In this document: piece by piece, positions 1 through 42,231 of the stretch
Position numbering within the stretch: position 1 is the stretch's first letter
Layout: each line of letters begins with the position of its first letter
IMG/VR virus record: IMGVR_UViG_3300037419_000866
Span: 1-42,231 of that record
Origin: a virus
DNA length: 42,231 bases
Reading direction: 5' to 3' (one strand)
Translations under genes and position numbers: made by a program
The notes under the pieces: model-generated
Told to the model about the DNA's origin: nothing
What the model saw: the letters and a program-made list of their open reading frames with translations, nothing else
Databases searched by the model: none

Positions 1-127
1 CGGCAGGCGCTCTGGCCTGCTGGGCGACGTATGGAACGTACCAGACGCCTTCGTGCAGGATTGCGGTGCTCGGATTAGGTGGCGCGTCTTGCGCACCTGC
101 GCGACCCGGCACATGCGGCCAGTTCGT
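1..127. repeat. Terminal overlap, copy 1 (identical to 42105-42231)
   Basis: Base-by-base comparison of both ends gives an exact 127-nt identity. This is consistent with a circular contig linearised with an assembly overlap, or with a short terminal redundancy. Confidence 0.95.
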
Positions 128-1138
128 CGCCAGTTCGCTCCCGCTGGTGGCGGTCCTGTCGCCACGGTTGAACAGCATCATGGCGAAGTTCCCAACGTCC
201 ACGGGGTCGCCTTTCGCCAGGTGCTCGGCTAGCATGACTTGCAGACGTTCAGCCGGGCATTGCGACGGATCATCCCAGCCGCCGCGACCTTTGGCGCGCG
301 AAGCTGCCATCTTCGCCTTCATGGCGGAGGCAAAGCGGTCCACTGCTGCGTCGTCGGGATGGGCAGCAGGGTTTCCGATAGCCGAAAGCATAGACTCGAC
401 GTTTAGGAACTGGTCGGCGTCCAGCATCCATTTCAGCCGCTCGGAAAGCCTGCGAACGGCGTCCGACTGATCGCAGCGCGGTCTACGCATGCCCGTCACC
501 ATGTTGTCGATCTGCGATAGGACGCCCGGCAGGTCGTCCAGCGGTTCCCACTGCGGCGCGGTGTCCTTGTAATTGTCACGCCAGATAGACACCGCCAAAT
601 CTCGCGCCGAATGATAGACCCATTCCTGCACAGTTATGGTCAGTACTCCCGCCCCGGCAGCGGCTGTTCCGTCGCTCCCGCTGGCCTTGAACTCACTGAA
701 CTTCATCGGCACGGTGCCGTTTTCGGCGCACGAGCGCGCGTGTTCGCCGAAATCAGTTTTCGTGCGTTCGTCGCTCCCGCTGGTAGAGCGGCGGGCAAGC
801 TCGGCTTCCAGCTTCTGGATCTTCTTGCGCTGCGCCAGCATCGTTGCAGCCTGTTCTCGGGCTACTTCGCCTTGATCGGCGGTGCTCCGGGCAAGCTCGA
901 TCAGTTGGAGCACGGTGGCTGGGTTGGCGGCGGCGCAAAACTCGGCGTTGTATTGGTTCTCGTTATCGCGCATCCAAGCTGCGCCGGTGAATGAAGCGAT
1001 CTGCTCCTGCGATTTACCATTCACGTACTGCTGCATAGGCCCGGCGACTATGCGGCCGAAGCTCTTCGGTATCCACGGTCCCGGCGTTGCCGCGCGCGCC
1101 AGTGCTTCCAGCTTGTCCAACTCGTTGTTCGTTACCAT
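1..1138 (-). CDS. Ead/Ea22-like protein, 5' part; the ORF leaves the left edge and continues in frame at 42104..41824 (about 472 aa in total)
   Basis: ATG at 1136-1138 with GGAGGA about 6 nt upstream. The N-terminus MVTNNELDKLEALARAATPGPW carries the Ead/Ea22 signature. No in-frame stop occurs down to base 1, and the frame matches ORF 41824..42216 through the overlap (coordinate 112 equals 42216). It is absent from the track because it is open at the edge. Confidence 0.8.
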   Translation of the reverse strand, partial: MVTNNELDKLEALARAATPGPWIPKSFGRIVAGPMQQYVNGKSQEQIASFTGAAWMRDNENQYNAEFCAAANPATVLQLIELARSTADQGEVAREQAATMLAQRKKIQKLEAELARRSTSGSDERTKTDFGEHARSCAENGTVPMKFSEFKASGSDGTAAAGAGVLTITVQEWVYHSARDLAVSIWRDNYKDTAPQWEPLDDLPGVLSQIDNMVTGMRRPRCDQSDAVRRLSERLKWMLDADQFLNVESMLSAIGNPAAHPDDAAVDRFASAMKAKMAASRAKGRGGWDDPSQCPAERLQVMLAEHLAKGDPVDVGNFAMMLFNRGDRTATSGSELATNWPHVPGRAGAQDAPPNPSTAILHEGVWYVPYVAQQARAPA

Positions 1139-1239
1139 TGATGATCCTCCCATTCTTGTTCCGTTTGCGGAGTGGTGCGGCGCATGTAATCCGCAAACCA
1201 CGTGGTCAGGGCTTGGAGCCAGGTGAGCAGGTGGGTCAT
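1132..1239 (-). CDS. 35-aa micro-ORF, translationally coupled on both sides
   Basis: Hand translation gives MTHLLTWLQALTTWFADYMRRTTPQTEQEWEDHQW. Its ATG overlaps the upstream stop (ATGA at 1236-1239) and its TAA overlaps the downstream ATG. It is below the track length cutoff. Confidence 0.4.
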   Translation of the reverse strand: MTHLLTWLQALTTWFADYMRRTTPQTEQEWEDHQW

Positions 1240-1502
1240 TGGCTGCTGGGCGCCGGGGCATCGATCCCTGCCAGGGCATCGGCCAGCGCCTTGTAATTCT
1301 GCTCAGTGTGATAGCGGCCCTTAGCCTTCACCAGCTTGCGCGCCGCCTGAATCACTTCCTCGTATTGCACCACTCGGTCGCTGGCGATGCGATACCCGTG
1401 CCGGAGCGTGTCGCGCTCGATGCGCAGGCTCTCGACCTCGCAGCCGACGCATGCGTGATAGCCTTTGACCGGTTCCTTCGTGTGCTTCGTGCAGGCGCTC
1501 AT
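1236..1502 (-). CDS. Hypothetical early protein (88 aa)
   Basis: Track ORF with a non-biased composition. The start overlaps the upstream stop (1499-1502) and the ORF sits in the co-oriented leftward operon. Confidence 0.7.
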   Translation of the reverse strand: MSACTKHTKEPVKGYHACVGCEVESLRIERDTLRHGYRIASDRVVQYEEVIQAARKLVKAKGRYHTEQNYKALADALAGIDAPAPSSQ

Positions 1503-2530
1503 GCTGCGCCGCCTTCGGTGCTGGCTGGCGCTGCTGGCAGAGGCATCCAGTGCGTAACCTCACCTTCACATACCGCCACGCTGGAGAAGTCGCCCCAGTT
1601 GTCGATGCGCTCGTACCAACCAGCTTTGATGTACTCGGTATCGTCCGCTTCGTTGTATTCGGTGCTCTGGTCGCCATCGCCGCTGGCCTCGACTTGGTAC
1701 TGTTTGAAGTAGATGGCCCGGATCACGCGCGGCTTATGGCCTCGATGGTGTGGCTGATACGAAGCAAGGCAGGCCCCTTCCGGCAGGCGCTCGGCCACAC
1801 TGATCCACTGCACTTCTTCCGCAGCGGGTGCTGCTGCGCTGGGAGCGGCGTAAAGTGGCTCCCATCCCGCTTTCCTTACTGGCGGCAAGGTGTTCTGATA
1901 TGTAAAATATTCACCGTTCCAGCGCCGATAGGCCGTCGGCTGTGCCTGCACCTGTGCTGCGCTGGGAGCGGCGAGGCGGATTGCAGAGTCCCATTCCTTG
2001 CGCATCTCGTCAAACTTGGCCGCGAGATCGCCGTCGATCATGTCGCCCGCGCGCTGCGCCAAGTTGAACATCGTGTTCGCCATCTTGGCGCCTGCGCGCT
2101 TCACTGCGTCGGACACCTGTTCCGGTGCTGCTGGAGCGGCCTGGGCCTTTAGTTCTTCGATTGCGGCGAGGATCGGCTCGGCGCCGCCGTCGTCCGGGTC
2201 GAGGCCCAACGCCTGATTGATCGCGCCCAGCGCTTCGCACGCTGCCACGAACATGCGCTCGAAGCGGTCGCGCTCGCGTTTCAATGCGGACGGCGCGGGC
2301 TCTGCCTGTTCTCCTGCAGTAGTGGCGAGAAGGTCGCGAATGCTGTCGGCGCCGGGCAGCAGCTTGACGATCTCCGGCAGCACGCCAGCGACCACGTAGC
2401 GCGGCGGCTCGGTGCGCGGGATCGCGGCCAGCGCGGCGTCGGTGCCCATGTACGCAAGCCAGTCCTGCGCAGCGCCGGTAACGGCCTGCACAAATTCCAT
2501 CCGCTTCTCGTTGAATTCTCGGTTGCTCAT
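1499..2530 (-). CDS. Early protein with a C-terminal DUF551-like domain (343 aa)
   Basis: The C-terminus WISVAERLPEGA...GEVTHWMPLPAAP matches the DUF551 pattern (WISV..RLPE ... THWMPLP) common in prophage early regions. Confidence 0.7.
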   Translation of the reverse strand: MSNREFNEKRMEFVQAVTGAAQDWLAYMGTDAALAAIPRTEPPRYVVAGVLPEIVKLLPGADSIRDLLATTAGEQAEPAPSALKRERDRFERMFVAACEALGAINQALGLDPDDGGAEPILAAIEELKAQAAPAAPEQVSDAVKRAGAKMANTMFNLAQRAGDMIDGDLAAKFDEMRKEWDSAIRLAAPSAAQVQAQPTAYRRWNGEYFTYQNTLPPVRKAGWEPLYAAPSAAAPAAEEVQWISVAERLPEGACLASYQPHHRGHKPRVIRAIYFKQYQVEASGDGDQSTEYNEADDTEYIKAGWYERIDNWGDFSSVAVCEGEVTHWMPLPAAPASTEGGAA

Positions 2531-2543
2531 CTTGTCCTCGTTG

Positions 2544-2789
2544 TTATGCTGGTATCAGGTCCATCTGTCGCGGATCGACGTCCGCAGCCACGTAAATCAC
2601 CACTTCGCCGAACTGGTCGACCGCATCACAGTCGCGCAGACCGCGCTTGACCGCCTCGGCCGCGGCCCGGACGCACACGCGCGCCGGTTGACGGTTGAAC
2701 AGGCAGCCGTGGCAGTTAAGGCCGCGGTTATCGTCGTCGTCCACAAGGCGGCGTTCCTGCTGGCGGAACTGGATGCGGGCCGGATCCAT
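2544..2789 (-). CDS. Hypothetical early protein (81 aa)
   Basis: Track ORF that fits tightly between its neighbours in the leftward operon. Confidence 0.55.
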   Translation of the reverse strand: MDPARIQFRQQERRLVDDDDNRGLNCHGCLFNRQPARVCVRAAAEAVKRGLRDCDAVDQFGEVVIYVAADVDPRQMDLIPA

Positions 2790-2799
2790 TGCGCCTCCC

Positions 2800-3261
2800 T
2801 CACAAGAAACCCATCAGCCGATCGATCACGGCGTCCAGGTCGTCCCGGCTGTAGTTGGTCAGGATCCGCTGCAGGATCACGTTGCACGTCGCGTTGTACA
2901 GGTCGTCAAACTCTGACTTGTCCATGTTCGCGAAGCTGATCGACTTGGCCGTCAGGCGCGTCTCGCCCTTAAGATTTACGGCCATCTCGTAAAACCCGGC
3001 GAGCACGATCACATCGTTGCGGAACTGGTCGAAGTTCTTGCCGACGCGCTGGCCCTTGTACGTCGCTTCGGTCGGCTCCCAGGTGTCGAAAGCGAGGTTC
3101 AGCAGCGCAAAATATTTTCGGTGAAAGCGCGGGTTACGCTGCTGCTTCACCTGCGCTCGCACCGCGGCGCCGAGCTTCAGCTTTGCGATGTACTCCGCGG
3201 CCTGCGGGTCGGCCGGGATCAGTGCTCCGCCCGGCGCCTTCGTGAGGACGAGCTCTTTCAT
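2800..3261 (-). CDS. DUF1367-like phage protein (153 aa)
   Basis: The start was moved to the internal ATG (MKELVLTKAPGGALIP...), which overlaps the upstream stop as ATGA at 3258-3261. The Arg-rich extension in the track looks spurious. The pattern NPRFHRKYFALLN ... VLAGFYE ... SISFANMDKSEFDDLYN resembles DUF1367. Confidence 0.65.
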   Translation of the reverse strand: MKELVLTKAPGGALIPADPQAAEYIAKLKLGAAVRAQVKQQRNPRFHRKYFALLNLAFDTWEPTEATYKGQRVGKNFDQFRNDVIVLAGFYEMAVNLKGETRLTAKSISFANMDKSEFDDLYNATCNVILQRILTNYSRDDLDAVIDRLMGFL

Positions 3262-4001
3262 GCTGCCTCCCGCATCGGCTCGCGGCCGTGCTCGGCCAGC
3301 ATTCGGTCGACCAGATGCATCAGGTACGCATGCGCGACGCGGCACTTGTCGTCGAGCCGGCGCTCCAGATCAGCATCGCGCTTGTACGTGATGCTCGTCA
3401 CGCGCATGGCCGGGTCGATGTGCGCGACCTCGTGCAGCTCTCGCTGTTCCCACTTGATCAGCTCGTCCGGCGTGTCGAGCATGACGTGCACGACCTCGTG
3501 CTCCGGCACGTCCCATAGCTTCATGTAGGCCCGGCCCTGCCACTCGTACATTGTGTCGTGCGCGTCTTCGCTCAGTACCGGGAACGTGCTCAGGTCCCAC
3601 GACACCTTGATGTCGATGGTCTTCGCGCCCGGAACGTAGATGTCGCATTCGCCGGTCAGGAAATCACTCACACGACGCTCGGTGTTCTTGCGGTAGTTCG
3701 TGAAGCGCTGGTTGTTCAGGAACTGGATGGCCGCGTCTTCGAGCGCAATACCCTTGTCCATGTACTTCGTGTCGATGACCTTGTGGTAGCTGAACAGGAA
3801 CTCCTTCGCCAGCGTCTTCAGGAACGTCTTCGCCCCGGCGGACAGCGACATCTCCTTGTAGGGCTGCAGGAGTTCCTTCTCGGCGTCGGTCTTGCGCGCC
3901 TTCGCCGCAATCGGCATCAGTTCGGCCGGCAGCAACGACGTGTCGATCGACTGCGCATCACCCATCAGCAGGCCGACGCAATGCGGGTGGAAGCGGATCA
4001 T
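3258..4001 (-). CDS. PD-(D/E)XK recombination exonuclease (YqaJ / lambda Exo role)
   Basis: 247 aa. The motif GECDIYVPGAKTIDIKVSW fits D...(D/E)xK. It lies immediately downstream of, and overlaps, the annealing-protein gene, which is the classic exo/SSAP pair. Confidence 0.65.
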   Translation of the reverse strand: MIRFHPHCVGLLMGDAQSIDTSLLPAELMPIAAKARKTDAEKELLQPYKEMSLSAGAKTFLKTLAKEFLFSYHKVIDTKYMDKGIALEDAAIQFLNNQRFTNYRKNTERRVSDFLTGECDIYVPGAKTIDIKVSWDLSTFPVLSEDAHDTMYEWQGRAYMKLWDVPEHEVVHVMLDTPDELIKWEQRELHEVAHIDPAMRVTSITYKRDADLERRLDDKCRVAHAYLMHLVDRMLAEHGREPMREAA

Positions 4002-4807
4002 TGGGCGAGCTCCTTCTCCAGGTCGTCCAGCGCGGTTTCCTGATCCGGCGTGAGTTCGTAGTAGCCTCGCATCGACTGCACGTCGTACTGGCCGTTGCGG
4101 ATCGCGTTGAGCGCGTTGGTGAACTGCTTCCCATCAATCGGCTTCTTCGGCTCTTCCTTCGGCTGCGGCTGCGGCTGCGGCTGCGTGGCCGCCTCGTGCT
4201 GGCGCAGCTCTTCCGGCAGGTCTTCGATGTCCTGCGTGAAGATGTCCGATGCCGCGGTGACGTTGAGCGTCATGGCGATCATGGCACGCTTGCAGGCCAT
4301 CTTGAGGACCGTGTTCGCCAGATCGGCCGGCTCGGTGCGGATCTGAATTTTCTTCTCGACCTGACCTTTCCATTTCGCGAACTTGAGACGGCGCGCATTC
4401 TCCGGCGTCAGGTCGAATTCTTCGGTGCACACGGCGCCGCGCCACTTGTACTTCTCCTCGCCGGAGGAGCACTCGCCGACGCCCTCACCCAGTGCGATGC
4501 CGGTCACCTGATGACGGCCCACGCACGTAACGCGATAACGGGCGACGTCCGGCGTACTCAGGTCCTCGATGCGGTATTCCTGCGCGATCCGGAACGTCAC
4601 ACACAGCACCTCGGCGCCCGGCTTGTACAGGGTCGGCTTCGGCGTGCCCGGGATCGTGCCGTAGTGCGTATCCTTCTTCATGATGCCCTGCATCACGGTC
4701 TGGACGAGGTTCACGCGTTCGCGGATTTCAGAAGCGGAGAAGCGGTGCACTTCACCAGCGGTCAGGCCGGCCACCTCGCGGCGCGGCATTTCGATTACGT
4801 CGTTCAT
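3998..4807 (-). CDS. Putative single-strand annealing recombinase (Rad52-like superfamily candidate)
   Basis: The start was set at ATG 4805-4807 (MNDVIEMPRRE...), with GGAG 6 nt upstream and an ATGA overlap with the upstream micro-ORF. It has the helix LANTVLKMACKRAMIAMTL typical of phage SSAPs, a QPQPQPQP linker, and is paired with the exonuclease. Confidence 0.55.
   Translation of the reverse strand: MNDVIEMPRREVAGLTAGEVHRFSASEIRERVNLVQTVMQGIMKKDTHYGTIPGTPKPTLYKPGAEVLCVTFRIAQEYRIEDLSTPDVARYRVTCVGRHQVTGIALGEGVGECSSGEEKYKWRGAVCTEEFDLTPENARRLKFAKWKGQVEKKIQIRTEPADLANTVLKMACKRAMIAMTLNVTAASDIFTQDIEDLPEELRQHEAATQPQPQPQPKEEPKKPIDGKQFTNALNAIRNGQYDVQSMRGYYELTPDQETALDDLEKELAQ
4161..4184. repeat. (GGCTGC)x4 tandem hexamer
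   Basis: Seen directly. It encodes the QPQPQPQP linker of the minus-strand recombinase ORF. Confidence 0.9.
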
Positions 4808-4920
4808 TTCGGGCTCCACATAGGTGTCGGTTGATTCATCTCGTCCAGCTGCTGCAGGATCGCGATGGACGAGAAAAACGCGATCAAGATCAGCAAGGCG
4901 TAGGCGGCGTGGCGGGTCAT
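4804..4920 (-). CDS. 38-aa single-pass membrane micro-protein
   Basis: Internal ATG of track ORF 4804..5001 (MTRHAAYALLILIAFFSSIAILQQL...). There are ATGA overlaps at both ends (4917-4920 and 4804-4807). Confidence 0.5.
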   Translation of the reverse strand: MTRHAAYALLILIAFFSSIAILQQLDEMNQPTPMWSPK

Positions 4921-5093
4921 GGGAATGCTTTCTCCAGCACGCCGGCCAGCACGATCAGGGCGCCGAGCGCGGCGAACATCAGGCCCGGCCGCTGCTCGCA
5001 TTCCTCCAGCCGGTAGAACAGCAGCGTGCCTATCAGGTCACGGCGCGGCGCGGGCTCTGCATCCTGGCGGCGCGCGATGCGGGCGGCGATCAC
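4917..5093 (-). CDS. 58-aa hydrophobic micro-protein (GTG start)
   Basis: Hand translation gives VIAARIARRQDAEPAPRRDLIGTLLFYRLEECEQRPGLMFAALGALIVLAGVLEKAFP. A GTGA overlap links it to the upstream stop at 5090-5093 and an ATGA overlap links it downstream. It is not in the track. Confidence 0.4.
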   Translation of the reverse strand: MIAARIARRQDAEPAPRRDLIGTLLFYRLEECEQRPGLMFAALGALIVLAGVLEKAFP

Positions 5094-5305
5094 TTCTCAC
5101 GCTCCGCGAGCATCCTGTCAGCCAGCTCATAGGCGACTTCGGCCACGCGCTCCGCGGTCCAGTTCTCGTGGTAGGCAGAAGCGAGCCCGCCCAGCACCTT
5201 CGCCGCGAAGTAGTCGCGCAGCGTCATGCCGCCGCCGATCTCGTTCGGGTAGTCCGGACTGTGCGAGGTCGGAAAAGCCGCGCCGCCGTTGTTCTTCATG
5301 TCCAT
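5090..5305 (-). CDS. Hypothetical early protein (71 aa)
   Basis: The start was moved to MDMKNNGGAAFPTSH..., preceded by GAGGAG. The longer track version has an Arg/Ser-rich, shadow-like N-terminus. Confidence 0.6.
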   Translation of the reverse strand: MDMKNNGGAAFPTSHSPDYPNEIGGGMTLRDYFAAKVLGGLASAYHENWTAERVAEVAYELADRMLAEREK

Positions 5306-5346
5306 CCTGCTGCTCCTCGTTCTGGCCGGCGCCGCCGGCGGTTGGT

Positions 5347-5565
5347 TTATTGGTGGGGTGCCGCTACCGCGCCGTCTTCGGCCATCTGGATCTCGAGCGC
5401 GATCAGGCGCAGCGCGACGTCCAGCCCGTCGGTGAGGCCCGCGATGTACCGCTCGTGGCCCTGCTGGAACTCGCTCGGCTTGCCCAGCGCAGTCACGTGC
5501 TTCGTGTCGCGCGCCGACTGCAGGCTGTGGCGCAGGGCCTGAAGGTGTTCGATCGTGGTGCTCAT
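5347..5565 (-). CDS. Hypothetical early protein (72 aa)
   Basis: The start at MSTTIEHLQALR overlaps the upstream stop (ATGA at 5562-5565). Confidence 0.6.
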   Translation of the reverse strand: MSTTIEHLQALRHSLQSARDTKHVTALGKPSEFQQGHERYIAGLTDGLDVALRLIALEIQMAEDGAVAAPHQ

Positions 5566-5927
5566 GCCGGCACCACGCTGGCGTAGTGGCGATCCCACAC
5601 GCGGCGCTCGATGCGCGCCATCTGCGCCTCGTCGGCGCGGATCTGCTCCATGCGCTCGACCTGCTTGATCGCGTCGACTTCGCAGCTGTCGTACATGGCC
5701 TTGACTGCGAGTGCGCTGAACGCATCGGCGCCCTGCCCGGTCACTGCCTGCACGAAGATGGCCTTCGCTTCATCATCGGTCAGGCGGTCCAGCACGACGT
5801 TTTGCAGATCGCTCACGGCGCGCGCTTCGCCGGCCAGCAGACGCGCCGTCCAGCTGCGCAGGGCCATTTCGGTCAGGTTCGCGATCAGGGCGTCGCGGTC
5901 TTCTTCGTAGGAGGTGCGGCGGTCCAT
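5562..5927 (-). CDS. Hypothetical early protein (121 aa)
   Basis: The start was moved to MDRRTSYEEDRDALIANL. The upstream part of the track ORF overlaps the preceding gene and is Arg/Ser/Thr-rich. Confidence 0.6.
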   Translation of the reverse strand: MDRRTSYEEDRDALIANLTEMALRSWTARLLAGEARAVSDLQNVVLDRLTDDEAKAIFVQAVTGQGADAFSALAVKAMYDSCEVDAIKQVERMEQIRADEAQMARIERRVWDRHYASVVPA

Positions 5928-5928
5928 G

Positions 5929-6243
5929 TCAGGCCACCAAATAGGATTGAGCGCCGATGTACTCGATGCTCTCGTTGCCGTCGTACTCGTTAATGCGAAA
6001 CGCGGTGCCCTGCGGGACCCATTCGATCTGAACGTCACGAGCGCCACCGGTGTAGCAGTCCGGGAACTTCTTTTCGGCCGCAATTGCGAGTGCCATCGAG
6101 CCACCCTCAAGGAATGCGCTCACCAAGTCGGCATTGAAAGCGAAGTCAGACGCATGCTCCGAATTCCACGTCGACCAGCCGGCGCCGTAGCCCGGCGAGT
6201 ACAGAACGGCAACCTTGCCGTCTTTGATGTGCTTCTCGATCAT
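5929..6243 (-). CDS. First gene of the leftward operon, hypothetical (104 aa; alternative start 6255)
   Basis: ATG at 6241-6243 (MIEKHIKDGKVAVLYSPGYGAGWSTW...) with GGAG 6 nt upstream. It lies about 45 nt downstream of the PL-like -10. Confidence 0.65.
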   Translation of the reverse strand: MIEKHIKDGKVAVLYSPGYGAGWSTWNSEHASDFAFNADLVSAFLEGGSMALAIAAEKKFPDCYTGGARDVQIEWVPQGTAFRINEYDGNESIEYIGAQSYLVA

Positions 6244-6286
6244 CGTGTTCTCCATCTGCCCTGCTGGGCTCGTTGCGATGGAGACT

Positions 6287-6315
6287 ATTTTAGGCATGCC
6301 TAAGCATTTGTGCAA
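6287..6315 (-). promoter_or_regulatory. PL-like early leftward promoter
   Basis: The minus strand reads TTGCAC (6310-6315), a 17-nt spacer, then TAAAAT (6287-6292). The palindromic operator 6290-6303 overlaps the -10. Confidence 0.65.
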
Positions 6316-6408
6316 GCAAAATCTTCGGCATACCTAAAATCGTGGCTTTTGAAACGGGGGGTAGGGGTTTTGCAGAGAGTGGCCACCTAAGTCGTTAGGT
6401 ATGCCATG
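6290..6408. promoter_or_regulatory. Left operator cluster, three sites
   Basis: 6290-6303 is TTAGGCATGCCTAA, a perfect 14-bp palindrome. 6324-6337 is TTCGGCATACCTAA and 6395-6408 is TTAGGTATGCCATG. The same motif recurs three times to the right of the repressor gene. Confidence 0.75.
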
Positions 6409-6418
6409 CTGACTGGCG

Positions 6419-6442
6419 AAAAAAAGCCCGCTCGAGGCGGGC
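6419..6442 (-). terminator. Rho-independent terminator of the repressor/moron transcript
   Basis: The minus strand reads GCCCGC-CTCGA-GCGGGC followed by TTTTTTT. It lies 24 nt after the stop of ORF 6466..6753. Confidence 0.75.
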
Positions 6443-6465
6443 AAGTGCGGGCCGACTAACGATGC

Positions 6466-6753
6466 TTACAAAGTACGGGCCACGGCATACAGGGTCATCA
6501 GTGCGATCTCAACGATAAATGCGAATAGCATCAAAATTAGAAAGTGGAATCGATCAAAAAACCGGATGTACGCCCGGCCAGCCGAAGCTAGGCCAAAGAC
6601 GCCACCCCAAAACAGTAGCAATGCAATTGGACTCAGGACCATCTTGAATCTCACAAGTGCGGCATCCAGGCGTGCCGTTTCGCCGCTCGTAAATACGTGT
6701 GTGTCGCTATAAAATGCAGATCGTTTTACAGGTGTAAAAGTGGCATACCTCAT
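6466..6753 (-). CDS. Membrane protein moron (95 aa, two C-terminal TM helices) in the rex-like position
   Basis: Track ORF. The hydrophobic stretches are MVLSPIALLLFWGGVFGLASAG and FHFLILMLFAFIVEIALMTLYAV. The segment is visibly AT-richer than its surroundings and has its own terminator. The RBS is weak. Confidence 0.6.
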   Translation of the reverse strand: MRYATFTPVKRSAFYSDTHVFTSGETARLDAALVRFKMVLSPIALLLFWGGVFGLASAGRAYIRFFDRFHFLILMLFAFIVEIALMTLYAVARTL

Positions 6754-6773
6754 TGTCGGACACTAGAAAAAAC

Positions 6774-6793
6774 TACTGTATAGGTGTACAGTA
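6774..6793. promoter_or_regulatory. LexA (SOS) box TACTGTATAGGTGTACAGTA
   Basis: Exact CTGT-N8-ACAG with TA flanks, embedded in an 11-bp perfect inverted repeat (AAACTACTGTA / TACAGTAGTTT). It lies between the divergent starts 6753 (-) and 6822 (+). Confidence 0.8.
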
Positions 6794-6821
6794 GTTTAGC
6801 GTTCTGAACTTGGAGGGAACC

Positions 6822-7025
6822 ATGCACCGACAGGATGACTTGACCATGATGTTCGAAGCTATCGACGACGACAGCCGCCGCTATGTCCTTGCCGTACTTC
6901 GCGGCGAGTACGAGCGAACCATGACCTCATCGCGCCCGCGACTGCGCCTGGTCAAAGGTGCCAACTCGGTTGCGGATCTCGCGAATAACCAGATCAATTC
7001 GCGCTCGGTCCGCGGGGCCGGCTAA
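6822..7025 (+). CDS. Small acidic ORF (67 aa) downstream of the SOS box, convergent with the repressor gene and overlapping its 3' end by 99 nt; antirepressor candidate
   Basis: ATG at 6822 is preceded by GGAGGG at 5-nt spacing. In the non-overlapping 35 codons my hand count gives GC3 about 74%, GC1 about 63% and GC2 about 34%, a coding-like gradient. No other ORF occupies 6754-6926. Confidence 0.5.
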   Translation: MHRQDDLTMMFEAIDDDSRRYVLAVLRGEYERTMTSSRPRLRLVKGANSVADLANNQINSRSVRGAG

Positions 7026-7364
7026 GCGATACGTCTCGACCATGTCTACGATTGCCTTCAGGACTTCATCCGCTGCCCTAGCTTGGCCCTGGTCGTCGAC
7101 TGGAGGTATCGGCGCAGCCTCAGAATCGATCTGACGCGGCGCTGTTCCAGGCTTCCCATGTAACAGCCAGTGCGGATCAATCCCAAGAACCTCGCTGGCA
7201 CGTGTCAGCTTGGGGCCGGATATCTCCTTGATCCCTCCTGAGTCAACACTCTTCTCCCAATCGGTCGCAGTCGCATTCGATACGCCTACGGCAGCAGCGA
7301 ATGCCGTCTTAGACATCTCCTTGGCGATGCGTGCCGCCCGTAATCTTTGTTTCCAATCTTCCAT
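6927..7364 (-). CDS. cI: CI-type prophage repressor, XRE-family HTH, with no S24 peptidase domain (145 aa)
   Basis: The N-terminal HTH is MSKTAFAAAVGVSNATATDWEK. The gene is flanked by the operator clusters and is divergent from the cro-like gene. The C-terminal 70 aa are too short for, and lack, the Ser/Lys autocleavage module. Confidence 0.8.
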   Translation of the reverse strand: MEDWKQRLRAARIAKEMSKTAFAAAVGVSNATATDWEKSVDSGGIKEISGPKLTRASEVLGIDPHWLLHGKPGTAPRQIDSEAAPIPPVDDQGQARAADEVLKAIVDMVETYRLAGPADRARIDLVIREIRNRVGTFDQAQSRAR

Positions 7365-7433
7365 TAGGCAATCCTAAACAAATTTCATTTAGGTCAGCCT
7401 GAAAGTGCTTGACAGCTTTTCAGGTATGCCTAA
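7364..7433. promoter_or_regulatory. Right operator cluster, three sites
   Basis: 7364-7377 is TTAGGCAATCCTAA and abuts the repressor ATG. 7389-7402 is TTAGGTCAGCCTGA. 7420-7433 is TCAGGTATGCCTAA and overlaps the PR -10. Confidence 0.75.
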
Positions 7434-7437
7434 AAAT
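7409..7437 (+). promoter_or_regulatory. PR-like early rightward promoter
   Basis: TTGACA (7409-7414), a 16-17 nt spacer, then TAAAAA/AAAAAT (7431-7437). The operator-over-the-(-10) design mirrors PL. Confidence 0.7.
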
Positions 7438-7443
7438 GGAGGT

Positions 7444-7662
7444 ATGACTACCCCTCTCACCGATAGCCAAATCATCGACGCCCTGGGCGGAACCAGCGAA
7501 ACCGCGCGGCTCTGCGAAGTTCAGCCGGCATCGGTGTCCGAATGGCGCAAGACCGGAATCCCCAAGGCGCGACTGATGTTTATCCGTCTTGCCCGGCCCG
7601 AACTCTTCAACGCTTCCGCGCCGCGCCGCCGAAAGACCGACAAGGCAGCTGCCACGTCCTAG
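7444..7662 (+). CDS. cro: Cro-like repressor (YdaS/Cro-type HTH, 72 aa)
   Basis: ATG at 7444 follows GGAGG. The pattern ALGGTSETARLCEVQPASVSEWRKTGIPKAR is typical of Cro/YdaS-type HTH proteins. It is the first gene after PR. Confidence 0.7.
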   Translation: MTTPLTDSQIIDALGGTSETARLCEVQPASVSEWRKTGIPKARLMFIRLARPELFNASAPRRRKTDKAAATS

Positions 7663-7791
7663 TCCCAATACCCGAGCAACCCTCTTCCCGCGCGCCCAAA
7701 AACTTGCCAGCAGGAAGAAGCCATTGAGCAACAGCAGCACCCGCCGGCCGCAAGGCCGTCCACGTAACCCGCAACACCAAGGAGAAACACC

Positions 7792-8046
7792 ATGCTTTAC
7801 AACCCTGAAGCCCGTGATGACACGATCGAAATCTGCGTGAACCAGGCCGAGAAGAACGCTGCGAAGGCGCTCTGCAAGGCGCTCGGAATCGGGGTCTCGA
7901 CGTGGTACCGGAACCTCGGCAATGCCGAATTGCAACGCCATGGTACGCCCCCGGGCAAGCCGAAAGAATCCGGAGGATGTCGGGGGGTTGGTCGCCCGGC
8001 CAGCCGTGCAGGCGGTGCAAAAGGTGGCGTCAGGAGGAATCTTTAA
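7792..8046 (+). CDS. Putative small HTH regulator in the cII position (84 aa)
   Basis: The RBS is AAGGAGAA. LCKALGIGVSTWYRNLGN is an HTH-like segment. The C-terminal third is Gly/Arg-rich, so the true stop or function is uncertain. Confidence 0.5.
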   Translation: MLYNPEARDDTIEICVNQAEKNAAKALCKALGIGVSTWYRNLGNAELQRHGTPPGKPKESGGCRGVGRPASRAGGAKGGVRRNL

Positions 8047-8073
8047 TGGCTTCCGTCTGCGCCACGAAGCGGC

Positions 8074-8102
8074 AAAAAAATAGCCCGGAGGGAGAGCCGG
8101 GC
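8074..8102 (-). terminator. Rho-independent terminator oriented leftward inside the rightward operon
   Basis: The minus strand reads GCCCGG-CTCTCCCT-CCGGGC followed by TATTTTTTT. No T-tract follows the hairpin on the plus strand. Confidence 0.5.
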
Positions 8103-8118
8103 CATTGAGGAAATAACA

Positions 8119-8310
8119 ATGAGCAAATTATCACATGAAAGCAAGGCGGCAACAAAGGTGATCGCGAAAGCGTGCACCTGGGCCGATCGTCGCAAGTCGA
8201 TGCAGGCTGCACCTGAGGATCAGGTGGCACGCGAAGCTGGACGCTACCGTGTCAGCATCAACGAGCTGGCCGAGGCCGTCGAGCACTACCGCAAGCAGGC
8301 GGGGGAATGA
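8119..8310 (+). CDS. Hypothetical early protein (63 aa)
   Basis: Track ORF with RBS GAGGAA 6 nt upstream. Confidence 0.6.
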   Translation: MSKLSHESKAATKVIAKACTWADRRKSMQAAPEDQVAREAGRYRVSINELAEAVEHYRKQAGE

Positions 8311-8519
8311 TGGACAACATCGTCTCTCGTGACGTGATCCGCCGGAAGGCACGCAGCGCGTACAAGCGCCGCGTGCCCCGCGACGGTCACAACTTCAACT
8401 GGCACAGCGTCGACGCTATCAGCACGTGGCAAGCCGAATGGGACCTGTGTGCCGCCGCTGAATCGGCAGTGCTGAAGATCAAGCCGATGCTGGCTCGCGC
8501 TGCCGGGAGCCCGCCATGA
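8307..8519 (+). CDS. Hypothetical early protein (70 aa)
   Basis: ATGA overlap with the upstream gene. Confidence 0.6.
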   Translation: MMDNIVSRDVIRRKARSAYKRRVPRDGHNFNWHSVDAISTWQAEWDLCAAAESAVLKIKPMLARAAGSPP

Positions 8520-8917
8520 CGAAGCCCAAGATCAAATCCGAACGACAGGCGTTCCTTGAGCGCCTGTCCGATCTCGTCGAGCAGCGCCTTGTCGAGGCCG
8601 CCCCTGATGGCCTGACCCTTCAGGAGGCAACGCGCGGCTTCCCGGTCGCGACCAGCACCGTGCGCGAACGCCTGGAAGCGCTTGAGGAGTTGGGCATCGT
8701 TCACCGTGTCCGCCATACCGTTCCAGGCCGCGTGGGCATGTTCTTCCTGTGGCACATCGGCGCCAAGCCTGCCGCAGCGTACGTAGAGAAGCATACTCCC
8801 AACGCATTGCCGGGCTCCGTCCCGCGTCAACCCACCTTCCGCGTCTATCCGGCCGTCGACCGCCGTGATCCGCTCGTCGCCGCGCTGTTTGGCCCTGCCG
8901 GCAAGGAGGCCGCATGA
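8516..8917 (+). CDS. Winged-helix DNA-binding protein (133 aa)
   Basis: TLQEATRGFPVATSTVRERLEALEELGIVHRV is a MarR-like wHTH. The ORF has ATGA overlaps at both ends. Its C-terminal DPLVAALFGPAG resembles the tail of ORFs 14586 and 15205. Confidence 0.65.
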   Translation: MTKPKIKSERQAFLERLSDLVEQRLVEAAPDGLTLQEATRGFPVATSTVRERLEALEELGIVHRVRHTVPGRVGMFFLWHIGAKPAAAYVEKHTPNALPGSVPRQPTFRVYPAVDRRDPLVAALFGPAGKEAA

Positions 8918-9405
8918 GCAAGTCGAAAAAACCCCGCAAGCAGTACCGCCCGCGCCCAGTCGCGCAGCACGGCGGCCTCGTGGCTATCGCCATGTGCCAT
9001 GCACGCGGTGAGAACGCCTCTACCCTCACCACGGACCAGACGACCGACCTGGGCGTCGCCTACTGGCTGTCGTTCGAGAACCTGCGTGCCGGCGACGCCA
9101 ACGAGGAATCGTGGTCCTGCGTCGCCTGTGCACTGAACGTCGCTCTTGTCCTGTGCGAGAAGGGTATCGGCGCCGAGTACGAGCAGCAGCTGGTCACGGC
9201 CCTCGACGGCTGCTTCCGCGCCAAGATCCGCAGCGCCAAGACCGGAAACTTCCGCTTGGACGGCGACGCCCTGCGCGACATCGAGACCGCCCTGCAGATC
9301 CACGATGAGCAGATGGCGATCGCGAAGCGCTGGGAGGTCACGGCCGCCATGAACACGATCTACAAGCGCCTCGCCGAGGGCAACGTGTACAGGGAGGCCG
9401 CATGA
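8914..9405 (+). CDS. Hypothetical early protein (163 aa)
   Basis: Track ORF with coupled starts and stops. Confidence 0.65.
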   Translation: MSKSKKPRKQYRPRPVAQHGGLVAIAMCHARGENASTLTTDQTTDLGVAYWLSFENLRAGDANEESWSCVACALNVALVLCEKGIGAEYEQQLVTALDGCFRAKIRSAKTGNFRLDGDALRDIETALQIHDEQMAIAKRWEVTAAMNTIYKRLAEGNVYREAA

Positions 9406-9620
9406 TCGCCTACGAAGCCATCGGCCCCAACGCCAACGGCGACTTCGTCATCGCCTACCCGACGCCTGGCGCACCGCACATCATGACCGCCGCCGGCGTT
9501 TGCTCCGATCTGCGTATGGCGCAGACCGAGTGCGCGCGCCTGAACGAAGCCCAGGTCGTCGACCGCCGCGCCGCGATGGTCCGCAAGGCGAACATGATCG
9601 TTCGCGACCGGGAGAACTGA
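9402..9620 (+). CDS. Hypothetical early protein (72 aa)
   Basis: Track ORF with an ATGA overlap upstream. Confidence 0.55.
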   Translation: MIAYEAIGPNANGDFVIAYPTPGAPHIMTAAGVCSDLRMAQTECARLNEAQVVDRRAAMVRKANMIVRDREN

Positions 9621-9621
9621 C

Positions 9622-10425
9622 ATGGCCGGCGAATGGATCAAAGTGCGCACGAACCTGTGGGACGACCCGCGCATCGGCCAGCTGTGCGAGCTAACGGACC
9701 AGGGCGAAGCCGCGGTCATCGGCGGCCTGTACTGGCTTTGGGCGACCGCTGACGAGCACTCGTCGGATGGTCTCTTGCACGGCATGACGACACGAACCAT
9801 CGATCGCAAGACCTGCGTCCCTGGCCTAGGCAAAGCTCTGGTAACGATCGGCTGGCTGTCAGAGACCGAACAGGGCGTTACCGTGTCGCGCTTCGACGAG
9901 CACAACGGAGCGTCTGCGAAACAGCGCGCACAGACTGCAAAACGTGTTTCTAACCACAAGGCTAACGCAAAGGTAACGCCAGAAGCGTTACCGAAACAGG
10001 ATGACACCGTTACTGGTGCGTTACCTAGAGAAGATAAGAATAAAGAAGAACATCCCCCCATACCCCCCAAGGGGGGCGACGAGGGATCGCAAAGCGACAG
10101 CCCGAAGCGCAAAGCAGCCACCTCGTTGCAGACCTACCTCGACGAATGCCGCAAAGCCGGCGCCAAGGCAATCCCTGAAGGCCATGCCGTGTTCGCCTAC
10201 GCCTCGAAGGTCGGCATCCCGGACGAGTTCCTGCGCCTGCATTGGCTTGAGTTCAAGGACCGCTACACCATGCCCGACGCCAAGCGGTACAAGTCCTGGG
10301 CGACCGTGTTCCACAAGTCGGTGAAGGGCAACTGGTTCCGGCTTTGGCACTGCAACGGCAACGGCGCGTACGTCCTGTCGACCACTGGCGTGCAGGCCCA
10401 GCGTGACCACGGGGAGGCGGCATGA
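9622..10425 (+). CDS. Putative replication initiator / replisome organiser (lambda O-like role)
   Basis: 267 aa, immediately upstream of and overlapping dnaB. It has an N-terminal EWIKVRTNLWDDPRI...LYWLWATADEH-type domain and a central low-complexity linker that coincides with an iteron/AT-rich DNA segment. Confidence 0.6.
   Translation: MAGEWIKVRTNLWDDPRIGQLCELTDQGEAAVIGGLYWLWATADEHSSDGLLHGMTTRTIDRKTCVPGLGKALVTIGWLSETEQGVTVSRFDEHNGASAKQRAQTAKRVSNHKANAKVTPEALPKQDDTVTGALPREDKNKEEHPPIPPKGGDEGSQSDSPKRKAATSLQTYLDECRKAGAKAIPEGHAVFAYASKVGIPDEFLRLHWLEFKDRYTMPDAKRYKSWATVFHKSVKGNWFRLWHCNGNGAYVLSTTGVQAQRDHGEAA
9839..10077. other. ori-like region: GGTAACGC/GCGTTACC iterons, an A/G-rich AT island and a C6-AA-G6 palindrome
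   Basis: Exact motif copies lie at 9875-9882, 9972-9979, 9985-9992 and 10018-10025, with near copies at 9839-9846, 9961-9968 and about 10008-10017. TAGAGAAGATAAGAATAAAGAAGAACA lies at 10026-10052 and CCCCCCAAGGGGGG at about 10064-10077. Confidence 0.5.
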
Positions 10426-11762
10426 CTGAGCAATTCAACATCGAGGCGGAACAGGCCGTGCTCGGCGCCCTCCTTCGCGACAACGACGCGTTCGACCGCA
10501 TCCCTTCGCTGGACGCCTCGCACTTCTTCCGCGGCGACCACCGCAACGTGTTCGCCGAGATCGCCAAGCAGCTGGCCGCCGGCAAGCGTGTGGACGCTGT
10601 CACGCTGGCCGAGCGTCTGGACCCGGAACTGCTGCCGTACCTCGCCGGCCTGCACTCGTCGGCCGCCAGCGCGGCGAAGATCGAGTACCACGCGAACATC
10701 GTCACCGAGAAGGCGACGCGCCGCGCGCTGTCTGCCCTGGCCGTCGACCTCGCCGCCGATGCCGAATCGGGCAAAGACAGCGCCGAGTCGATCGCCGACG
10801 CCGCGGCGAAGCTGGACGCCATGGCGCAGCGCAAGACGTCGAAGGACCCGCGCCGCCTCGACGATACCCTGACCGAGTACCTGACGTTGCTGCAGCAGCG
10901 ACTTGACGGCAAGGTGCGCCCGATCCCGACCGGCTACCGGCACCTCGACGAGATGCTCGACGGCGGGCTCGAGCGCGGCACGCTGACGGTCATCGCCGGC
11001 CGCCCCGGCACCGGCAAGACGGCCGCGGGCCTGGGCATCTGCCGCAACGCCGCGCGCGACTACTCGGCCCTGTTCCTGTCGATGGAGATGTCGACGAACC
11101 AGGTCAACGACCGCAACATCTCAGCGCTCGCCCAGGTCGACATGTCGTGGCTGCGCAAGCCCGGAGAAGGCCGAGACGACACCGCGCGCTGGGAAGCGAT
11201 CACCGCGGCGACGATCAACTCGCGCAAGCTGAACCTGTTCATCGACGACCAGACCGGCCTGTCCATCCCCGAGATCCGCGCCAAGGCCCGAAAGATCAAA
11301 CGCCAGCACGGCTGTGACGTCATCTGCATCGACCAGCTGTCATTCATCACCGGCGCCAAGTCCGACAAGCTGCACGAGGCGATGGGCGAGTACACCCGCG
11401 GCCTCATCGCCCTGGGCAAGGAGCTGGACGCGGCGATCATCCTGCTCGCCCAGTTGAACCGAGAATGCGAGAAGCGCGGCGACAAGCGCCCGATCATGTC
11501 CGACCTGGGCGTGTCCGGCTACATCGAGCAGGACGCGGCCAACATCATCTTCCTGTACCGCGACGTGCTGTGGAACCCGGAGACCGAGGACAAGGACATC
11601 TGCGAGTGGATCAGCGCGAAGCAGCGGCAAGGCCAGCCCGGCGTCGTCGGCCTGCGCTACGTCGGCACGCAGACCCGCTTCGAAGACCTGCCGTATCGCT
11701 GGCACCGTCGCACGCCGCAACCCGGCCCGCGCTTGGCATCGAGCCGCGGGGGCTTCAATTGA
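10422..11762 (+). CDS. dnaB: Replicative DNA helicase DnaB
   Basis: 446 aa. It has the N-terminal NIEAEQAVLGALL motif, Walker A GRPGTGKT and a RecA-like C-terminal domain (DQLSFI..., LAQLNRE). Confidence 0.9.
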   Translation: MTEQFNIEAEQAVLGALLRDNDAFDRIPSLDASHFFRGDHRNVFAEIAKQLAAGKRVDAVTLAERLDPELLPYLAGLHSSAASAAKIEYHANIVTEKATRRALSALAVDLAADAESGKDSAESIADAAAKLDAMAQRKTSKDPRRLDDTLTEYLTLLQQRLDGKVRPIPTGYRHLDEMLDGGLERGTLTVIAGRPGTGKTAAGLGICRNAARDYSALFLSMEMSTNQVNDRNISALAQVDMSWLRKPGEGRDDTARWEAITAATINSRKLNLFIDDQTGLSIPEIRAKARKIKRQHGCDVICIDQLSFITGAKSDKLHEAMGEYTRGLIALGKELDAAIILLAQLNRECEKRGDKRPIMSDLGVSGYIEQDAANIIFLYRDVLWNPETEDKDICEWISAKQRQGQPGVVGLRYVGTQTRFEDLPYRWHRRTPQPGPRLASSRGGFN

Positions 11763-11947
11763 CACACCGCCCGCCCGAACCCTGCGTCCTATGCGCCCGC
11801 TTCCGCCGCCAGGACGACGCACCGGCCGGACACGGGCACTGCAGCGGCTTCGACAAGCTACGCCGCCACGACGACACCAACGAGGCGTGCCCGCTGTGGA
11901 GCCGGGCGAAGGATGAGGCAAGGCGCAGGACGCGGGCAGAGAAATAG
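11759..11947 (+). CDS. Small Cys/His-rich ORF (62 aa, TTG start coupled to the dnaB stop)
   Basis: This is the tail of track ORF 11465..11947 beyond dnaB: LTHRPPEPCVLCARFRRQDDAPAGHGHCSGFD...ACPLW. My hand count gives GC3 of about 84%. There is no in-frame ATG, so the start is uncertain. Confidence 0.35.
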   Translation: MTHRPPEPCVLCARFRRQDDAPAGHGHCSGFDKLRRHDDTNEACPLWSRAKDEARRRTRAEK

Positions 11948-11958
11948 GAGAAAACGAA

Positions 11959-12522
11959 ATGACCGTAGCTGTACTTTTTGCAAGGGCAGACAGCAACTAC
12001 AAGGCCATGCCGAGCTGTGACGTCTTCGACATCGAGCGCGACGCGCGCACGTTCGCCGGCGGTATGCCTGTGGTGGCGCACCCACCCTGCCGGGCATGGG
12101 GTCGCATGCGCCAGTTTGCACAGCCACGCCAGGACGAGAAGGATCTGGCCCGCTTCGCTGCCGCCAACATTCGAGCTTGGGGAGGCGTGCTTGAGCACCC
12201 GGCCGAGTCCACGCTGTGGGGCGACCAGCTGTTGCCATTCCCCGGGCGCGCGCCTGATCGCTTCGGCGGCTGGACCATGGCAATCGACCAGTTCCACTTC
12301 GGGCACCGCGCTGAGAAATCGACTTGGTTGTACATCGTCGGCTGCCACCCGGACGACTTGCCGCCGATACCGCGCAGGGAAGGAAGCCCGACGCACTGCA
12401 TCCGGCCGACGAAGAGCTACCCGCGGCTGCCGTCCGTGACGAAAGCAGAGCGCGAGCACACGCCGCCGGCTCTGGCTGAATGGCTGGTTGAAGTAGCCCG
12501 CCGCTGCCAGCGCAGCATCTGA
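11959..12522 (+). CDS. Mini C5-cytosine-methyltransferase-like protein (187 aa) of unknown activity
   Basis: Motif order by eye: VLFARADS (degenerate motif I, no Gly loop), AHPPCRAWG (motif IV PC-type Cys), LEHPAES (motif VI ENV-like), FGHRAEKSTWLYIVG (motif VIII-like), VTKAEREHTPPALAEW (motif X-like). It has no target-recognition domain. Confidence 0.45.
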   Translation: MTVAVLFARADSNYKAMPSCDVFDIERDARTFAGGMPVVAHPPCRAWGRMRQFAQPRQDEKDLARFAAANIRAWGGVLEHPAESTLWGDQLLPFPGRAPDRFGGWTMAIDQFHFGHRAEKSTWLYIVGCHPDDLPPIPRREGSPTHCIRPTKSYPRLPSVTKAEREHTPPALAEWLVEVARRCQRSI

Positions 12523-12559
12523 CGAGACCATTTCGCGCGCGAGCGCAGAGCGATAGAAA

Positions 12560-12808
12560 ATGAATATTTACACCCGCCAGTTCGTGGCCATGTGCCCGAA
12601 CAACAACGAGTCGATCATCTACAACCTGCGCATCGAAACGCTCGATCGCATGATCCACGTCGAGCACATCGTAACTGCCACGGCGCTCATTAAGCAGGGG
12701 TACCACGAGCAGATCGCGGACGAGCTTCATCGCCGCTTCGGCGGCCGTCAGGTGCTGCGTGCGCACCACCACGGTGTCGACATCGAGACGATCCGGGAGT
12801 CGGCATGA
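12560..12808 (+). CDS. QueF-like T-fold mini-protein (82 aa)
   Basis: QFVAMCPNNNESIIYNLRIE aligns by eye with the QueF segment xFTSLCPxTGQPDxxxxxIxY (catalytic Cys), and GYHEQIADEL aligns with the QueF motif FHE(D/Q)C. The predicted beta-beta-alpha-alpha-beta-beta length fits one T-fold unit. It overlaps the next gene by ATGA. Confidence 0.45.
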   Translation: MNIYTRQFVAMCPNNNESIIYNLRIETLDRMIHVEHIVTATALIKQGYHEQIADELHRRFGGRQVLRAHHHGVDIETIRESA

Positions 12809-13566
12809 TCCATTACCACGGTCTGCCCATCACTCCGGCAACAGCCGCTGTGCGGGCGGTCAGCGGCGGCCATGCCTTCGTATCGTTCGCTCGGCCAGAT
12901 CAACTGACCATCGCACTGGAAGCAGCGCAGACCTTCGCCGTCGACAACGGCGCGTTCTCAGCGTGGCGCAGTGGGAGCCCGATCACGGACTGGTCGCGCT
13001 TTTACGATTGGGTGCAGGAGTTGCACCGGTACCCGCCGTTCGACTTCGCCGTGATCCCCGACGTCATCGATGGCAATGAGGCGGACAACGACGCGCTGCT
13101 GGCCGAATGGCCGTGGCGCCTGACTGCCCCGCACATCGGCGCGCCTGTGTGGCACCTGCACGAGTCCCTGGACCGCCTAGACCGCCTAGTCAGCCAGTGG
13201 CCGCGCGTGTGCCTGGGCAGTTCGGGCGAGTTTGCCCAGATCGGCACGCCAGCATGGTGGGTGCGCATGGCTCAGGCCATGGACGTCGTGTGCGACCGCT
13301 CCGGGCGCCCAGCTGCAAAGCTCCACGGCCTGCGCATGCTCAATCCGGATGTGTTCACGCGCTTCCCGTTTGCCTCGGCCGACAGCACGAACATTGCACA
13401 GAACATCGGCATCGATTCGGCCTGGCGCGGCACGTACACCCCGCCGACCAAGGAGGCGCGCGCGGCGCTGATGCGCGAACGGATCGAATCGCAGCAGTCC
13501 GCGATCTTTTGGGACCGCAAGGCTGCACCGATCCAAAGCCCGCTTTTCATGGAAGCGACAGCCTAA
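12805..13566 (+). CDS. TGT/DpdA-like transglycosylase candidate (253 aa)
   Basis: FAVDNGAFSAW resembles the TGT DxGGF substrate-Asp motif and FASADSTNIAQN resembles the FD(S/C) nucleophile-Asp strand. It starts with IHYHGLPITP, has no CxCxxC zinc site, and sits in the nin-like region. Confidence 0.45.
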   Translation: MIHYHGLPITPATAAVRAVSGGHAFVSFARPDQLTIALEAAQTFAVDNGAFSAWRSGSPITDWSRFYDWVQELHRYPPFDFAVIPDVIDGNEADNDALLAEWPWRLTAPHIGAPVWHLHESLDRLDRLVSQWPRVCLGSSGEFAQIGTPAWWVRMAQAMDVVCDRSGRPAAKLHGLRMLNPDVFTRFPFASADSTNIAQNIGIDSAWRGTYTPPTKEARAALMRERIESQQSAIFWDRKAAPIQSPLFMEATA

Positions 13567-13621
13567 CCACCACCCCGCCCGGCCGCCGGGCGGCAACAAC
13601 AACGATAGGGAGAACCTGAAC

Positions 13622-13996
13622 ATGATGGACGAAATCAAGCAACTGATCGAAATGATCGCGAAGCTGCCGCAACTGGCAATCTGGGTGTTGGTCGCCTTCT
13701 GGGCCTACAAGGTGATCGTCATAGGCTCTGTGTACGGCGTCATCCGCTTCGTGGTCGAAAAGGTCCACTCGTGGGCGACGACTCCGAAGGAAAAGCTGGA
13801 GATCATCGACGTACGAGGAAAGCTCGATAAGCTCACAATCGGATCGCCCGAGCTGCTGATCTCGCAAATTGGCCGGCTCGTCGGCAAGCGCGTGAGCATC
13901 TCTACGAGCTTCCTGCATGACCAGAGCATCCAGTGGCTCCGTGAGGCTATCGACGAGAAAGAAGCGCGTGAACGCGAAGCCAAGGTGCGCGCATGA
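13622..13996 (+). CDS. Membrane-anchored hypothetical protein (124 aa)
   Basis: Track ORF with an N-terminal TM segment LAIWVLVAFWAYKVIVIGSVYGVI. Its GC is lower than that of its neighbours. Confidence 0.6.
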   Translation: MMDEIKQLIEMIAKLPQLAIWVLVAFWAYKVIVIGSVYGVIRFVVEKVHSWATTPKEKLEIIDVRGKLDKLTIGSPELLISQIGRLVGKRVSISTSFLHDQSIQWLREAIDEKEAREREAKVRA

Positions 13997-14586
13997 CTGC
14001 CCTCGCCCGCTCCACCGCCATGAAGCCCCGGCGCGTGCGCAAGTGCGCCGTCAAAGGCTGCGCCAACCGCTTCCAGCCGCGGAACATCAGCCACAAGGTC
14101 TGCGGGCCGGACTGTGCTGCCGTGCACGCCGCTGCCGAGCGCAAGCGTCTGGACACCAAGCAGACCCGTGAGCGCAAGGCCAAGATCAAGACGCGCTCGC
14201 AGCACATTGCCGAGACGCAAGCCGCATTCAACGCGCTGGTGCGCTTCCGCGACCGCAACGAGACGTGCATCAGCTGCCCGACCGTGCTGTCTACGCTGGC
14301 CGACCAGCCCGGCGGCGGCTACGACTGCGGCCACTACCGGTCACGCGGCAGCGCGCCGCACCTGCGTTTCGACTTCCGCAACGCGCACGGCCAGTGCAAG
14401 AAATGCAACCGCTACCGCGCCGGCAACGCGGCCGACTACCGCATTGGCCTGATCGCGCGCATAGGCCTCTCCGCCGTCGAAGCGCTCGAATGCGACCAGA
14501 CCGGCGGCGACTACACCATCGAAGGCCTGTTGGCCATGAAGGCAGACTTCCGCGCCCAGCTGCGCGCACTGAAGGAGAGAGCATAA
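13993..14586 (+). CDS. ninG: NinG/Rap-like recombination endonuclease
   Basis: It has the N-terminal Cys cluster CAVKGCANRF...CGPDC and the C-terminal CISC...GHYRSRG...LRFDFRNAHGQCKKCN, as in lambda NinG. Confidence 0.8.
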   Translation: MTALARSTAMKPRRVRKCAVKGCANRFQPRNISHKVCGPDCAAVHAAAERKRLDTKQTRERKAKIKTRSQHIAETQAAFNALVRFRDRNETCISCPTVLSTLADQPGGGYDCGHYRSRGSAPHLRFDFRNAHGQCKKCNRYRAGNAADYRIGLIARIGLSAVEALECDQTGGDYTIEGLLAMKADFRAQLRALKERA

Positions 14587-15002
14587 TGGCTGGCATTCAC
14601 ACGTTCACGGCGCCTAAGGCGCAAGCGAAAATCAAGCGCATCCTGGAAGCACTCGCCGATCTTCCGATGACGCGCGACGAACTCCAGTGCCTGCTCGCGG
14701 TCTCCAAGCCAACGATGCGCCGCTACCTCACCTACCTGCGCAGCGAGCCAAAGCGTGTGTACATCAAGCGCTGGCGGTCATCGGGCTCCGGACGCTTCTC
14801 GCCGATCTACGCCGCCGGCAGTCTGCCCGACAAGCCAGAACCGATTGGCATGAGCCGGCGCGAGCGGAACGTGCTCCAGTGGCGCAGCATCAAGGCCGAC
14901 CGAGACCGACACGACCGCGTAAAGGCCGCAGCGCGCGTGCACACGAAGATTCAACGCACGCGTAAAACACCGAACGGCATCTTCGCCGCACTGGGGATCT
15001 GA
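14586..15002 (+). CDS. Winged-helix protein, paralog family member A (138 aa)
   Basis: The start ATG overlaps the ninG stop (TAATG). The sequence is ILEALADLPMTRDELQCLLAVSKPTMRRYLTYLRSEPKRVYIKRW and ends in KTPNGIFAALGI. Confidence 0.65.
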   Translation: MAGIHTFTAPKAQAKIKRILEALADLPMTRDELQCLLAVSKPTMRRYLTYLRSEPKRVYIKRWRSSGSGRFSPIYAAGSLPDKPEPIGMSRRERNVLQWRSIKADRDRHDRVKAAARVHTKIQRTRKTPNGIFAALGI

Positions 15003-15004
15003 CC

Positions 15005-15205
15005 ATGAGCATCCGCACAATACTCGCAGACATCGCCGCATCCATGGCCCGCAACGAAGCCGACGTCGCCCGCGCTGCCGAGAAAGCCGCTGCGTACCGG
15101 GGCCCGTGGCGTCGCAAGACCGACCCGGTCGACGTCGAGACGCGCGTGATCGAGGACCCGGTTGCGGACCCGCTCGCGCTGCACGGCCCGGAGGAACTCG
15201 CATAA
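15005..15205 (+). CDS. Hypothetical protein (66 aa)
   Basis: Track ORF lying between the two paralogs. Confidence 0.5.
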   Translation: MSIRTILADIAASMARNEADVARAAEKAAAYRGPWRRKTDPVDVETRVIEDPVADPLALHGPEELA

Positions 15206-15858
15206 TGGCCGACCCACGCACCGCATACCAGCGCGGCCGCATCCTGGCCGCTATTGCCGACGAACCACTGACCGCGCAACAGCTTGCGGATCGTCTGCAC
15301 CTGACCAAGGACGGCATCAACATCCACCTGAAAGTGATGAAGGAAGCGTCACCGCGGCTCGTGCACGTAGCGGGCCACGTCTACAACGCCGACGGCGGCC
15401 GGCCGGCGCCGAAGTACAGCGCGGGCGACCAAGCCGATGCGACCTACATCCCGACTCGCCAGATCCTGCAGGGGCGCAAGGATGTCGTTGATCGCACGTT
15501 CAAGCGTCTGGTTGAAATGCTCCAGCGCTCGCCGATGACTGCAAATGAGATAGGCGACGCGCTCGACCTGGCGCCAGCCCGGGCCCGCTGGTACATCAGC
15601 CAACTGCGCACCTGCGAGCCGCGTCGCGTGTACATCAAGCGCTTCGAGGTGAACTACGGCGCCTATCCCGCGCCTGTCTACGCCGTCGGCAATAAGCCGG
15701 ACGCCGTGTACACGCCGAAGACCCGCGCCGACGTCTATCGGGAGGTCATGGCCGACCCGGACCGCCGCCGGCGCGTCCTGACCCGCAACAAGCTGCGCCA
15801 CCTTGTCGCGAGCAAGCGCAAGAAGCCGAACGGCATCTTCGGAGCACTGGGGATATGA
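15205..15858 (+). CDS. Tandem winged-helix protein, paralog family member B (217 aa)
   Basis: The start ATG overlaps the upstream TAA (TAATG). It has two wHTH modules, the second followed by EPRRVYIKRF, and ends in KKPNGIFGALGI. The 3' ends of A and B share a near-identical DNA stretch of about 30 nt (ccgaacggcatcttcg..gcactgggga). Confidence 0.65.
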   Translation: MADPRTAYQRGRILAAIADEPLTAQQLADRLHLTKDGINIHLKVMKEASPRLVHVAGHVYNADGGRPAPKYSAGDQADATYIPTRQILQGRKDVVDRTFKRLVEMLQRSPMTANEIGDALDLAPARARWYISQLRTCEPRRVYIKRFEVNYGAYPAPVYAVGNKPDAVYTPKTRADVYREVMADPDRRRRVLTRNKLRHLVASKRKKPNGIFGALGI

Positions 15859-16010
15859 CCATCTTCGCCGACAAGACCGACCAGGAGCTGGCCGCCGATG
15901 CACGCATGATCGTCTCCGCACTCACCCGAATCCGCACCGAGGCCGCCAAGCGTGGAATCGAGATTGGACCTGCTGACCTGGGCAGACGGCAAGGTGGAAG
16001 CGACGATTGA
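15855..16010 (+). CDS. 51-aa micro-ORF coupled to the upstream gene
   Basis: Hand translation gives MTIFADKTDQELAADARMIVSALTRIRTEAAKRGIEIGPADLGRRQGGSDD. It has an ATGA overlap at 15855-15858 and is below the track cutoff. Confidence 0.35.
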   Translation: MTIFADKTDQELAADARMIVSALTRIRTEAAKRGIEIGPADLGRRQGGSDD

Positions 16011-16166
16011 GCGCGTCCGGAGGGAGAAACTATGACCACCCGGGAAACGTCCGCGCTTTCGCCGGGCGTTGACTGGTGGCAAAATTGAGGCTGAACGATA
16101 TTCGGCACACACGCGCCTTCGCGACGAATGAAATTTGGGCACAGAATCTAAAGTAGAGGGCTTTCG

Positions 16167-16436
16167 ATGGCAAAAGGGCAAAAAACAGGCGGACGGGTCA
16201 AAGGCACGCCGAACAAAATGACCCAGACTGCCAAGGAAGCAATAGCGATCGCCGCCGAGCGTTTGGGCGGCGCGGATCGCCTCGTCGCATGGGCGCAGGA
16301 AGAGCCGCAGAACGAGCGCGTGTTCTGGGGCACGATCTATCCCAAGTTGCTGCCATTGCAAGTGACGGGCGAGGACGGCGGCCCGGTACAGATCGCGGAG
16401 ATTCGCCGCGTGGTCGTGGACGTGCCCAAGAAATGA
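16167..16436 (+). CDS. terS: Putative terminase small subunit (89 aa)
   Basis: The N-terminus MAKGQKTGGRVKGTPNKMT is basic. The ORF lies immediately upstream of, and overlaps (ATGA), the large terminase. Confidence 0.55.
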   Translation: MAKGQKTGGRVKGTPNKMTQTAKEAIAIAAERLGGADRLVAWAQEEPQNERVFWGTIYPKLLPLQVTGEDGGPVQIAEIRRVVVDVPKK

Positions 16437-17662
16437 GCGTTCTCGACATCGCCACGCCGCGCATTTACCTCCCTTTCCTTGAGCCTGCCCGCTACAAGGG
16501 CGCGCACGGCGGCCGCGGTTCCGGCAAGTCGCACTTCTTCGGCGAGATGCTGATCGAACGGTCGTTGATGGCGAAGACCGACGCTGTGTGCGTGCGCGAG
16601 GTCCAGAAGTCGCTGGCTCAGTCGGTCAAGAAGCTCTTGGAAGGCAAGATCGAGTCGCTGAATGCCGGCGCCTACTTCGAGGTGCAAGACGCAAAGATCA
16701 AGTCACGGAACGGAGGGCAGATCATTTTCCAGGGCATGCAGAACCACACGGCCGACTCGATCAAGTCGCTGGAGGGCTTCGATGTCGCGTGGGTCGAAGA
16801 GGCCCAATCGCTCAGCCAGCGCTCGCTCGACCTGCTGCGCCCGACGATCCGCAAGCCCGGATCAGAAATCTGGTTCACGTGGAACCCGCGCGAGGCAACG
16901 GACCCTGTCGACGCCCTGCTGCGCTGCGACAACCCGCCGCCGAACTCAACCGTCGTAGAGGTCAACTACACGGAGAATCCATGGTTCCCCGACGTGCTGC
17001 GCGACGAGATGGAGTACGACAAGCGGCGCGATCCGGACAAGTACGCGCACGTGTGGCTCGGCAAGTACGAACAGAACAGCGAGGCGCGCGTCTTCAAGAA
17101 CTGGAGCATCGAAGAGTTCGACGTCGACCCAACCGCCGTGATCCGCCAGGGCGCCGACTGGGGCTTCTCCGTCGATCCATCGGTGCTGATCCAGTGCTAC
17201 ATCGTCGGGCGCCGCCTGTACGTGCCCTACGAGGCCTACCGCGTTGGCTGCGAGATCGTCGACACGCCCGAACTGTTCATGACCGTTCCGGACAGCGAAA
17301 AGTGGCCACTGACGGCCGACAGCGCGCGCCCGGAAACGATCAGCCACATGCGTAAGCACGGCTTCCCAAAGATCATGCCGGCTGTGAAAGGGCCCGGTAG
17401 CCTAGAAGACGGCATTCAGTGGCTCAAGTCGTTCGACATCATCGTGCACCCGCGCTGCCAGCATCTGATCGACGAGTTGACGCTCTACAAGTACAAGACC
17501 GATCCGCTGACTGGTCTCGTGTTGCCAGTCCTTGAGGACAAGGACAACCACGTCATCGACGCGCTGCGCTACGCCTGCGAGGGTGCGCGCCGTGCCCAGG
17601 CTGTGACGAAGCCGCAAGCATCCACGCCCATCCCTGTAGCCTCGCCCTTCCGCCGCCGGTAG
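16433..17662 (+). CDS. terL: Terminase large subunit, PBSX/Terminase_3-like (409 aa)
   Basis: The start was set at MSVLDIATPRIYLPF (ATGA overlap). It has Walker A GGRGSGKSH, Walker B-like VAWVEEAQ and a C-terminal nuclease-type DNHVIDALRY. Confidence 0.85.
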   Translation: MSVLDIATPRIYLPFLEPARYKGAHGGRGSGKSHFFGEMLIERSLMAKTDAVCVREVQKSLAQSVKKLLEGKIESLNAGAYFEVQDAKIKSRNGGQIIFQGMQNHTADSIKSLEGFDVAWVEEAQSLSQRSLDLLRPTIRKPGSEIWFTWNPREATDPVDALLRCDNPPPNSTVVEVNYTENPWFPDVLRDEMEYDKRRDPDKYAHVWLGKYEQNSEARVFKNWSIEEFDVDPTAVIRQGADWGFSVDPSVLIQCYIVGRRLYVPYEAYRVGCEIVDTPELFMTVPDSEKWPLTADSARPETISHMRKHGFPKIMPAVKGPGSLEDGIQWLKSFDIIVHPRCQHLIDELTLYKYKTDPLTGLVLPVLEDKDNHVIDALRYACEGARRAQAVTKPQASTPIPVASPFRRR

Positions 17663-17671
17663 AATGGCGGG

Positions 17672-17908
17672 ATGACAACGGAGAGACCCATGACGATCAA
17701 GATCCGATTCAAGAACCCGGACGCCATCTGTGACATCCTCAACGCACGGCATCCACTGCCCGACGATGAAGCGGACATCACTCTCAAGATGGAGCAGGAG
17801 CGCGAGGATTTCGTCGACGAGTATTTCGAATACGGCGATTACGGCTGCATCGAGGTCGATCCGGCCACTATGACGGCACGCCTTCTGCCCGTGCGAGAGT
17901 GGAAATGA
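17672..17908 (+). CDS. Hypothetical acidic protein (78 aa)
   Basis: Track ORF inserted between the terminase and portal genes. Confidence 0.55.
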   Translation: MTTERPMTIKIRFKNPDAICDILNARHPLPDDEADITLKMEQEREDFVDEYFEYGDYGCIEVDPATMTARLLPVREWK

Positions 17909-18345
17909 CCGACGAGAACCAATTCCGCCGGGTCCAGTGGGACGGCGATGAGCCGCTGCCGAACGATGACGACGGCCCGGACGGCATGCCACTGCGCCCG
18001 CCCGGCGCTGGGCTCAGTGCGGAAGATCTGCAGCTGCTGACGCTGGCCGCTCGCGCACTCGGCGCCACGGTCGAGACCGTCGAGGGCGAGCAGTGGGTGG
18101 CCCTGCACTTCGCCGACGGCACAATCGAACACGGCTGGAATCCGCTGCGGCATCGCGACGACACGTTCAACCTCGCGTGCGACTGCGGCATCGATCTGCA
18201 CTTCGGCGGCGACTTTGTGCGAGCCAACGGCATGGAGTCAGAGGAAGAAGAGGAGTTCGAGCGGGGTAACAAGGTGGCATGCAGGGCCGCCGCGGCTCGC
18301 GCCATCGTCCGCGCCGCCGCCGAGATCGGCAAGGCCATGGCATAA
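17905..18345 (+). CDS. Hypothetical protein, possibly DUF2591-like (146 aa)
   Basis: The ATG at 17905 overlaps the upstream stop (ATGA). The pattern LQLLTLAARALG...WNPLRHRDDTFNLACDCGIDL resembles DUF2591-type phage proteins, but this is a weak call. Confidence 0.5.
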   Translation: MTDENQFRRVQWDGDEPLPNDDDGPDGMPLRPPGAGLSAEDLQLLTLAARALGATVETVEGEQWVALHFADGTIEHGWNPLRHRDDTFNLACDCGIDLHFGGDFVRANGMESEEEEEFERGNKVACRAAAARAIVRAAAEIGKAMA

Positions 18346-18622
18346 TTGCCACGCGATACCGGCGCTTTGGGGCGGACGGGGCCTGGTGAAAGCCCAGGCG
18401 CCACACGTATGCTGATTGGACGGCTGGGGGATCCCGGCCGATGCGCACCAGTCAGCAGCCGTGTGGTGAACCGGACGAGCATAAGCATCGGGCCAAAACG
18501 AACAGAGCGGAGCCGGTTATCCCTGCCGGCAGCTGATATCGGCACAGCCACCACACAACCTATTTCCTGTCGGCATTTGATAGCTGTAGACTATCGGAAA
18601 TTCATTCCGAGAGGCATCAGCC

Positions 18623-20737
18623 ATGAGCCGACCCAGCAACGCCGACCGCCTGAGCGCGAAGCACGACTTCTTCCTGCGCGACTTCGACGCCATCCAAGAG
18701 GCGACGCGCGACACGCGCATCCAGTGCCTGAGCGACCGCCGCTTCTATTCGATCCCCGGCGCGCAGTGGGAAGGCCCGGTCGGCGAGCAGTTTGCAAACA
18801 AGCCGCGTTTCGAATTTAACAAGACGCATCTCGCTGTGTTGCGAATTATCAACGAATACCGTAACAACCGGATCACGGTCGACTTCGTGCCGAAGGATGG
18901 ATCGCAGGCCGACGAGCTGGCTGACACGTGCGACGGCTTGTTCCGGGCCGATGAGCAGGACAGCGGCGCACAGGAAGCGTACGACAACGCGTTCGAAGAA
19001 GGCACGAGCGGGGGCATGGGCGCGATCCGGCTGCGCGCGCGCTACGAGGACGAGCTCGACGACGAGGACACGCGGCAGCGCATCGCCATCGAGCCGATCT
19101 ATGAGGCCGACTCGTGCGTGTTCTTCAGCCTGGACGGCAAGCGGTACGACAAGTCTGACGCGCGCCGCTGCTACGTGCTGTCGTCGGTGCCGCGCGCCGA
19201 TTATCCGGAGGAATACGGTGACGATCCGGCCAGCATGCCCAAATTCATCACCCGCGATCAGTTCGACTGGACCACGCCGGACGTCGTGTGGATCGCCGAG
19301 GTCTACGAGATCGAGGAGAAATCGGAGCTCGTGCACTTCTTCCGTGGCCTCGCACTGGGCGACGACGAGCCGGCCGAGATGGAAGTGTCGGACAAGGAGT
19401 TGCAGGACGATCCGGGCAAGCAGGCCGAGCTCGAAGCCCGCGGCTTCCAGAAGGTTCGCGAGAAGCGCCGCAAGGTGCGCAAGGTGCACAAGTACATTAT
19501 GAACGGCGCGCGCATCCTGTCGGACGAAGGCTACATCGCCGGCACGTGCATTCCGATCGTGCCCTTCTACGGCAAGCGCTGGTTCGTCGACGGCATCGAG
19601 CGGTGCCAGGGCCACGTCCGCCTCGCGCGCGACGCGCAGGTCCTGGACAACATGATCAAGTCCTGGCTCGCGGAGATGGCCGCGCGTTTCGATATCGAAA
19701 AGCCAATCCTGACGCCAGAGCAGATCGCCGGCCATGCGCAGATGTGGGCCGACGACGCCATCGAGAAGTATCCCTACCTGCTGATCAATCCGATCTTGGA
19801 CACGACGACCGGCCAACAGATTCTCGCGCCCATCGGCTACACCAAGGCGCCGAACATGCCGCCAGCGATGGCCGCGCTCGCGCAGTTGGCTGCCACGGCG
19901 CTCGAAGACATGCTCGGCAACCAGCAGGCCGGCGAGCAGTTGCAGCCGAACCAGTCCGGCAAGGCCGTCGAGCTGATCCAGCAGCGCCTGGACATGCAGG
20001 TCTTCATCTACATCGACAACTTCAAGAAGATGATCAAGCAGGTCGGCCACGTCTGGCAGTCGATGGCGTCCGAGCTGCTGCACGAGCCCGGCCGCCGCAT
20101 GAAGACCATCGACCACGCGGACCAGATGGGCACCGTCGAGCTGATGAAGCCGATGATCGACAAGGAAACGGGTGCGCGCTACCTCGCCAATGACATCAGC
20201 AAGGCGCGCTTCGACGTGATCCCGGACGTCGGCCCGTCGTCGGTGAGCCGCAAGGCTGCACTAGTGCGCGAGCTGACCGGCATCTTGCAGATGACGCAAG
20301 ACCCCGAGACCATGACCGTGTTGACGGCGATGATCCTGATGAATCTCGAGGGCGAAGGCATGTCGGACATTCGCTCGTTCTACCGTCGCAAGCTCGTGCG
20401 CATGGGCGTCATCGCGCCGACCGACGATGAGAAGCAGGAACTCGCCGCCGAGCAGCAGAACCAGCAGCCGGACCCGAATGCCGTGTTCCTCCAAGCGTCG
20501 GCACGCAAGGCAATTTCCGATGCCAACGCGGCCGACGCAAAGACCGCGCTCACTGCGGCGCAGGTCCAGAACACGCAGGCCGACACGGTTGTGAAGCTGG
20601 CTGGCATCCAGCAGGACGGCGCCGACCACGCGCTGTCCGTGGCGCAGCACCTGGGCGACCAGTCGCTGGCGCGCGAGCAGATGGCGCAGCAGGCGGCGGC
20701 AGCCCAGCAGCAGGTCCAGCCGGGAGGCGAACAGTAA
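18623..20737 (+). CDS. Portal protein, P22 gp1-like (704 aa)
   Basis: It aligns by eye with the P22 portal: IAGTCIPIVPFYGKRWFVDGIERCQGHVRLARDAQ against [35 protein letters not shown], and PEQIAGH...YPYLLIN against PEQIAGF...YPYYLLN. It also has a Gln-rich C-terminal barrel. Confidence 0.9.
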   Translation: MSRPSNADRLSAKHDFFLRDFDAIQEATRDTRIQCLSDRRFYSIPGAQWEGPVGEQFANKPRFEFNKTHLAVLRIINEYRNNRITVDFVPKDGSQADELADTCDGLFRADEQDSGAQEAYDNAFEEGTSGGMGAIRLRARYEDELDDEDTRQRIAIEPIYEADSCVFFSLDGKRYDKSDARRCYVLSSVPRADYPEEYGDDPASMPKFITRDQFDWTTPDVVWIAEVYEIEEKSELVHFFRGLALGDDEPAEMEVSDKELQDDPGKQAELEARGFQKVREKRRKVRKVHKYIMNGARILSDEGYIAGTCIPIVPFYGKRWFVDGIERCQGHVRLARDAQVLDNMIKSWLAEMAARFDIEKPILTPEQIAGHAQMWADDAIEKYPYLLINPILDTTTGQQILAPIGYTKAPNMPPAMAALAQLAATALEDMLGNQQAGEQLQPNQSGKAVELIQQRLDMQVFIYIDNFKKMIKQVGHVWQSMASELLHEPGRRMKTIDHADQMGTVELMKPMIDKETGARYLANDISKARFDVIPDVGPSSVSRKAALVRELTGILQMTQDPETMTVLTAMILMNLEGEGMSDIRSFYRRKLVRMGVIAPTDDEKQELAAEQQNQQPDPNAVFLQASARKAISDANAADAKTALTAAQVQNTQADTVVKLAGIQQDGADHALSVAQHLGDQSLAREQMAQQAAAAQQQVQPGGEQ

Positions 20738-20867
20738 AACTTTCTGCCGCGCCTGCGCAACGCAGAAATAAATTCCGACGTTCATTATTGCTTTCAGAAA
20801 TAGTTTCCGCCTATCATTTTGCCCATCGGCATCCGTTGAGCCTATCGACGAGCAAACAGAGGAAACC

Positions 20868-21824
20868 ATGCATAAAAGCTGGATGTGGAAACAGCGTTCG
20901 TATCGGGAGCAGTTCCAGAGCGACGAAGCCGGCAGTGCCGGCGGCAGCGCTGGCGAAACCCAGCAGGTCGACGCATCGCAGGATCAGGGCGAGGAGCAAA
21001 CCGAGGGCGAGACGCCCGAAGGTCAGCACGCGCCCGCCGGCGAAGGCAGCGACCAGACCGACACCGACGATGGCGTGATCGTGACCATCGGCGACGAGAT
21101 GCCGCCGGCGGCTACCGAAGACGAGATCGAAGGCAAGCCCGCGCCTGCCTGGGTTCGGGATCTGCGCAAATCGGACCGCGAGAAGGCAAAGCGAATCCGC
21201 GAGCTCGAACAGCAGGTCGCTGCTACCCAGCAGGCAGCGAAGCCGCAGGCCATCGAGGTGGGCGAGAAGCCGACGTTGGAAAGCTGCGACTACGACGCCG
21301 AAGCCTACGCGCAGAAGCTGCTCGACTGGAACGACCGCAAGCGCAAGGCCGACGAGCAGGTCGCCGCCGCGCGCGCCGAGCAGGAAGCCGCTACCGCCGC
21401 ATGGAATACGAAGGTCACGGCCTACAAGACCGCGAAAGAGGCCCTGAAGGTCGACGACTTCGACGGTGCCGAGCACGTCGTGCAATCCACGCTGAGCCAA
21501 CTGCAGCAGAACATGATTGTGCACGCGGTCGACAAGCCCGAGCTGGTCGTGTACGCCCTGGGCAGCAACCCGGCCAAGGCCAAGGAACTCGCTGCGATCA
21601 AGGACCCGGTCCGGTTCGCGGTCGCGCTTGGCAAACTGGAGACGCAATTGAAAGTCACCCCCCGCAAGGCCCCGCCGGCACCGGAGCGTCAGGTTCGCGG
21701 TACCGCTGGCGGCGCGACCATCGATAACACGTTGGAACGTCTGGAAGCTGAAGCAGACCGTACCGGTGACCGCTCCAAGGTCATCCAGTACAAGCGCGAG
21801 CAGCGCAGCAAGCAAGCAGCGTAA
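20868..21824 (+). CDS. Scaffolding protein (318 aa)
   Basis: It is acidic and helical with a coiled-coil composition, and sits between the portal and coat genes. Confidence 0.7.
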   Translation: MHKSWMWKQRSYREQFQSDEAGSAGGSAGETQQVDASQDQGEEQTEGETPEGQHAPAGEGSDQTDTDDGVIVTIGDEMPPAATEDEIEGKPAPAWVRDLRKSDREKAKRIRELEQQVAATQQAAKPQAIEVGEKPTLESCDYDAEAYAQKLLDWNDRKRKADEQVAAARAEQEAATAAWNTKVTAYKTAKEALKVDDFDGAEHVVQSTLSQLQQNMIVHAVDKPELVVYALGSNPAKAKELAAIKDPVRFAVALGKLETQLKVTPRKAPPAPERQVRGTAGGATIDNTLERLEAEADRTGDRSKVIQYKREQRSKQAA

Positions 21825-21978
21825 CGCATGCCGTGAGGCCCCCGCGTCAGACGGGGCCACCAAGGATTCGCCCACCTACGGGCAGTTGCAGTAAAAGGGC
21901 CACCGTCCGGCCTGAAACGGATGAGCGAAGTAGCAAGCGGCACTGGCCGCAATTCTCTCAACCGTTTTAGGAGCCATC

Positions 21979-23253
21979 ATGGCAAATTCGTTCTCGAAAG
22001 AGGAAAAAGTAGCGTTCGACATGGCCCTGGAAGGCTTTCAGGACGCCGGCATTATCTCCAAGCTGTTCAAGAAGCAGACGTTCGACGGTACCGAAGCCGA
22101 GCGCGCGGGCAACACCTTCTGGCGCCCGATGCCCTACGTCGCCCAGTCGTTCACTGGCGTCGACCAGTCGGCTAACTTCAACCGCAACTACACGCAGCTG
22201 TCCGTCCCGGCATCGCTGGGCTACAGCCACTCGGTCCCGCTGACCATGTCGGCAACTGAACTCCGCGACGCCCTGCAAGAGCAGCGCCTGGGCAAGGCAG
22301 CAATGCAGCGCCTGGCGTCGGACATCAACGTCGATTGCTCGAACCTCGCCGCCCTGACCGGCACCGTCGTCATCAAGCGCACGACCGCTGCATCCGGCTA
22401 CGACGACGTCGCCGCCCTCGACGACGCATTCAACCGCCTGGGCGTGCAGATGGACGGCCGCAAGCTGACGCTGCCGAGCAACCATTACAACAGCATGGCG
22501 TCGAACCTCGCCGGCCGTCAGACCCTGTCGGGCAAGACCCTGACCGCTTACGAAAAGGCCGCCGTCGGCCAGATCGCCAACTTCGACACGTTCAAGCTGG
22601 ACTACGGCTACCGCCTGACCGCTGCAGCCGGAGTGACCGTGACCGTCAACGGCGCGAACCAGCGCTACGTCCCGAAGGCCACGAGCACCGCGGCCACCGG
22701 CGAGATCAGCAACGTCGACAACCGCTTCCAGAACCTGACCATCGCCGTCACGAGCGGCACGGTCAAGGTCGGCGACTGCTTCACCATCGCTGGCGTGAAC
22801 GAAGTGCACCACATCACCAAGGCCGACACGGGCAACCTGAAGACCTTCCGCGTCACCGCCATCGTGTCCGGCGCGGGCGGCTCGGGTGTCATCACGATCT
22901 CGCCGCCGATCATCGCCGCCGACTCGTCGCCGACCGACCCGGAACTGCAATACAAGAACGTGACCGCCACGCCGGCCAACGGCGCCGCCATCACGTGGCT
23001 GAACACCGTGTCGAGCGTCGTCGCGCCGTTCTGGCAGGACGAAGCCTTCGAGATCATCCCGGGCAAGTACCAGCCGGCCCCGGACTCGGGCATGGCCGTC
23101 ATGTCGGCAACCACCGACAACGGCATCACCGTGACCATGGCGCGCCAGGGTGCGATCGGTGACCTGTCGACCAAGTACCGCTGGGACGTCTTCTATGGCC
23201 TGGTCAACCTGCAGCCGCAGATGACCGGCATCGAGCTGTTCTCGCAGACCTAA
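21979..23253 (+). CDS. Major capsid (coat) protein, P22 gp5-like (424 aa)
   Basis: It shares NVDNRF, VKVGDCFTIAGVN (against P22 MKRGDKISFAGVK) and C-terminal ARQGAIGDLS...YGLVN (against ATQGDISTLS...YGVN). The RBS is AGGAG. Confidence 0.9.
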   Translation: MANSFSKEEKVAFDMALEGFQDAGIISKLFKKQTFDGTEAERAGNTFWRPMPYVAQSFTGVDQSANFNRNYTQLSVPASLGYSHSVPLTMSATELRDALQEQRLGKAAMQRLASDINVDCSNLAALTGTVVIKRTTAASGYDDVAALDDAFNRLGVQMDGRKLTLPSNHYNSMASNLAGRQTLSGKTLTAYEKAAVGQIANFDTFKLDYGYRLTAAAGVTVTVNGANQRYVPKATSTAATGEISNVDNRFQNLTIAVTSGTVKVGDCFTIAGVNEVHHITKADTGNLKTFRVTAIVSGAGGSGVITISPPIIAADSSPTDPELQYKNVTATPANGAAITWLNTVSSVVAPFWQDEAFEIIPGKYQPAPDSGMAVMSATTDNGITVTMARQGAIGDLSTKYRWDVFYGLVNLQPQMTGIELFSQT

Positions 23254-23293
23254 TCCGTCGTTGTCTCCTCCGTCCGGTTCATCCGGGCTTTAC

Positions 23294-23320
23294 GGCCCGC
23301 CTCGTGCGGGTCGTTTTTTT
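23294..23320 (+). terminator. Rho-independent terminator or attenuator after the coat gene
   Basis: GGCCCGC-CTCGT-GCGGGTC is followed by GTTTTTTT. Confidence 0.7.
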
Positions 23321-23338
23321 ACCAAGGACAGATAGACA

Positions 23339-26005
23339 ATGAAGCACATCGATCGACTGAAGGTCGTCGCAAGCGCGCTGAGCTCGCTCACGCTAACAAT
23401 AGGCTCCGTCGTCACCATGGGAGCGGCGGTCACGGGCGGGCGTATGTTGGCCCAGGCGCTCACCGACGGCGCCGGGTATCAGCACACAGCAAAGGCCGGA
23501 GATACGAACATCGCGTTCGTTGTCGACGATGGTGCCGGAACTTGGCTTAACGGCCTGTGGACGATCACGGACTCGACGCACATCACCCTGACGCAGATCT
23601 TGACGTCGTCGACCGGTGGCGGCCCGGTGACCTTCCTGAACTCCACGCCGTTCGTCTATAACGGCGACTCGGCGTTTGCGCTCAATTCCGGGCTGACGAA
23701 CCCGCACGATCCGGGCTTCGACATCATCTTGTGCGCTGGCCAATCGAATATGGTTGGGCAGGATTCACCGACGAGCGCGCTCGACATTGTAGACCCGCGC
23801 GTGTTTTCGTACGGCGGCTATTCCGTTGAAACCGCGACCTACCGGAAGATCACCCAGGCCGTCGACCCGCTGCGCTACAACTACTCGCAAGGCTCGCTGC
23901 CGGCCCTGGGCAACGGTTCGGGGTTGAGCCCAGCACAGTGGTTCGCCAAAACGTACGCCGGCATGATCCCGAGCAACCGTAAGGTGCTGCTCGTACCTGT
24001 CGCACGCAGCGCGACGACGCTCGTTGCGAACACGCCTGGATGGGCGCCGGGCGATGGCACTTCTACGAGCGGTGCATTCCTGTACGAAAACGCCATCACG
24101 CAAGGCAACTTGGCCTTGGCGGAGGCACAGGCGATGTATCCGGCAAGCCGCATCGTCGGTGCAATCTGGCTGCAGGGTGAAGGTGATGCGGATTGGTCGG
24201 TTTCTCAGATCAACTACGCTGCCGCGATGAAAACCCTGATCCAGGGTTTCCGTTCGCGTCTCACGGGCGCCGCAAACATGTGGTTCATTCTCGGCGGCCT
24301 GATGGCTGAGAACGTCGCGAACGCGGCAGGAAACGGCGCAGGTAATACGGTCGGTTACGCGGCCATCGACGCCGCGCATCAGCAAGTCGCGGCAGAGGTG
24401 GCGCGCTGCGCCTATTACCCTGGCGTGAGCGGCTATCAAATGCCGGACTATATCCACTACCGTGCGGCAGCTGCTCGCATTTTGGGTTGCCGTGTCGCGT
24501 CGAAAGTACCGTTGGCACTTACGAGCCCTGGCGTCGACACTACCGCGCCAACCGTTCTGCGTGCCTCTGTGGCTGCTACCGCGACGAGCATTGTTGCGGT
24601 TACGTTGTCCGAACCGTTCGACCCGGCGTATCCGCCGCAGGCGAGCGCCTGGGCCGTCACCGGGCATACCGTCACGTCGGCAAGCGGCGCGGGCAACGTC
24701 GTCTACTTGACTGTGTCGAGTCCATTCCTCAATGGCGAAGCGCAGCGAACCGTCACGTTCACCGCTCCGGGCAACGGTCTGCGCGACCTCGCCGGCAACA
24801 TGATGGCATCGCAAGGCGCGGTCAACATCACCAACAACGCGCCGGCGATCGATAGCACGCCACCGACCTTGAGCGGCGCGACCGTCGCAAACGCAACTCC
24901 GGCAACGCTGACTATGACTGCGTCGGAATCGCTCGACACAACCAACGTGCCGGACTTATCCGCATTCGCCGTCAGCGGCCATACGGTCGTCAGTGTGGGC
25001 GTGACCGCAACAACCGTCACGCTGACGCTCGGCGAGGTATTCGTCGCTGGCGAGGCGGCGCGCACGGTGAGCTACACGCAACCGGGCAGCGCTGGCCTGC
25101 GCGACCTAGCAGGCAACCTGATGGTTTCGTTCTCGGGCATGAGCGTCACGAACAACGCCCCGGCATCCGACACGACGCCGCCGACTTTCTCTAGCGCGCA
25201 GATCGCCGCGGCATCCCCGACTGTCGTGCAGATCACGATGTCGGAAACACTGGGCACCAGTGTTCCGCCCTCGACTGCTTTCGCTATCACCGAAAACGGA
25301 TCGGCGAAGACTGTGTCGAGCGTGTCCGTCAGTGGCGCGATCGTATCCGTCACGTGCGCGACTGCGTTCTCGAACGGAACGACCGTGCAGGTCACGTACA
25401 CGGCGCCAGGCAGCGACCCGCGCATCAAGGACGTAGCAGGCAACGCTGCCGTGTCGTTCGGCCCGTCTGCTGTCACGAACAACGTCGCGGCCTCGTCCGG
25501 CACCGATCTGCGGCTCACGAACCTCGTGACGATGACGGAAACGTCTGCCGTGGCGCCGTACGCGTACAAGACCGACAGCGGCGTCAACTACGCTAACAAC
25601 CCCAACGGCGGCGTGACGCAATTGGCGCTCGCGGGCGACGGTACGCTAATCGTCAAGCTGTCGGGAGTGAACCCAGGCAAGCACCTCATCGGCTTCAAGA
25701 CCGGCCAAACCAACGTTGGTTACGGCTCCATTGCCATCGACTTCATGGCCGATTACAGCGTCGGCTATAAGGCGTTCTCGGGCACGGCAACCGTAACCAC
25801 TAGCGGACGCATCCCGGTCGACAACGATTTCGTCAAGTTCGTGCGCAGCGGGACGACGATCGCCGTATCCGTGTCGAGCGATGGCGGCACTACGTGGACG
25901 TTGATCCTTACCTTTACTGGCGTCGCCGCAGGCACGTTGTATTGCCAGATGCAGTCCCAGTCCAACGGCCAGTTCATCGGCCCTGTCGGTACTGGCTGGG
26001 CATAA
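23339..26005 (+). CDS. Virion-associated carbohydrate O-acetylesterase (SASA/DUF303-type) with three Ig-like repeats and a C-terminal lectin-like domain (888 aa)
   Basis: The esterase triad motifs are CAGQSNMVGQD, IWLQGEGDA and PDYIHY. Three repeats of 105-106 aa follow, then a beta-rich C-terminal domain of about 175 aa. Confidence 0.75.
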   Translation: MKHIDRLKVVASALSSLTLTIGSVVTMGAAVTGGRMLAQALTDGAGYQHTAKAGDTNIAFVVDDGAGTWLNGLWTITDSTHITLTQILTSSTGGGPVTFLNSTPFVYNGDSAFALNSGLTNPHDPGFDIILCAGQSNMVGQDSPTSALDIVDPRVFSYGGYSVETATYRKITQAVDPLRYNYSQGSLPALGNGSGLSPAQWFAKTYAGMIPSNRKVLLVPVARSATTLVANTPGWAPGDGTSTSGAFLYENAITQGNLALAEAQAMYPASRIVGAIWLQGEGDADWSVSQINYAAAMKTLIQGFRSRLTGAANMWFILGGLMAENVANAAGNGAGNTVGYAAIDAAHQQVAAEVARCAYYPGVSGYQMPDYIHYRAAAARILGCRVASKVPLALTSPGVDTTAPTVLRASVAATATSIVAVTLSEPFDPAYPPQASAWAVTGHTVTSASGAGNVVYLTVSSPFLNGEAQRTVTFTAPGNGLRDLAGNMMASQGAVNITNNAPAIDSTPPTLSGATVANATPATLTMTASESLDTTNVPDLSAFAVSGHTVVSVGVTATTVTLTLGEVFVAGEAARTVSYTQPGSAGLRDLAGNLMVSFSGMSVTNNAPASDTTPPTFSSAQIAAASPTVVQITMSETLGTSVPPSTAFAITENGSAKTVSSVSVSGAIVSVTCATAFSNGTTVQVTYTAPGSDPRIKDVAGNAAVSFGPSAVTNNVAASSGTDLRLTNLVTMTETSAVAPYAYKTDSGVNYANNPNGGVTQLALAGDGTLIVKLSGVNPGKHLIGFKTGQTNVGYGSIAIDFMADYSVGYKAFSGTATVTTSGRIPVDNDFVKFVRSGTTIAVSVSSDGGTTWTLILTFTGVAAGTLYCQMQSQSNGQFIGPVGTGWA
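24533..25483 (+). repeat. Three tandem coding repeats of 315-318 bp (Ig-like / SWM-type modules)
   Basis: The units are 24533-24847, 24848-25165 and 25166-25483. Each starts with D(T/S)T(A/P)PT and ends with LRDLAGN...VTNNAP. Confidence 0.85.
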
Positions 26006-26014
26006 GGAGGCGCC

Positions 26015-26425
26015 ATGCCAGCATTTAACGCTATAGGCATGGACGCGGTGGCGGCGAGTGGCTCGCAATCAAACGTCGCCCCGCCGCCCGCCGCTGTCAT
26101 CACAGCGGTCGTTATCAATCCGATGGCCGCGACCCTCGTTGGCGGCTCTTCGCAGCAGTTTTCGGCGGCTGTTCTTGGCCAGAATAGCCCGTCGCAGGGC
26201 GGAACATGGTCATGCAGCTTTGGTACGGTCGACACAAGCGGTTTATTCACCGCCCCCGCGACGACGCCAGGCCATCAGTACGGCAAGGTGACATTTACCA
26301 GCGCGGCGGATTCGTCCAAATCTGCCTCGGCTGATATTGCGATACCGGGCAGCAGCCCGCCAGTCCAAAGCGGAATTTTCCAATGCCGGCGCCGCGGTGC
26401 GCGCCGTGTGCAGCGCTTTTCATAA
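26015..26425 (+). CDS. Big_2 (bacterial Ig-like group 2) domain protein (136 aa)
   Basis: VITAVVINPMAATLVGGSSQQFSAAVLGQN...GLFTAPA is the typical Big_2 signature. The last 25 aa or so are basic and unusual. Confidence 0.65.
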   Translation: MPAFNAIGMDAVAASGSQSNVAPPPAAVITAVVINPMAATLVGGSSQQFSAAVLGQNSPSQGGTWSCSFGTVDTSGLFTAPATTPGHQYGKVTFTSAADSSKSASADIAIPGSSPPVQSGIFQCRRRGARRVQRFS

Positions 26426-26441
26426 TCCATAGGAGGAACGA

Positions 26442-26750
26442 ATGAACGATTTCCCGCGCATGATCTACAAAGCCGACGGTCCCGAAGAGATCCACGGTGG
26501 CCGCTTCCATACGCACATCGTGCACGACGTCGACGAGCTGGACGCTGCACTCTCGGATGGCTGGCACCTGACCACGCCAGAGGCTGCCGATGCGGCTGCG
26601 CCGAAGCCCAAGGACGAGGCCGACGACGCACCGGCGACCCGCGCCGAACTGGAGCAGAAGGCCGCCGAACTCGGCATCGAGTTTTCGCCGCGCATCGGTG
26701 ACGCGAAGCTGACGGAGCGCATCGAGGCCGCGCTGGCGGCGAAGGGCTGA
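26442..26750 (+). CDS. Hypothetical virion-module protein (102 aa)
   Basis: Track ORF with RBS AGGAGG and a C-terminal HeH/SAP-like segment TRAELEQKAAELGIEFS. Confidence 0.65.
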   Translation: MNDFPRMIYKADGPEEIHGGRFHTHIVHDVDELDAALSDGWHLTTPEAADAAAPKPKDEADDAPATRAELEQKAAELGIEFSPRIGDAKLTERIEAALAAKG

Positions 26751-26754
26751 TGCC

Positions 26755-27171
26755 ATGGGCTGGACGAAACAGCAGCTCATCGATCAGGCGTTCAGCGAAC
26801 TGGCGCGCGCTGGCTACGTGTTCGACCTGGGTGCCGACGTGCGCGAAGACGCGTTGCGTCAGCTCGACACGATGATGGCGACGTGGAGCGGCGCCGGCAT
26901 CTCGATCGGCTACCTGCTGCCGACCAGCCCGGACGACTCCAACATCGGTGACGACGCCAGCATTCCGCTCGCGGCCGTCGAGCCGGTGTACCTGAACCTC
27001 GCCGTGAAGCTGGCCGCCGGGCGCGGCAAGGCGCTCACCGCGCAGACGCTGGCTGCCGCCAAGTCGGGCTATAACGCCCTGCTGGGCGCCGCCGTTACCC
27101 CAACCTCTGGCCAGTCTTCGGGCCTGTCGCTCAGTGGCGCCGGCAACAAGCCGTGGCGCTACTACCAATAA
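26755..27171 (+). CDS. Head-to-tail adaptor, P22 gp4-like (138 aa)
   Basis: LIDQAFSELARAGY...ALRQLDTMMATWSG and C-terminal GAGNKPWRYY parallel P22 gp4 (LVRAALRKLGV...DLEAMMAEW...GSGNS..EWHYF). Confidence 0.7.
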   Translation: MGWTKQQLIDQAFSELARAGYVFDLGADVREDALRQLDTMMATWSGAGISIGYLLPTSPDDSNIGDDASIPLAAVEPVYLNLAVKLAAGRGKALTAQTLAAAKSGYNALLGAAVTPTSGQSSGLSLSGAGNKPWRYYQ

Positions 27172-27180
27172 GGAACCATC

Positions 27181-27477
27181 ATGACCATCAAAGCACCTGT
27201 TCAACCCAGCTACGGCACCGGCCAAGTCCTCAGCCCGGGCGCAGCGTCCGCTACTGCGACTCTGCAAAAGGGCAGTAAGCAACTCATCCTGACCAACCAG
27301 GGCGCGAACGTGTGTTACGTGCGCGTCGGGCAGAGCGTCCCGGCCGCTTCGACCGCTGACTATCCGGTCCCGGCCGGCGCGCAGGTCGTCGTGACAAAGG
27401 CCATGGACGACAACCAGCTGTCGCACATCTCCGCGCTGGGCACGACGCTGCACGTGATGAACGGCGAGGGCTTCTAA
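27181..27477 (+). CDS. Hypothetical structural protein (98 aa)
   Basis: Track ORF in the virion module. Confidence 0.6.
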   Translation: MTIKAPVQPSYGTGQVLSPGAASATATLQKGSKQLILTNQGANVCYVRVGQSVPAASTADYPVPAGAQVVVTKAMDDNQLSHISALGTTLHVMNGEGF

Positions 27478-27478
27478 C

Positions 27479-28894
27479 GTGCAGATCCCGATCCTGAGCG
27501 GGATCACGACCGACGAAGGCCCGGACTTCCGGACGTCGTACCCACGAAACATGATGCCTGTGCCGCGCTCGCAGGGCATCAGCGCGGGCTACCTGCGGCC
27601 GGCCGATGGCATCGCACAGATCGGCTCCGGGCCCGGTATCGACCGCGGCGGGATCAACTGGGGCGGCGTGCACTATCGCGTCATGGGCACGAAGCTCGTA
27701 CAGGTCGCGACGTCCGGCATCGTGACCGTGCTGGGCGACGTCGGGGGCAGCGGCCAGGTCAGCTTCGACTACTCGTTCGACCGGCTGGCGATCGCCTCGG
27801 GCGGCGCGCTGTACTACTGGGGCGGCGGCACTCTCACGCAGGTCGGCGACCCGGACCTGGGCGCGGTGCTCGATGTCCTCTGGATCGATGGCTACTTCGT
27901 GACGACGGACGGCATGTCGCTGGTCGTCACTGACCTCCTCGACCCGACGTCGATCAACCCGCTGCGCTACGGGAGCAGCGAGGGCGACCCGGACCCGATC
28001 AAAGGCATGTTCAAGTCGCGCGCCGGCGAGTTCTATGCGGTCAACCGGTACACGATCGAGATGATGCAGAACGTGGGCCAGTCGTCGACGAGCTCCCTGT
28101 TTCCGTTCGCGCGCACGGAGGGCGCACAGATCAACCGCGGCGCGATCGGCACGCACTGCATCGCGAACTACGACGACAAGATCGCATTCTTGGGCGGCGC
28201 GCGCAAAGAGCCGCCGGCCGTGTGGGTCGGCCTGAACGCGGCGACGCAGAAACTGTCCACCGGCGAGATCGACACACTGCTGCTCGATTACACCGAGGCG
28301 GAGCTGTCGACGTCCGTCATGGAAGTACGCGCGACGAAGAACCACGCATTGCTCTACCTGCACCTGCCGGATCGCACTCTGGTCTACGACGGGGCCGCGT
28401 CGGCAACTGTGCAGGAGCCGGTCTGGTTCACCGTGGACTCTGGCCTGTTGGCACCGGCGCAGTACCGCGCGCGCAACTTCGTGTGGTGCTACGACGGCTG
28501 GCAGTGTGGCGACCCGACGTCGAGCGCACTCGGCGTGCTGGACGAAACGATCTCGACGCACTACGGGCAGACGATCGGCTGGGAGTTCGGCACGTCCATC
28601 GTGTACAACGGCGGCAACGGCGCCGTCTTCCATGAGATGGAACTTTTCGCGCTGCCCGGCCGCGTGCCGCTCGGCGTGGATCCTGTCATCTGGACGTCGT
28701 ACTCGTCTGACGGCGTGACATGGAGTGCAGAACGCTCGATCAAAGCCGGGCGCCAGGGCCAGCGCACAAAGCGTCTCGTGTGGATCGGCCAGGGCGGCAT
28801 GGAGAACTGGCGCATCCAGAGGTTCCGGGGCACGAGCGATGCTCACCTGACCGTTGCGCGCCTGGAGGCGCAGCTGGAGCCGCTGAATGCCTAG
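27479..28894 (+). CDS. Tail hub/adaptor, P22 gp10-like (471 aa, GTG start)
   Basis: Its length matches P22 gp10 (472 aa). Shared segments include LYLHLPDRTLVYDGAAS against LIIHLPRHVLVYDASSS, and the C-terminal KRLVWIGQGG...RL(E) pattern. Confidence 0.75.
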   Translation: MQIPILSGITTDEGPDFRTSYPRNMMPVPRSQGISAGYLRPADGIAQIGSGPGIDRGGINWGGVHYRVMGTKLVQVATSGIVTVLGDVGGSGQVSFDYSFDRLAIASGGALYYWGGGTLTQVGDPDLGAVLDVLWIDGYFVTTDGMSLVVTDLLDPTSINPLRYGSSEGDPDPIKGMFKSRAGEFYAVNRYTIEMMQNVGQSSTSSLFPFARTEGAQINRGAIGTHCIANYDDKIAFLGGARKEPPAVWVGLNAATQKLSTGEIDTLLLDYTEAELSTSVMEVRATKNHALLYLHLPDRTLVYDGAASATVQEPVWFTVDSGLLAPAQYRARNFVWCYDGWQCGDPTSSALGVLDETISTHYGQTIGWEFGTSIVYNGGNGAVFHEMELFALPGRVPLGVDPVIWTSYSSDGVTWSAERSIKAGRQGQRTKRLVWIGQGGMENWRIQRFRGTSDAHLTVARLEAQLEPLNA

Positions 28895-29447
28895 CCTGAA
28901 TCTCCCGCGCGAACTCGTCGCGCAGATCGCCGGCGGCAATGCGCTGGCCATCCGCCAACTCGAAACAGTTTTCAAGCAGGTTGGCGACACGTTCCCATCC
29001 ACCATCGAGGAGGCGAACGCGCTGGCCGGCTCTGCTCTGGCTGTGGCGCAGGCCGCAACGTCGGCACTTGCCCTGCTGGCGGATACTCTCACGCGTCTGG
29101 AAGCCGCTCCCGTAGCGCCGCCGCAAGTCGACGCCGACGACACAACGCCGCGCCCACACCTGGGCACGATCGCTGCGCAGAACGCGGATGCGGTCGAGAT
29201 CACCGGCGGCACAGCCTCGCTGTCGACGATCGCTGCATCCGGACAGATCACGTCCACCGTCGCAACTGGAACGGCGCCGCTCGTCATCGCCAGCACGACC
29301 CGCGTCGCAAACCTGAACGTTGCGGCAGCCGGGACCGCTGATGGCCTTTCCAGCCCGACATCCTACAACGCCGCGGCGACCGACCTACCAACCGTCATCG
29401 CGCTCGCGAACCAGCTGCGCGCCGCCGCAATCTCGAAAGGACTTTGA
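28887..29447 (+). CDS. Tail needle/plug or fibre-like coiled-coil protein (186 aa)
   Basis: It occupies the gp26 slot after the gp10-like gene and has an Ala-rich helical N-terminal half. The GTIAAQNADAVEITGGT motif is common in phage fibre proteins. Confidence 0.4.
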   Translation: MPSLNLPRELVAQIAGGNALAIRQLETVFKQVGDTFPSTIEEANALAGSALAVAQAATSALALLADTLTRLEAAPVAPPQVDADDTTPRPHLGTIAAQNADAVEITGGTASLSTIAASGQITSTVATGTAPLVIASTTRVANLNVAAAGTADGLSSPTSYNAAATDLPTVIALANQLRAAAISKGL

Positions 29448-29450
29448 CCC

Positions 29451-29786
29451 ATGACCACTACGCCCGCCGTTCTCATCGAGGGCACCTTCGCCGCCGCTAC
29501 CGCCACGCCGACGACTGGCGCCTACTACCTGTCCGACCAGTGCACGACCGCAGTCGACAAGCTGACGTGCTCAAACGAAGGCGCGGTCACCGCCACTGCG
29601 ACGGCGCAACTCGTGTCGCCCGATGGCGCGTCCACGCAAACCTTCACGAAGGCTCTCACGGTCGGCCAGATCTGGCCATTCCCCGATATTGTCGGTCACA
29701 CCGTCGCCAACGGCGGCAAGCTGACCGTGACCTGCCCGACCGCGAACACGATCAAGGTCCGCGCCAGTGGCAGGAAATTCACGTAG
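29451..29786 (+). CDS. Hypothetical structural protein (111 aa)
   Basis: Track ORF that is Thr/Ala-rich and beta-like. Confidence 0.55.
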   Translation: MTTTPAVLIEGTFAAATATPTTGAYYLSDQCTTAVDKLTCSNEGAVTATATAQLVSPDGASTQTFTKALTVGQIWPFPDIVGHTVANGGKLTVTCPTANTIKVRASGRKFT

Positions 29787-29807
29787 CGATAGAAAATTGC
29801 CGAAAGG

Positions 29808-29837
29808 ATTGAAATTTCCGATAGGAACTACCTATAA
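29808..29837 (+). promoter_or_regulatory. Near-consensus sigma70-type promoter inside the virion operon
   Basis: TTGAAA (29808-29813), an 18-nt spacer, then TATAAT (29832-29837), within a 131-bp AT-richer gap. It is followed by the hairpin TTGCCC-N-GGGCAA at 29846-29864. Confidence 0.5.
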
Positions 29838-29917
29838 TCCCAGCAGTTGCCCGCTTCTTGGGCAATAGCTGAGATCAGGCGCCCAGCGGCCATGAACCCC
29901 CTTCACGGGAGAAATTC

Positions 29918-30373
29918 ATGCTGCTGGACGCCGGCACATCCCAAGACCTGACCTCTCAGGCACGCATCCCCACTCGCGAAGATATCGAACGGCTCGAAGC
30001 CCAGATGCGCACGATGGAGCAAATCCCCATCGAGCCCGTGCATCACTTCGCCGACGGACTGTACGCGCGTGAAATCCTGATCCGCGCTGGCACGATCTTG
30101 ACGGGCAAGGTCCACAGCACCGAGCACCTGAACATCGTGTCCCAGGGCCGTATCGCTGTCTGGACCGAGGATGGCATGAAGATCGTCGCTGCGCCCTGCA
30201 CGATGGTCTCGCGTCCTGGCACAAAGCGCGTCGGCTTCGCCTTGGAAGACACGGTGTGGACCACGATCCACGCCAACCCGCAAAACCTCAATGATCTGGC
30301 CGCGCTCGAGCTGGCCCTGATCGACAACACCCATCCCCAAATTTCGTCGGAGGACCGCCCATGTCTTGGGTAG
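29918..30373 (+). CDS. Hypothetical virion-module protein, possible cupin-like beta-barrel (151 aa)
   Basis: Track ORF with RBS GGGAGAA. It overlaps the next gene by 13 nt. The fold guess comes only from the beta-rich pattern HHFADGLYAREILIRAGTILTGKVH. Confidence 0.55.
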   Translation: MLLDAGTSQDLTSQARIPTREDIERLEAQMRTMEQIPIEPVHHFADGLYAREILIRAGTILTGKVHSTEHLNIVSQGRIAVWTEDGMKIVAAPCTMVSRPGTKRVGFALEDTVWTTIHANPQNLNDLAALELALIDNTHPQISSEDRPCLG

Positions 30374-30993
30374 CAGCAGCCGTCGCTGGCGGCACCATCG
30401 TGGGCGGCTACCTGTCGTCCAACGCCCAGAAGAACGCGGCAGAGAGCGCAGCCAACGCACAGAGTGAAGCCTCGCAAGCAGGCATCGATGAGCAGCGTCG
30501 GCAGTTCGACCAAGTTCAGCAACTGCTATCGCCGTTCGTAAACGTCGGTACCAGCGCGCTCACCGCGCAAAAGGACCTGATCGGCCTGAACGGGAACGGT
30601 GCGCAGCAGTCCGCCATCGACGGCATTCAAAACTCGGCACAGTTCAAGGCGCTCCAGCAGCAAGGTAACGACGCCATCCTCGCGAACGCTTCGGCGACTG
30701 GCGGACTGCGCGGCGGGAACGTCCAAGGCGCCCTGGGCCAGTTTTCTCCGCAGTTGCTTGCGCAACTGATCCAGCAGCAGTACGGCAACCTTGGCGGGCT
30801 GACCAGCATCGGCCAAAACGCGGCGGCTGGCGTGGGCAATGCAGGGCTTGCGACCGGCAACAACGTCACGACTCTGCTTGGGCAGCAAGGCTCCGCCGCC
30901 TCTGGGGCCGCGCTTGCTGCCGGCCGTGCTGACTCGCAGCTCTACAACACTATTGGCAGCGCCTTCGGCACGTTCATGGGGAGCAAATTCTGA
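30361..30993 (+). CDS. Internal virion / ejection protein (210 aa)
   Basis: It has an N-terminal TM-like segment and a Gly/Ala/Gln-rich composition, and sits in the P22 gp7/gp14 slot. Confidence 0.6.
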   Translation: MSWVAAAVAGGTIVGGYLSSNAQKNAAESAANAQSEASQAGIDEQRRQFDQVQQLLSPFVNVGTSALTAQKDLIGLNGNGAQQSAIDGIQNSAQFKALQQQGNDAILANASATGGLRGGNVQGALGQFSPQLLAQLIQQQYGNLGGLTSIGQNAAAGVGNAGLATGNNVTTLLGQQGSAASGAALAAGRADSQLYNTIGSAFGTFMGSKF

Positions 30994-32669
30994 TGCCTGA
31001 ACCGTACGATTACACCAGCGCGTTCGCCAGTGTTCCGGCCTTTGGTGATTCTCTCTTGGCAGGCTTGAAGAATGGCTATGCCATCACCGATCTGCAGAAC
31101 CAGCGTGCGCAGCAGGCGCGGGACCTCGCCGTCCAGCAGCAGAAGCGCGACACCGTGCAGGCGCTTGTCAACAACCCGAACGCGACGGCCGATGATTACG
31201 CGAAGGCCACACTTATCGTGCCCGAGTTGCACGAGCAGTTCAAGCAGGCATGGGACACAAAAAGCGCCGCTCAGCAGCAAAACGAACTGAGCCAGATGGT
31301 GCAATGGTCCTCAGCGATCCAGAACGGCGAACCGAAAATCGCCAGCGACGACATGCGCTCGCGCGCCGACGCAATCGAGAATACGGCCGGCGGCCCGACA
31401 CCGGAGTCGAAAGCTCTGCGCGCGAAAGCTGATCAGGTTGACGCCAATCCGAACGCGGCGAACTTCGTTCTGAAGTCAATGATCGCTGCCAACCCCAAAG
31501 GCAAGGCTGCCATCGATGGCATCGTCGCCCTGGGCGGGGAGCAGCGGGCTGCTGATCTGGCGCCGGCCGCCGTGCGCAAAGCGAATGCAGATGCTGGCAC
31601 CGCTGAATCCGACAACGCGCTGAAGAACTATCAGGTCACAGCACAAAAGGCCGCTGGACTTGCAAAAGCGCCCGGCCTGAAGCCATCGCAGGTGATGACG
31701 TTCTTGCAATCGGAGGCCGCTGCCGGTCGAATCTCGCCAGACGAGTTGGACGCACTCAAGCAGTCGGTTCCATCCGATCCGAAAGCGCTTCCGGACTTCC
31801 TGGGATCGCTTGCAGCTCGCGGGTTGACGCCCGATCAGAACGCGAGGTTGACGACGCCGGACGCGAACGCGCAACTCTCCGCGCGCACGCAGGTGCAGAC
31901 CACTCGCATGAACAACGCGACGCAGCTCGCCGTGCAGGACCGCATCGCCGCGCGCCAAGACAGCAAGGGCGATGCCGAGCCGACGCTTGACGCCGATACG
32001 CTGTCCACGATGGCTCAGCAGTACCTCGCCGGCGACAAGAGCGTGATGCAGAACCTGGGCCGCGGTGCGCAGGGTGCGGCGAACATCGTGGCGCTGCGCC
32101 AAGCGATCACGAAGGAGGCGAAGGCGCAGGGCCTGACCGGGCCACAGATCGCCGCCAAGATGGCCGACTACCAGGGCCTCACGGCCGGCATGCGCACGTC
32201 CGCGAACATCAGCGCGCGCGTCGAAAACGCAATCTCCGAAGCGAAGGAACTGGCACCGCTCGCAATCGCCGCCGGCCGAGAAGTGTCGCGCTCGGGCTTC
32301 CTCCCGTTCGGCAAGGCGGAAGTCATGTTCAATACGCAGACCAACGACCCGGCCCTCAAGAAATTCGTCACCGCCAACAACGGCCTCGTGTCCGCCTACG
32401 CGGGCGCAATGGCTCGTGGCCAGAAGCCGACCGTGTCCGACTACGACCACGCGCGCGACATCCTCTCTGCGCCCCAAAGCCAGCAGGCATATGAGGCTAC
32501 CGTCAACCAGATGTTCGCCGAGATGGCTGCCGCATCAAAGGCTCCTCAGAACGTGCGCGAACACCTGCGCGGCGAAATCGGCGGCGGCTCCAACCACGGC
32601 GCCACGCCGACCGCTGCGGACCACCCGGCCGACATCAGCGCCCTGCTCAACAAGTACGGGAAGAAGTGA
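30993..32669 (+). CDS. Internal virion / ejection protein (558 aa)
   Basis: It is large, Ala/Gln-rich and helical, with a TGATG overlap upstream. It sits in the P22 gp20 slot. Confidence 0.6.
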   Translation: MPEPYDYTSAFASVPAFGDSLLAGLKNGYAITDLQNQRAQQARDLAVQQQKRDTVQALVNNPNATADDYAKATLIVPELHEQFKQAWDTKSAAQQQNELSQMVQWSSAIQNGEPKIASDDMRSRADAIENTAGGPTPESKALRAKADQVDANPNAANFVLKSMIAANPKGKAAIDGIVALGGEQRAADLAPAAVRKANADAGTAESDNALKNYQVTAQKAAGLAKAPGLKPSQVMTFLQSEAAAGRISPDELDALKQSVPSDPKALPDFLGSLAARGLTPDQNARLTTPDANAQLSARTQVQTTRMNNATQLAVQDRIAARQDSKGDAEPTLDADTLSTMAQQYLAGDKSVMQNLGRGAQGAANIVALRQAITKEAKAQGLTGPQIAAKMADYQGLTAGMRTSANISARVENAISEAKELAPLAIAAGREVSRSGFLPFGKAEVMFNTQTNDPALKKFVTANNGLVSAYAGAMARGQKPTVSDYDHARDILSAPQSQQAYEATVNQMFAEMAAASKAPQNVREHLRGEIGGGSNHGATPTAADHPADISALLNKYGKK

Positions 32670-34720
32670 TGGCAGACGACCGCGAACAGCTCTACGAGGC
32701 ATTGCGCAACGCTGATGCCGCCGGCGATACGAAAGCCGCGCAGCGCCTGGCCGAATATATCCAGTCTCTGCCGTCTGGCGTGCCAAACACTGAAATCGAC
32801 CCGAGCGTGCCCCGTGTGGACGTCGCCGGCCACCTTGTCCGCGACCCGCAGCCGGCCGCACAGACGGCACACGCCGATCCATCGCTTGTCGATCGAATCA
32901 TCGGCGGCGGCGAGACTGCGCTCGCACTTGCAACCGGTGCGACAACTGGGTTGGTTGGCGCCGCCGGCGGGGCCCTTGCCGGCATCGGAAAATCCATCGC
33001 TGACGGCACGTTCGGCACCCAGCAAGGCGTGTCCACGGTCGAGCAAGCCGCCGGCGAAGGCATGGGAAAGTTCACGTACGCGCCGCGCACGCCGGAAGGT
33101 CAGAAACAGACGGAAGCCTGGGGCAACCTGTTGCATTTGGCAGAGCCGGTGATGCCGCTGACTGCCGAAATGTCAGCGCTTGGGAAAGGTGTCACCACAG
33201 CTGCGGAAGGGGCTCGCGATCTCACGCCGGTCGCCCGCGGCGCCGTGGCCAAGACAGCTGAACGAATCGCTGCATCAAACGCTGCCGTGAACGCCTCCGA
33301 TGCAGAGCTGGCGGCCCAACAAGCTGCGAAACTGCGCGACCTCGTCAGGAAGCCGCAATCGACGCTGTCCGGTGTCGGCTCGGCTGCCGCGAGCAAGGAC
33401 GCGGTCAAGATGGAACGCTTCGAGCGCCTCGGCATCAAGCCTACGCTCGGCCAACTGACCCGCGATAAGGATCAGCTCAGCTTCGAACGCGAGATCGCGA
33501 AGACGAATGAAGGCAAGGCAGTCGATACACACCTGGCCGAACAGAACGCGCAGGTGAACCGTAAATTCGAAGAGCTGGCGGATGCCTATGGCCCGAACGC
33601 ATCTGACCTGCGTGAAGTCGGGAGCTCGGTGTTGGACGCGTTGGAGGCGAAGAAGGCAGAGAAAAAGGCCGAGATCAAAGCTGCGTACGACGAAGCCGAC
33701 GCGGCCGGCGAGATGGCTGCCCCCGTTGATGTGACCAATCTCGTCACGTTCGTCAAGGCCAACAAGGGCAAGGACAAGGTTGCCCCGATCATTTCGATGC
33801 TCGAGTCCGAACTCGGCCAGAACAGCACGCCAATCGGCGGGAACCTCGACAAGCTGACTCTTACCCCGACTTCCAAGCGGTTCACGATGTCTCTCCGTGG
33901 CAGCGAGGATCTGCGCCAGGCGATCAATGACGCCATGGAGCCTGGAACGCCGAACAGCGTATGGGGGAAAAAGGCGATCCGGTTGATTGACAAAGCAACC
34001 GAAGACAAGGGCGGTCCGCTCTACCAGCAGGCCCGGCGCCTCTACGAGAACTACAGCAAGGAATTCACGGATCGCGACGTCGTATCCAAGCTGCTGCGCT
34101 TCAAGCCAGGTACGCGTGACCGTGCTGTCGTTCCGGAGAGCGTGTTTCAGCACGTCATCCTGAATCCGAAGGGGAAGGACGACATCAGCCACATCTTCCG
34201 CGTGCTGGAAGCACATTCGGCCAATGCAGACCCCGCAGTTGTGGCAGCCGGCCGGCAGGCTGCAGCGAACCTTCGCGGGGCACTAGTCAACCACATCCGC
34301 GACAAGATGTTTTCGAACGGCGGCGCTAACACCTTCGGTGAGGTTGTCGGCTCCCAGAAGAAGATCCTCGACGCGGTCAATGGCCTTGACGCGCGCGGCA
34401 AGCTGCGTGCCGTGCTGGGCCGTGACGGCGCGGAGTTCGTTCGCGATCTGCGCGATGCAGCGGTCGACCTCTACACGCTGCCGGAAGGGGTCTCTCAGCC
34501 ATCGAATAACGCCGGGCGAATCATCACCGCAATCGAATCGCTTGAGAAGCGTACGAAGCGAATCCCGGTGGCCGAGCAGGTAACGGGATACGTAGGCGAT
34601 CGTGCACGCGAGCGTGTTATCGCCAAGCGCATTGAGAAGGCTCTCAACCCCAAACCAGCTATCAACAACACACCATTCAACTCGCCGCAGAAGCGCCCTG
34701 CCGGCGCACCTGTGCACTGA
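32666..34720 (+). CDS. Internal virion / DNA-transfer protein (684 aa; alternative ATG at 32669)
   Basis: Large helical protein that overlaps the upstream stop. It sits in the P22 gp16 slot. Confidence 0.6.
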   Translation: MMADDREQLYEALRNADAAGDTKAAQRLAEYIQSLPSGVPNTEIDPSVPRVDVAGHLVRDPQPAAQTAHADPSLVDRIIGGGETALALATGATTGLVGAAGGALAGIGKSIADGTFGTQQGVSTVEQAAGEGMGKFTYAPRTPEGQKQTEAWGNLLHLAEPVMPLTAEMSALGKGVTTAAEGARDLTPVARGAVAKTAERIAASNAAVNASDAELAAQQAAKLRDLVRKPQSTLSGVGSAAASKDAVKMERFERLGIKPTLGQLTRDKDQLSFEREIAKTNEGKAVDTHLAEQNAQVNRKFEELADAYGPNASDLREVGSSVLDALEAKKAEKKAEIKAAYDEADAAGEMAAPVDVTNLVTFVKANKGKDKVAPIISMLESELGQNSTPIGGNLDKLTLTPTSKRFTMSLRGSEDLRQAINDAMEPGTPNSVWGKKAIRLIDKATEDKGGPLYQQARRLYENYSKEFTDRDVVSKLLRFKPGTRDRAVVPESVFQHVILNPKGKDDISHIFRVLEAHSANADPAVVAAGRQAAANLRGALVNHIRDKMFSNGGANTFGEVVGSQKKILDAVNGLDARGKLRAVLGRDGAEFVRDLRDAAVDLYTLPEGVSQPSNNAGRIITAIESLEKRTKRIPVAEQVTGYVGDRARERVIAKRIEKALNPKPAINNTPFNSPQKRPAGAPVH

Positions 34721-34732
34721 TCGAGGACCCGC

Positions 34733-36841
34733 ATGCTCCCAGTCGAACAACCCTTCAAGACCTACACCGGCATCGACGGCAAGCCGCTGACCGACGGATC
34801 GGTGTACTTTGGCATCGCCGGCCAAGACCCGATCACGCACCCGGTGACGGTGTACTGGGACGCAGCCGGTACGCTGCCCGTGTTCCAACCTGCACGCACC
34901 GTCAACGGCTACATCGTCAACGATTCCGGATCGGCGGCGAACGTGTTTTACGACGGTGCCTACTCGACATCGGTGATCGATTCCAAAGGGCGGCAAGTTT
35001 TCTATGCGCAGACGTCCGACAGCTTCAGTATCGGTGCAACCGTCCTTGGTCTCAGTAAGCCAGGCGGCGGCACGCAGATCGGTTGCATTTTGTCGACCAC
35101 TGGCGCGCGTCAACGCAACGTCACTGATAAAGCATTCGAAACAGTCAGCCTGGATGACTTCACCGGCGTCGATCCAACCGGCGCGACCGACTCGACGGCG
35201 GGGGTGCAGGCCGCATTCACATGGCTTTCGGGTGGTAACCGCAAACTGATCGGCACACCCGGCGCGTCATACAAGGTCAGCGCCTCGATCCACTTGGCCG
35301 GCAACAGCGTGTGTTTCGATGGACGCGAGTGCATCATTATCAACGCGATCAACGGCCCGGGAGGTGGCGCGGCTGATCCGTTGATCGCCCTGACGACCAC
35401 CAGCGGCAATTTCAACAAGATCAAGAACTTCCAGGTTCAGTACGACACCCCGGCTAACAAGGGTCATACGATCTCGATCATCGGCAACGGCCAGAACCCG
35501 CAGGTGACGGTCATCCGCAACGTGCGCCCGAATTACCAGATCGGTCTGGGCAAGGATCACAACGGCGCATCGATGGCGGCCTACACCGTCTATGCGTACG
35601 GAGTGTATTCGGTCTACTGCGACGAGGTGTACGCACAGAACGGAAGCGGCGGTCTGTACTTCGACACGGTGCAGAAGGTCTCCGCGCGCCGCTGCGTGAT
35701 CGACAGCGCGGCCAACTGGGGCATGTACTTCGACGGCTGCGCGAGCGTCATGGTGACGGACATGAACAACCTGACCGGCTGCGGCCAGGATGCGCAAGCG
35801 GCGGTCTACTACAACAACTGCGAGTGCTTCGTCTTCCGCGGGAACCGGGTCAAGGGTGGCCTGGGCGCCGAGATCATGTCGGGTGTCACGCCGTCGCGCA
35901 GCGTCACGATCGCCGACAACCACCTCGAGATCTACACCGCCAACAAGAATGCGATCTACGCGAAGACCAACACGGATTCGCTGACGATCGAGAACAACTA
36001 CATCAAGTTCATCGGTGGGAATGGTCCGTTCAATGCCGCCGTTTGCATTGACGATGTGGGGGTAGCCACGCAGGCCCGCAGCGCGATTGCCATCCGCCGC
36101 AACCGCGTCGTCGTCGGCGGTGCGGAAACGCTGGGCAACGGCGTGTTGCTGACCACCGCAACGGACCAGATCAACGGCGCCATCGTCGAGTCGAACACTT
36201 TCGGCGGCCCAGGCGTGGCAGCCATCATCACGAACGCGATCAACTTCGCGTGCACCGGTACCGGGAACCGAGCCACGAACAACACCATCGGATCGGCAAA
36301 CGTCACGGTGACGAATGGCGTGGTTCTCGGCGCTGGAGCGACGAACACCATTGCGAAAGACAACCCGACCGGCGGCGCCGTGACGAATCCGCTCGTGAAC
36401 AACGGCACCGGCACGCGCCGCTACCTTTCCCAGGACATCGTCCCAGTCCTGAAGGGTAAGACGACCGCAGGCACGAACGCGTACAGCAAGCAGCTGGGGA
36501 CCGTGCGCATGGTCGAGGACGTCGTGCACTTCACGGCCACCGTCCAGCTCAGCTCCCTTGATGCGTCGCTGAATGGCTTCGCGGTGATCGAGTTGGACAG
36601 CACGGCGCTGGGCATACCGAAGGCCAAGAACAGGGCCAACCAGTTTTTCTCCGTCTCGCTGTCGAACGAGGTGTTCAACACGCCAGCAGGTTGCATCGGC
36701 GTGAAGGCATACATCCAACCCGGCACGACCGAGGTCTGGTTCGCATTCACACAGGCGAACGCGGCGGCTGTTTCCGCGACCCAGGCGCACGTCACGGCCT
36801 CGTTCTTCGTGAGCGTGACTGGCTCGTATATCGCAGGCTAA
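34733..36841 (+). CDS. Tailspike with a pectate-lyase-like right-handed beta-helix (polysaccharide depolymerase candidate)
   Basis: It has an N-terminal particle-binding-type motif YTGIDGKPLTDGSVYFG...VYWD and FTGVDPTGATDSTAGVQAAF (Pectate_lyase_3-like). Multiple NN/GN-rich repeats are typical of beta-helix coils. Confidence 0.8.
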   Translation: MLPVEQPFKTYTGIDGKPLTDGSVYFGIAGQDPITHPVTVYWDAAGTLPVFQPARTVNGYIVNDSGSAANVFYDGAYSTSVIDSKGRQVFYAQTSDSFSIGATVLGLSKPGGGTQIGCILSTTGARQRNVTDKAFETVSLDDFTGVDPTGATDSTAGVQAAFTWLSGGNRKLIGTPGASYKVSASIHLAGNSVCFDGRECIIINAINGPGGGAADPLIALTTTSGNFNKIKNFQVQYDTPANKGHTISIIGNGQNPQVTVIRNVRPNYQIGLGKDHNGASMAAYTVYAYGVYSVYCDEVYAQNGSGGLYFDTVQKVSARRCVIDSAANWGMYFDGCASVMVTDMNNLTGCGQDAQAAVYYNNCECFVFRGNRVKGGLGAEIMSGVTPSRSVTIADNHLEIYTANKNAIYAKTNTDSLTIENNYIKFIGGNGPFNAAVCIDDVGVATQARSAIAIRRNRVVVGGAETLGNGVLLTTATDQINGAIVESNTFGGPGVAAIITNAINFACTGTGNRATNNTIGSANVTVTNGVVLGAGATNTIAKDNPTGGAVTNPLVNNGTGTRRYLSQDIVPVLKGKTTAGTNAYSKQLGTVRMVEDVVHFTATVQLSSLDASLNGFAVIELDSTALGIPKAKNRANQFFSVSLSNEVFNTPAGCIGVKAYIQPGTTEVWFAFTQANAAAVSATQAHVTASFFVSVTGSYIAG

Positions 36842-36871
36842 TTTATTCCTCTAACCACCGCAACCACAACT

Positions 36872-37267
36872 ATGAAAGTCCAAAACATGAGCGAACCCAT
36901 CACGACCGGGGCGGCCGGCGTCGCAGGCTGGAAAATCCTCGGCGGCCTGGCCGGCGTCGGGGGGATTGGCGCCGGGCTGGCGACCTACGTCGTCATGACG
37001 ATGACGAAACCGAAAACGGATCAGGAATGGCACGTTGCTCTGATCACTACCATCATCGGGTCGATCTGCGGCGGCGCGGCGCTGGTCCAGTACATGGGCT
37101 GGCAGCACTGGGCCGAAAGTCTCATCGGCCTGATGGGCCTGATTGGCGTGTGCTTTGCCTGTGGCCTACCGTCCTGGCTGATCGTGCGCGCGCTGTTCGC
37201 GTACATCGACAAGAAGCGCGACGCCGACATCACCGAGATCGTCAAGGACGTGAAGGAGATGATCTGA
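36872..37267 (+). CDS. Holin (131 aa, about three TM segments) with a possible dual start
   Basis: It is the first gene of the lysis cassette. MKVQNMSEP gives two in-frame Met codons separated by a Lys, as in lambda S107/S105. The hydrophobic segments are ILGGLAGVGGIGAGLATYVV, VALITTIIGSICGGAALV and LIGLMGLIGVCFACGL. Confidence 0.7.
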   Translation: MKVQNMSEPITTGAAGVAGWKILGGLAGVGGIGAGLATYVVMTMTKPKTDQEWHVALITTIIGSICGGAALVQYMGWQHWAESLIGLMGLIGVCFACGLPSWLIVRALFAYIDKKRDADITEIVKDVKEMI

Positions 37268-37722
37268 TGCCACCCAGCGCATTTATCGGCATGCTGGCCC
37301 AGGCCGCGCAGGACTGCCAGCGCAGGACCGGGATTCCGGCCTCCATCACCCTCGCCCAAGCCGCACTCGAATCCAGCTGGGGCGCGCGCGCGATCGGCAA
37401 CAACCTGTTCGGCATCAAGGCGGACAAGTCGTGGACCGGCCCGACCGTCAGTTTCGCGACAACGGAGCACCTCGGCGGCAAGGACGTCGGTCTGGTCGAC
37501 AAGTTCCGCCGCTACCCGAGCTGGCTGGACAGCATGATCGACCATGCCCAGTTCCTGCTGAAGAACCCGCGCTATGCCCCCTGCTTCAAGGAGACGAACG
37601 GCGCCGGCTGGGCCAAGCAGTTGCAGGCCTGTGGGTATGCCACCGACCCTGACTACGCCAAGAAGCTGATCGACATCATGCGCGGCCGGAACCTCGCCTT
37701 CTACGACGAGGTGCATTCGTGA
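37267..37722 (+). CDS. Endolysin, GH73 glucosaminidase (FlgJ-like) (151 aa)
   Basis: The start at MPPSAFIG overlaps the holin stop (TGATG). The motifs are LAQAALESSWG, NNLFGIKA and YATDPDYAKKL. Confidence 0.8.
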   Translation: MPPSAFIGMLAQAAQDCQRRTGIPASITLAQAALESSWGARAIGNNLFGIKADKSWTGPTVSFATTEHLGGKDVGLVDKFRRYPSWLDSMIDHAQFLLKNPRYAPCFKETNGAGWAKQLQACGYATDPDYAKKLIDIMRGRNLAFYDEVHS

Positions 37723-38228
37723 CCGCGCTCGAGCGCCTGCTCGTCGGGCTGGCCGTGGCCGTGGTGCTTGCCACGGGCGCATGGATTGGCGTGCACGGCT
37801 ACGGCGCCGAGCAGTACGACGCCGGATACGCGGCTGCTGTTGACGCCGGCAAGAAGCAGCGCGACCGCGATACCTATCTCAACCAGCAAACCGAGGACGA
37901 GCTGCGCACCATGCTCGCCGCGAAGGACGCTGACGCACATCGAAAGGAACAGGAATATGCATCGAATCTCGCTGATGCTCAGCGCCGCGTGCGCGCTGGC
38001 ACTGACCGGCTGCGCTGTCCCGCAGCAGATCCCGTACAGCCCGGCGCCACGGCCGCAGATCGACCCGCTGCCGCCGGCGCTCCAGCTGACGGACAAGGAC
38101 CGGACGTTGTGCCGGAAGCTGCTGCAGACCTTCTCAGCATCGCCGCCGACGTTGCGGGACTCGTGCGGCGATACGACCAGGTCGTCGAACGGTTCGAAGC
38201 CTGCCGGGCCGTGAACGCGAGGCCGTGA
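37719..38228 (+). CDS. Rz: i-spanin (Rz-like)
   Basis: It has a GTG start overlapping the endolysin stop, an N-terminal TM segment LLVGLAVAVVLATGAWIG, and a charged coiled-coil periplasmic part. Confidence 0.75.
   Translation: MTALERLLVGLAVAVVLATGAWIGVHGYGAEQYDAGYAAAVDAGKKQRDRDTYLNQQTEDELRTMLAAKDADAHRKEQEYASNLADAQRRVRAGTDRLRCPAADPVQPGATAADRPAAAGAPADGQGPDVVPEAAADLLSIAADVAGLVRRYDQVVERFEACRAVNARP
37957..38214 (+). CDS. Rz1: o-spanin (Rz1-like lipoprotein) embedded in the +1 frame of Rz
   Basis: The ATG at 37957 follows AAAGGAACAGGAAT. It has the signal and lipobox MHRISLMLSAACALALTGC and a Pro-rich mature part. Confidence 0.75.
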   Translation: MHRISLMLSAACALALTGCAVPQQIPYSPAPRPQIDPLPPALQLTDKDRTLCRKLLQTFSASPPTLRDSCGDTTRSSNGSKPAGP

Positions 38229-38365
38229 TGGATTTCCACGTTAGCACCCCGGTGGAGACCGAGCTCGTCATGGAGACGGAGAACGGTCGCGTGGTTGAAG
38301 TGTGGCCGGCGCCGCCCTCGTCGCTACCCGCCGCCGCGCCGGTTCCGCCAGCACCCGGCAAATGA
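38228..38365 (+). CDS. 45-aa ORF coupled to the Rz stop (uncertain)
   Basis: Hand translation gives MDFHVSTPVETELVMETENGRVVEVWPAPPSSLPAAAPVPPAPGK, with a TGATG overlap at 38226-38230. It conflicts with the 3' end of minus ORF 38268..38480. Confidence 0.3.
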   Translation: MDFHVSTPVETELVMETENGRVVEVWPAPPSSLPAAAPVPPAPGK

Positions 38366-38480
38366 CTGCGAAGCCGATACCGCGGCTGACAAGGAAGTTG
38401 GCCGCGACATGTACGTCATCCATGGCCAGCGCCTGTTCGACAGCGCGGGCAAGTTCGGTGTTTGGGCGGTCGGTGAGCAT
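38268..38480 (-). CDS. 70-aa ORF downstream of the SOS-box promoter (uncertain; antirepressor or SOS-effector candidate)
   Basis: Track ORF. The first 45 aa look helical and HTH-like (ELARAVEQALAMDDVHVAANFLVSRGIGFAVICRVLA), while the C-terminal part is Arg/Pro-rich. Position-specific GC is symmetric with the opposite plus frame, so composition cannot decide between them. Confidence 0.35.
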   Translation of the reverse strand: MLTDRPNTELARAVEQALAMDDVHVAANFLVSRGIGFAVICRVLAEPARRRVATRAAPATLQPRDRSPSP

Positions 38481-38530
38481 GCTCTGATCGTACGGCCACC
38501 ACGCAGCCAGCAGCTTGCGACCGCTCAGCC

Positions 38531-38560
38531 ATTATACTGTGCGTTCATACAGTATTTCAT
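38531..38560 (-). promoter_or_regulatory. SOS-regulated promoter: LexA box TACTGTATGAACGCACAGTA (38535-38554) overlapping a TATAAT -10
   Basis: The minus strand reads ATGAAA (38555-38560), an 18-nt spacer, then TATAAT (38531-38536). The CTGT-N8-ACAG box fills the spacer and runs into the -10, the same layout as the E. coli recA promoter (TACTGTATGAGCATACAGTATAAT). Confidence 0.65.
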
Positions 38561-38567
38561 CGCGAAC

Positions 38568-38864
38568 ATGTACGGAAAAGTGAAGCGGCTCCGCGACCAC
38601 GGTCGGCGCTTGTCGAACCGAGAAATCAACCAGATGCCGGCCGTCGAAGGCGCGCTCACGCTCGCCGCGGTGCGGTCGACCTATGTCCTTGAGATCCGGC
38701 GCCACGATTCGCAGGTCGGGCCCGGCCTGCTGCCAGCGCTGTACGAGGCACGTCTCGTGGCCATGCACACGGGAGGCATGCTGTTCAGGGGCGAAGAGCG
38801 GCCGCAGGGTGACGATGGGCCGGCGTACGTGCAGGAGTGGTCGGTGATGGTCGAGCCAAAATAG
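38568..38864 (+). CDS. Hypothetical moron protein (98 aa)
   Basis: My hand count gives GC3 about 82%, GC1 about 72% and GC2 about 44%, which supports the plus frame over the antisense ORF 38532..38768. The codons upstream (TTA TAC TGT ... ATA CAG TAT) are atypical, so the start was placed at ATG 38568. The RBS is weak. Confidence 0.55.
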   Translation: MYGKVKRLRDHGRRLSNREINQMPAVEGALTLAAVRSTYVLEIRRHDSQVGPGLLPALYEARLVAMHTGGMLFRGEERPQGDDGPAYVQEWSVMVEPK

Positions 38865-39093
38865 CCAGATTTTTTACTGAAATACAGCGGTAAGTCATTG
38901 TTTTTCGTGGTGGCATACAGTGGTTTTTGGTGGGTCAAAAATGAGCCGAGAACGACCGTAAAGCACTGAGTTTATAGGGGGAATTGCCTTCAACCGTACC
39001 CTACCGATACGATATAGCTGCGAAGGCTTGAAACGCAGTATCCATGCGGGTTTCAGCGATTCCTACAGAAATTCGTAGAATATTTTACGAAAA
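38865..39093. other. attP region (AT-richer, repeat-rich, adjacent to the int 3' end)
   Basis: The position is lambda-like. Direct repeats ATACAG(C/T)GGT occur at about 38883 and about 38917. Inverted repeats are TTGAAAC...GTTTCA at about 39028-39053 and TTCGTA-N8-TACGAA at 39072-39091. The core site cannot be defined without the host sequence. Confidence 0.55.
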
Positions 39094-40194
39094 TCACCCG
39101 GCCGCAACGATCTTCCATTCGCCGCGAAGGTCATCATACTTGGCCGTCGTCGCCGCATGCTTGTGCCCCAAGATCATCTGCGCGAATTCGCCGCCGTACT
39201 CGTCCCGGTAGAGGCGCTCCGCCAAGCTTCGGATCTCATGGAACGTTACCGGCGTGCGCCCTTCTTTTGGCTTGACGCCCGCCGTCTCCCGCGCGGAAAT
39301 GAACGCCTGGCCTAGCCCTTTCCCATCGACGCGGTGTCCCGGCTTGACCGTTCCTGTGTTGCGCACGTGGTGCACGAGGAAATGGCTGGCAATCGAGTCG
39401 CGGCAGCTTTTGACCACGTCGGCGATCGACATTCCGAGCTTCGCCAGCCGGATTTCGCCATCGAGGGCGAGCCGAGTTTTCCCGCCGCTCTTCCCTTGGG
39501 CCACGTGCAGGCGCCCGTCCCGCCAGTCCGAGAATTTCATGGACAAGATGTCTTCACGGCGCTGTCCGGTGAGCAGCGCGATGTTCATGGCGTTCCTCAG
39601 CCAAACTGGGCCCGCGTCGCGGATCGCCAAAAACTGTTCGAAGCTCATTCGCTCGCGCGCGACTACGACGCGCGGCGCGCGCGTTGCATCGACCGGGCTG
39701 GCGCCGTTCTTGATCAGACCCTGAGTCTCGGCCCACCGGAATATGTCCTTGAGCCGGGCTCGCATCATCGTCGCGGCCGTCGCGCCGTGGGCCTCCTTGT
39801 ATTCCTTGAGGTATGTCGCAATCGTCTCGGTGTCGATGTCGGCCAAACGGCGCTTCGCGAAGGCCGTAGCCTCCAGGCGTCGCCAGTAGACAGCGTAGTT
39901 GATCAGCGTGTTTTCAGCCGGCTTTGTCTCCTCTGCCCACAGCTGCTTGTACACGGGAAGCCACCCTTCCAGCGTGTACTCTGTCTTCCCCATCACCCAG
40001 TCGACGAGCGACGAGGGCTCACGTGTCGCAAGCGCGGCATTCGCCTTGCGCGCCTCTTGAAAGGCATGTGCGCGGTCCCTGCCGAGACCCTTTTGCCTCT
40101 TCGTGTCGGGGTCCTTATAGTAGAAGTAGCCCGCCGGATTCTGGTACAGGTTCGGCGGGAAGCCACGGTTCTTCGCTAATCGTTTGCGGCCCAT
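39094..40194 (-). CDS. int: Tyrosine integrase, lambda Int family (366 aa)
   Basis: It has the N-terminal arm-binding-type motif FPPNLYQNPAGYFYYKDPDTKRQKGLG and the catalytic region ALLTGQRREDI...FHEIRSLA...LGHKHAATTAKY (R, H-x-x-R, Y). Confidence 0.9.
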   Translation of the reverse strand: MGRKRLAKNRGFPPNLYQNPAGYFYYKDPDTKRQKGLGRDRAHAFQEARKANAALATREPSSLVDWVMGKTEYTLEGWLPVYKQLWAEETKPAENTLINYAVYWRRLEATAFAKRRLADIDTETIATYLKEYKEAHGATAATMMRARLKDIFRWAETQGLIKNGASPVDATRAPRVVVARERMSFEQFLAIRDAGPVWLRNAMNIALLTGQRREDILSMKFSDWRDGRLHVAQGKSGGKTRLALDGEIRLAKLGMSIADVVKSCRDSIASHFLVHHVRNTGTVKPGHRVDGKGLGQAFISARETAGVKPKEGRTPVTFHEIRSLAERLYRDEYGGEFAQMILGHKHAATTAKYDDLRGEWKIVAAG

Positions 40195-40195
40195 A

Positions 40196-40387
40196 TCAGT
40201 CGTTCACGTATTTCGCTTCGCGCTTCACCCGCCACAGCCGCCCGATCTTCTCGGGCTGCGGCTGGATCCGCCCATCGTTGACCCAGCGCCGGAGCGTGTT
40301 CACGTGCGGGACCGGGGAAAACATCGTCGCGGCCCATTCCTGTAGGGTGATGTAGCGCGACTGGATCATTGGCTTCGTGCTCTGCAT
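40196..40387 (-). CDS. xis: Excisionase, lambda Xis-like (63 aa)
   Basis: YITLQEWAATMFSPVPHVNTLRRWVNDGRIQPQPEKIG parallels lambda Xis (YLTLQEWNARQRRPRSLETVRRWVRECRIFPPPVKDG). The start was set at the second ATG, with AGGAG 6 nt upstream. Confidence 0.85.
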   Translation of the reverse strand: MQSTKPMIQSRYITLQEWAATMFSPVPHVNTLRRWVNDGRIQPQPEKIGRLWRVKREAKYVND

Positions 40388-40569
40388 TCTCATCTCCTAT
40401 TCCGTCCCCGATTCCTCAAACCTGCGCGTGTCGCCGCGGAACATCATCGACAGCGGCATGGGGCGCACGGTGGTCCTGTTGCGGCGCTCGTAGTTCGGCC
40501 GGCGCCGGTCATTGGCCGGGCTGCTGAAGTGCGACGATACACTTCGTCGCCGGTCCTGCTTTCGCTCGA

Positions 40570-40941
40570 TCATGAGGTGATCTCCTTGTGGTTTTGGCGC
40601 GCCCTCTGATCAGCCGCAACTGCATCGCGCTGGGCCTGGCGGACCTGCTCGGCGGTGTAGTAGTGGCCCGGCTTGCCAGGAATGTGCCACGATTCCAGCG
40701 CGGCCTTTGGCAGAGGCGGCAGGCCGTCCTCGCCCACGGCAGGAGCGCGGCGATTCCACCATTCAGCGGCGAGCGCCTTGGCGTCGTGCAGCGGTCCTTC
40801 CGCCGTGCAGTTATGGCACAGGACCATGTAGCCGTGGCCAGTGAAATGCTCGTGCGTGGCCACGTCGTTCGATGCGCAGAACGGGCAGTTTGCGAGTTCC
40901 GGCGCAGCGCGCTCGGCTTCCGGGTTGTGGTCCTTGCTCAT
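40570..40941 (-). CDS. lar: Lar-family restriction-alleviation-like protein with a C-terminal extension (123 aa)
   Basis: CPFCASNDVATHEHFTGHGYMVLCHNCTAEGPLHDAKALAAEWWNRR is the Lar-type zinc ribbon plus AIxxWNRR signature. About 60 extra C-terminal residues follow. Confidence 0.65.
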   Translation of the reverse strand: MSKDHNPEAERAAPELANCPFCASNDVATHEHFTGHGYMVLCHNCTAEGPLHDAKALAAEWWNRRAPAVGEDGLPPLPKAALESWHIPGKPGHYYTAEQVRQAQRDAVAADQRARQNHKEITS

Positions 40942-41414
40942 GCATCCTCCTCAGTTTGGTTGTCGAGCGGGCAATGCCGTCCCGTGGCGCGCGGCTCTCC
41001 GTCGCGCTGTTGCGGGCATTGGGCGTGGCTGCATTCGCCGTCACGGCTGGCGGCGCAGCGCATGAGAGGCGGGCTATACGTAATCATTAGGTCCTCCGCC
41101 CTCTCTGCAAATTGAACGCTGATAGCAGTCGGACTGATAGCCTGCACGCTGACAATATCCCGGTTCCCGCTCCACATTGTCATTGGCGCCAGATTCGGCC
41201 CGAACGAGATGACGTCGTGGTCTTCGTCCGGTTGCGGCGTGTACGTACTCCGGACACTTCGCGAAAGCGGGCTTTCCGCCAGCAGCATGGAGATGGCTTG
41301 CAGTTGCAAGCTCGTGAACGTGCCGTCGAGTTGCGCGCGCCGACCCTCGAAGTCCATTTCGCACCAGCCGACATTCATCGTGTCGAGAATTTTCTCTGCT
41401 TCGTCGTACGTCAT
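40938..41414 (-). CDS. Hypothetical early protein (158 aa)
   Basis: Track ORF with ATGA overlaps at both ends. Confidence 0.65.
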   Translation of the reverse strand: MTYDEAEKILDTMNVGWCEMDFEGRRAQLDGTFTSLQLQAISMLLAESPLSRSVRSTYTPQPDEDHDVISFGPNLAPMTMWSGNRDIVSVQAISPTAISVQFAERAEDLMITYSPPLMRCAASRDGECSHAQCPQQRDGEPRATGRHCPLDNQTEEDA

Positions 41415-41827
41415 TTCGTATCTCCGTTGTTGTGAGATGCCGCCTGGGCTGCGCGGTCGTCAACCAATACAATTTCGCTCGGGTGCACGTTGAGCGTCGC
41501 GCCAGCCCATTTGCCGGTGTCGAACAGGACATCGAAATTCGCGCTGCTGTTATGGCCTACGATCCAGCCGAAATTGCCGTTGACCGTCACGCGCTGGCCG
41601 CACTTGACGTCCGGCATGCCGCGATACTTGGCATTCCGCACGAACGCTTCGGTCGTTCGCGGGCCGCCTACCTTGCGCACACGGATGTCGATGAATCGAA
41701 CGTCGGGCCATGGGTCGGAAGCGTCGCGGAAATACTCGTGCTTGGCCTTGCCTGCTGTCGTGCTGTTGATGACGGTCGGCCCCCACGGCGCATCTTTTAC
41801 ACTGCATTCGAAGGCGAAGATGCTCAT
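41411..41827 (-). CDS. Hypothetical early protein (138 aa)
   Basis: The start was moved to MSIFAFECSVKDAPWG, which has an ATGA overlap with the upstream stop at 41824-41827. The longer track version has an Arg-rich, shadow-like N-terminus. Confidence 0.65.
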   Translation of the reverse strand: MSIFAFECSVKDAPWGPTVINSTTAGKAKHEYFRDASDPWPDVRFIDIRVRKVGGPRTTEAFVRNAKYRGMPDVKCGQRVTVNGNFGWIVGHNSSANFDVLFDTGKWAGATLNVHPSEIVLVDDRAAQAASHNNGDTK

Positions 41828-42231
41828 GCTCCCCCCTGCGTCTTGGATTGGGACATAGCGGCGAGATCGCTCGCGCAGAACGCACACATCGCCGGGCCAC
41901 CGCAACGGGCTTTCAGACCGTTGGCGTTCGGATAGACATGACCATGGCCGCAGTCCTGCGGCTTCGCATCCTGCTCGGAGTGCGCAGCAGGGGCAGGAGC
42001 GGCGAGCATCGAGACGAAATGCTCGAACTGCGGCACGGTGAAGACCATCTTTCCGTGGTAGTCGGTATCTGCGCCGCATCGACGAAGGGCATCCTTCACA
42101 GATACGGCAGGCGCTCTGGCCTGCTGGGCGACGTATGGAACGTACCAGACGCCTTCGTGCAGGATTGCGGTGCTCGGATTAGGTGGCGCGTCTTGCGCAC
42201 CTGCGCGACCCGGCACATGCGGCCAGTTCGT
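41824..42231 (-). CDS. Ead/Ea22-like protein, 3' part (continuation of the ORF that starts at 1138; 42105-42231 duplicates 1-127)
   Basis: It is in the same frame across the circular junction. The C-terminus carries a Cys/His cluster, DCGHGHVYPNANGLKARCGGPAMCAFC. Confidence 0.8.
   Translation of the reverse strand, partial: TNWPHVPGRAGAQDAPPNPSTAILHEGVWYVPYVAQQARAPAVSVKDALRRCGADTDYHGKMVFTVPQFEHFVSMLAAPAPAAHSEQDAKPQDCGHGHVYPNANGLKARCGGPAMCAFCASDLAAMSQSKTQGGA
42105..42231. repeat. Terminal overlap, copy 2 (identical to 1-127)
   Basis: Exact 127-nt identity with the window start. Confidence 0.95.

Follow-up and report, generated by a model that had tools for sequence, protein, structure and literature searches.

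How would a temperate phage respond to DNA damage if its repressor carries no Peptidase_S24 domain? The question is raised by the immunity region of the window studied here (the whole stretch of DNA that was analysed, 42,231 nucleotides), which comes from a temperate phage whose hosts are soil bacteria of the Massilia type. A DNA similarity search with the window against 50,697 deposited phage genomes returned no match. A handful of enterobacterial phages are known to be SOS-induced by way of LexA-controlled antirepressors. The first-pass annotation proposed that a small ORF behind a LexA box, and/or its convergent transcription into cI, constitutes the induction switch, and our sequence comparisons supported those elements of this reading that are testable in silico. 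Although the LexA-controlled antirepressor strategy is known, the physically overlapping form that it would take here is unusual.

The operator layout of the region is lambdoid, with three sites in OL and three in OR (Table 1). The small ORF lies between OL and cI, which it overlaps, and is thus inside the immunity region. We found the gene for the membrane protein only in the window and in two related loci (L011 and L013); different genes occupy this place in the remaining loci, and the membrane protein gene is evidently not part of the conserved cassette described below. The earlier suggestion that the box controls this divergent gene is therefore disfavoured, as the box goes with the small ORF. 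A CI-operator-like sequence beside the box (6741-6754) was discarded, having more than three mismatches from the operator consensus.

Table 1. Coordinates of features in the immunity region and of the second predicted SOS gene of the window
Feature	Position	Strand	Remarks
OL	6287..6408		three operators (6290, 6324, 6395)
pL	6314..6287	-	promoter at OL
Strong terminator	6442..6426	-	3' of the membrane protein gene
Membrane protein gene, 95 aa	6466..6753	-	rex-like position downstream of cI
Candidate LexA-occluded promoter	6764..6792	+	-35 TAGAAA (6764-6769), 17-nt spacer, -10 TACAGT (6787-6792)
Extended palindrome	6770..6797		11-bp perfect arms AAACTACTGTA (6770-6780) and TACAGTAGTTT (6787-6797)
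Predicted LexA (SOS) box	6774..6793		TACTGTATAGGTGTACAGTA; 17/20 against consensus TACTG(TA)5CAGTA
RBS of small ORF	6812..6817	+	GGAGGG
Small ORF, 67 aa	6822..7025	+	putative SOS-induced antirepressor
Dual-coding overlap, 99 nt	6927..7025		codon-aligned antisense; small-ORF codons 36-67 and stop opposite repressor codons 114-145 and stop
CI-type repressor, 145 aa	6927..7364	-	HTH aa 1-70, disordered linker aa 75-90, two-helix C-terminal domain
Repressor C-terminal helical hairpin	6930..7094	-	aa 91-145; proposed target of the small protein
OR	7364..7433		three 14-bp operators TTAGGYAWKCCTAA (7364, 7389, 7420)
pR	7409-7437	+	promoter at OR
cro-like gene	7444..7662	+	P22_Cro and phrog_8008 matches
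ORF98	38568-38864		second LexA-boxed gene, near attP

The repressor matches HTH_3 in Pfam at amino acids 8-67 and has no Pfam match to Peptidase_S24, and its S24-bearing relatives are 230-250 amino acids long, in agreement with the earlier description of a 145-residue XRE-type protein without S24. An AF2 model of the repressor contains two antiparallel helices (residues 91-114 and 117-143), with a pLDDT of 87-93 in the C-terminal domain. Foldseek searches with this model retrieved P22 C2, 434 Cro, SinR/SinI (1b0n_A) and AimC (9iaq_B), matches that are weak (E 0.007-0.07) and mostly driven by the HTH domain. The C-terminal domain alone has no relative in Pfam or the PDB.

The predicted LexA box departs from TACTG(TA)5CAGTA at three positions, all of them central, and its core CTGT-N8-ACAG spans 6776-6791. 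Reading of the sequence confirmed the coordinates of both the exact box and the 11-bp perfect inverted repeat noted in the first-pass annotation. One study reports CTGT-N8-ACAG as the consensus for most Betaproteobacteria (PMC6595937). This core occurs twice in the 42-kb window versus 0.32 occurrences expected, and 6774-6793 is the only site in the window to match the consensus at 17 of 20 positions. Across 11 aligned loci, 17 of the 19 positions from 6775 to 6793 are invariant, the CTGTAT...TACAG positions among them, and the columns flanking the box average 49% identity. The box is kept even though the sequence on its left side is not related between loci, and it is found at every locus that has the overlap between small ORF and repressor gene. 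Additional CTGT-N8-ACAG sequences in one contig (L012, at 2728 and 5307) have GC-rich surroundings and no TA...TA flanks, and were judged to be chance occurrences.

The candidate promoter overlapping the box matches at 8 of 12 positions by reading of the sequence; it falls just under the threshold of the scanner and was not called. Transcription from it is predicted to start at approximately 6798-6800. T6764, G6766 and the entire -10 element are invariant in the 11 loci. An alternative candidate, TTGTTA-N15/16-TAnGAn, is present upstream of the box in 8 of 11 loci. The strong ribosome-binding site and the ATG at 6822, described earlier as lying about 28 nt downstream of the box, were likewise found on reading the sequence. 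A GGAG-type motif ahead of the ATG is kept in most loci, and the distance from the end of the box to the ATG, 28 nt in the window, is 28-34 nt in nine loci.

Several lines of sequence evidence indicate that the small ORF is a real protein-coding gene under purifying selection. It is 67 codons long in all 11 loci, and its M1 and ribosome-binding site are conserved in all relatives. For codons 1-35, pN/pS is 0.34 in frame versus 0.48 to 2.0 in the other frames. The JGI gene caller gives a shorter, 59-residue version that is 100% identical over the part covered. The core of the protein consists of residues 1-44 (two helices and the segment RPRLRLV), followed by an unconstrained tail (residues 45-67). 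In the AF2 model the helices comprise residues 3-13 and 16-34 (pLDDT ~72-85) and the tail is disordered (pLDDT <50), for a mean of 66, that is, moderate confidence. The ORF had been called acidic, which holds for its N-terminal half (residues 1-35, pI 4.7) and fails for the whole (pI 9.7), residues 36-67 being strongly basic (pI 12). The family is small and unannotated: searches against Pfam, PHROGs, a PDB sequence profile and Foldseek gave nothing significant, and we detected no homology to Tum, Ant, other annotated antirepressor families or any PDB entry. Distant paralogues occur in tandem with neither repressor nor box, suggesting that the fold of the small protein is not exclusively tied to CI.

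The last 99 nt of the small ORF are antisense to the 3' end of the repressor gene (6927-7025), as first described, and the overlap measures 96-99 nt across related loci. Constraint is divided within it. The small-ORF frame is the more constrained over codons 37-44 (pN/pS 0.33 versus 0.68 in the repressor frame), and the repressor frame is the more constrained over codons 45-67 (0.45 versus 0.89 in the small-ORF frame). The repressor codon facing the small-ORF stop is TTA, CTA or TCA in 11 of 11 loci; such rare codons are used at 8 of 42 other conserved repressor leucine positions. Their retention preserves the stop. We also found that the net charge of small-ORF helix 2 and that of the second C-terminal helix of CI covary inversely (r = -0.87 over 11 pairs, which represent ~3-4 independent lineages); the covarying segments are not encoded opposite each other.

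The combination of box, ribosome-binding site, 67-residue ORF and 96-99-nt overlap recurs in 12 related contigs from phages or prophages, among them prophage locus L013 in the genome of an isolate, Massilia sp. PDC64. The locus search used alignment A4; the alignment of the full family (A3) was too diverse. Three different, unrelated DNA-binding HTH domains share the two-helix C-terminal domain together with the cassette, and the type of small ORF tracks the type of C-terminal domain, a linkage that is partly forced by the physical overlap. These comparisons indicate that box, small ORF and repressor C-terminal domain make up a real conserved module. The HTH domain encoded in the window shares up to 81% identity with that of the Peptidase_S24-fused repressors, which come from the same bacterial family (for example from Telluria beijingensis). 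Three such S24-fused repressor loci have neither the box nor the small ORF. The strongest indirect case for the cassette as an SOS-sensing or induction device comes from this exchange, in which one DNA-binding domain is combined with either S24 or the cassette.

Based on these observations, we consider it probable that the small ORF encodes a LexA-repressed antirepressor aimed at the C-terminal oligomerisation hairpin of the repressor, aided by convergent transcription. The site at 6774-6793 would be the operator of a LexA-repressed promoter driving a 67-residue gene that faces cI tail-to-tail. Host LexA would occupy the box in the lysogen, covering the spacer and -10 element of the candidate promoter and keeping the gene silent, while CI, which lacks S24 and would dimerise or oligomerise by means of its two-helix C-terminal hairpin, would hold OR and OL. 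After DNA damage, RecA* would bring about the self-cleavage of LexA and the promoter would fire. The small protein, an acidic two-helix hairpin with the basic RPRLRLV segment, may then bind the C-terminal domain of CI and break its oligomerisation or its operator binding, opening pR and pL, an action that we liken to those of AimX on AimC, SinI on SinR and Tum on 186 CI. The same transcript would meet cI head-on and be antisense to 99 nt or more of its 3' end, which should reinforce the drop in CI. LexA box, small ORF and CI C-terminal domain would together act as a portable cassette for sensing SOS, filling the role that the S24 autocleavage domain has in sister repressors.

Other explanations of the locus give the small protein a lesser part, or none. 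The switch might work mainly at the RNA level, with LexA release starting OOP-like convergent transcription that collides with pRM, is antisense to cI and may even run on into cro; the peptide would then be secondary, or would only keep the transcript translated and Rho-resistant up to 7025. The convergent geometry fits this reading, as do the overlap length held at 96-99 nt and the result of scanning the plus strand, which revealed no intrinsic terminator-like site between 7025 and cro, and there is a precedent in lambda, where a LexA site lies at pO and the 3' end of cII is opposed by OOP as an antisense RNA (PMC5869508, PMC2327240). We nevertheless regard it as quite improbable, since the amino-acid sequence of codons 1-44 is under strong purifying selection, family members with the same core are known without any overlapping gene, the small-ORF type follows that of the C-terminal domain, and selection holds the stop at a fixed place and not merely ongoing transcription. 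We give very little credence to the palindrome being primarily the intrinsic terminator of cI, or an operator of the membrane protein gene, with an incidental match to LexA. In this phage the palindrome does yield a minus-strand terminator-like call, with a stem of 11 pairs followed by a U-rich tail. The hairpin has a folding energy of -11.5 kcal/mol by itself and of -16.3 kcal/mol with its surroundings included (z = -3.85), and the membrane protein gene starts 21 nt away. Across the 11 loci, however, hairpin energies range from -4.8 to -11.5 kcal/mol (only -4.8 to -6.2 kcal/mol in six of them) with U-tails of 0-3 U; a conserved cI terminator was rejected because the U-tail and the stem beyond the half-sites decay in relatives while CTGTAT...TACAG stays invariant. 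As for an operator, the membrane protein gene is absent from most loci and the -35/-10 matches read on the minus strand are poor. Weak termination is a possible side effect of the palindrome, confined to this phage.

Alternatively, the small ORF may be SOS-induced and yet not encode an antirepressor, instead modulating LexA or RecA in the manner of DinI or GIL01 gp7, or serving a host-directed or exclusion function, with induction passing through another factor such as ORF98. We think this unlikely. A second strong predicted box (38535-38554, 15/20), retained in 9 of 29 loci, is situated 13 nt upstream of ORF98, a conserved gene, and the small ORF resembles no known antirepressor in sequence. 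An ORF98 route would also match the Tum/Gifsy pattern, the known LexA-controlled antirepressors being encoded outside the immunity region (PMC3121763). Yet the ORF98 box is facultative, being missing in L029, which is the same phage as L008, a locus that keeps the box at the small ORF; the small-ORF box is present at every overlap locus. The exchange of S24 for the cassette points to the cassette itself, and more distant repressors with short C-terminal domains (L054-L056) also have convergent, overlapping small genes. The latter loci have no LexA box, and homology between their small genes and the small-ORF family was not established (hhalign probability 7%).

An antirepressor encoded by the small ORF, the reading that we prefer, would have its closest functional counterparts in phages 186, N15 and Gifsy, in which LexA-controlled antirepressors serve non-cleavable repressors (PMC3121763). 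As with 186 Tum, N15 AntC and the Gifsy antirepressors, a short S24-less HTH repressor is found together with a strong LexA box before a small gene, and the presumed chain of events is likewise SOS, LexA cleavage, antirepressor and loss of repressor activity without proteolysis. In contrast to those systems, the small ORF is unrelated to their antirepressors in sequence (by Pfam, PHROGs and PDB searches) and the cassette is inherited with the repressor C-terminal domain. The Gifsy antirepressor genes (GfoA/GftA/GfhA) are outside the immunity region (PMC3121763), whereas the small ORF is inside it, in a 99-nt tail-to-tail overlap with the gene of its presumed target. Compared with lambda CI, P22 C2 and other LexA-type repressors, to whose S24-bearing kind the HTH domain of the window is so similar, the S24 domain, its Ala-Gly site and Ser/Lys dyad are replaced by a 55-residue hairpin and the cassette.

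In architecture (XRE HTH, flexible linker and antiparallel two-helix domain), the repressor resembles AimC (PDB 9iaq) and SinR (PDB 1b0n). A small helical antagonist binds the two-helix domain and blocks oligomerisation in AimX-AimC (bioRxiv 10.1101/2025.11.23.689978) and in SinI-SinR, and the small protein studied here is predicted to be helical. The input differs, being putatively LexA here and AimR or Spo0A there. SinI is homologous to the C-terminal domain of its repressor; the small protein shows no such relationship (hhalign probability 0.9%), and SinI-like mimicry was rejected at the level of sequence. The locus also recalls lambda OOP/pO, in that a putative LexA-site promoter would direct transcription towards the 3' end of a lysogeny-promoting gene, giving an RNA antisense to that end. 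OOP, however, is short, non-coding and ended by its own terminator, and has cII as target, whereas here we find a selected protein, cI as the gene opposed, and no obvious terminator. The TF-smORF modules and Qtip of linear plasmid-like vibriophages similarly involve modular, phage-specific orphan ORFs of ~60-80 residues without homologues, and inactivate their cognate cI non-proteolytically (PMC10432266). Those modules are SOS-independent, answering to a divergent transcription factor or to quorum sensing, and their cI is autoproteolytic, in contrast to the SOS input proposed here and the S24-less cI.

More tentatively, the cassette, the dual coding and the distant L054-L056 loci may be joined in one reading, which we put forward as doubtful. 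The module, complete in itself and portable by recombination, would plug onto any DNA-binding domain of the HTH type as a substitute for the S24 autoprotease. The overlap would weld the antirepressor to its target domain, so that the recombination that shuffles immunity could not part them, and would be functional in itself, its antisense or collision arm allowing a single LexA-controlled promoter to remove CI both as protein and as mRNA. L054-L056 would share this basic design but respond to other inputs.

If the proposed function is correct, the strategy would extend to betaproteobacterial (Massilia/Oxalobacteraceae) phages and to an unrelated protein. It would also involve a natural either/or exchange, on the same DNA-binding domain, between an S24 domain and a short C-terminal domain with an antirepressor cassette, and thereby a clean evolutionary demonstration of functional equivalence. 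The module could then serve as a portable damage-inducible switch. As it is small (~600 bp) and present in the sequenced genome of Massilia sp. PDC64, it should be directly testable. The reciprocal dual coding shows in compact form how overlapping genes evolve within a regulatory switch: each protein constrains the tail of the other, the putative antirepressor through its motif and the repressor through its helix, and rare codons keep the stop.

The window contains the complete genome, about 42.1 kb long and about 63% GC, of a lambdoid temperate phage. Positions 1-127 recur exactly as 42105-42231; this 127-bp terminal overlap identifies the window as a circular assembly, and minus-strand reading frames remain open across the junction. 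No DNA match was found among 50,697 deposited phages. Integrase, excisionase, Lar, exonuclease and NinB are encoded on the minus strand of the left arm, and cro, replication initiator, DnaB-like helicase, NinG, terminase, portal, scaffold and major head protein on the plus strand, with an Rz-like spanin beyond the head genes. The early right operon also encodes a queuine tRNA-ribosyltransferase homologue (12805-13566; phrog_887, E 3e-73), suggestive of a 7-deazaguanine-type DNA modification function.

Six copies of a palindromic operator (6290-6408, 7364-7433) define the immunity region; elsewhere, within three mismatches, the operator recurs only as one three-mismatch site at 36608. Because the operators cluster at OR and OL, we identify the 145-aa protein encoded there as a CI-type repressor. 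Pfam finds no Peptidase_S24 domain in it, confirming the first-pass annotation of a short HTH repressor lacking S24. The LexA box and the small ORF lie inside this region, between cI and a membrane-protein gene. The latter may be transcribed together with cI, through the box, and be expressed in the lysogen as an exclusion or moron gene.

Coordinates of the immunity-region features and of the second LexA box
Feature	Position	Strand	Remarks
OL, 14-bp operator TTAGGYAWKCCTAA, three copies	6290, 6324, 6395		around a minus-strand promoter
Strong terminator	6442..6426		ends the membrane-protein gene
Predicted membrane-protein gene, 95 aa	6466-6753	-	rex-like position between cI and OL
Candidate small-ORF promoter	-35 TAGAAA 6764-6769; -10 TACAGT 6787-6792		N17 spacer; our reading
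Perfect inverted repeat, 11-bp arms	6770-6780 and 6787-6797		encloses the LexA box
LexA box TACTGTATAGGTGTACAGTA	6774-6793		core CTGT-N8-ACAG, 6776-6791; from sequence
RBS GGAGGG	6812-6817	+	from sequence
Small ORF, 67 aa	6822-7025	+	ATG at 6822, 28 nt past the box
CI-type repressor, 145 aa	6927-7364	-	Pfam HTH_3 at aa 8-67; several PHROG repressor families
OR, operator TTAGGYAWKCCTAA, three copies	7364, 7389, 7420		around TTGACA-N17-AAAAAT promoter
Second LexA box TACTGTGCGTTCATACAGTA	38535-38554		15/20 to consensus, 13 nt before ORF98
ORF98, conserved, 98 aa	38568-38864		between Rz-like spanin gene and attP/integrase; weak phrog_5560 match

The sequence bears out, at exact coordinates, the earlier description of a CTGT-N8-ACAG box inside an inverted repeat, followed by an RBS and an ATG. 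The motif, reported for most Betaproteobacteria (PMC6595937), is found twice in the 42 kb, where 0.32 occurrences would be expected. Only the box beside the small ORF reaches 17 of 20 matches to TACTG(TA)5CAGTA, its three mismatches all being central. Across 11 aligned loci, 17 of its 19 positions from 6775 to 6793 are invariant, in a region with a mean column identity of 49%. Two related loci (L021 2869-3001, L022 42-180) carry an insertion of about 90 nt between box and RBS; thus the 5' leader is variable and the box is kept.

The small ORF is a selected protein-coding gene. Its module is carried by 12 related viral or prophage contigs, and a 13th ends before the box; in the 11 loci aligned (repressor identity 65-78% in the closest seven), box, ATG and 67-codon ORF are always present, and a GGAG-type RBS in most. 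By Nei-Gojobori counts over these loci, pN/pS in the non-overlapping codons 1-35 is 0.34 in the small-ORF frame, 0.48 in the mirrored antisense frame and 1.26 to 2.0 in the other four. The description of the product as acidic holds for its N-terminal half (pI 4.7) but not for its C-terminal half (pI 12) or the whole (pI 9.7). The family is unannotated and comprises 13 clusters in 5.8 billion proteins and, by profile search, 25 representatives in 1.84 billion; both relatives in species-representative genomes are in Massilia (Oxalobacteraceae). Distant paralogues stand in tandem in a Massilia MAG (L014, 3001-3407) and in another locus (L020): two copies are complete, and the ORF that follows holds a related segment. 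Neither a LexA box nor an overlapping repressor is present at those loci. In some database members, 108-109 aa long, the helix-helix-RP.L.LV unit is duplicated internally.

As the first-pass annotation had proposed, the last 99 nt of the small ORF are antisense to the repressor 3' end; they are codon-aligned with CI codons 114-145 plus stop, and this overlap is conserved at 96-99 nt. It is constrained reciprocally by both genes. In small-ORF codons 37-44 (RPRLRLV), pN/pS is 0.33 in the small-ORF frame and 0.68 in that of the repressor; in codons 45-67 the values are 0.89 and 0.45. The functional core of the small protein is therefore residues 1-44 and its tail a passenger, and, conversely, CI ends in eight residues that are passengers of the small-protein motif. 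The AF2 model agrees, predicting helices at 3-13 and 16-34 (pLDDT ~72-85) and a tail below 50. Repressor codon 114, opposite the small-ORF stop, is TTA, CTA or TCA in 11/11 loci, although TCA entails an amino-acid change and, across the long genes of the phage, 3% of Leu codons are TTA or CTA. Elsewhere in these repressors, conserved Leu positions have TTA or CTA in 8 of 42 cases, with free variation. The end of the small ORF is under selection. Full-text literature searches, some of them directed at such an overlapping layout, turned up no account of one.

In the AF2 model of CI, five helices form the HTH domain, residues 75-90 are a disordered linker, and two antiparallel helices (91-114 and 117-143, pLDDT ~87-93) make up a C-terminal hairpin. 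By Foldseek, this model lies near P22 C2 and 434 Cro and, with weak scores, near the complex of SinR with SinI (1b0n) and near AimC (9iaq), the repressor of the arbitrium system. The 11 loci combine three unrelated N-terminal HTH domains with one common C-terminal domain of about 55 aa (…MVETYRLAGPADRxRIDLVxREIR…), and small-ORF subtype tracks the subtype of this domain, not the N-terminal type. The N-terminal domain of the window (aa 1-70) recurs, at up to 81% identity, in 230-250-aa repressors with Peptidase_S24 as their C-terminal half, as in Telluria beijingensis. The three such loci inspected contained no CTGT-N8-ACAG, and a tblastn search for the small ORF and the short C-terminal domain gave nothing significant in them (best E 0.64). 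From these domain combinations, our main evidence, we infer that one DNA-binding head is linked to the SOS response in either of two ways, through S24 self-cleavage or through the short C-terminal domain, LexA box and small ORF together, and the sequences provide evidence that the S24 domain and the LexA box-small ORF cassette are alternative C-terminal 'plug-ins'. Between helix 2 of the small ORF and C-terminal helix 2 of CI, net charge shows inverse covariation (r = -0.87; 0 with 0 to +2, 0 or +1 with -1, -3 or -4 with +2 to +6). The DNA coding for one segment does not lie opposite that coding for the other, and the covariation, spanning only some three to four lineages, is suggestive only.

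We propose that in the lysogen LexA represses the small-ORF promoter. DNA damage would remove LexA, and the small protein, once made, would bind the C-terminal hairpin of CI and abolish oligomerisation or operator binding; inactivation of CI would then open pR and pL. A transcript of the small ORF is necessarily convergent on pRM-cI transcription and antisense to cI, and a terminator scan found no plus-strand terminator-like site between 7025 and cro, so convergent transcription would probably reinforce the switch, recalling lambda OOP.

At the molecular level the switch probably works like AimX/AimC and SinI/SinR, whose antagonists act on their repressors in the same way. AimX, a small helical antagonist, reportedly binds AimC at its two-helix oligomerisation domain (bioRxiv 10.1101/2025.11.23.689978). 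In regulatory logic, the proposed switch follows 186 Tum, N15 AntC and the Gifsy antirepressors (PMC3121763). Pfam, PHROGs, PDB sequence, Foldseek and hhalign searches detected no homology to any of these systems. The feature is real and conserved. From all these known systems it differs in its protein family, which is new, in its place inside the immunity region, in the conserved 96-99-nt tail-to-tail overlap, where the small ORF and the presumed target domain share coding DNA, and in the evidence for an exchange of cassette and S24 on one DNA-binding domain.

Other readings are less favoured. A switch acting through RNA alone, as in lambda OOP/pO, would share the antisense geometry, but protein-level selection on the small ORF and the paralogues standing alone speak against it. 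The palindrome could instead be a terminator, as its minus-strand form in the window resembles, or, as suggested earlier, an operator of the divergent gene. We rejected a conserved terminator: the hairpin reaches only -4.8 to -6.2 kcal/mol in 6/11 loci, and 0-3 U follow it in every locus but the window. DNA left of the box is unrelated from locus to locus, the neighbour elsewhere being a different minus-strand gene or, in our reading, a plus-strand terminator, and the membrane-protein gene occurs only in the window and two related loci (L011 and L013, the latter Massilia sp. PDC64); the box thus belongs to the small ORF. The main alternative is that ORF98 is the antirepressor; it adjoins attP and int, the classical Tum/Gifsy-type position. 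Its strong LexA box, however, is kept in just 9 of 29 related loci and is missing in L029, the same phage as L008, which keeps the small-ORF box. As possible roles for ORF98, we consider that of an SOS-induced moron and that of an alternative antirepressor.

Within the preferred LexA-small ORF reading, TAGAAA-N17-TACAGT is the best universal promoter candidate. It scores 8/12, under the scanner cut-off, and T6764, G6766 and the entire -10 are invariant in the 11 loci; the predicted start would be at ~6798-6800, with LexA covering spacer and -10. An element, ATTGTTAAAAT (alignment columns 26-36), is conserved about 45 nt 5' of the box in eight loci (L008, L009, L012, L015, L017, L018, L019, L021); neither the window nor L011 has it. 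One possibility is that it supplies the -35 (TTGTTA) for a second promoter, in which case the box would fall at about +12 to +31; another is that it is part of a promoter for the leftward gene.

Three further loci (L054 1839-2081, L055 1792-2052, L056 453-692) have convergent 79-86-aa genes that overlap XRE-repressor 3' ends by 102-120 nt. These repressors are more distant and end in a short, related C-terminal domain of YRLA type; the small genes encode two predicted helical segments and P.L(T/R)LV, with no significant homology to the small-ORF family. No CTGT-N8-ACAG lies upstream of these genes; they share instead the element GCATATAT.GTT.CC..GGAAAAGA. The comparison hints at a chassis wider than its SOS-wired version, and these loci may represent the same chassis under a different input.

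Follow-up and report, generated by a model that had tools for sequence, protein, structure and literature searches.

Introduction

7-Deazaguanine modifications of DNA shield phages against restriction enzymes as well as CRISPR, and defence systems that target these modifications, GrwAB and the Dag glycosylases, have newly been found. In the phage CAjan the modification depends on DpdA, as the ΔdpdA mutant loses dPreQ0 (PMC6884629 Table 2). Of the DpdA phages catalogued, the largest group carries DpdA alone, and the modification status of this group has been described as 'difficult to predict' (PMC6884629). Two T-fold proteins, QueF and QueF-L, act on preQ0 through a cysteine that forms a thioimide (PMC5485725). 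QueF binds NADPH through the motif E(S/L)K(S/A)hK(L/Y)(Y/F/W), and the phage QueFs so far described keep this motif and make preQ1 (PMC10516641). QueF-L, when given free preQ0, forms a stable thioimide that does not turn over, with a KD of 8 μM (PMC5485725).

Here we describe a viral locus in which a gene of the 'DpdA only' type overlaps a gene for an 82-residue T-fold protein. A preliminary description of the DNA had presented the pair as unusual and possibly undescribed. This holds for the small protein, which is previously undescribed as a DpdA partner, no description of a T-fold partner having been found in the literature searched, but not for the DpdA half, which falls into the catalogued group. 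Its interpretation as a whole is largely supported.

Results

Layout of the locus

The window, by which we mean the whole stretch analysed, comprises 42,231 nucleotides (positions 1 to 42,231 of the IMG/VR record IMGVR_UViG_3300037419_000866). Both ORFs, the ATGA at which they overlap and all of the motifs quoted in the preliminary description are present in the sequence (Table 1). The motifs of the 82-aa ORF are F8-V-A-M-C12-P13 and Y48-H49-E50-Q51, and those of the 253-aa ORF are FAVDNGAFSAW (residues 44-54) and FASADSTNIAQN (residues 189-200). A Shine-Dalgarno-like GGGAG precedes the ATG of the larger ORF by 5 nt. Given the many clusters of homologues and the conservation of residues in the small protein, discussed below, both ORFs are real genes and not chance ORFs.

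Table 1. Positions of the two genes, their candidate functional residues and other features of the window.
Feature	Position	Strand	Description
82-aa small ORF	12560-12808	+	minimal T-fold, QueF/QueF-L-related family; phrog_37496 (function unknown)
Cys12 codon, candidate thioimide-forming nucleophile	12593-12595	+	150/151 conservation; aligned to QueF-L Cys21
His49-Glu50 codons, N-terminus of helix 2	12704-12709	+	candidate anchor for the 2-amino-pyrimidinone face of the 7-deazaguanine base
GGGAG Shine-Dalgarno-like site for the DpdA ORF	12795-12799	+	read from the sequence; within the 3' end of the small ORF
ATGA overlap, DpdA start and small-ORF stop	12805-12808	+	read from the sequence
253-aa DpdA-type DNA guanine transglycosylase homologue	12805-13566	+	short zinc-less clade of 'DpdA only' temperate phages
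Asp47 codon, DNGAF motif, candidate general acid/base	12943-12945	+	invariant in alignment A4; aligned to CAjan Asp
Asp193 codon, SADST motif, candidate nucleophile	13381-13383	+	invariant in alignment A4; aligned to CAjan Asp
Integrase	39094-40194	-	
Lar-like gene	40570-40941	-	

The phage that carries the pair is temperate, and the Lar-like anti-restriction gene pointed out earlier is indeed present. No homologue of FolE, QueC, QueD, QueE, QueF or YhhQ was detectable in the whole window, which bears out the statement that folE, queD, queE and queC are missing from the phage genome. A marginal match to FolE in the ORF at 2412-2939 on the plus strand (E 0.0018) was rejected because it is antisense to a clear NinB gene. 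A megablast search of the two-gene locus against phage genomes gave no match.

The 253-aa protein belongs to a recognised clade of phage DpdA proteins

The only curated profile to match the 253-aa protein was phrog_887 (E 3e-73); Pfam (including PF01702), NCBIfam and the PADLOC DpdA models gave no match at E≤1. Searches of PDB sequences, either with the single sequence or with an HMM profile, returned nothing meaningful. In tblastn searches the protein found 107 phage records, many of them annotated as queuine tRNA-ribosyltransferase, and at least 7008 protein clusters were found for it. It is 50-54% identical to proteins of SPN3UB, BTP1 and SfI, which Hutinet 2019 places among the 'DpdA only' phages (Supplementary Data 1, PMC6884629). 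The similarity to CAjan DpdA is more distant (26% identity over 181 aa, E 1e-8 with phmmer/tblastn). When the family alignment A4, which includes divergent proteins of the phrog_15826 type, was compared with CAjan DpdA by hhalign, 153 columns were aligned, with both catalytic-Asp motifs in register (96.9%, E 1.8e-10).

Asp47 (VDNGAF) and Asp193 (SADST) are invariant in A4 and in the hhalign alignment face the aspartates of LDSGAFS and YSCDSS in CAjan DpdA, respectively. Their equivalents in bacterial DpdA are Asp95, the general acid/base, and Asp256, the nucleophile (PMC10164549); in TGT the corresponding motifs are xDSGGF and FD(C/S), respectively. The base-recognition Asp of the bacterial protein is Asp130. 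Here the profile alignment by hhalign places the A4-invariant Asp86 (IPDVI) opposite a serine of CAjan DpdA and Asp89 opposite an aspartate. Since C136 and C163 are its only cysteines, the 253-aa protein has no CxCxxC..H zinc site, as had been remarked from the sequence. The zinc site is absent from the 230-250-aa clade as a whole, as is the C-terminal insertion that bears the site in bacterial DpdA.

An AlphaFold2 model, for which the input homologues were at least 75% identical, had a pLDDT of 57 and showed a regular alternation of strands and helices. Foldseek searches with this poor model gave generic TIM barrels with E values of at least 6e-3, and no TGT or DpdA was among the top 50. From the profile match, the alignment with CAjan DpdA and its relatives in the catalogue, the 253-aa ORF is a DpdA-type transglycosylase homologue of a recognised phage DpdA clade, in agreement with the proposal that it is TGT/DpdA-like.

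The 82-aa protein is a conserved single T-fold unit

The 82-aa protein matches phrog_37496 (E 1e-28), while Pfam (E≤1, with PF14489 included), NCBIfam and PADLOC gave no match. Profile searches had been proposed as a check on both proteins: the PHROG search identified the larger one, but Pfam and NCBIfam were empty for the two of them. PDB sequences again gave nothing meaningful in single-sequence or HMM-profile searches, and the HMM of the small-protein family found no QueF among them. Relatives were found in 115 clusters at 52% identity or more, in 516 representative clusters at E≤1e-3 and in 261 IMG/VR contigs, and the gene is present in prophages of Pseudomonas, Massilia, Janthinobacterium and Caballeronia, amongst others.

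Across 151 representatives N2, Y4, F8, C12, P13, Y21, E35, E50, A53, H70 and R79 are conserved in at least 95%, with Y4 and E50 invariant and Cys12 kept in all but one. Position 49 is histidine in 140 of the sequences and glutamine in the remaining 11. Three residues after the cysteine, at position 15, there is an Asn or Asp in 143/151, Asn being the majority residue, and at Cys+7 an Ile or Val in 150/151. The protein has a pI of 6.6 and so is not basic.

The AlphaFold2 model (pLDDT 95.9) has the β-β-α-α-β-β topology, with helix 2 spanning residues 49-60. In Foldseek searches the first 12 matches were to the QueF-Like structures 5jyx and 5k0p (TM 0.70-0.80, probability 1.0; for the best of them TM 0.72-0.80, E 6e-4), followed by GTP cyclohydrolase I and then QueF, and all matches with E below about 0.3 were T-fold proteins. 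The C-domain of Vibrio cholerae QueF superposed with a TM of 0.75. The match to GTP cyclohydrolase I covers the core T-fold only (TMt 0.33-0.38). The model therefore predicts a single T-fold unit for the 82-aa ORF, as the preliminary description had supposed from its length.

The small protein keeps some but not all of the catalytic residues of QueF and QueF-L

In a single pairwise comparison by hhalign, with no match at the level of HMMER, the small-protein family aligned with a QueF-L/QueF profile at 88.7% (E 2.6e-6). The register places C12 on C21 of QueF-L, E35 on E46, H49-E50 on H62-E63 and G72 on G92, and so reproduces the cysteine and His-Glu correspondences that had been drawn by eye. 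The aligned residues of the small protein are almost invariant across the 151 representatives. QueF-L Cys21 and His62-Glu63 are equivalent to Cys55 and His96-Glu97 of Bacillus subtilis QueF. The features that the small protein shares with QueF are the T-fold, the cysteine with which strand 1 ends and the His-Glu that starts helix 2; with QueF-L it also shares a unimodular T-fold with no NADPH motif.

The alignment also shows what is missing. Asp28 of QueF-L, which is invariant across QueF-L and QueF, aligns to Ile19, so that the small protein has no equivalent of the general acid/base Asp of QueF (Asp62 in B. subtilis), Cys+7 being Ile or Val. The S-[FY]-R motif common to QueF and QueF-L falls in a deletion. 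With these changes thioimide chemistry may not operate, though the conserved Asn/Asp at Cys+3 might stand in for Asp28. The segment aligned to the NADPH motif reads E35-H-I-V-T-A-T-A, with a family consensus of E-(D/H)-I-x-(A/T)-A, and has no lysine. With the NADPH site lost the small protein would not be able to reduce preQ0 to preQ1, which makes the earlier suggestion of dPreQ1 as the final base unlikely; dG+, the other base suggested, is possible. The Pfam family PF14489, found in all QueF-L proteins, is also absent from the small-protein family.

The label QueF-like therefore applies to the fold, the cysteine and the His-Glu pair, but does not extend to the NADPH motif, to PF14489 or to an equivalent of Asp28. 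As defining features of both families are missing we assign the small protein, on these comparisons, neither to QueF nor to canonical QueF-L. Of GTP cyclohydrolase I, which QueF-L matches by sequence (E 1e-5), neither the set of zinc ligands Cys110/His113/Cys181 nor the full-length architecture (~190-220 aa) is found. The small protein has a single conserved cysteine and an Asn/Asp where GTP cyclohydrolase I has the ligand histidine.

The two genes are linked across related phages

Linkage was analysed in 104 loci. As most are relatives at 50% identity or more, the counts do not represent independent events. In 98 of these loci the small gene has a DpdA gene within 1 kb on its own strand, and 65 have the identical 4-bp overlap. 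Both gene orders occur, with the small gene upstream of DpdA in 96/98. A divergent DpdA-like neighbour was found in 3 further loci, and the genes flanking the pair are otherwise mosaic. The two genes thus form a conserved unit, with the translational coupling that had first been described.

Other genes occasionally join the pair. A YhhQ/Vut_1 transporter gene lies between or beside the two genes in 4 loci, and in P0345 transporter and small domain form a single fusion protein. Locus L015 has an inserted QueD/PTPS-like domain, which elsewhere is fused to the small domain, in both orders, with one of the fusions occurring in 3 contigs. In each fusion examined DpdA follows directly. A gene for a nucleoside 2-deoxyribosyltransferase-like protein is present in 7 loci.

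The sole locus with the small gene and no DpdA (L093, from Cupriavidus) is in a decayed-looking prophage with an IS element, and we do not take it as evidence of an independent function. Conversely, only 4 of the phage records contain a match to the small protein, and about 97% of those with a DpdA of this clade have no small partner. In the phage AH07 a ParB-like protein is the overlapping upstream partner of a DpdA from the same clade. Two further small ORFs that overlap the start of dpdA, gp36 of CAjan (68 aa) and an 82-aa ORF in AB3P2, were considered as divergent copies of the T-fold and rejected (hhalign 1.2% and 0.1%, respectively).

Discussion

A possible role in the capture of preQ0

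We consider the chances about even that the two genes make up a mobile cassette for the 7-deazaguanine modification of phage DNA, in which the small protein captures the free base upstream of DpdA. The DpdA-family transglycosylase would replace guanine in the DNA with a 7-deazaguanine base, and because the phage has no preQ0 pathway of its own, this base would have to be supplied by the queuosine pathway of the host. The small protein seems to have kept a pocket that could hold preQ0, with a glutamate and a neighbouring histidine on the pyrimidinone face and a cysteine placed to attack the nitrile and give a thioimide. It would seem plausible that it captures preQ0, whether made by the host or imported, probably as a thioimide of Cys12, and so keeps it from the host QueF. 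The stable thioimide of QueF-L with free preQ0 is a precedent (PMC5485725). The preQ0 might then be handed to DpdA unchanged, or after conversion of the nitrile to an amide or amidine. The links to a transporter and to T-fold proteins that act on small molecules point to action on the free base at least as strongly as to dG+.

A number of observations count against the capture of preQ0 by the small protein. Cys12 sits at the position of a zinc ligand in GTP cyclohydrolase I, the HMMER profiles found no QueF relative, and the hhalign probability is only 88.7%. About 97% of the phage DpdAs in the clade apparently work with no such partner. The 'DpdA only' phages that have been tested show little or no modification: in 7-11 dADG accounts for 0.02% of G, and in Orion there is none (PMC6884629).

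Alternative roles for the small protein

The small protein may instead be a functional analogue of QueF-L. In this case DpdA would insert preQ0 and the T-fold oligomer would form a thioimide on the DNA, which free ammonium would resolve to give dG+. QueF-L is the top match amongst solved structures, its thioimide Cys and His-Glu pair have aligned counterparts in the small protein and both proteins are without the NADPH motif. Such a role would also be consistent with QueF-L acting only on polynucleotide-bound preQ0 and using NH4+ (PMC5485725). dG+ is, moreover, already known from phage DNA, where non-homologous amidotransferases make it. However, the general acid/base Asp28 is replaced by Ile/Val, PF14489, present in all QueF-L proteins, is absent, and fusions to a membrane transporter and to QueD-like domains are ill-suited to an enzyme acting on DNA. 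Neither the pI, which is not basic, nor the position of the small gene upstream of DpdA favours this role, and we regard it as unlikely.

A cysteine-dependent nitrile hydratase, in which water resolves the thioimide to convert preQ0, either free or in DNA, to 7-amido-7-deazaguanine and so produce dADG DNA, is improbable. The conserved Cys/His/Glu pocket with no NADPH site would be compatible with such an enzyme, and residues that are invariant and specific to the family (N2, Y4, H70, T77, R79 and N/D15) could activate a water molecule. In addition, dADG was unexpectedly found in a 'DpdA only' phage, with no enzyme known as its source (PMC6884629). The phage concerned, 7-11, has no detectable homologue of the small protein, though, and the QueF and QueF-L thioimides reportedly persist in water (PMC5485725). 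Nor is a T-fold nitrile hydratase known.

GTP cyclohydrolase I comes second among the fold matches and is itself matched by QueF-L, which raises the question of whether the small protein is a metal-dependent T-fold of the GTP cyclohydrolase I/QueD type, acting not on preQ0 but on a pterin or GTP-derived intermediate and, for example, boosting the flux into the preQ0 pathway of the host. By eye, Cys12 aligns with a zinc-ligand Cys of GTP cyclohydrolase I and N/D15 with the ligand His at Cys+3, and His70 is located where strand 3 ends. The fusions are to QueD-like domains of the zinc type. Against this, 82 residues are too few for the triphosphate-binding and N-terminal elements of the enzyme, Asn, which predominates at position 15, binds metals poorly, and His-Glu is the signature of QueF where GTP cyclohydrolase I has Gln-Glu. 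We therefore think this quite improbable.

Finally, the small protein is very unlikely to serve DpdA as a structural or regulatory subunit (DNA-targeting or activating, for instance) that descends from a T-fold enzyme and performs no base chemistry: although translational coupling implies stoichiometric co-production, DpdAs of the clade have other overlapping upstream partners such as the ParB-like protein of AH07, and bacterial DpdA needs the ParB-like ATPase DpdB (PMC10164549), the near-invariance of the QueF-type pocket residues (Cys, Glu, His-Glu) over 151 diverse representatives suggests that ligand chemistry has been retained, and the links to YhhQ and QueD-like genes also argue against it.

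Implications

The small partner may decide which modified base these phages install. As a widespread protein that keeps the residues by which QueF-type enzymes bind preQ0 and form the thioimide, it offers a testable handle on the base installed and on how the host queuosine pathway is tapped. The cassette would also provide a very compact (about 1 kb) tool for DNA base modification in vivo and the small protein a new minimal T-fold scaffold for nitrile chemistry. A bolder proposal, which we hold tentatively and consider on the whole rather unlikely, is that it founds a new functional class of phage T-folds, being either a nitrile-converting enzyme or a covalent preQ0 sponge. As an enzyme it would be the smallest nitrile-converting enzyme known and, with the zinc-less DpdA, would complete a two-gene hypermodification cassette of ~1 kb that installs dG+ or dADG from a host queuosine precursor. 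As a sponge it would draw host preQ0 away from QueF and tRNA and towards the transglycosylase of the phage. In both forms it would explain how temperate phages of the large, enigmatic 'DpdA only' group can modify their DNA. It would also be the first QueF-L-type protein in phages, where a 2023 survey sought such proteins and found none.

Comparison with known systems

The closest relative in structure is QueF-L of the Crenarchaeota (Pyrobaculum calidifontis; 5jyx, 5k0p), also a single-module T-fold with no NADPH motif, in which the thioimide Cys, the helix-1 Glu, the helix-2 His-Glu and the Gly between strands 3 and 4 align with those of the small protein. Both would belong to a 7-deazaguanine pathway, beside or downstream of a transglycosylase of the TGT family. 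The small protein is shorter (82 vs 109 aa) and only 12-14% identical, has Ile19 in place of Asp28, neither the S-Y-R motif nor a PF14489 match, and an invariant set of its own (N2, Y4, Y21, H70, T77 and R79). It is also bacterial-viral and linked to a DNA-acting DpdA, whereas QueF-L is archaeal and found with the tRNA-acting arcTGT, and unlike QueF-L it occasionally forms fusions with a YhhQ transporter or with a QueD-like domain.

With QueF the small protein has in common the T-fold, an FxxxCP motif that includes the catalytic Cys and an (F/Y)HE where helix 2 starts. At half the size of QueF, however, it lacks both the NADPH motif and an equivalent of Asp62, and cannot be expected to make preQ1 as the phage QueFs do.

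Amongst the phage DpdA proteins (DpdA1; CAjan, 9g) the 253-aa ORF aligns with that of CAjan over both catalytic-Asp motifs, though it is shorter than either CAjan DpdA (306 aa) or bacterial DpdA (~400 aa) and has no zinc site and no match to the Pfam TGT or PADLOC DpdA models. It is 50-54% identical to the proteins of the group 3 'DpdA only' phages (SPN3UB, BTP1, SfI and Athena1), which likewise have no preQ0 pathway, but differs from this group as catalogued in having the T-fold partner.

Gat-QueC, ArcS and DpdC, which in the DNA systems of phages and bacteria turn the nitrile of preQ0 into an amidine or amide, are possible functional analogues of the small protein, being adjacent to dpdA and setting the final base. 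They are unrelated to it in sequence and fold, and nitrile conversion by the small protein is only putative. Phages with DpdA and YhhQ (phiLM21, CDKM15 and eHP-6; Hutinet 2019 Supplementary Data 1, PMC6884629) would follow the same minimal strategy of a transglycosylase with precursor scavenging and no biosynthetic pathway. YhhQ-like genes join the T-fold/DpdA cassette in the 4 loci and the one fusion described above, though not in the window itself. Compared with these DpdA and YhhQ pairs, the T-fold protein is an extra, previously unlisted component.

The DpdA homologue and its two-gene locus

The 42,231-bp window has 63% G+C and represents a temperate phage or prophage, with genes for an integrase, DnaB, NinB and NinG and the Lar-like anti-restriction gene noted in the preliminary description. 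Both ORFs which that description joined into a DNA-modification unit lie where it placed them and carry all the motifs it quoted, and the TGA stop of the 82-aa ORF does overlap the ATG of the 253-aa ORF (ATGA); a GGGAG site is found 5 nt upstream of this ATG. With only two cysteines the 253-aa protein has no TGT-type zinc site, again as described.

The 253-aa ORF was not recognised by Pfam, NCBIfam or PADLOC, nor did single-sequence or HMM searches find a match amongst PDB sequences. It matches phrog_887 of PHROGs ('queuine tRNA-ribosyltransferase') with an E-value of 3e-73, and tblastn found 107 phage records at 38-58% identity. These include Salmonella phages SPN3UB and BTP1, Shigella phage SfI and Vibrio phage Athena1, all of which encode DpdA and no other pathway gene (Hutinet et al, 2019, Supplementary Data 1; PMC6884629). 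Such phages are the 'third group' of that study, with a modification status called difficult to predict. A 20-sequence family alignment was compared by hhalign with DpdA of phage CAjan, deletion of which abolishes dPreQ0 (PMC6884629), giving 96.9% probability (E 1.8e-10, 153 columns) and pairing VDNGAFSAW with CAjan LDSGAFSAH and ASADST with YSCDSS; direct phmmer/tblastn gave an E-value of 1e-8. Neither Asp47 nor Asp193 varies, even amongst the most distant relatives, and the two correspond to the general acid/base Asp95 and the nucleophile Asp256 of bacterial DpdA (PMC10164549). From a shallow alignment AlphaFold gave a poor model (pLDDT 57), with which a fold search found generic TIM barrels only. 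The phrog_887 and CAjan matches uphold the proposed likeness to DpdA/TGT, and the ORF belongs to a known clade of short, zinc-less phage DpdAs. Of the pair that had been thought unusual, this half is real but already known; the novelty lies in the small partner, a new T-fold family.

The small protein is related to QueF and QueF-L

The sole family match of the 82-aa ORF is phrog_37496, with no assigned function. Its family has 115 clusters at at least 52% identity and 516 representative clusters by exhaustive profile search, all annotated as hypothetical. N2, Y4, F8, C12, P13, Y21, E35, E50, A53, H70 and R79 are each shared by at least 95% of 151 representatives. Asn or Asp occupies position 15 in 143 of them, and residue 49 is His in 140 and Gln in the remainder. 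The very confident AlphaFold model (pLDDT 95.9) has the order beta-beta-alpha-alpha-beta-beta, predicting the single T-fold unit that the length had suggested. In Foldseek searches of the PDB the top dozen matches were the archaeosine synthase QueF-L (5jyx/5k0p; E from 6e-4, TM 0.70-0.80, probability 1.0), followed by GTP cyclohydrolase I, V. cholerae QueF (TM 0.75) and PTPS, with noise below. Amongst viral models it matched two unnamed phage proteins of ~85 aa and a 111-aa metagenomic 'Archeaosine synthase'.

Against an alignment built from QueF-L and QueF sequences, including true QueF-L and B. subtilis QueF, hhalign gave 88.7% (E 2.6e-6). Cys12 falls on the thioimide cysteine of QueF-L, Cys21, with Glu35 on Glu46, His49-Glu50 on His62-Glu63 and Gly72 on Gly92, reproducing the Cys and His-Glu pairings first made by eye. 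However, the general acid/base Asp (Asp28 in QueF-L, Asp62 in QueF) is replaced by Ile19, the NADPH-binding motif of QueF is lacking, a deletion takes out the S-[FY]-R motif common to both enzymes, and the Pfam QueF model, which matches every QueF-L protein, does not match this family. This sets the small protein apart as a minimal T-fold family of its own, related to both and a member of neither: the earlier label 'QueF-like' holds for the fold and the Cys/His-Glu register and fails on the three defining sequence features and on the Pfam match.

The two genes travel together

We compared 104 loci containing the small gene: the window, three isolated phages (Pseudomonas Epa33, Microcystis Mae-JY30 and Rhizobium RHph_X2_30), five from contigs encoding four homologs (a Caballeronia arvi prophage and four metagenome-assembled contigs), 80 of the 261 positive IMG/VR contigs, and 15 bacterial genomes (Massilia, Janthinobacterium, eight Pseudomonas, Cupriavidus, Caballeronia, Roseateles and Dyella). 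In 98 of them the small gene has a DpdA homolog less than 1 kb away on its own strand, with the identical 4-bp overlap in 65 and reversed order in two. Three more have instead a ~205-aa phrog_15826 protein keeping the DpdA DNG, PD and D motifs; the rest are two truncated loci and a decayed prophage. The surroundings are otherwise mosaic, so the pair moves as a module. The partner is absent beside most DpdAs of the clade, being present in 4 of the 107 phage records, and partner-less DpdAs (AB3P2, AH07, BTP1; 54-58% identity) interleave with partnered ones (40-53%).

In the window, the 187-aa ORF directly upstream (phrog_12600, function not assigned, E 6e-69) adjoins the pair in this one locus of 104 and is probably unrelated to it. 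Two winged-helix (ArsR/MarR-like) ORFs lying side by side look like paralogs, sharing a C-terminal half with EP(K/R)RVYIKR(W/F) and a seemingly identical tail, KPNGIF(A/G)ALGI. In Cupriavidus sp. UYMMa02A alone, the small gene has no DpdA nearby; loss of the usual stop gives a 49-aa C-terminal extension, an IS-type transposase and a QueD-like gene are close by, and the locus looks like a decayed prophage.

The phrog_15826 gene (function not assigned) takes the place of DpdA after the small gene, with the 4-bp overlap. Its product aligns with DpdA at 24% identity and has DNG, PD, G and D at the invariant positions; it is probably a further, unrecognised DpdA subfamily. PAPS-reductase-like genes follow it in one contig and precede DpdA in Mae-JY30. 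Elsewhere, as in CAjan and AB3P2, the start of DpdA repeatedly shares 4 bp with a small upstream ORF, and these ORFs are mutually unrelated. In Pantoea phage AH07, a partner-less close relative (DpdA 55.6% identical), the overlapping gene encodes a 440-aa protein annotated as ParB-like, with no PADLOC model match; as bacterial DpdA requires the ParB-like ATPase DpdB (PMC10164549), this may be a phage analogue of DpdB.

Four kinds of gene are inserted between the pair: a YhhQ/Vut_1 queuosine-precursor transporter (three loci, and upstream in one more), a QueD/PTPS-like gene (Pfam E 5e-22), a nucleoside 2-deoxyribosyltransferase-like gene (PF05014/PF15891, E 1e-7; seven loci), which suggests that some cassettes salvage a base or nucleoside, and a small HTH protein. 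The small domain is also fused to YhhQ (P0345), after a QueD-like domain (P0236, P0243, P0253) or before one (P0254, three contigs), and DpdA directly follows every fusion with readable context (P0345, P0236, P0254). Fused or inserted, in both orders, the QueD/PTPS-like domains are short with an HGH zinc motif, and may form a hetero-bimodular T-fold enzyme with the small domain; no other preQ0-pathway genes were found on the short contigs available. One contig with a QueD-like-small fusion has a YpsA/DprA-like (SLOG-type) gene just downstream of a frameshifted DpdA.

Coordinates of the cassette genes and their neighbours
Feature	Location	Strand	Remark
187-aa ORF	window 11959-12522	+	phrog_12600
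82-aa ORF	window 12560-12808	+	small T-fold gene
253-aa ORF	window 12805-13566	+	DpdA homologue
Winged-helix ORFs	window 14590-15002, 15106-15858	+	
Integrase	window 39094-40194	-	
Lar-like gene	window 40570-40941	-	
QueD/PTPS-like insertion	L015:5249-5659		beside small gene
Deoxyribosyltransferase-like genes	L071:5243-5644, L064:5243-5644, L067:5243-5626, L023:2679-3047		four of seven loci
Small-QueD-like fusion	L110:636-1190, L111:654-1208		P0254
phrog_15826 genes	L006:5249-5875, L005:5237-5851, L007:928-1554		L005/L006 metagenomic phage contigs
PAPS-reductase/PP-loop-like gene	L006:5872-6822		
PAPS-reductase-like gene	L002:3497-4327		Mae-JY30
ParB-like-annotated gene	L107:182-1504 (MZ501270.1 30474-31796)		AH07
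ORF upstream of DpdA	L104:29765-29971		CAjan gp36, 68 aa
ORF upstream of DpdA	L105:1256-1504		AB3P2, 82 aa, Cys-rich, zinc-ribbon-like
Small gene without DpdA	L093:5001-5387		UYMMa02A
QueD-like gene	L093:6374-6880	-	
IS-type transposase	L093:7042-8136	-	
YpsA/DprA-like gene	L109:1591-2097		

Discussion

FolE, QueC, QueD and QueE are missing from the window, as first reported, and so are QueF and YhhQ; any 7-deazaguanine would thus come from the host. T-fold enzymes hold purine and pterin ligands by their 2-amino-pyrimidinone edge, using an acidic residue with which helix 2 begins. In QueF and QueF-L the strand-1 cysteine attacks the preQ0 nitrile to give a thioimide (PMC5485725). As both residues are essentially invariant in the family, the small protein would bind preQ0, probably covalently. 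Having no NADPH site it could not make preQ1, which argues against the earlier suggestion that it fixes the base as dPreQ1. With free preQ0, QueF-L forms a stable thioimide that does not turn over (PMC5485725), so merely holding the base is something a protein of this kind can do. The partners to which the small gene is fused or adjacent elsewhere, namely a base transporter, a T-fold domain for small molecules and a deoxyribosyltransferase-like gene, point to action on the free base. Its place upstream in a translationally coupled pair, and a protein pI of 6.6, which is not basic, point the same way. The reading we favour, at about even chances, is that the small protein would capture preQ0, host-made or imported, and pass it to DpdA, the nitrile either intact or converted.

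A QueF-L-like amidinotransferase producing dG+ on the DNA would suit the shared cysteine register, but the missing Asp and the transporter fusion weaken this reading, which seems unlikely. Use of the cysteine by a hydratase, to give dADG, would seem very unlikely, and a metal-type T-fold protein acting earlier in the pathway a shade less plausible still. We give little credence to a non-catalytic DpdA subunit.

Proteins placed under 'QueF-L' in an earlier phage survey were later shown to be QueFs bearing the NADPH motif, and according to the 2023 follow-up QueF-L aligned with none of the phage QueF sequences (PMC10516641). Full-text literature searches, incomplete in coverage, turned up no account of a small T-fold protein partnering DpdA. 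Since the DpdA clade is known and the partner was not found described, the locus represents a known system with a new component: phage DpdA using host preQ0 is known, and what is new is a widespread accessory component from a new T-fold family.

Follow-up and report, generated by a model that had tools for sequence, protein, structure and literature searches.

A conserved SOS box between the lysis cassette and integrase of a temperate phage, probably a LexA operator of an uncharacterised small-protein family

LexA-gated prophage genes are the way in which many temperate phages sense DNA damage in their hosts, and those described so far are mostly antirepressor genes, with a few toxin genes. 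The tum gene of coliphage 186 and the antirepressor genes of the Salmonella Gifsy prophages are prophage genes of this LexA-controlled kind. In the E. coli recA operator/promoter, the LexA box is located between the -35 and -10 elements; a box placed over the -10 hexamer and the start site is closer to the E. coli sulA or uvrA operators. Leaderless phage regulatory genes with back-to-back promoters are known from lambda cI, transcribed from PRM, and from the immI region of P22, where mnt faces arc-ant and Mnt holds the ant gene off. As reported for Bacillus phage GIL01, LexA and gp7 act together at the main lysogenic promoter to maintain lysogeny (PMC4551915). The phage described here would likewise be a temperate phage that uses host LexA at a phage promoter, but, unlike in GIL01 (PMC4551915), LexA would gate an accessory gene at the prophage end.

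The window, by which we mean the whole stretch of viral DNA that was analysed (42,231 nucleotides), carries the locus between the end of its lysis cassette and its integrase gene. The cassette ends with an Rz-like spanin gene (37719-38228, plus strand; PHROG match with E 1.6e-9), in which an Rz1-like lipoprotein ORF is embedded (37957-38214, plus strand; PHROG E 7e-3). The ATG of a 45-aa late gene (38228-38365, plus strand) overlaps the Rz stop codon (TGATG), and its tail overlaps, at 38268-38365, the tail of a 70-aa gene on the opposite strand (38268-38480). The N-terminus of the 45-aa ORF, MDFHV(I/S)TP, lies outside the overlap and is conserved in at least eight loci (L015, L018, L022, L023/24, L036, L037, L116 and L117). 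The 70-aa gene diverges from a 98-aa gene (38568-38864, plus strand), which is separated by an attP-like low-GC gap (38865-39093, GC down to 0.48) from a lambda-type tyrosine integrase gene (39094-40194, minus strand; Pfam Phage_integrase and Arm-DNA-bind_1). All three small ORFs to which an earlier note on this DNA had drawn attention are present and are conserved genes. The note had also placed a moron region between the lysis cassette and attP/int, and such an accessory slot is supported, as BrnT, HicA or DUF2471 adjoin the 98-aa gene in relatives; BrnT and HicA were seen as neighbours in other loci only. A 312-aa gene in locus L001 was considered as SIR2-like, which Pfam did not support. 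Rfam and tRNA scans of the region gave nothing relevant, and megablast of 37700-39100 against the INPHARED phages gave no match.

The 87-nt gap between the divergent 70-aa and 98-aa genes holds the exact CTGT-N8-ACAG core that the earlier note had read as an SOS box, CTGTGCGTTCATACAG, at 38537-38552. The extended 20-mer TACTGTGCGTTCATACAGTA (38535-38554) matched TACTGT-N8-ACAGTA at 12/12 positions and can be written TACTGT-GCGTTCAT-ACAGTA. When up to two mismatches were allowed, the whole window contained two such sites, this one and another at 6774-6793, with 0.14 expected by chance. The box kept its position in nine further distinct window-type relatives, where the arms were invariant and the spacer varied. 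CTGT-N8-ACAG is the SOS-box consensus in most Betaproteobacteria (PMC6595937). The palindrome, its orthologous position with constrained arms and a free spacer in the 10 window-type loci, and its overlap with the core promoter and the predicted start site are those expected of a LexA operator of the Gamma/Betaproteobacterial type. The closest genome matches were Massilia; judged from relatives alone, the host would be Massilia-like, and the LexA specificity would follow from that.

The 98-aa ORF (MYGKVKRLR...QEWSVMVEPK) had been proposed as coding, and it has 15 close homologues, in which conservation starts exactly at ATG 38568. The earlier note had also argued that the box is intergenic, a view that a single plus-strand CDS reading through the box would have overturned. 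We looked for such a CDS in the alignment and did not find it: the longer plus-frame ORF (38295-38864) shows no conservation upstream of M92, and the box is therefore intergenic. One long CDS across the box was ruled out by the onset of protein conservation at ATG 38568.

The direction in which the box acts was read from a comparison with about 90 related phages. Among 93 distinct upstream regions of the 98-aa gene family, an exact CTGT-N8-ACAG adjoined or covered the start codon in 34, where by our own estimate chance would give about 1 in 1000 per region. In 15 of these, the box covers the -10 hexamer and start site as well as the ATG and codons 2-3. The distant MYS subfamily carries the exact box at -8 in 16 of 23 distinct loci (GCTATACTGTnnnnATGTACAGTAT), with three more off by one base, and its codon 3 is an AGY serine in all, which indicates constraint at the DNA level. 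In Pseudomonas phage Medea1, the box is located 14 nt before the ATG, and the gene lies between the lysis genes and int, as in the window; Medea1-like loci have the box at -28 in 8/8 cases. In the inovirus PfAC02b, the box stands 9 nt before the ATG of the homologue. The box stays with the 98-aa gene whether the left neighbour is HicA, DUF2471 or absent. Across these distant clades, then, the upstream regions compared indicate that the box goes with the rightward 98-aa gene irrespective of the left-hand neighbour. The diversity of alignments A5, A7 and A8 was too high for pattern scanning, and a search with P0102 alone returned no viral loci. Literature searches gave no account of the 98-aa family, nor of any leaderless start codon that has an SOS box built over it.

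The relatives that have no box (n = 53) show a different promoter. Their -10 hexamer ends 6 nt (42 regions) or 7 nt (6 regions) before the ATG and bears a TGn extension in 44 of the 53, with the form TGnTACACT. In this majority type, the -10 hexamer is only 6 nt from the ATG, which implies a leaderless mRNA. Leaderless geometry was thus found in 48/53 box-less relatives, and also in the MYS clade, but the window differs: 6-7 nt upstream of ATG 38568 there is no TAnnnT, and a leaderless promoter directly before that ATG was rejected. The intergenic gap measures 65-67 nt where the box is absent and 87-88 nt where it is present (three outliers have 78 or 94 nt).

In the window, the putative -10 of the rightward 98-aa promoter is TATACT (38533-38538, plus strand), which overlaps the left arm of the box. 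TATACT fused to the exact box is invariant in 10/10 window-type loci, in which the spacers vary. Its distance from the leftward ATG is 53-58 nt, at most 1 nt off the position of the majority-type TGnTACACT. The predicted rightward start (~38545) falls inside the box and would give a leader of ~22 nt. Usable rightward -35 elements (9/12 each) occur in L023/L024 (TTGAGG-18-TATACT) and in L026; that of the window itself is poor, and the promoter reaches ~6-7/12, against 10/12 for a promoter on the minus strand.

From these comparisons, we consider that the box probably functions as a LexA operator, chiefly for the rightward 98-aa gene. Several observations weigh against this reading: by consensus match alone, the leftward promoter looks better in the window; the predicted leader has no Shine-Dalgarno sequence; and in most Massilia-type relatives, which account for the 53 box-less upstream regions, expression of the gene would not depend on a LexA box. 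In consequence of the last, SOS control would not be essential to the role of the 98-aa protein.

In the mechanism that we infer, which includes LexA binding, the start sites, the direction of repression in this phage and the role of the protein, host LexA would sit on 38535-38554 in the lysogen, covering TATACT and the rightward start site, and we propose that RNA polymerase would be blocked by this overlap. After DNA damage, RecA would become active and LexA would cleave itself, releasing synthesis of the 98-aa protein from its short leader. The family would be ancestrally leaderless, with the -10 hexamer 6 nt before the ATG, and would have gained LexA control repeatedly. One clade would have the box written across -10, start site, ATG and codons 2-3; the clade of the window would carry the same TATACT-plus-box unit ~23 nt further upstream; and most Massilia prophages would have a decayed box. 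The role that we propose for the 98-aa protein is that of an accessory effector whose timing is set by the SOS response and whose target, in the host or the phage, is conserved.

A profile search (E <= 1e-3) collected at least 185 clusters at 50% identity for the 98-aa family. Its members come from P22-like podoviruses of Oxalobacteraceae, from temperate Pseudomonas phages and from an inovirus, and their upstream regions indicate a widespread, uncharacterised phage family that has repeatedly come under SOS control. The AlphaFold2 model of the 98-aa protein (pLDDT 91) is an all-beta sandwich with one short helix, and the protein would be a soluble beta-sandwich. Foldseek gave weak PH-like (Ran-binding domain) matches, with best E 0.04 and TM 0.53, a resemblance too weak for us to adopt the PH domain as an assignment. 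Sequence searches of the protein against Pfam, NCBIfam, PADLOC and PDB gave no match. The single family match was a weak one (E 0.005) to phrog_5560, listed in PHROGs as of unknown function, which contains hypothetical proteins of Pseudomonas phage PG1 and of vB_PstS-pAN; the PG1 protein matches phrog_5560 with E 2e-38. These are true homologues, as the window family matches PG1 with E 1.2e-8 (hhalign probability 95.6%), and in PG1 the gene occupies the same slot between the lysis genes and the integrase as in the window. In contrast to the window, PG1 has no LexA box, and its gene is coupled to that of an SOS-response-associated peptidase (SRAP), 3 nt downstream of which it lies. This SRAP linkage is absent from the Massilia-type loci.

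It is possible, though we put it below an even chance, that the 98-aa protein represents a new widespread class of SOS-induced phage effector. Its target may be RecA, LexA, or the division or replication/repair machinery, or the protein may be a new kind of antirepressor. Under this effector reading, the Met-Tyr-Ser/Gly at the N-terminus would be a fossil left by the operator. As for a type II toxin-antitoxin or known defence system, the 98-, 70- and 45-aa products gave no PADLOC or Pfam match, and NCBIfam likewise yielded nothing meaningful for the three.

The leftward gene must be considered together with the box. The earlier note put the 70-aa ORF (38480-38268) in its predicted leftward transcript. 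This ORF is a real gene: database searches gave 13 homologues (62-116 aa, with 11 at 62-73 aa; E 1e-21 to 1e-9), and 36 distinct syntenic copies align. The core of the protein (~50 aa) ends in an invariant CRVLAEPARRR and is followed by a variable tail with many proline and alanine residues. AlphaFold2 (pLDDT 76) placed three helices at residues 5-19, 23-32 and 37-55. No significant fold was found by Foldseek, and there was no family match and no match among PDB sequence profiles; a match to NF005476 was noise (20.8 bits against a cut-off of 215). No phage matches were obtained by tblastn with the 70-aa and 67-aa products.

The 70-aa gene appears to have a leaderless promoter of its own. In 27 of 37 distinct loci, the 70-aa-type ATG is preceded at exactly 6 nt by a TAnnnT hexamer (nAnnnT in 32/37), and in the window the putative -10 is TACGAT (38487-38492, minus strand), again 6 nt before the ATG. 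A second motif, TTGA-N6-TCAA, is tied to the leftward gene: it occurs in 23/37 loci that bear this partner versus 2/24 loci that do not, and its centre is 40.5 nt from the partner ATG in 18 loci and 41.5 nt in 3 loci. The window has a degenerate counterpart, TTGCGACCGCTCAG (38515-38528), centred 41.5 nt from A38480. The promoter of the 70-aa gene would thus lie outside the operator, and the gene would not be primarily under LexA control. As in lambda cI and P22 immI, two divergent small genes stand 65-88 nt apart with -10 hexamers mostly 6 nt before the ATG, so that in most relatives both mRNAs would start at the start codon. Unlike in those systems, there is no homology to CI, Cro, Mnt or Arc, and the putative operator-binding protein is host LexA.

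On the minus strand, the window also contains a sigma-70-like promoter (38531-38560), formed by ATGAAA (38560-38555), an 18-nt spacer with the box, and TATAAT (38536-38531). It matches the consensus at 10/12 positions and is the sole sigma-70-like match in 38100-39150. The earlier note had made this promoter, described as recA-like, its main reading. The geometry stands: as in E. coli recA, the spacer that separates ATGAAA from TATAAT is occupied by the box, the right arm of which leads into the -10. The arrangement is, however, found in no relative, and the conserved geometry is on the other strand, over the -10 and the start site. TATAAT is unique to the window; the nine other window-type loci have TATAAC (8) or TATAGC (1), and the best minus-strand promoter near the box in relatives scores at most 8/12. 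A single G-to-A difference from the relatives (GTTATA to ATTATA) yields the perfect TATAAT of the window.

The box might gate both the conserved rightward promoter and a leftward promoter newly gained in this phage, adding an SOS-inducible, leadered 70-aa transcript atop the constitutive leaderless one. All evidence for rightward control applies to such a bidirectional operator too; no sigma-70 match in the region is better than the leftward promoter, which, like that of E. coli recA, has the box in its spacer; and one base difference suffices to create its -10. Nevertheless, we regard it as unlikely. The leftward promoter was found in one of 10 window-type loci, so that evolution gives it no support; a conserved promoter already serves the 70-aa gene; and the resulting 44-nt leader has only a weak AGAG before the ATG.

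With the rightward 98-aa gene as the probable target, its product could be an antirepressor that follows the logic of Tum and Gifsy and inactivates a non-cleavable repressor after damage. The repressor had been described as non-cleavable, which agrees with the domains of the 145-aa protein (HTH_3, no Peptidase_S24). The likeness to tum and Gifsy lies in a small LexA-boxed prophage gene, a repressor that has no self-cleavage domain, and a position near the prophage end, outside the immunity region. Moreover, the PfAC02b homologue is directly downstream of a repressor gene, and the divergent small helical partner recalls Mnt. On the other side, the 98-aa protein showed no sequence or fold similarity to known antirepressor families in library and Foldseek searches, and its family often lacks a LexA box and is not bound to one repressor type. 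A lysogeny-destroying protein would also fit poorly with the 53 relatives in which the gene has an extended -10 leaderless promoter and no box; the helical partner is absent from 24 of these. The phage does carry two LexA boxes, as the earlier note had it, and the second is independently conserved. This box 1 (6774-6793) stands before a 67-aa gene (6822-7025) beside the repressor. The 67-aa gene was present on four of the six repressor-bearing contigs found, with its box at -46 in all four relatives that have upstream sequence. Since it co-occurs with the repressor and keeps its box, the 67-aa gene appears the better antirepressor candidate. Contig IMGVR 3300044706_000037 has both the repressor and the 98-aa gene; no 98-aa match came from two near-complete contigs that carry this repressor together with the 67-aa module. 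An antirepressor role of the 98-aa protein is, on balance, unlikely.

Very unlikely is a purely leftward function, in which the box would operate the recA-like promoter, an SOS transcript would cover the HTH-like 70-aa gene and run antisense to the lysis cassette, and the 98-aa gene would be regulated separately. The promoter geometry in the window, the reality and helical nature of the 70-aa protein, and the lack of any terminator found between the 70-aa stop codon and Rz speak for it. However, TATAAT is not conserved, and the leftward gene has a -10 hexamer of its own at 6 nt from the ATG. The box of the MYS, Medea1 and Pf clades is associated with the 98-aa gene and not with the 70-aa gene, even at loci from which the latter is missing. 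In the clade with the box at the start codon, it is centred ~64-72 nt upstream of the leftward start, beyond the core promoter. The suggested antisense control of Rz/Rz1 gained no specific support, as the leftward gene is convergent with, and overlaps, the conserved 45-aa gene and not Rz. That the box is a chance or relic palindrome of no regulatory role is scarcely credible, even though L024 has a decayed box, given the perfect extended match with an expectation well below 0.14, the conserved arms with varying spacers across 10 loci, and its recurrence with the 98-aa gene family in at least four clades.

With the rightward 98-aa gene as the probable main target, comparison across several phage lineages would tie an unannotated protein family to the SOS regulon. 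The operator design is unusual, with a box embedded in a leaderless start codon and rearranged in the clade of the window. The 98-aa gene is also set apart from the likelier induction module, i.e. box 1 and the 67-aa gene beside the repressor. For experimenters, the outcome is a defined small gene, a defined putative operator and a clear prediction of direction.

The core of the SOS box, CTGTGCGTTCATACAG at 38537-38552, and its flanks formed a perfect TACTGT-N8-ACAGTA at 38535-38554, as the earlier note had described. With up to two mismatches allowed, the 42-kb window contained only two such sites, against 0.14 expected, the other being box 1 (6774-6793). The small genes around the box have Rz/Rz1 on their left; to the right of the 98-aa gene come an attP-like gap of low GC and then a lambda-type integrase. 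The phage has a P22-like portal protein, and its closest relatives at genome level are Massilia prophages and prophages of allied Oxalobacteraceae.

The three small ORFs proposed earlier, 38228..38365 (+), 38268..38480 (-) and 38568..38864 (+), encoding 45, 70 and 98 aa, were all present and showed conservation among homologues; judging from the sequence, all three are probably translated. A longer plus-strand reading of 189 aa (38295..38864) crosses the box. As a query it retrieved 15 homologues, all confined to its C-terminal half, and in the alignment conservation began exactly at M92, the ATG at 38568 (MYGKVKRLR...), with no relation among the homologues' upstream extensions. The 189-aa reading was rejected on these grounds; the 98-aa ORF is the gene and the box is intergenic, as the earlier note had argued.

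Upstream regions were compared across 68 fetched loci, each encoding a homologue of the 98-aa protein at close or moderate distance. The majority type (53 distinct upstream regions) carried no LexA box. Here a TAnnnT hexamer, usually the extended -10 TGCTACACT, ended 6 nt (42 loci) or 7 nt (six loci) before the ATG of the 98-aa gene. In standard promoter geometry, a hexamer 6 nt from the ATG sets the transcript start at the start codon; given this spacing, the majority-type mRNA should begin at the A of the start codon, i.e. be leaderless. The divergent 70-aa gene, found in 37 distinct loci, followed the same design: 27 loci had TAnnnT, and 32 had nAnnnT, at exactly 6 nt from its ATG; in the window, the -10-like TACGAT lies on the minus strand (plus-strand 38487-38492), also 6 nt before the ATG. 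The distance between the two start codons was 65-67 nt in 25 of the 29 loci without the box and 87-88 nt in box-bearing loci, with three outliers at 78 or 94 nt.

The window's type comprised ten distinct loci. In all ten, a plus-strand TATACT was fused to the box as TATACTGT, 53-58 nt from the leftward ATG and at most 1 nt off the position of the majority-type TACACT -10. The simplest reading is that TATACT corresponds to the rightward promoter of the majority type, its -10 being separated from the ATG by the box and a ~22-nt leader. LexA occupying this site would cover both the rightward -10 and the start site. We regard a LexA operator gating the rightward 98-aa gene as the best model, and a reasonably probable one.

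The main rival is a bidirectional arrangement specific to the window. The minus strand has TATAAT (plus-strand 38531-38536) directly adjoining the box and ATGAAA 18 nt upstream, and this was the sole sigma-70-like match in a promoter scan of 38100-39150 (10/12 positions). The plus-strand promoter has a poor -35 in the window; in the related loci L023, L024 and L026 that promoter as a whole scores 9/12. Judged by consensus match only, the window's minus-strand promoter outranks its plus-strand one. This keeps bidirectional control in play, if somewhat unlikely. The recA-like leftward promoter described in the earlier note is present as sequence but not conserved: TATAAT is unique to the window, window-type relatives having TATAAC (eight) or TATAGC (one), with none of their minus-strand promoter candidates near the box matching at more than 8/12.

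A profile search extended the 98-aa family to 185 clusters at 50% identity (E ≤ 1e-3). One distant subfamily, MYS, whose proteins begin Met-Tyr-Ser, was represented by 25 loci (L081-L105, 23 distinct). An exact CTGT-N8-ACAG was located at -8 in 16 of the 23, and three more were one base off. In the consensus, GCTATACTGTnnnnATGTACAGTAT, the LexA box reaches from the -10 over the start site and the ATG through codons 2-3, i.e. it is embedded in the start of a leaderless gene (TATACTGTnnnnATGTACAGTAT; e.g. L088, L097, L102 at 2987-3011). Codon 3 was always an AGY serine (AGT in 13 loci), which argues for selection on the DNA. We found no description of a LexA box across the start codon of a leaderless gene in the literature searched. 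The embedded box was present whether the left neighbour belonged to the 70-aa family, was HicA or DUF2471, or was missing, and its centre lay ~64-72 nt away from where the leftward gene starts, which is beyond the core promoter of that gene. Since, in addition, the TATAAT occurs in the window alone, the leftward-only control proposed in the earlier note, for which the window's promoter match speaks, is unlikely.

Other branches of the family also carried the box. In Pseudomonas phage Medea1, a perfect copy precedes the homologue by 14 nt, between the lysis cassette and the integrase, and Medea1-like loci had a box at -28 in 8/8. Inovirus PfAC02b (L107, OR790969.1) has a perfect LexA box 9 nt before the homologue, beside the repressor gene. 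This homologue, flanked by the repressor gene and a Gabija GajA gene, was apparently annotated too short (2591..2794; the conserved ORF is 2501-2794). Phages PG1 and pAN (vB_PstS-pAN) lacked a LexA box at the homologue. The PG1 member (Pseudomonas phage PG1, OQ504958.1; L080 3297-4315 for the locus) had an hhalign probability of 95.6%. In both phages the homologue sits between the integrase and Rz/endolysin and follows, after 3 nt, a gene annotated as an SOS-response-associated peptidase, which ties the family to DNA damage in a second and independent way. Altogether, an exact box lay across the ATG or no more than 34 nt from it in 34 of 93 distinct upstream regions, against a chance rate that we estimate at roughly 1 in 1000 per region, so the LexA box is a family trait of the 98-aa gene. 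In the majority Massilia form, the sequence TACACTCGGCCCATGTACGG resembles an embedded box that has decayed, and the family's N-terminal Met-Tyr-Ser/Gly resembles a remnant of it.

A TTGA-N6-TCAA motif tied to the leftward gene again shows that this gene follows a promoter logic of its own. The motif was present in 23 of 37 loci with the 70-aa gene vs 2 of 24 without. In 21 loci it lay 40.5-41.5 nt upstream of the leaderless gene's ATG, where a class II activator site would sit, and this distance was constant though the gap to the 98-aa gene varied. Examples are L005, L006, L013, L014, L043-47 and L053, with a perfect FNR-like copy, TTGATnnnnATCAA, in L006 and L053; the window has a degenerate copy (38515-38528). 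The 70-aa gene had 13 database homologues (E 1e-21 to 1e-9), 11 of 62-73 aa and two longer gene calls of 99 and 116 aa, and 36 distinct syntenic copies. Its product has a ~50-aa core ending in an invariant CRVLAEPARRR, followed by a variable proline/alanine-rich tail. The model is a three-helix bundle (pLDDT 76, ~90 in the core); the HTH-like character suggested earlier is plausible, with no significant match in PDB sequence and fold searches. The start codon of the 45-aa ORF (38228-38365, plus strand) shares bases with the Rz stop codon (TGATG), and the ORF is probably a late gene that has gone unannotated. Its Pro/Ala-rich tail runs into that of the 70-aa gene on the opposite strand; its N-terminus, MDFHV(I/S)TP, lies outside the overlap and was conserved after an Rz or holin-like gene in at least eight loci.

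The slot is a cargo hotspot, since the left neighbour of the 98-aa gene was swapped for a BrnT toxin, HicA toxin or DUF2471 gene (L008, L027, L030, L039, L087, L026, L090, L101, L105); the BrnT gene comes with two TTGTATATACGATAAA repeats. A further CTGT-N8-ACAG box, CTGTYGATCYRTACAG, was observed in L001 (7421-7436), L015 (6931-6946) and L023 (6925-6940), and is absent from the window. Next to it are a conserved palindrome and a complete or partial tRNA gene; the 98-aa gene lies upstream of this box and unrelated cargo genes (312 aa in L001, 137 aa in L023) downstream. Possibly it is an SOS box that belongs to the attachment-site arm.

The 98-aa protein was modelled confidently (pLDDT 91), with six strands and one short helix. 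Foldseek indicated weak likeness to PH-like Ran-binding domains (best E 0.04, TM 0.53), with no match among viral models. Pfam, NCBIfam, PADLOC and PDB sequence searches returned nothing, and the single family match was phrog_5560, a PHROG of unknown function.

The repressor (6927..7364, minus strand, 145 aa) carries an HTH_3 domain but lacks an S24 peptidase domain, in agreement with the non-cleavable repressor of the earlier note, so SOS-dependent induction would need an antirepressor. Box 1, TACTGTATAGGTGTACAGTA, is followed after 28 nt by a 67-aa gene (6822..7025) that has a good Shine-Dalgarno (GGAGGG); this gene is convergent with the repressor gene and overlaps the latter's 3' end. Nearly all of the 12 homologues of the 67-aa gene are 67 aa; the box at -46 was kept in the four relatives with upstream sequence, and the gene shared a contig with this repressor in four of the six repressor-bearing contigs found. 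Box 1, the 67-aa gene and the repressor likely form an SOS induction module, acting via an antirepressor or antisense interference, and the 67-aa gene is the better antirepressor candidate. That the SOS-boxed 98-aa gene encodes the antirepressor is doubtful, because it occurs alongside many other phage backbones, was not detected in two near-complete contigs with this repressor, and often has a box-less promoter.

The observation in the earlier note thus held, and its interpretation held in part. We favour the 98-aa protein as an SOS-timed accessory effector with a conserved target. As a regulatory element the box is of a known kind; the new variants worth an experiment are the 98-aa gene family and the start-codon-embedded operator of its relatives.
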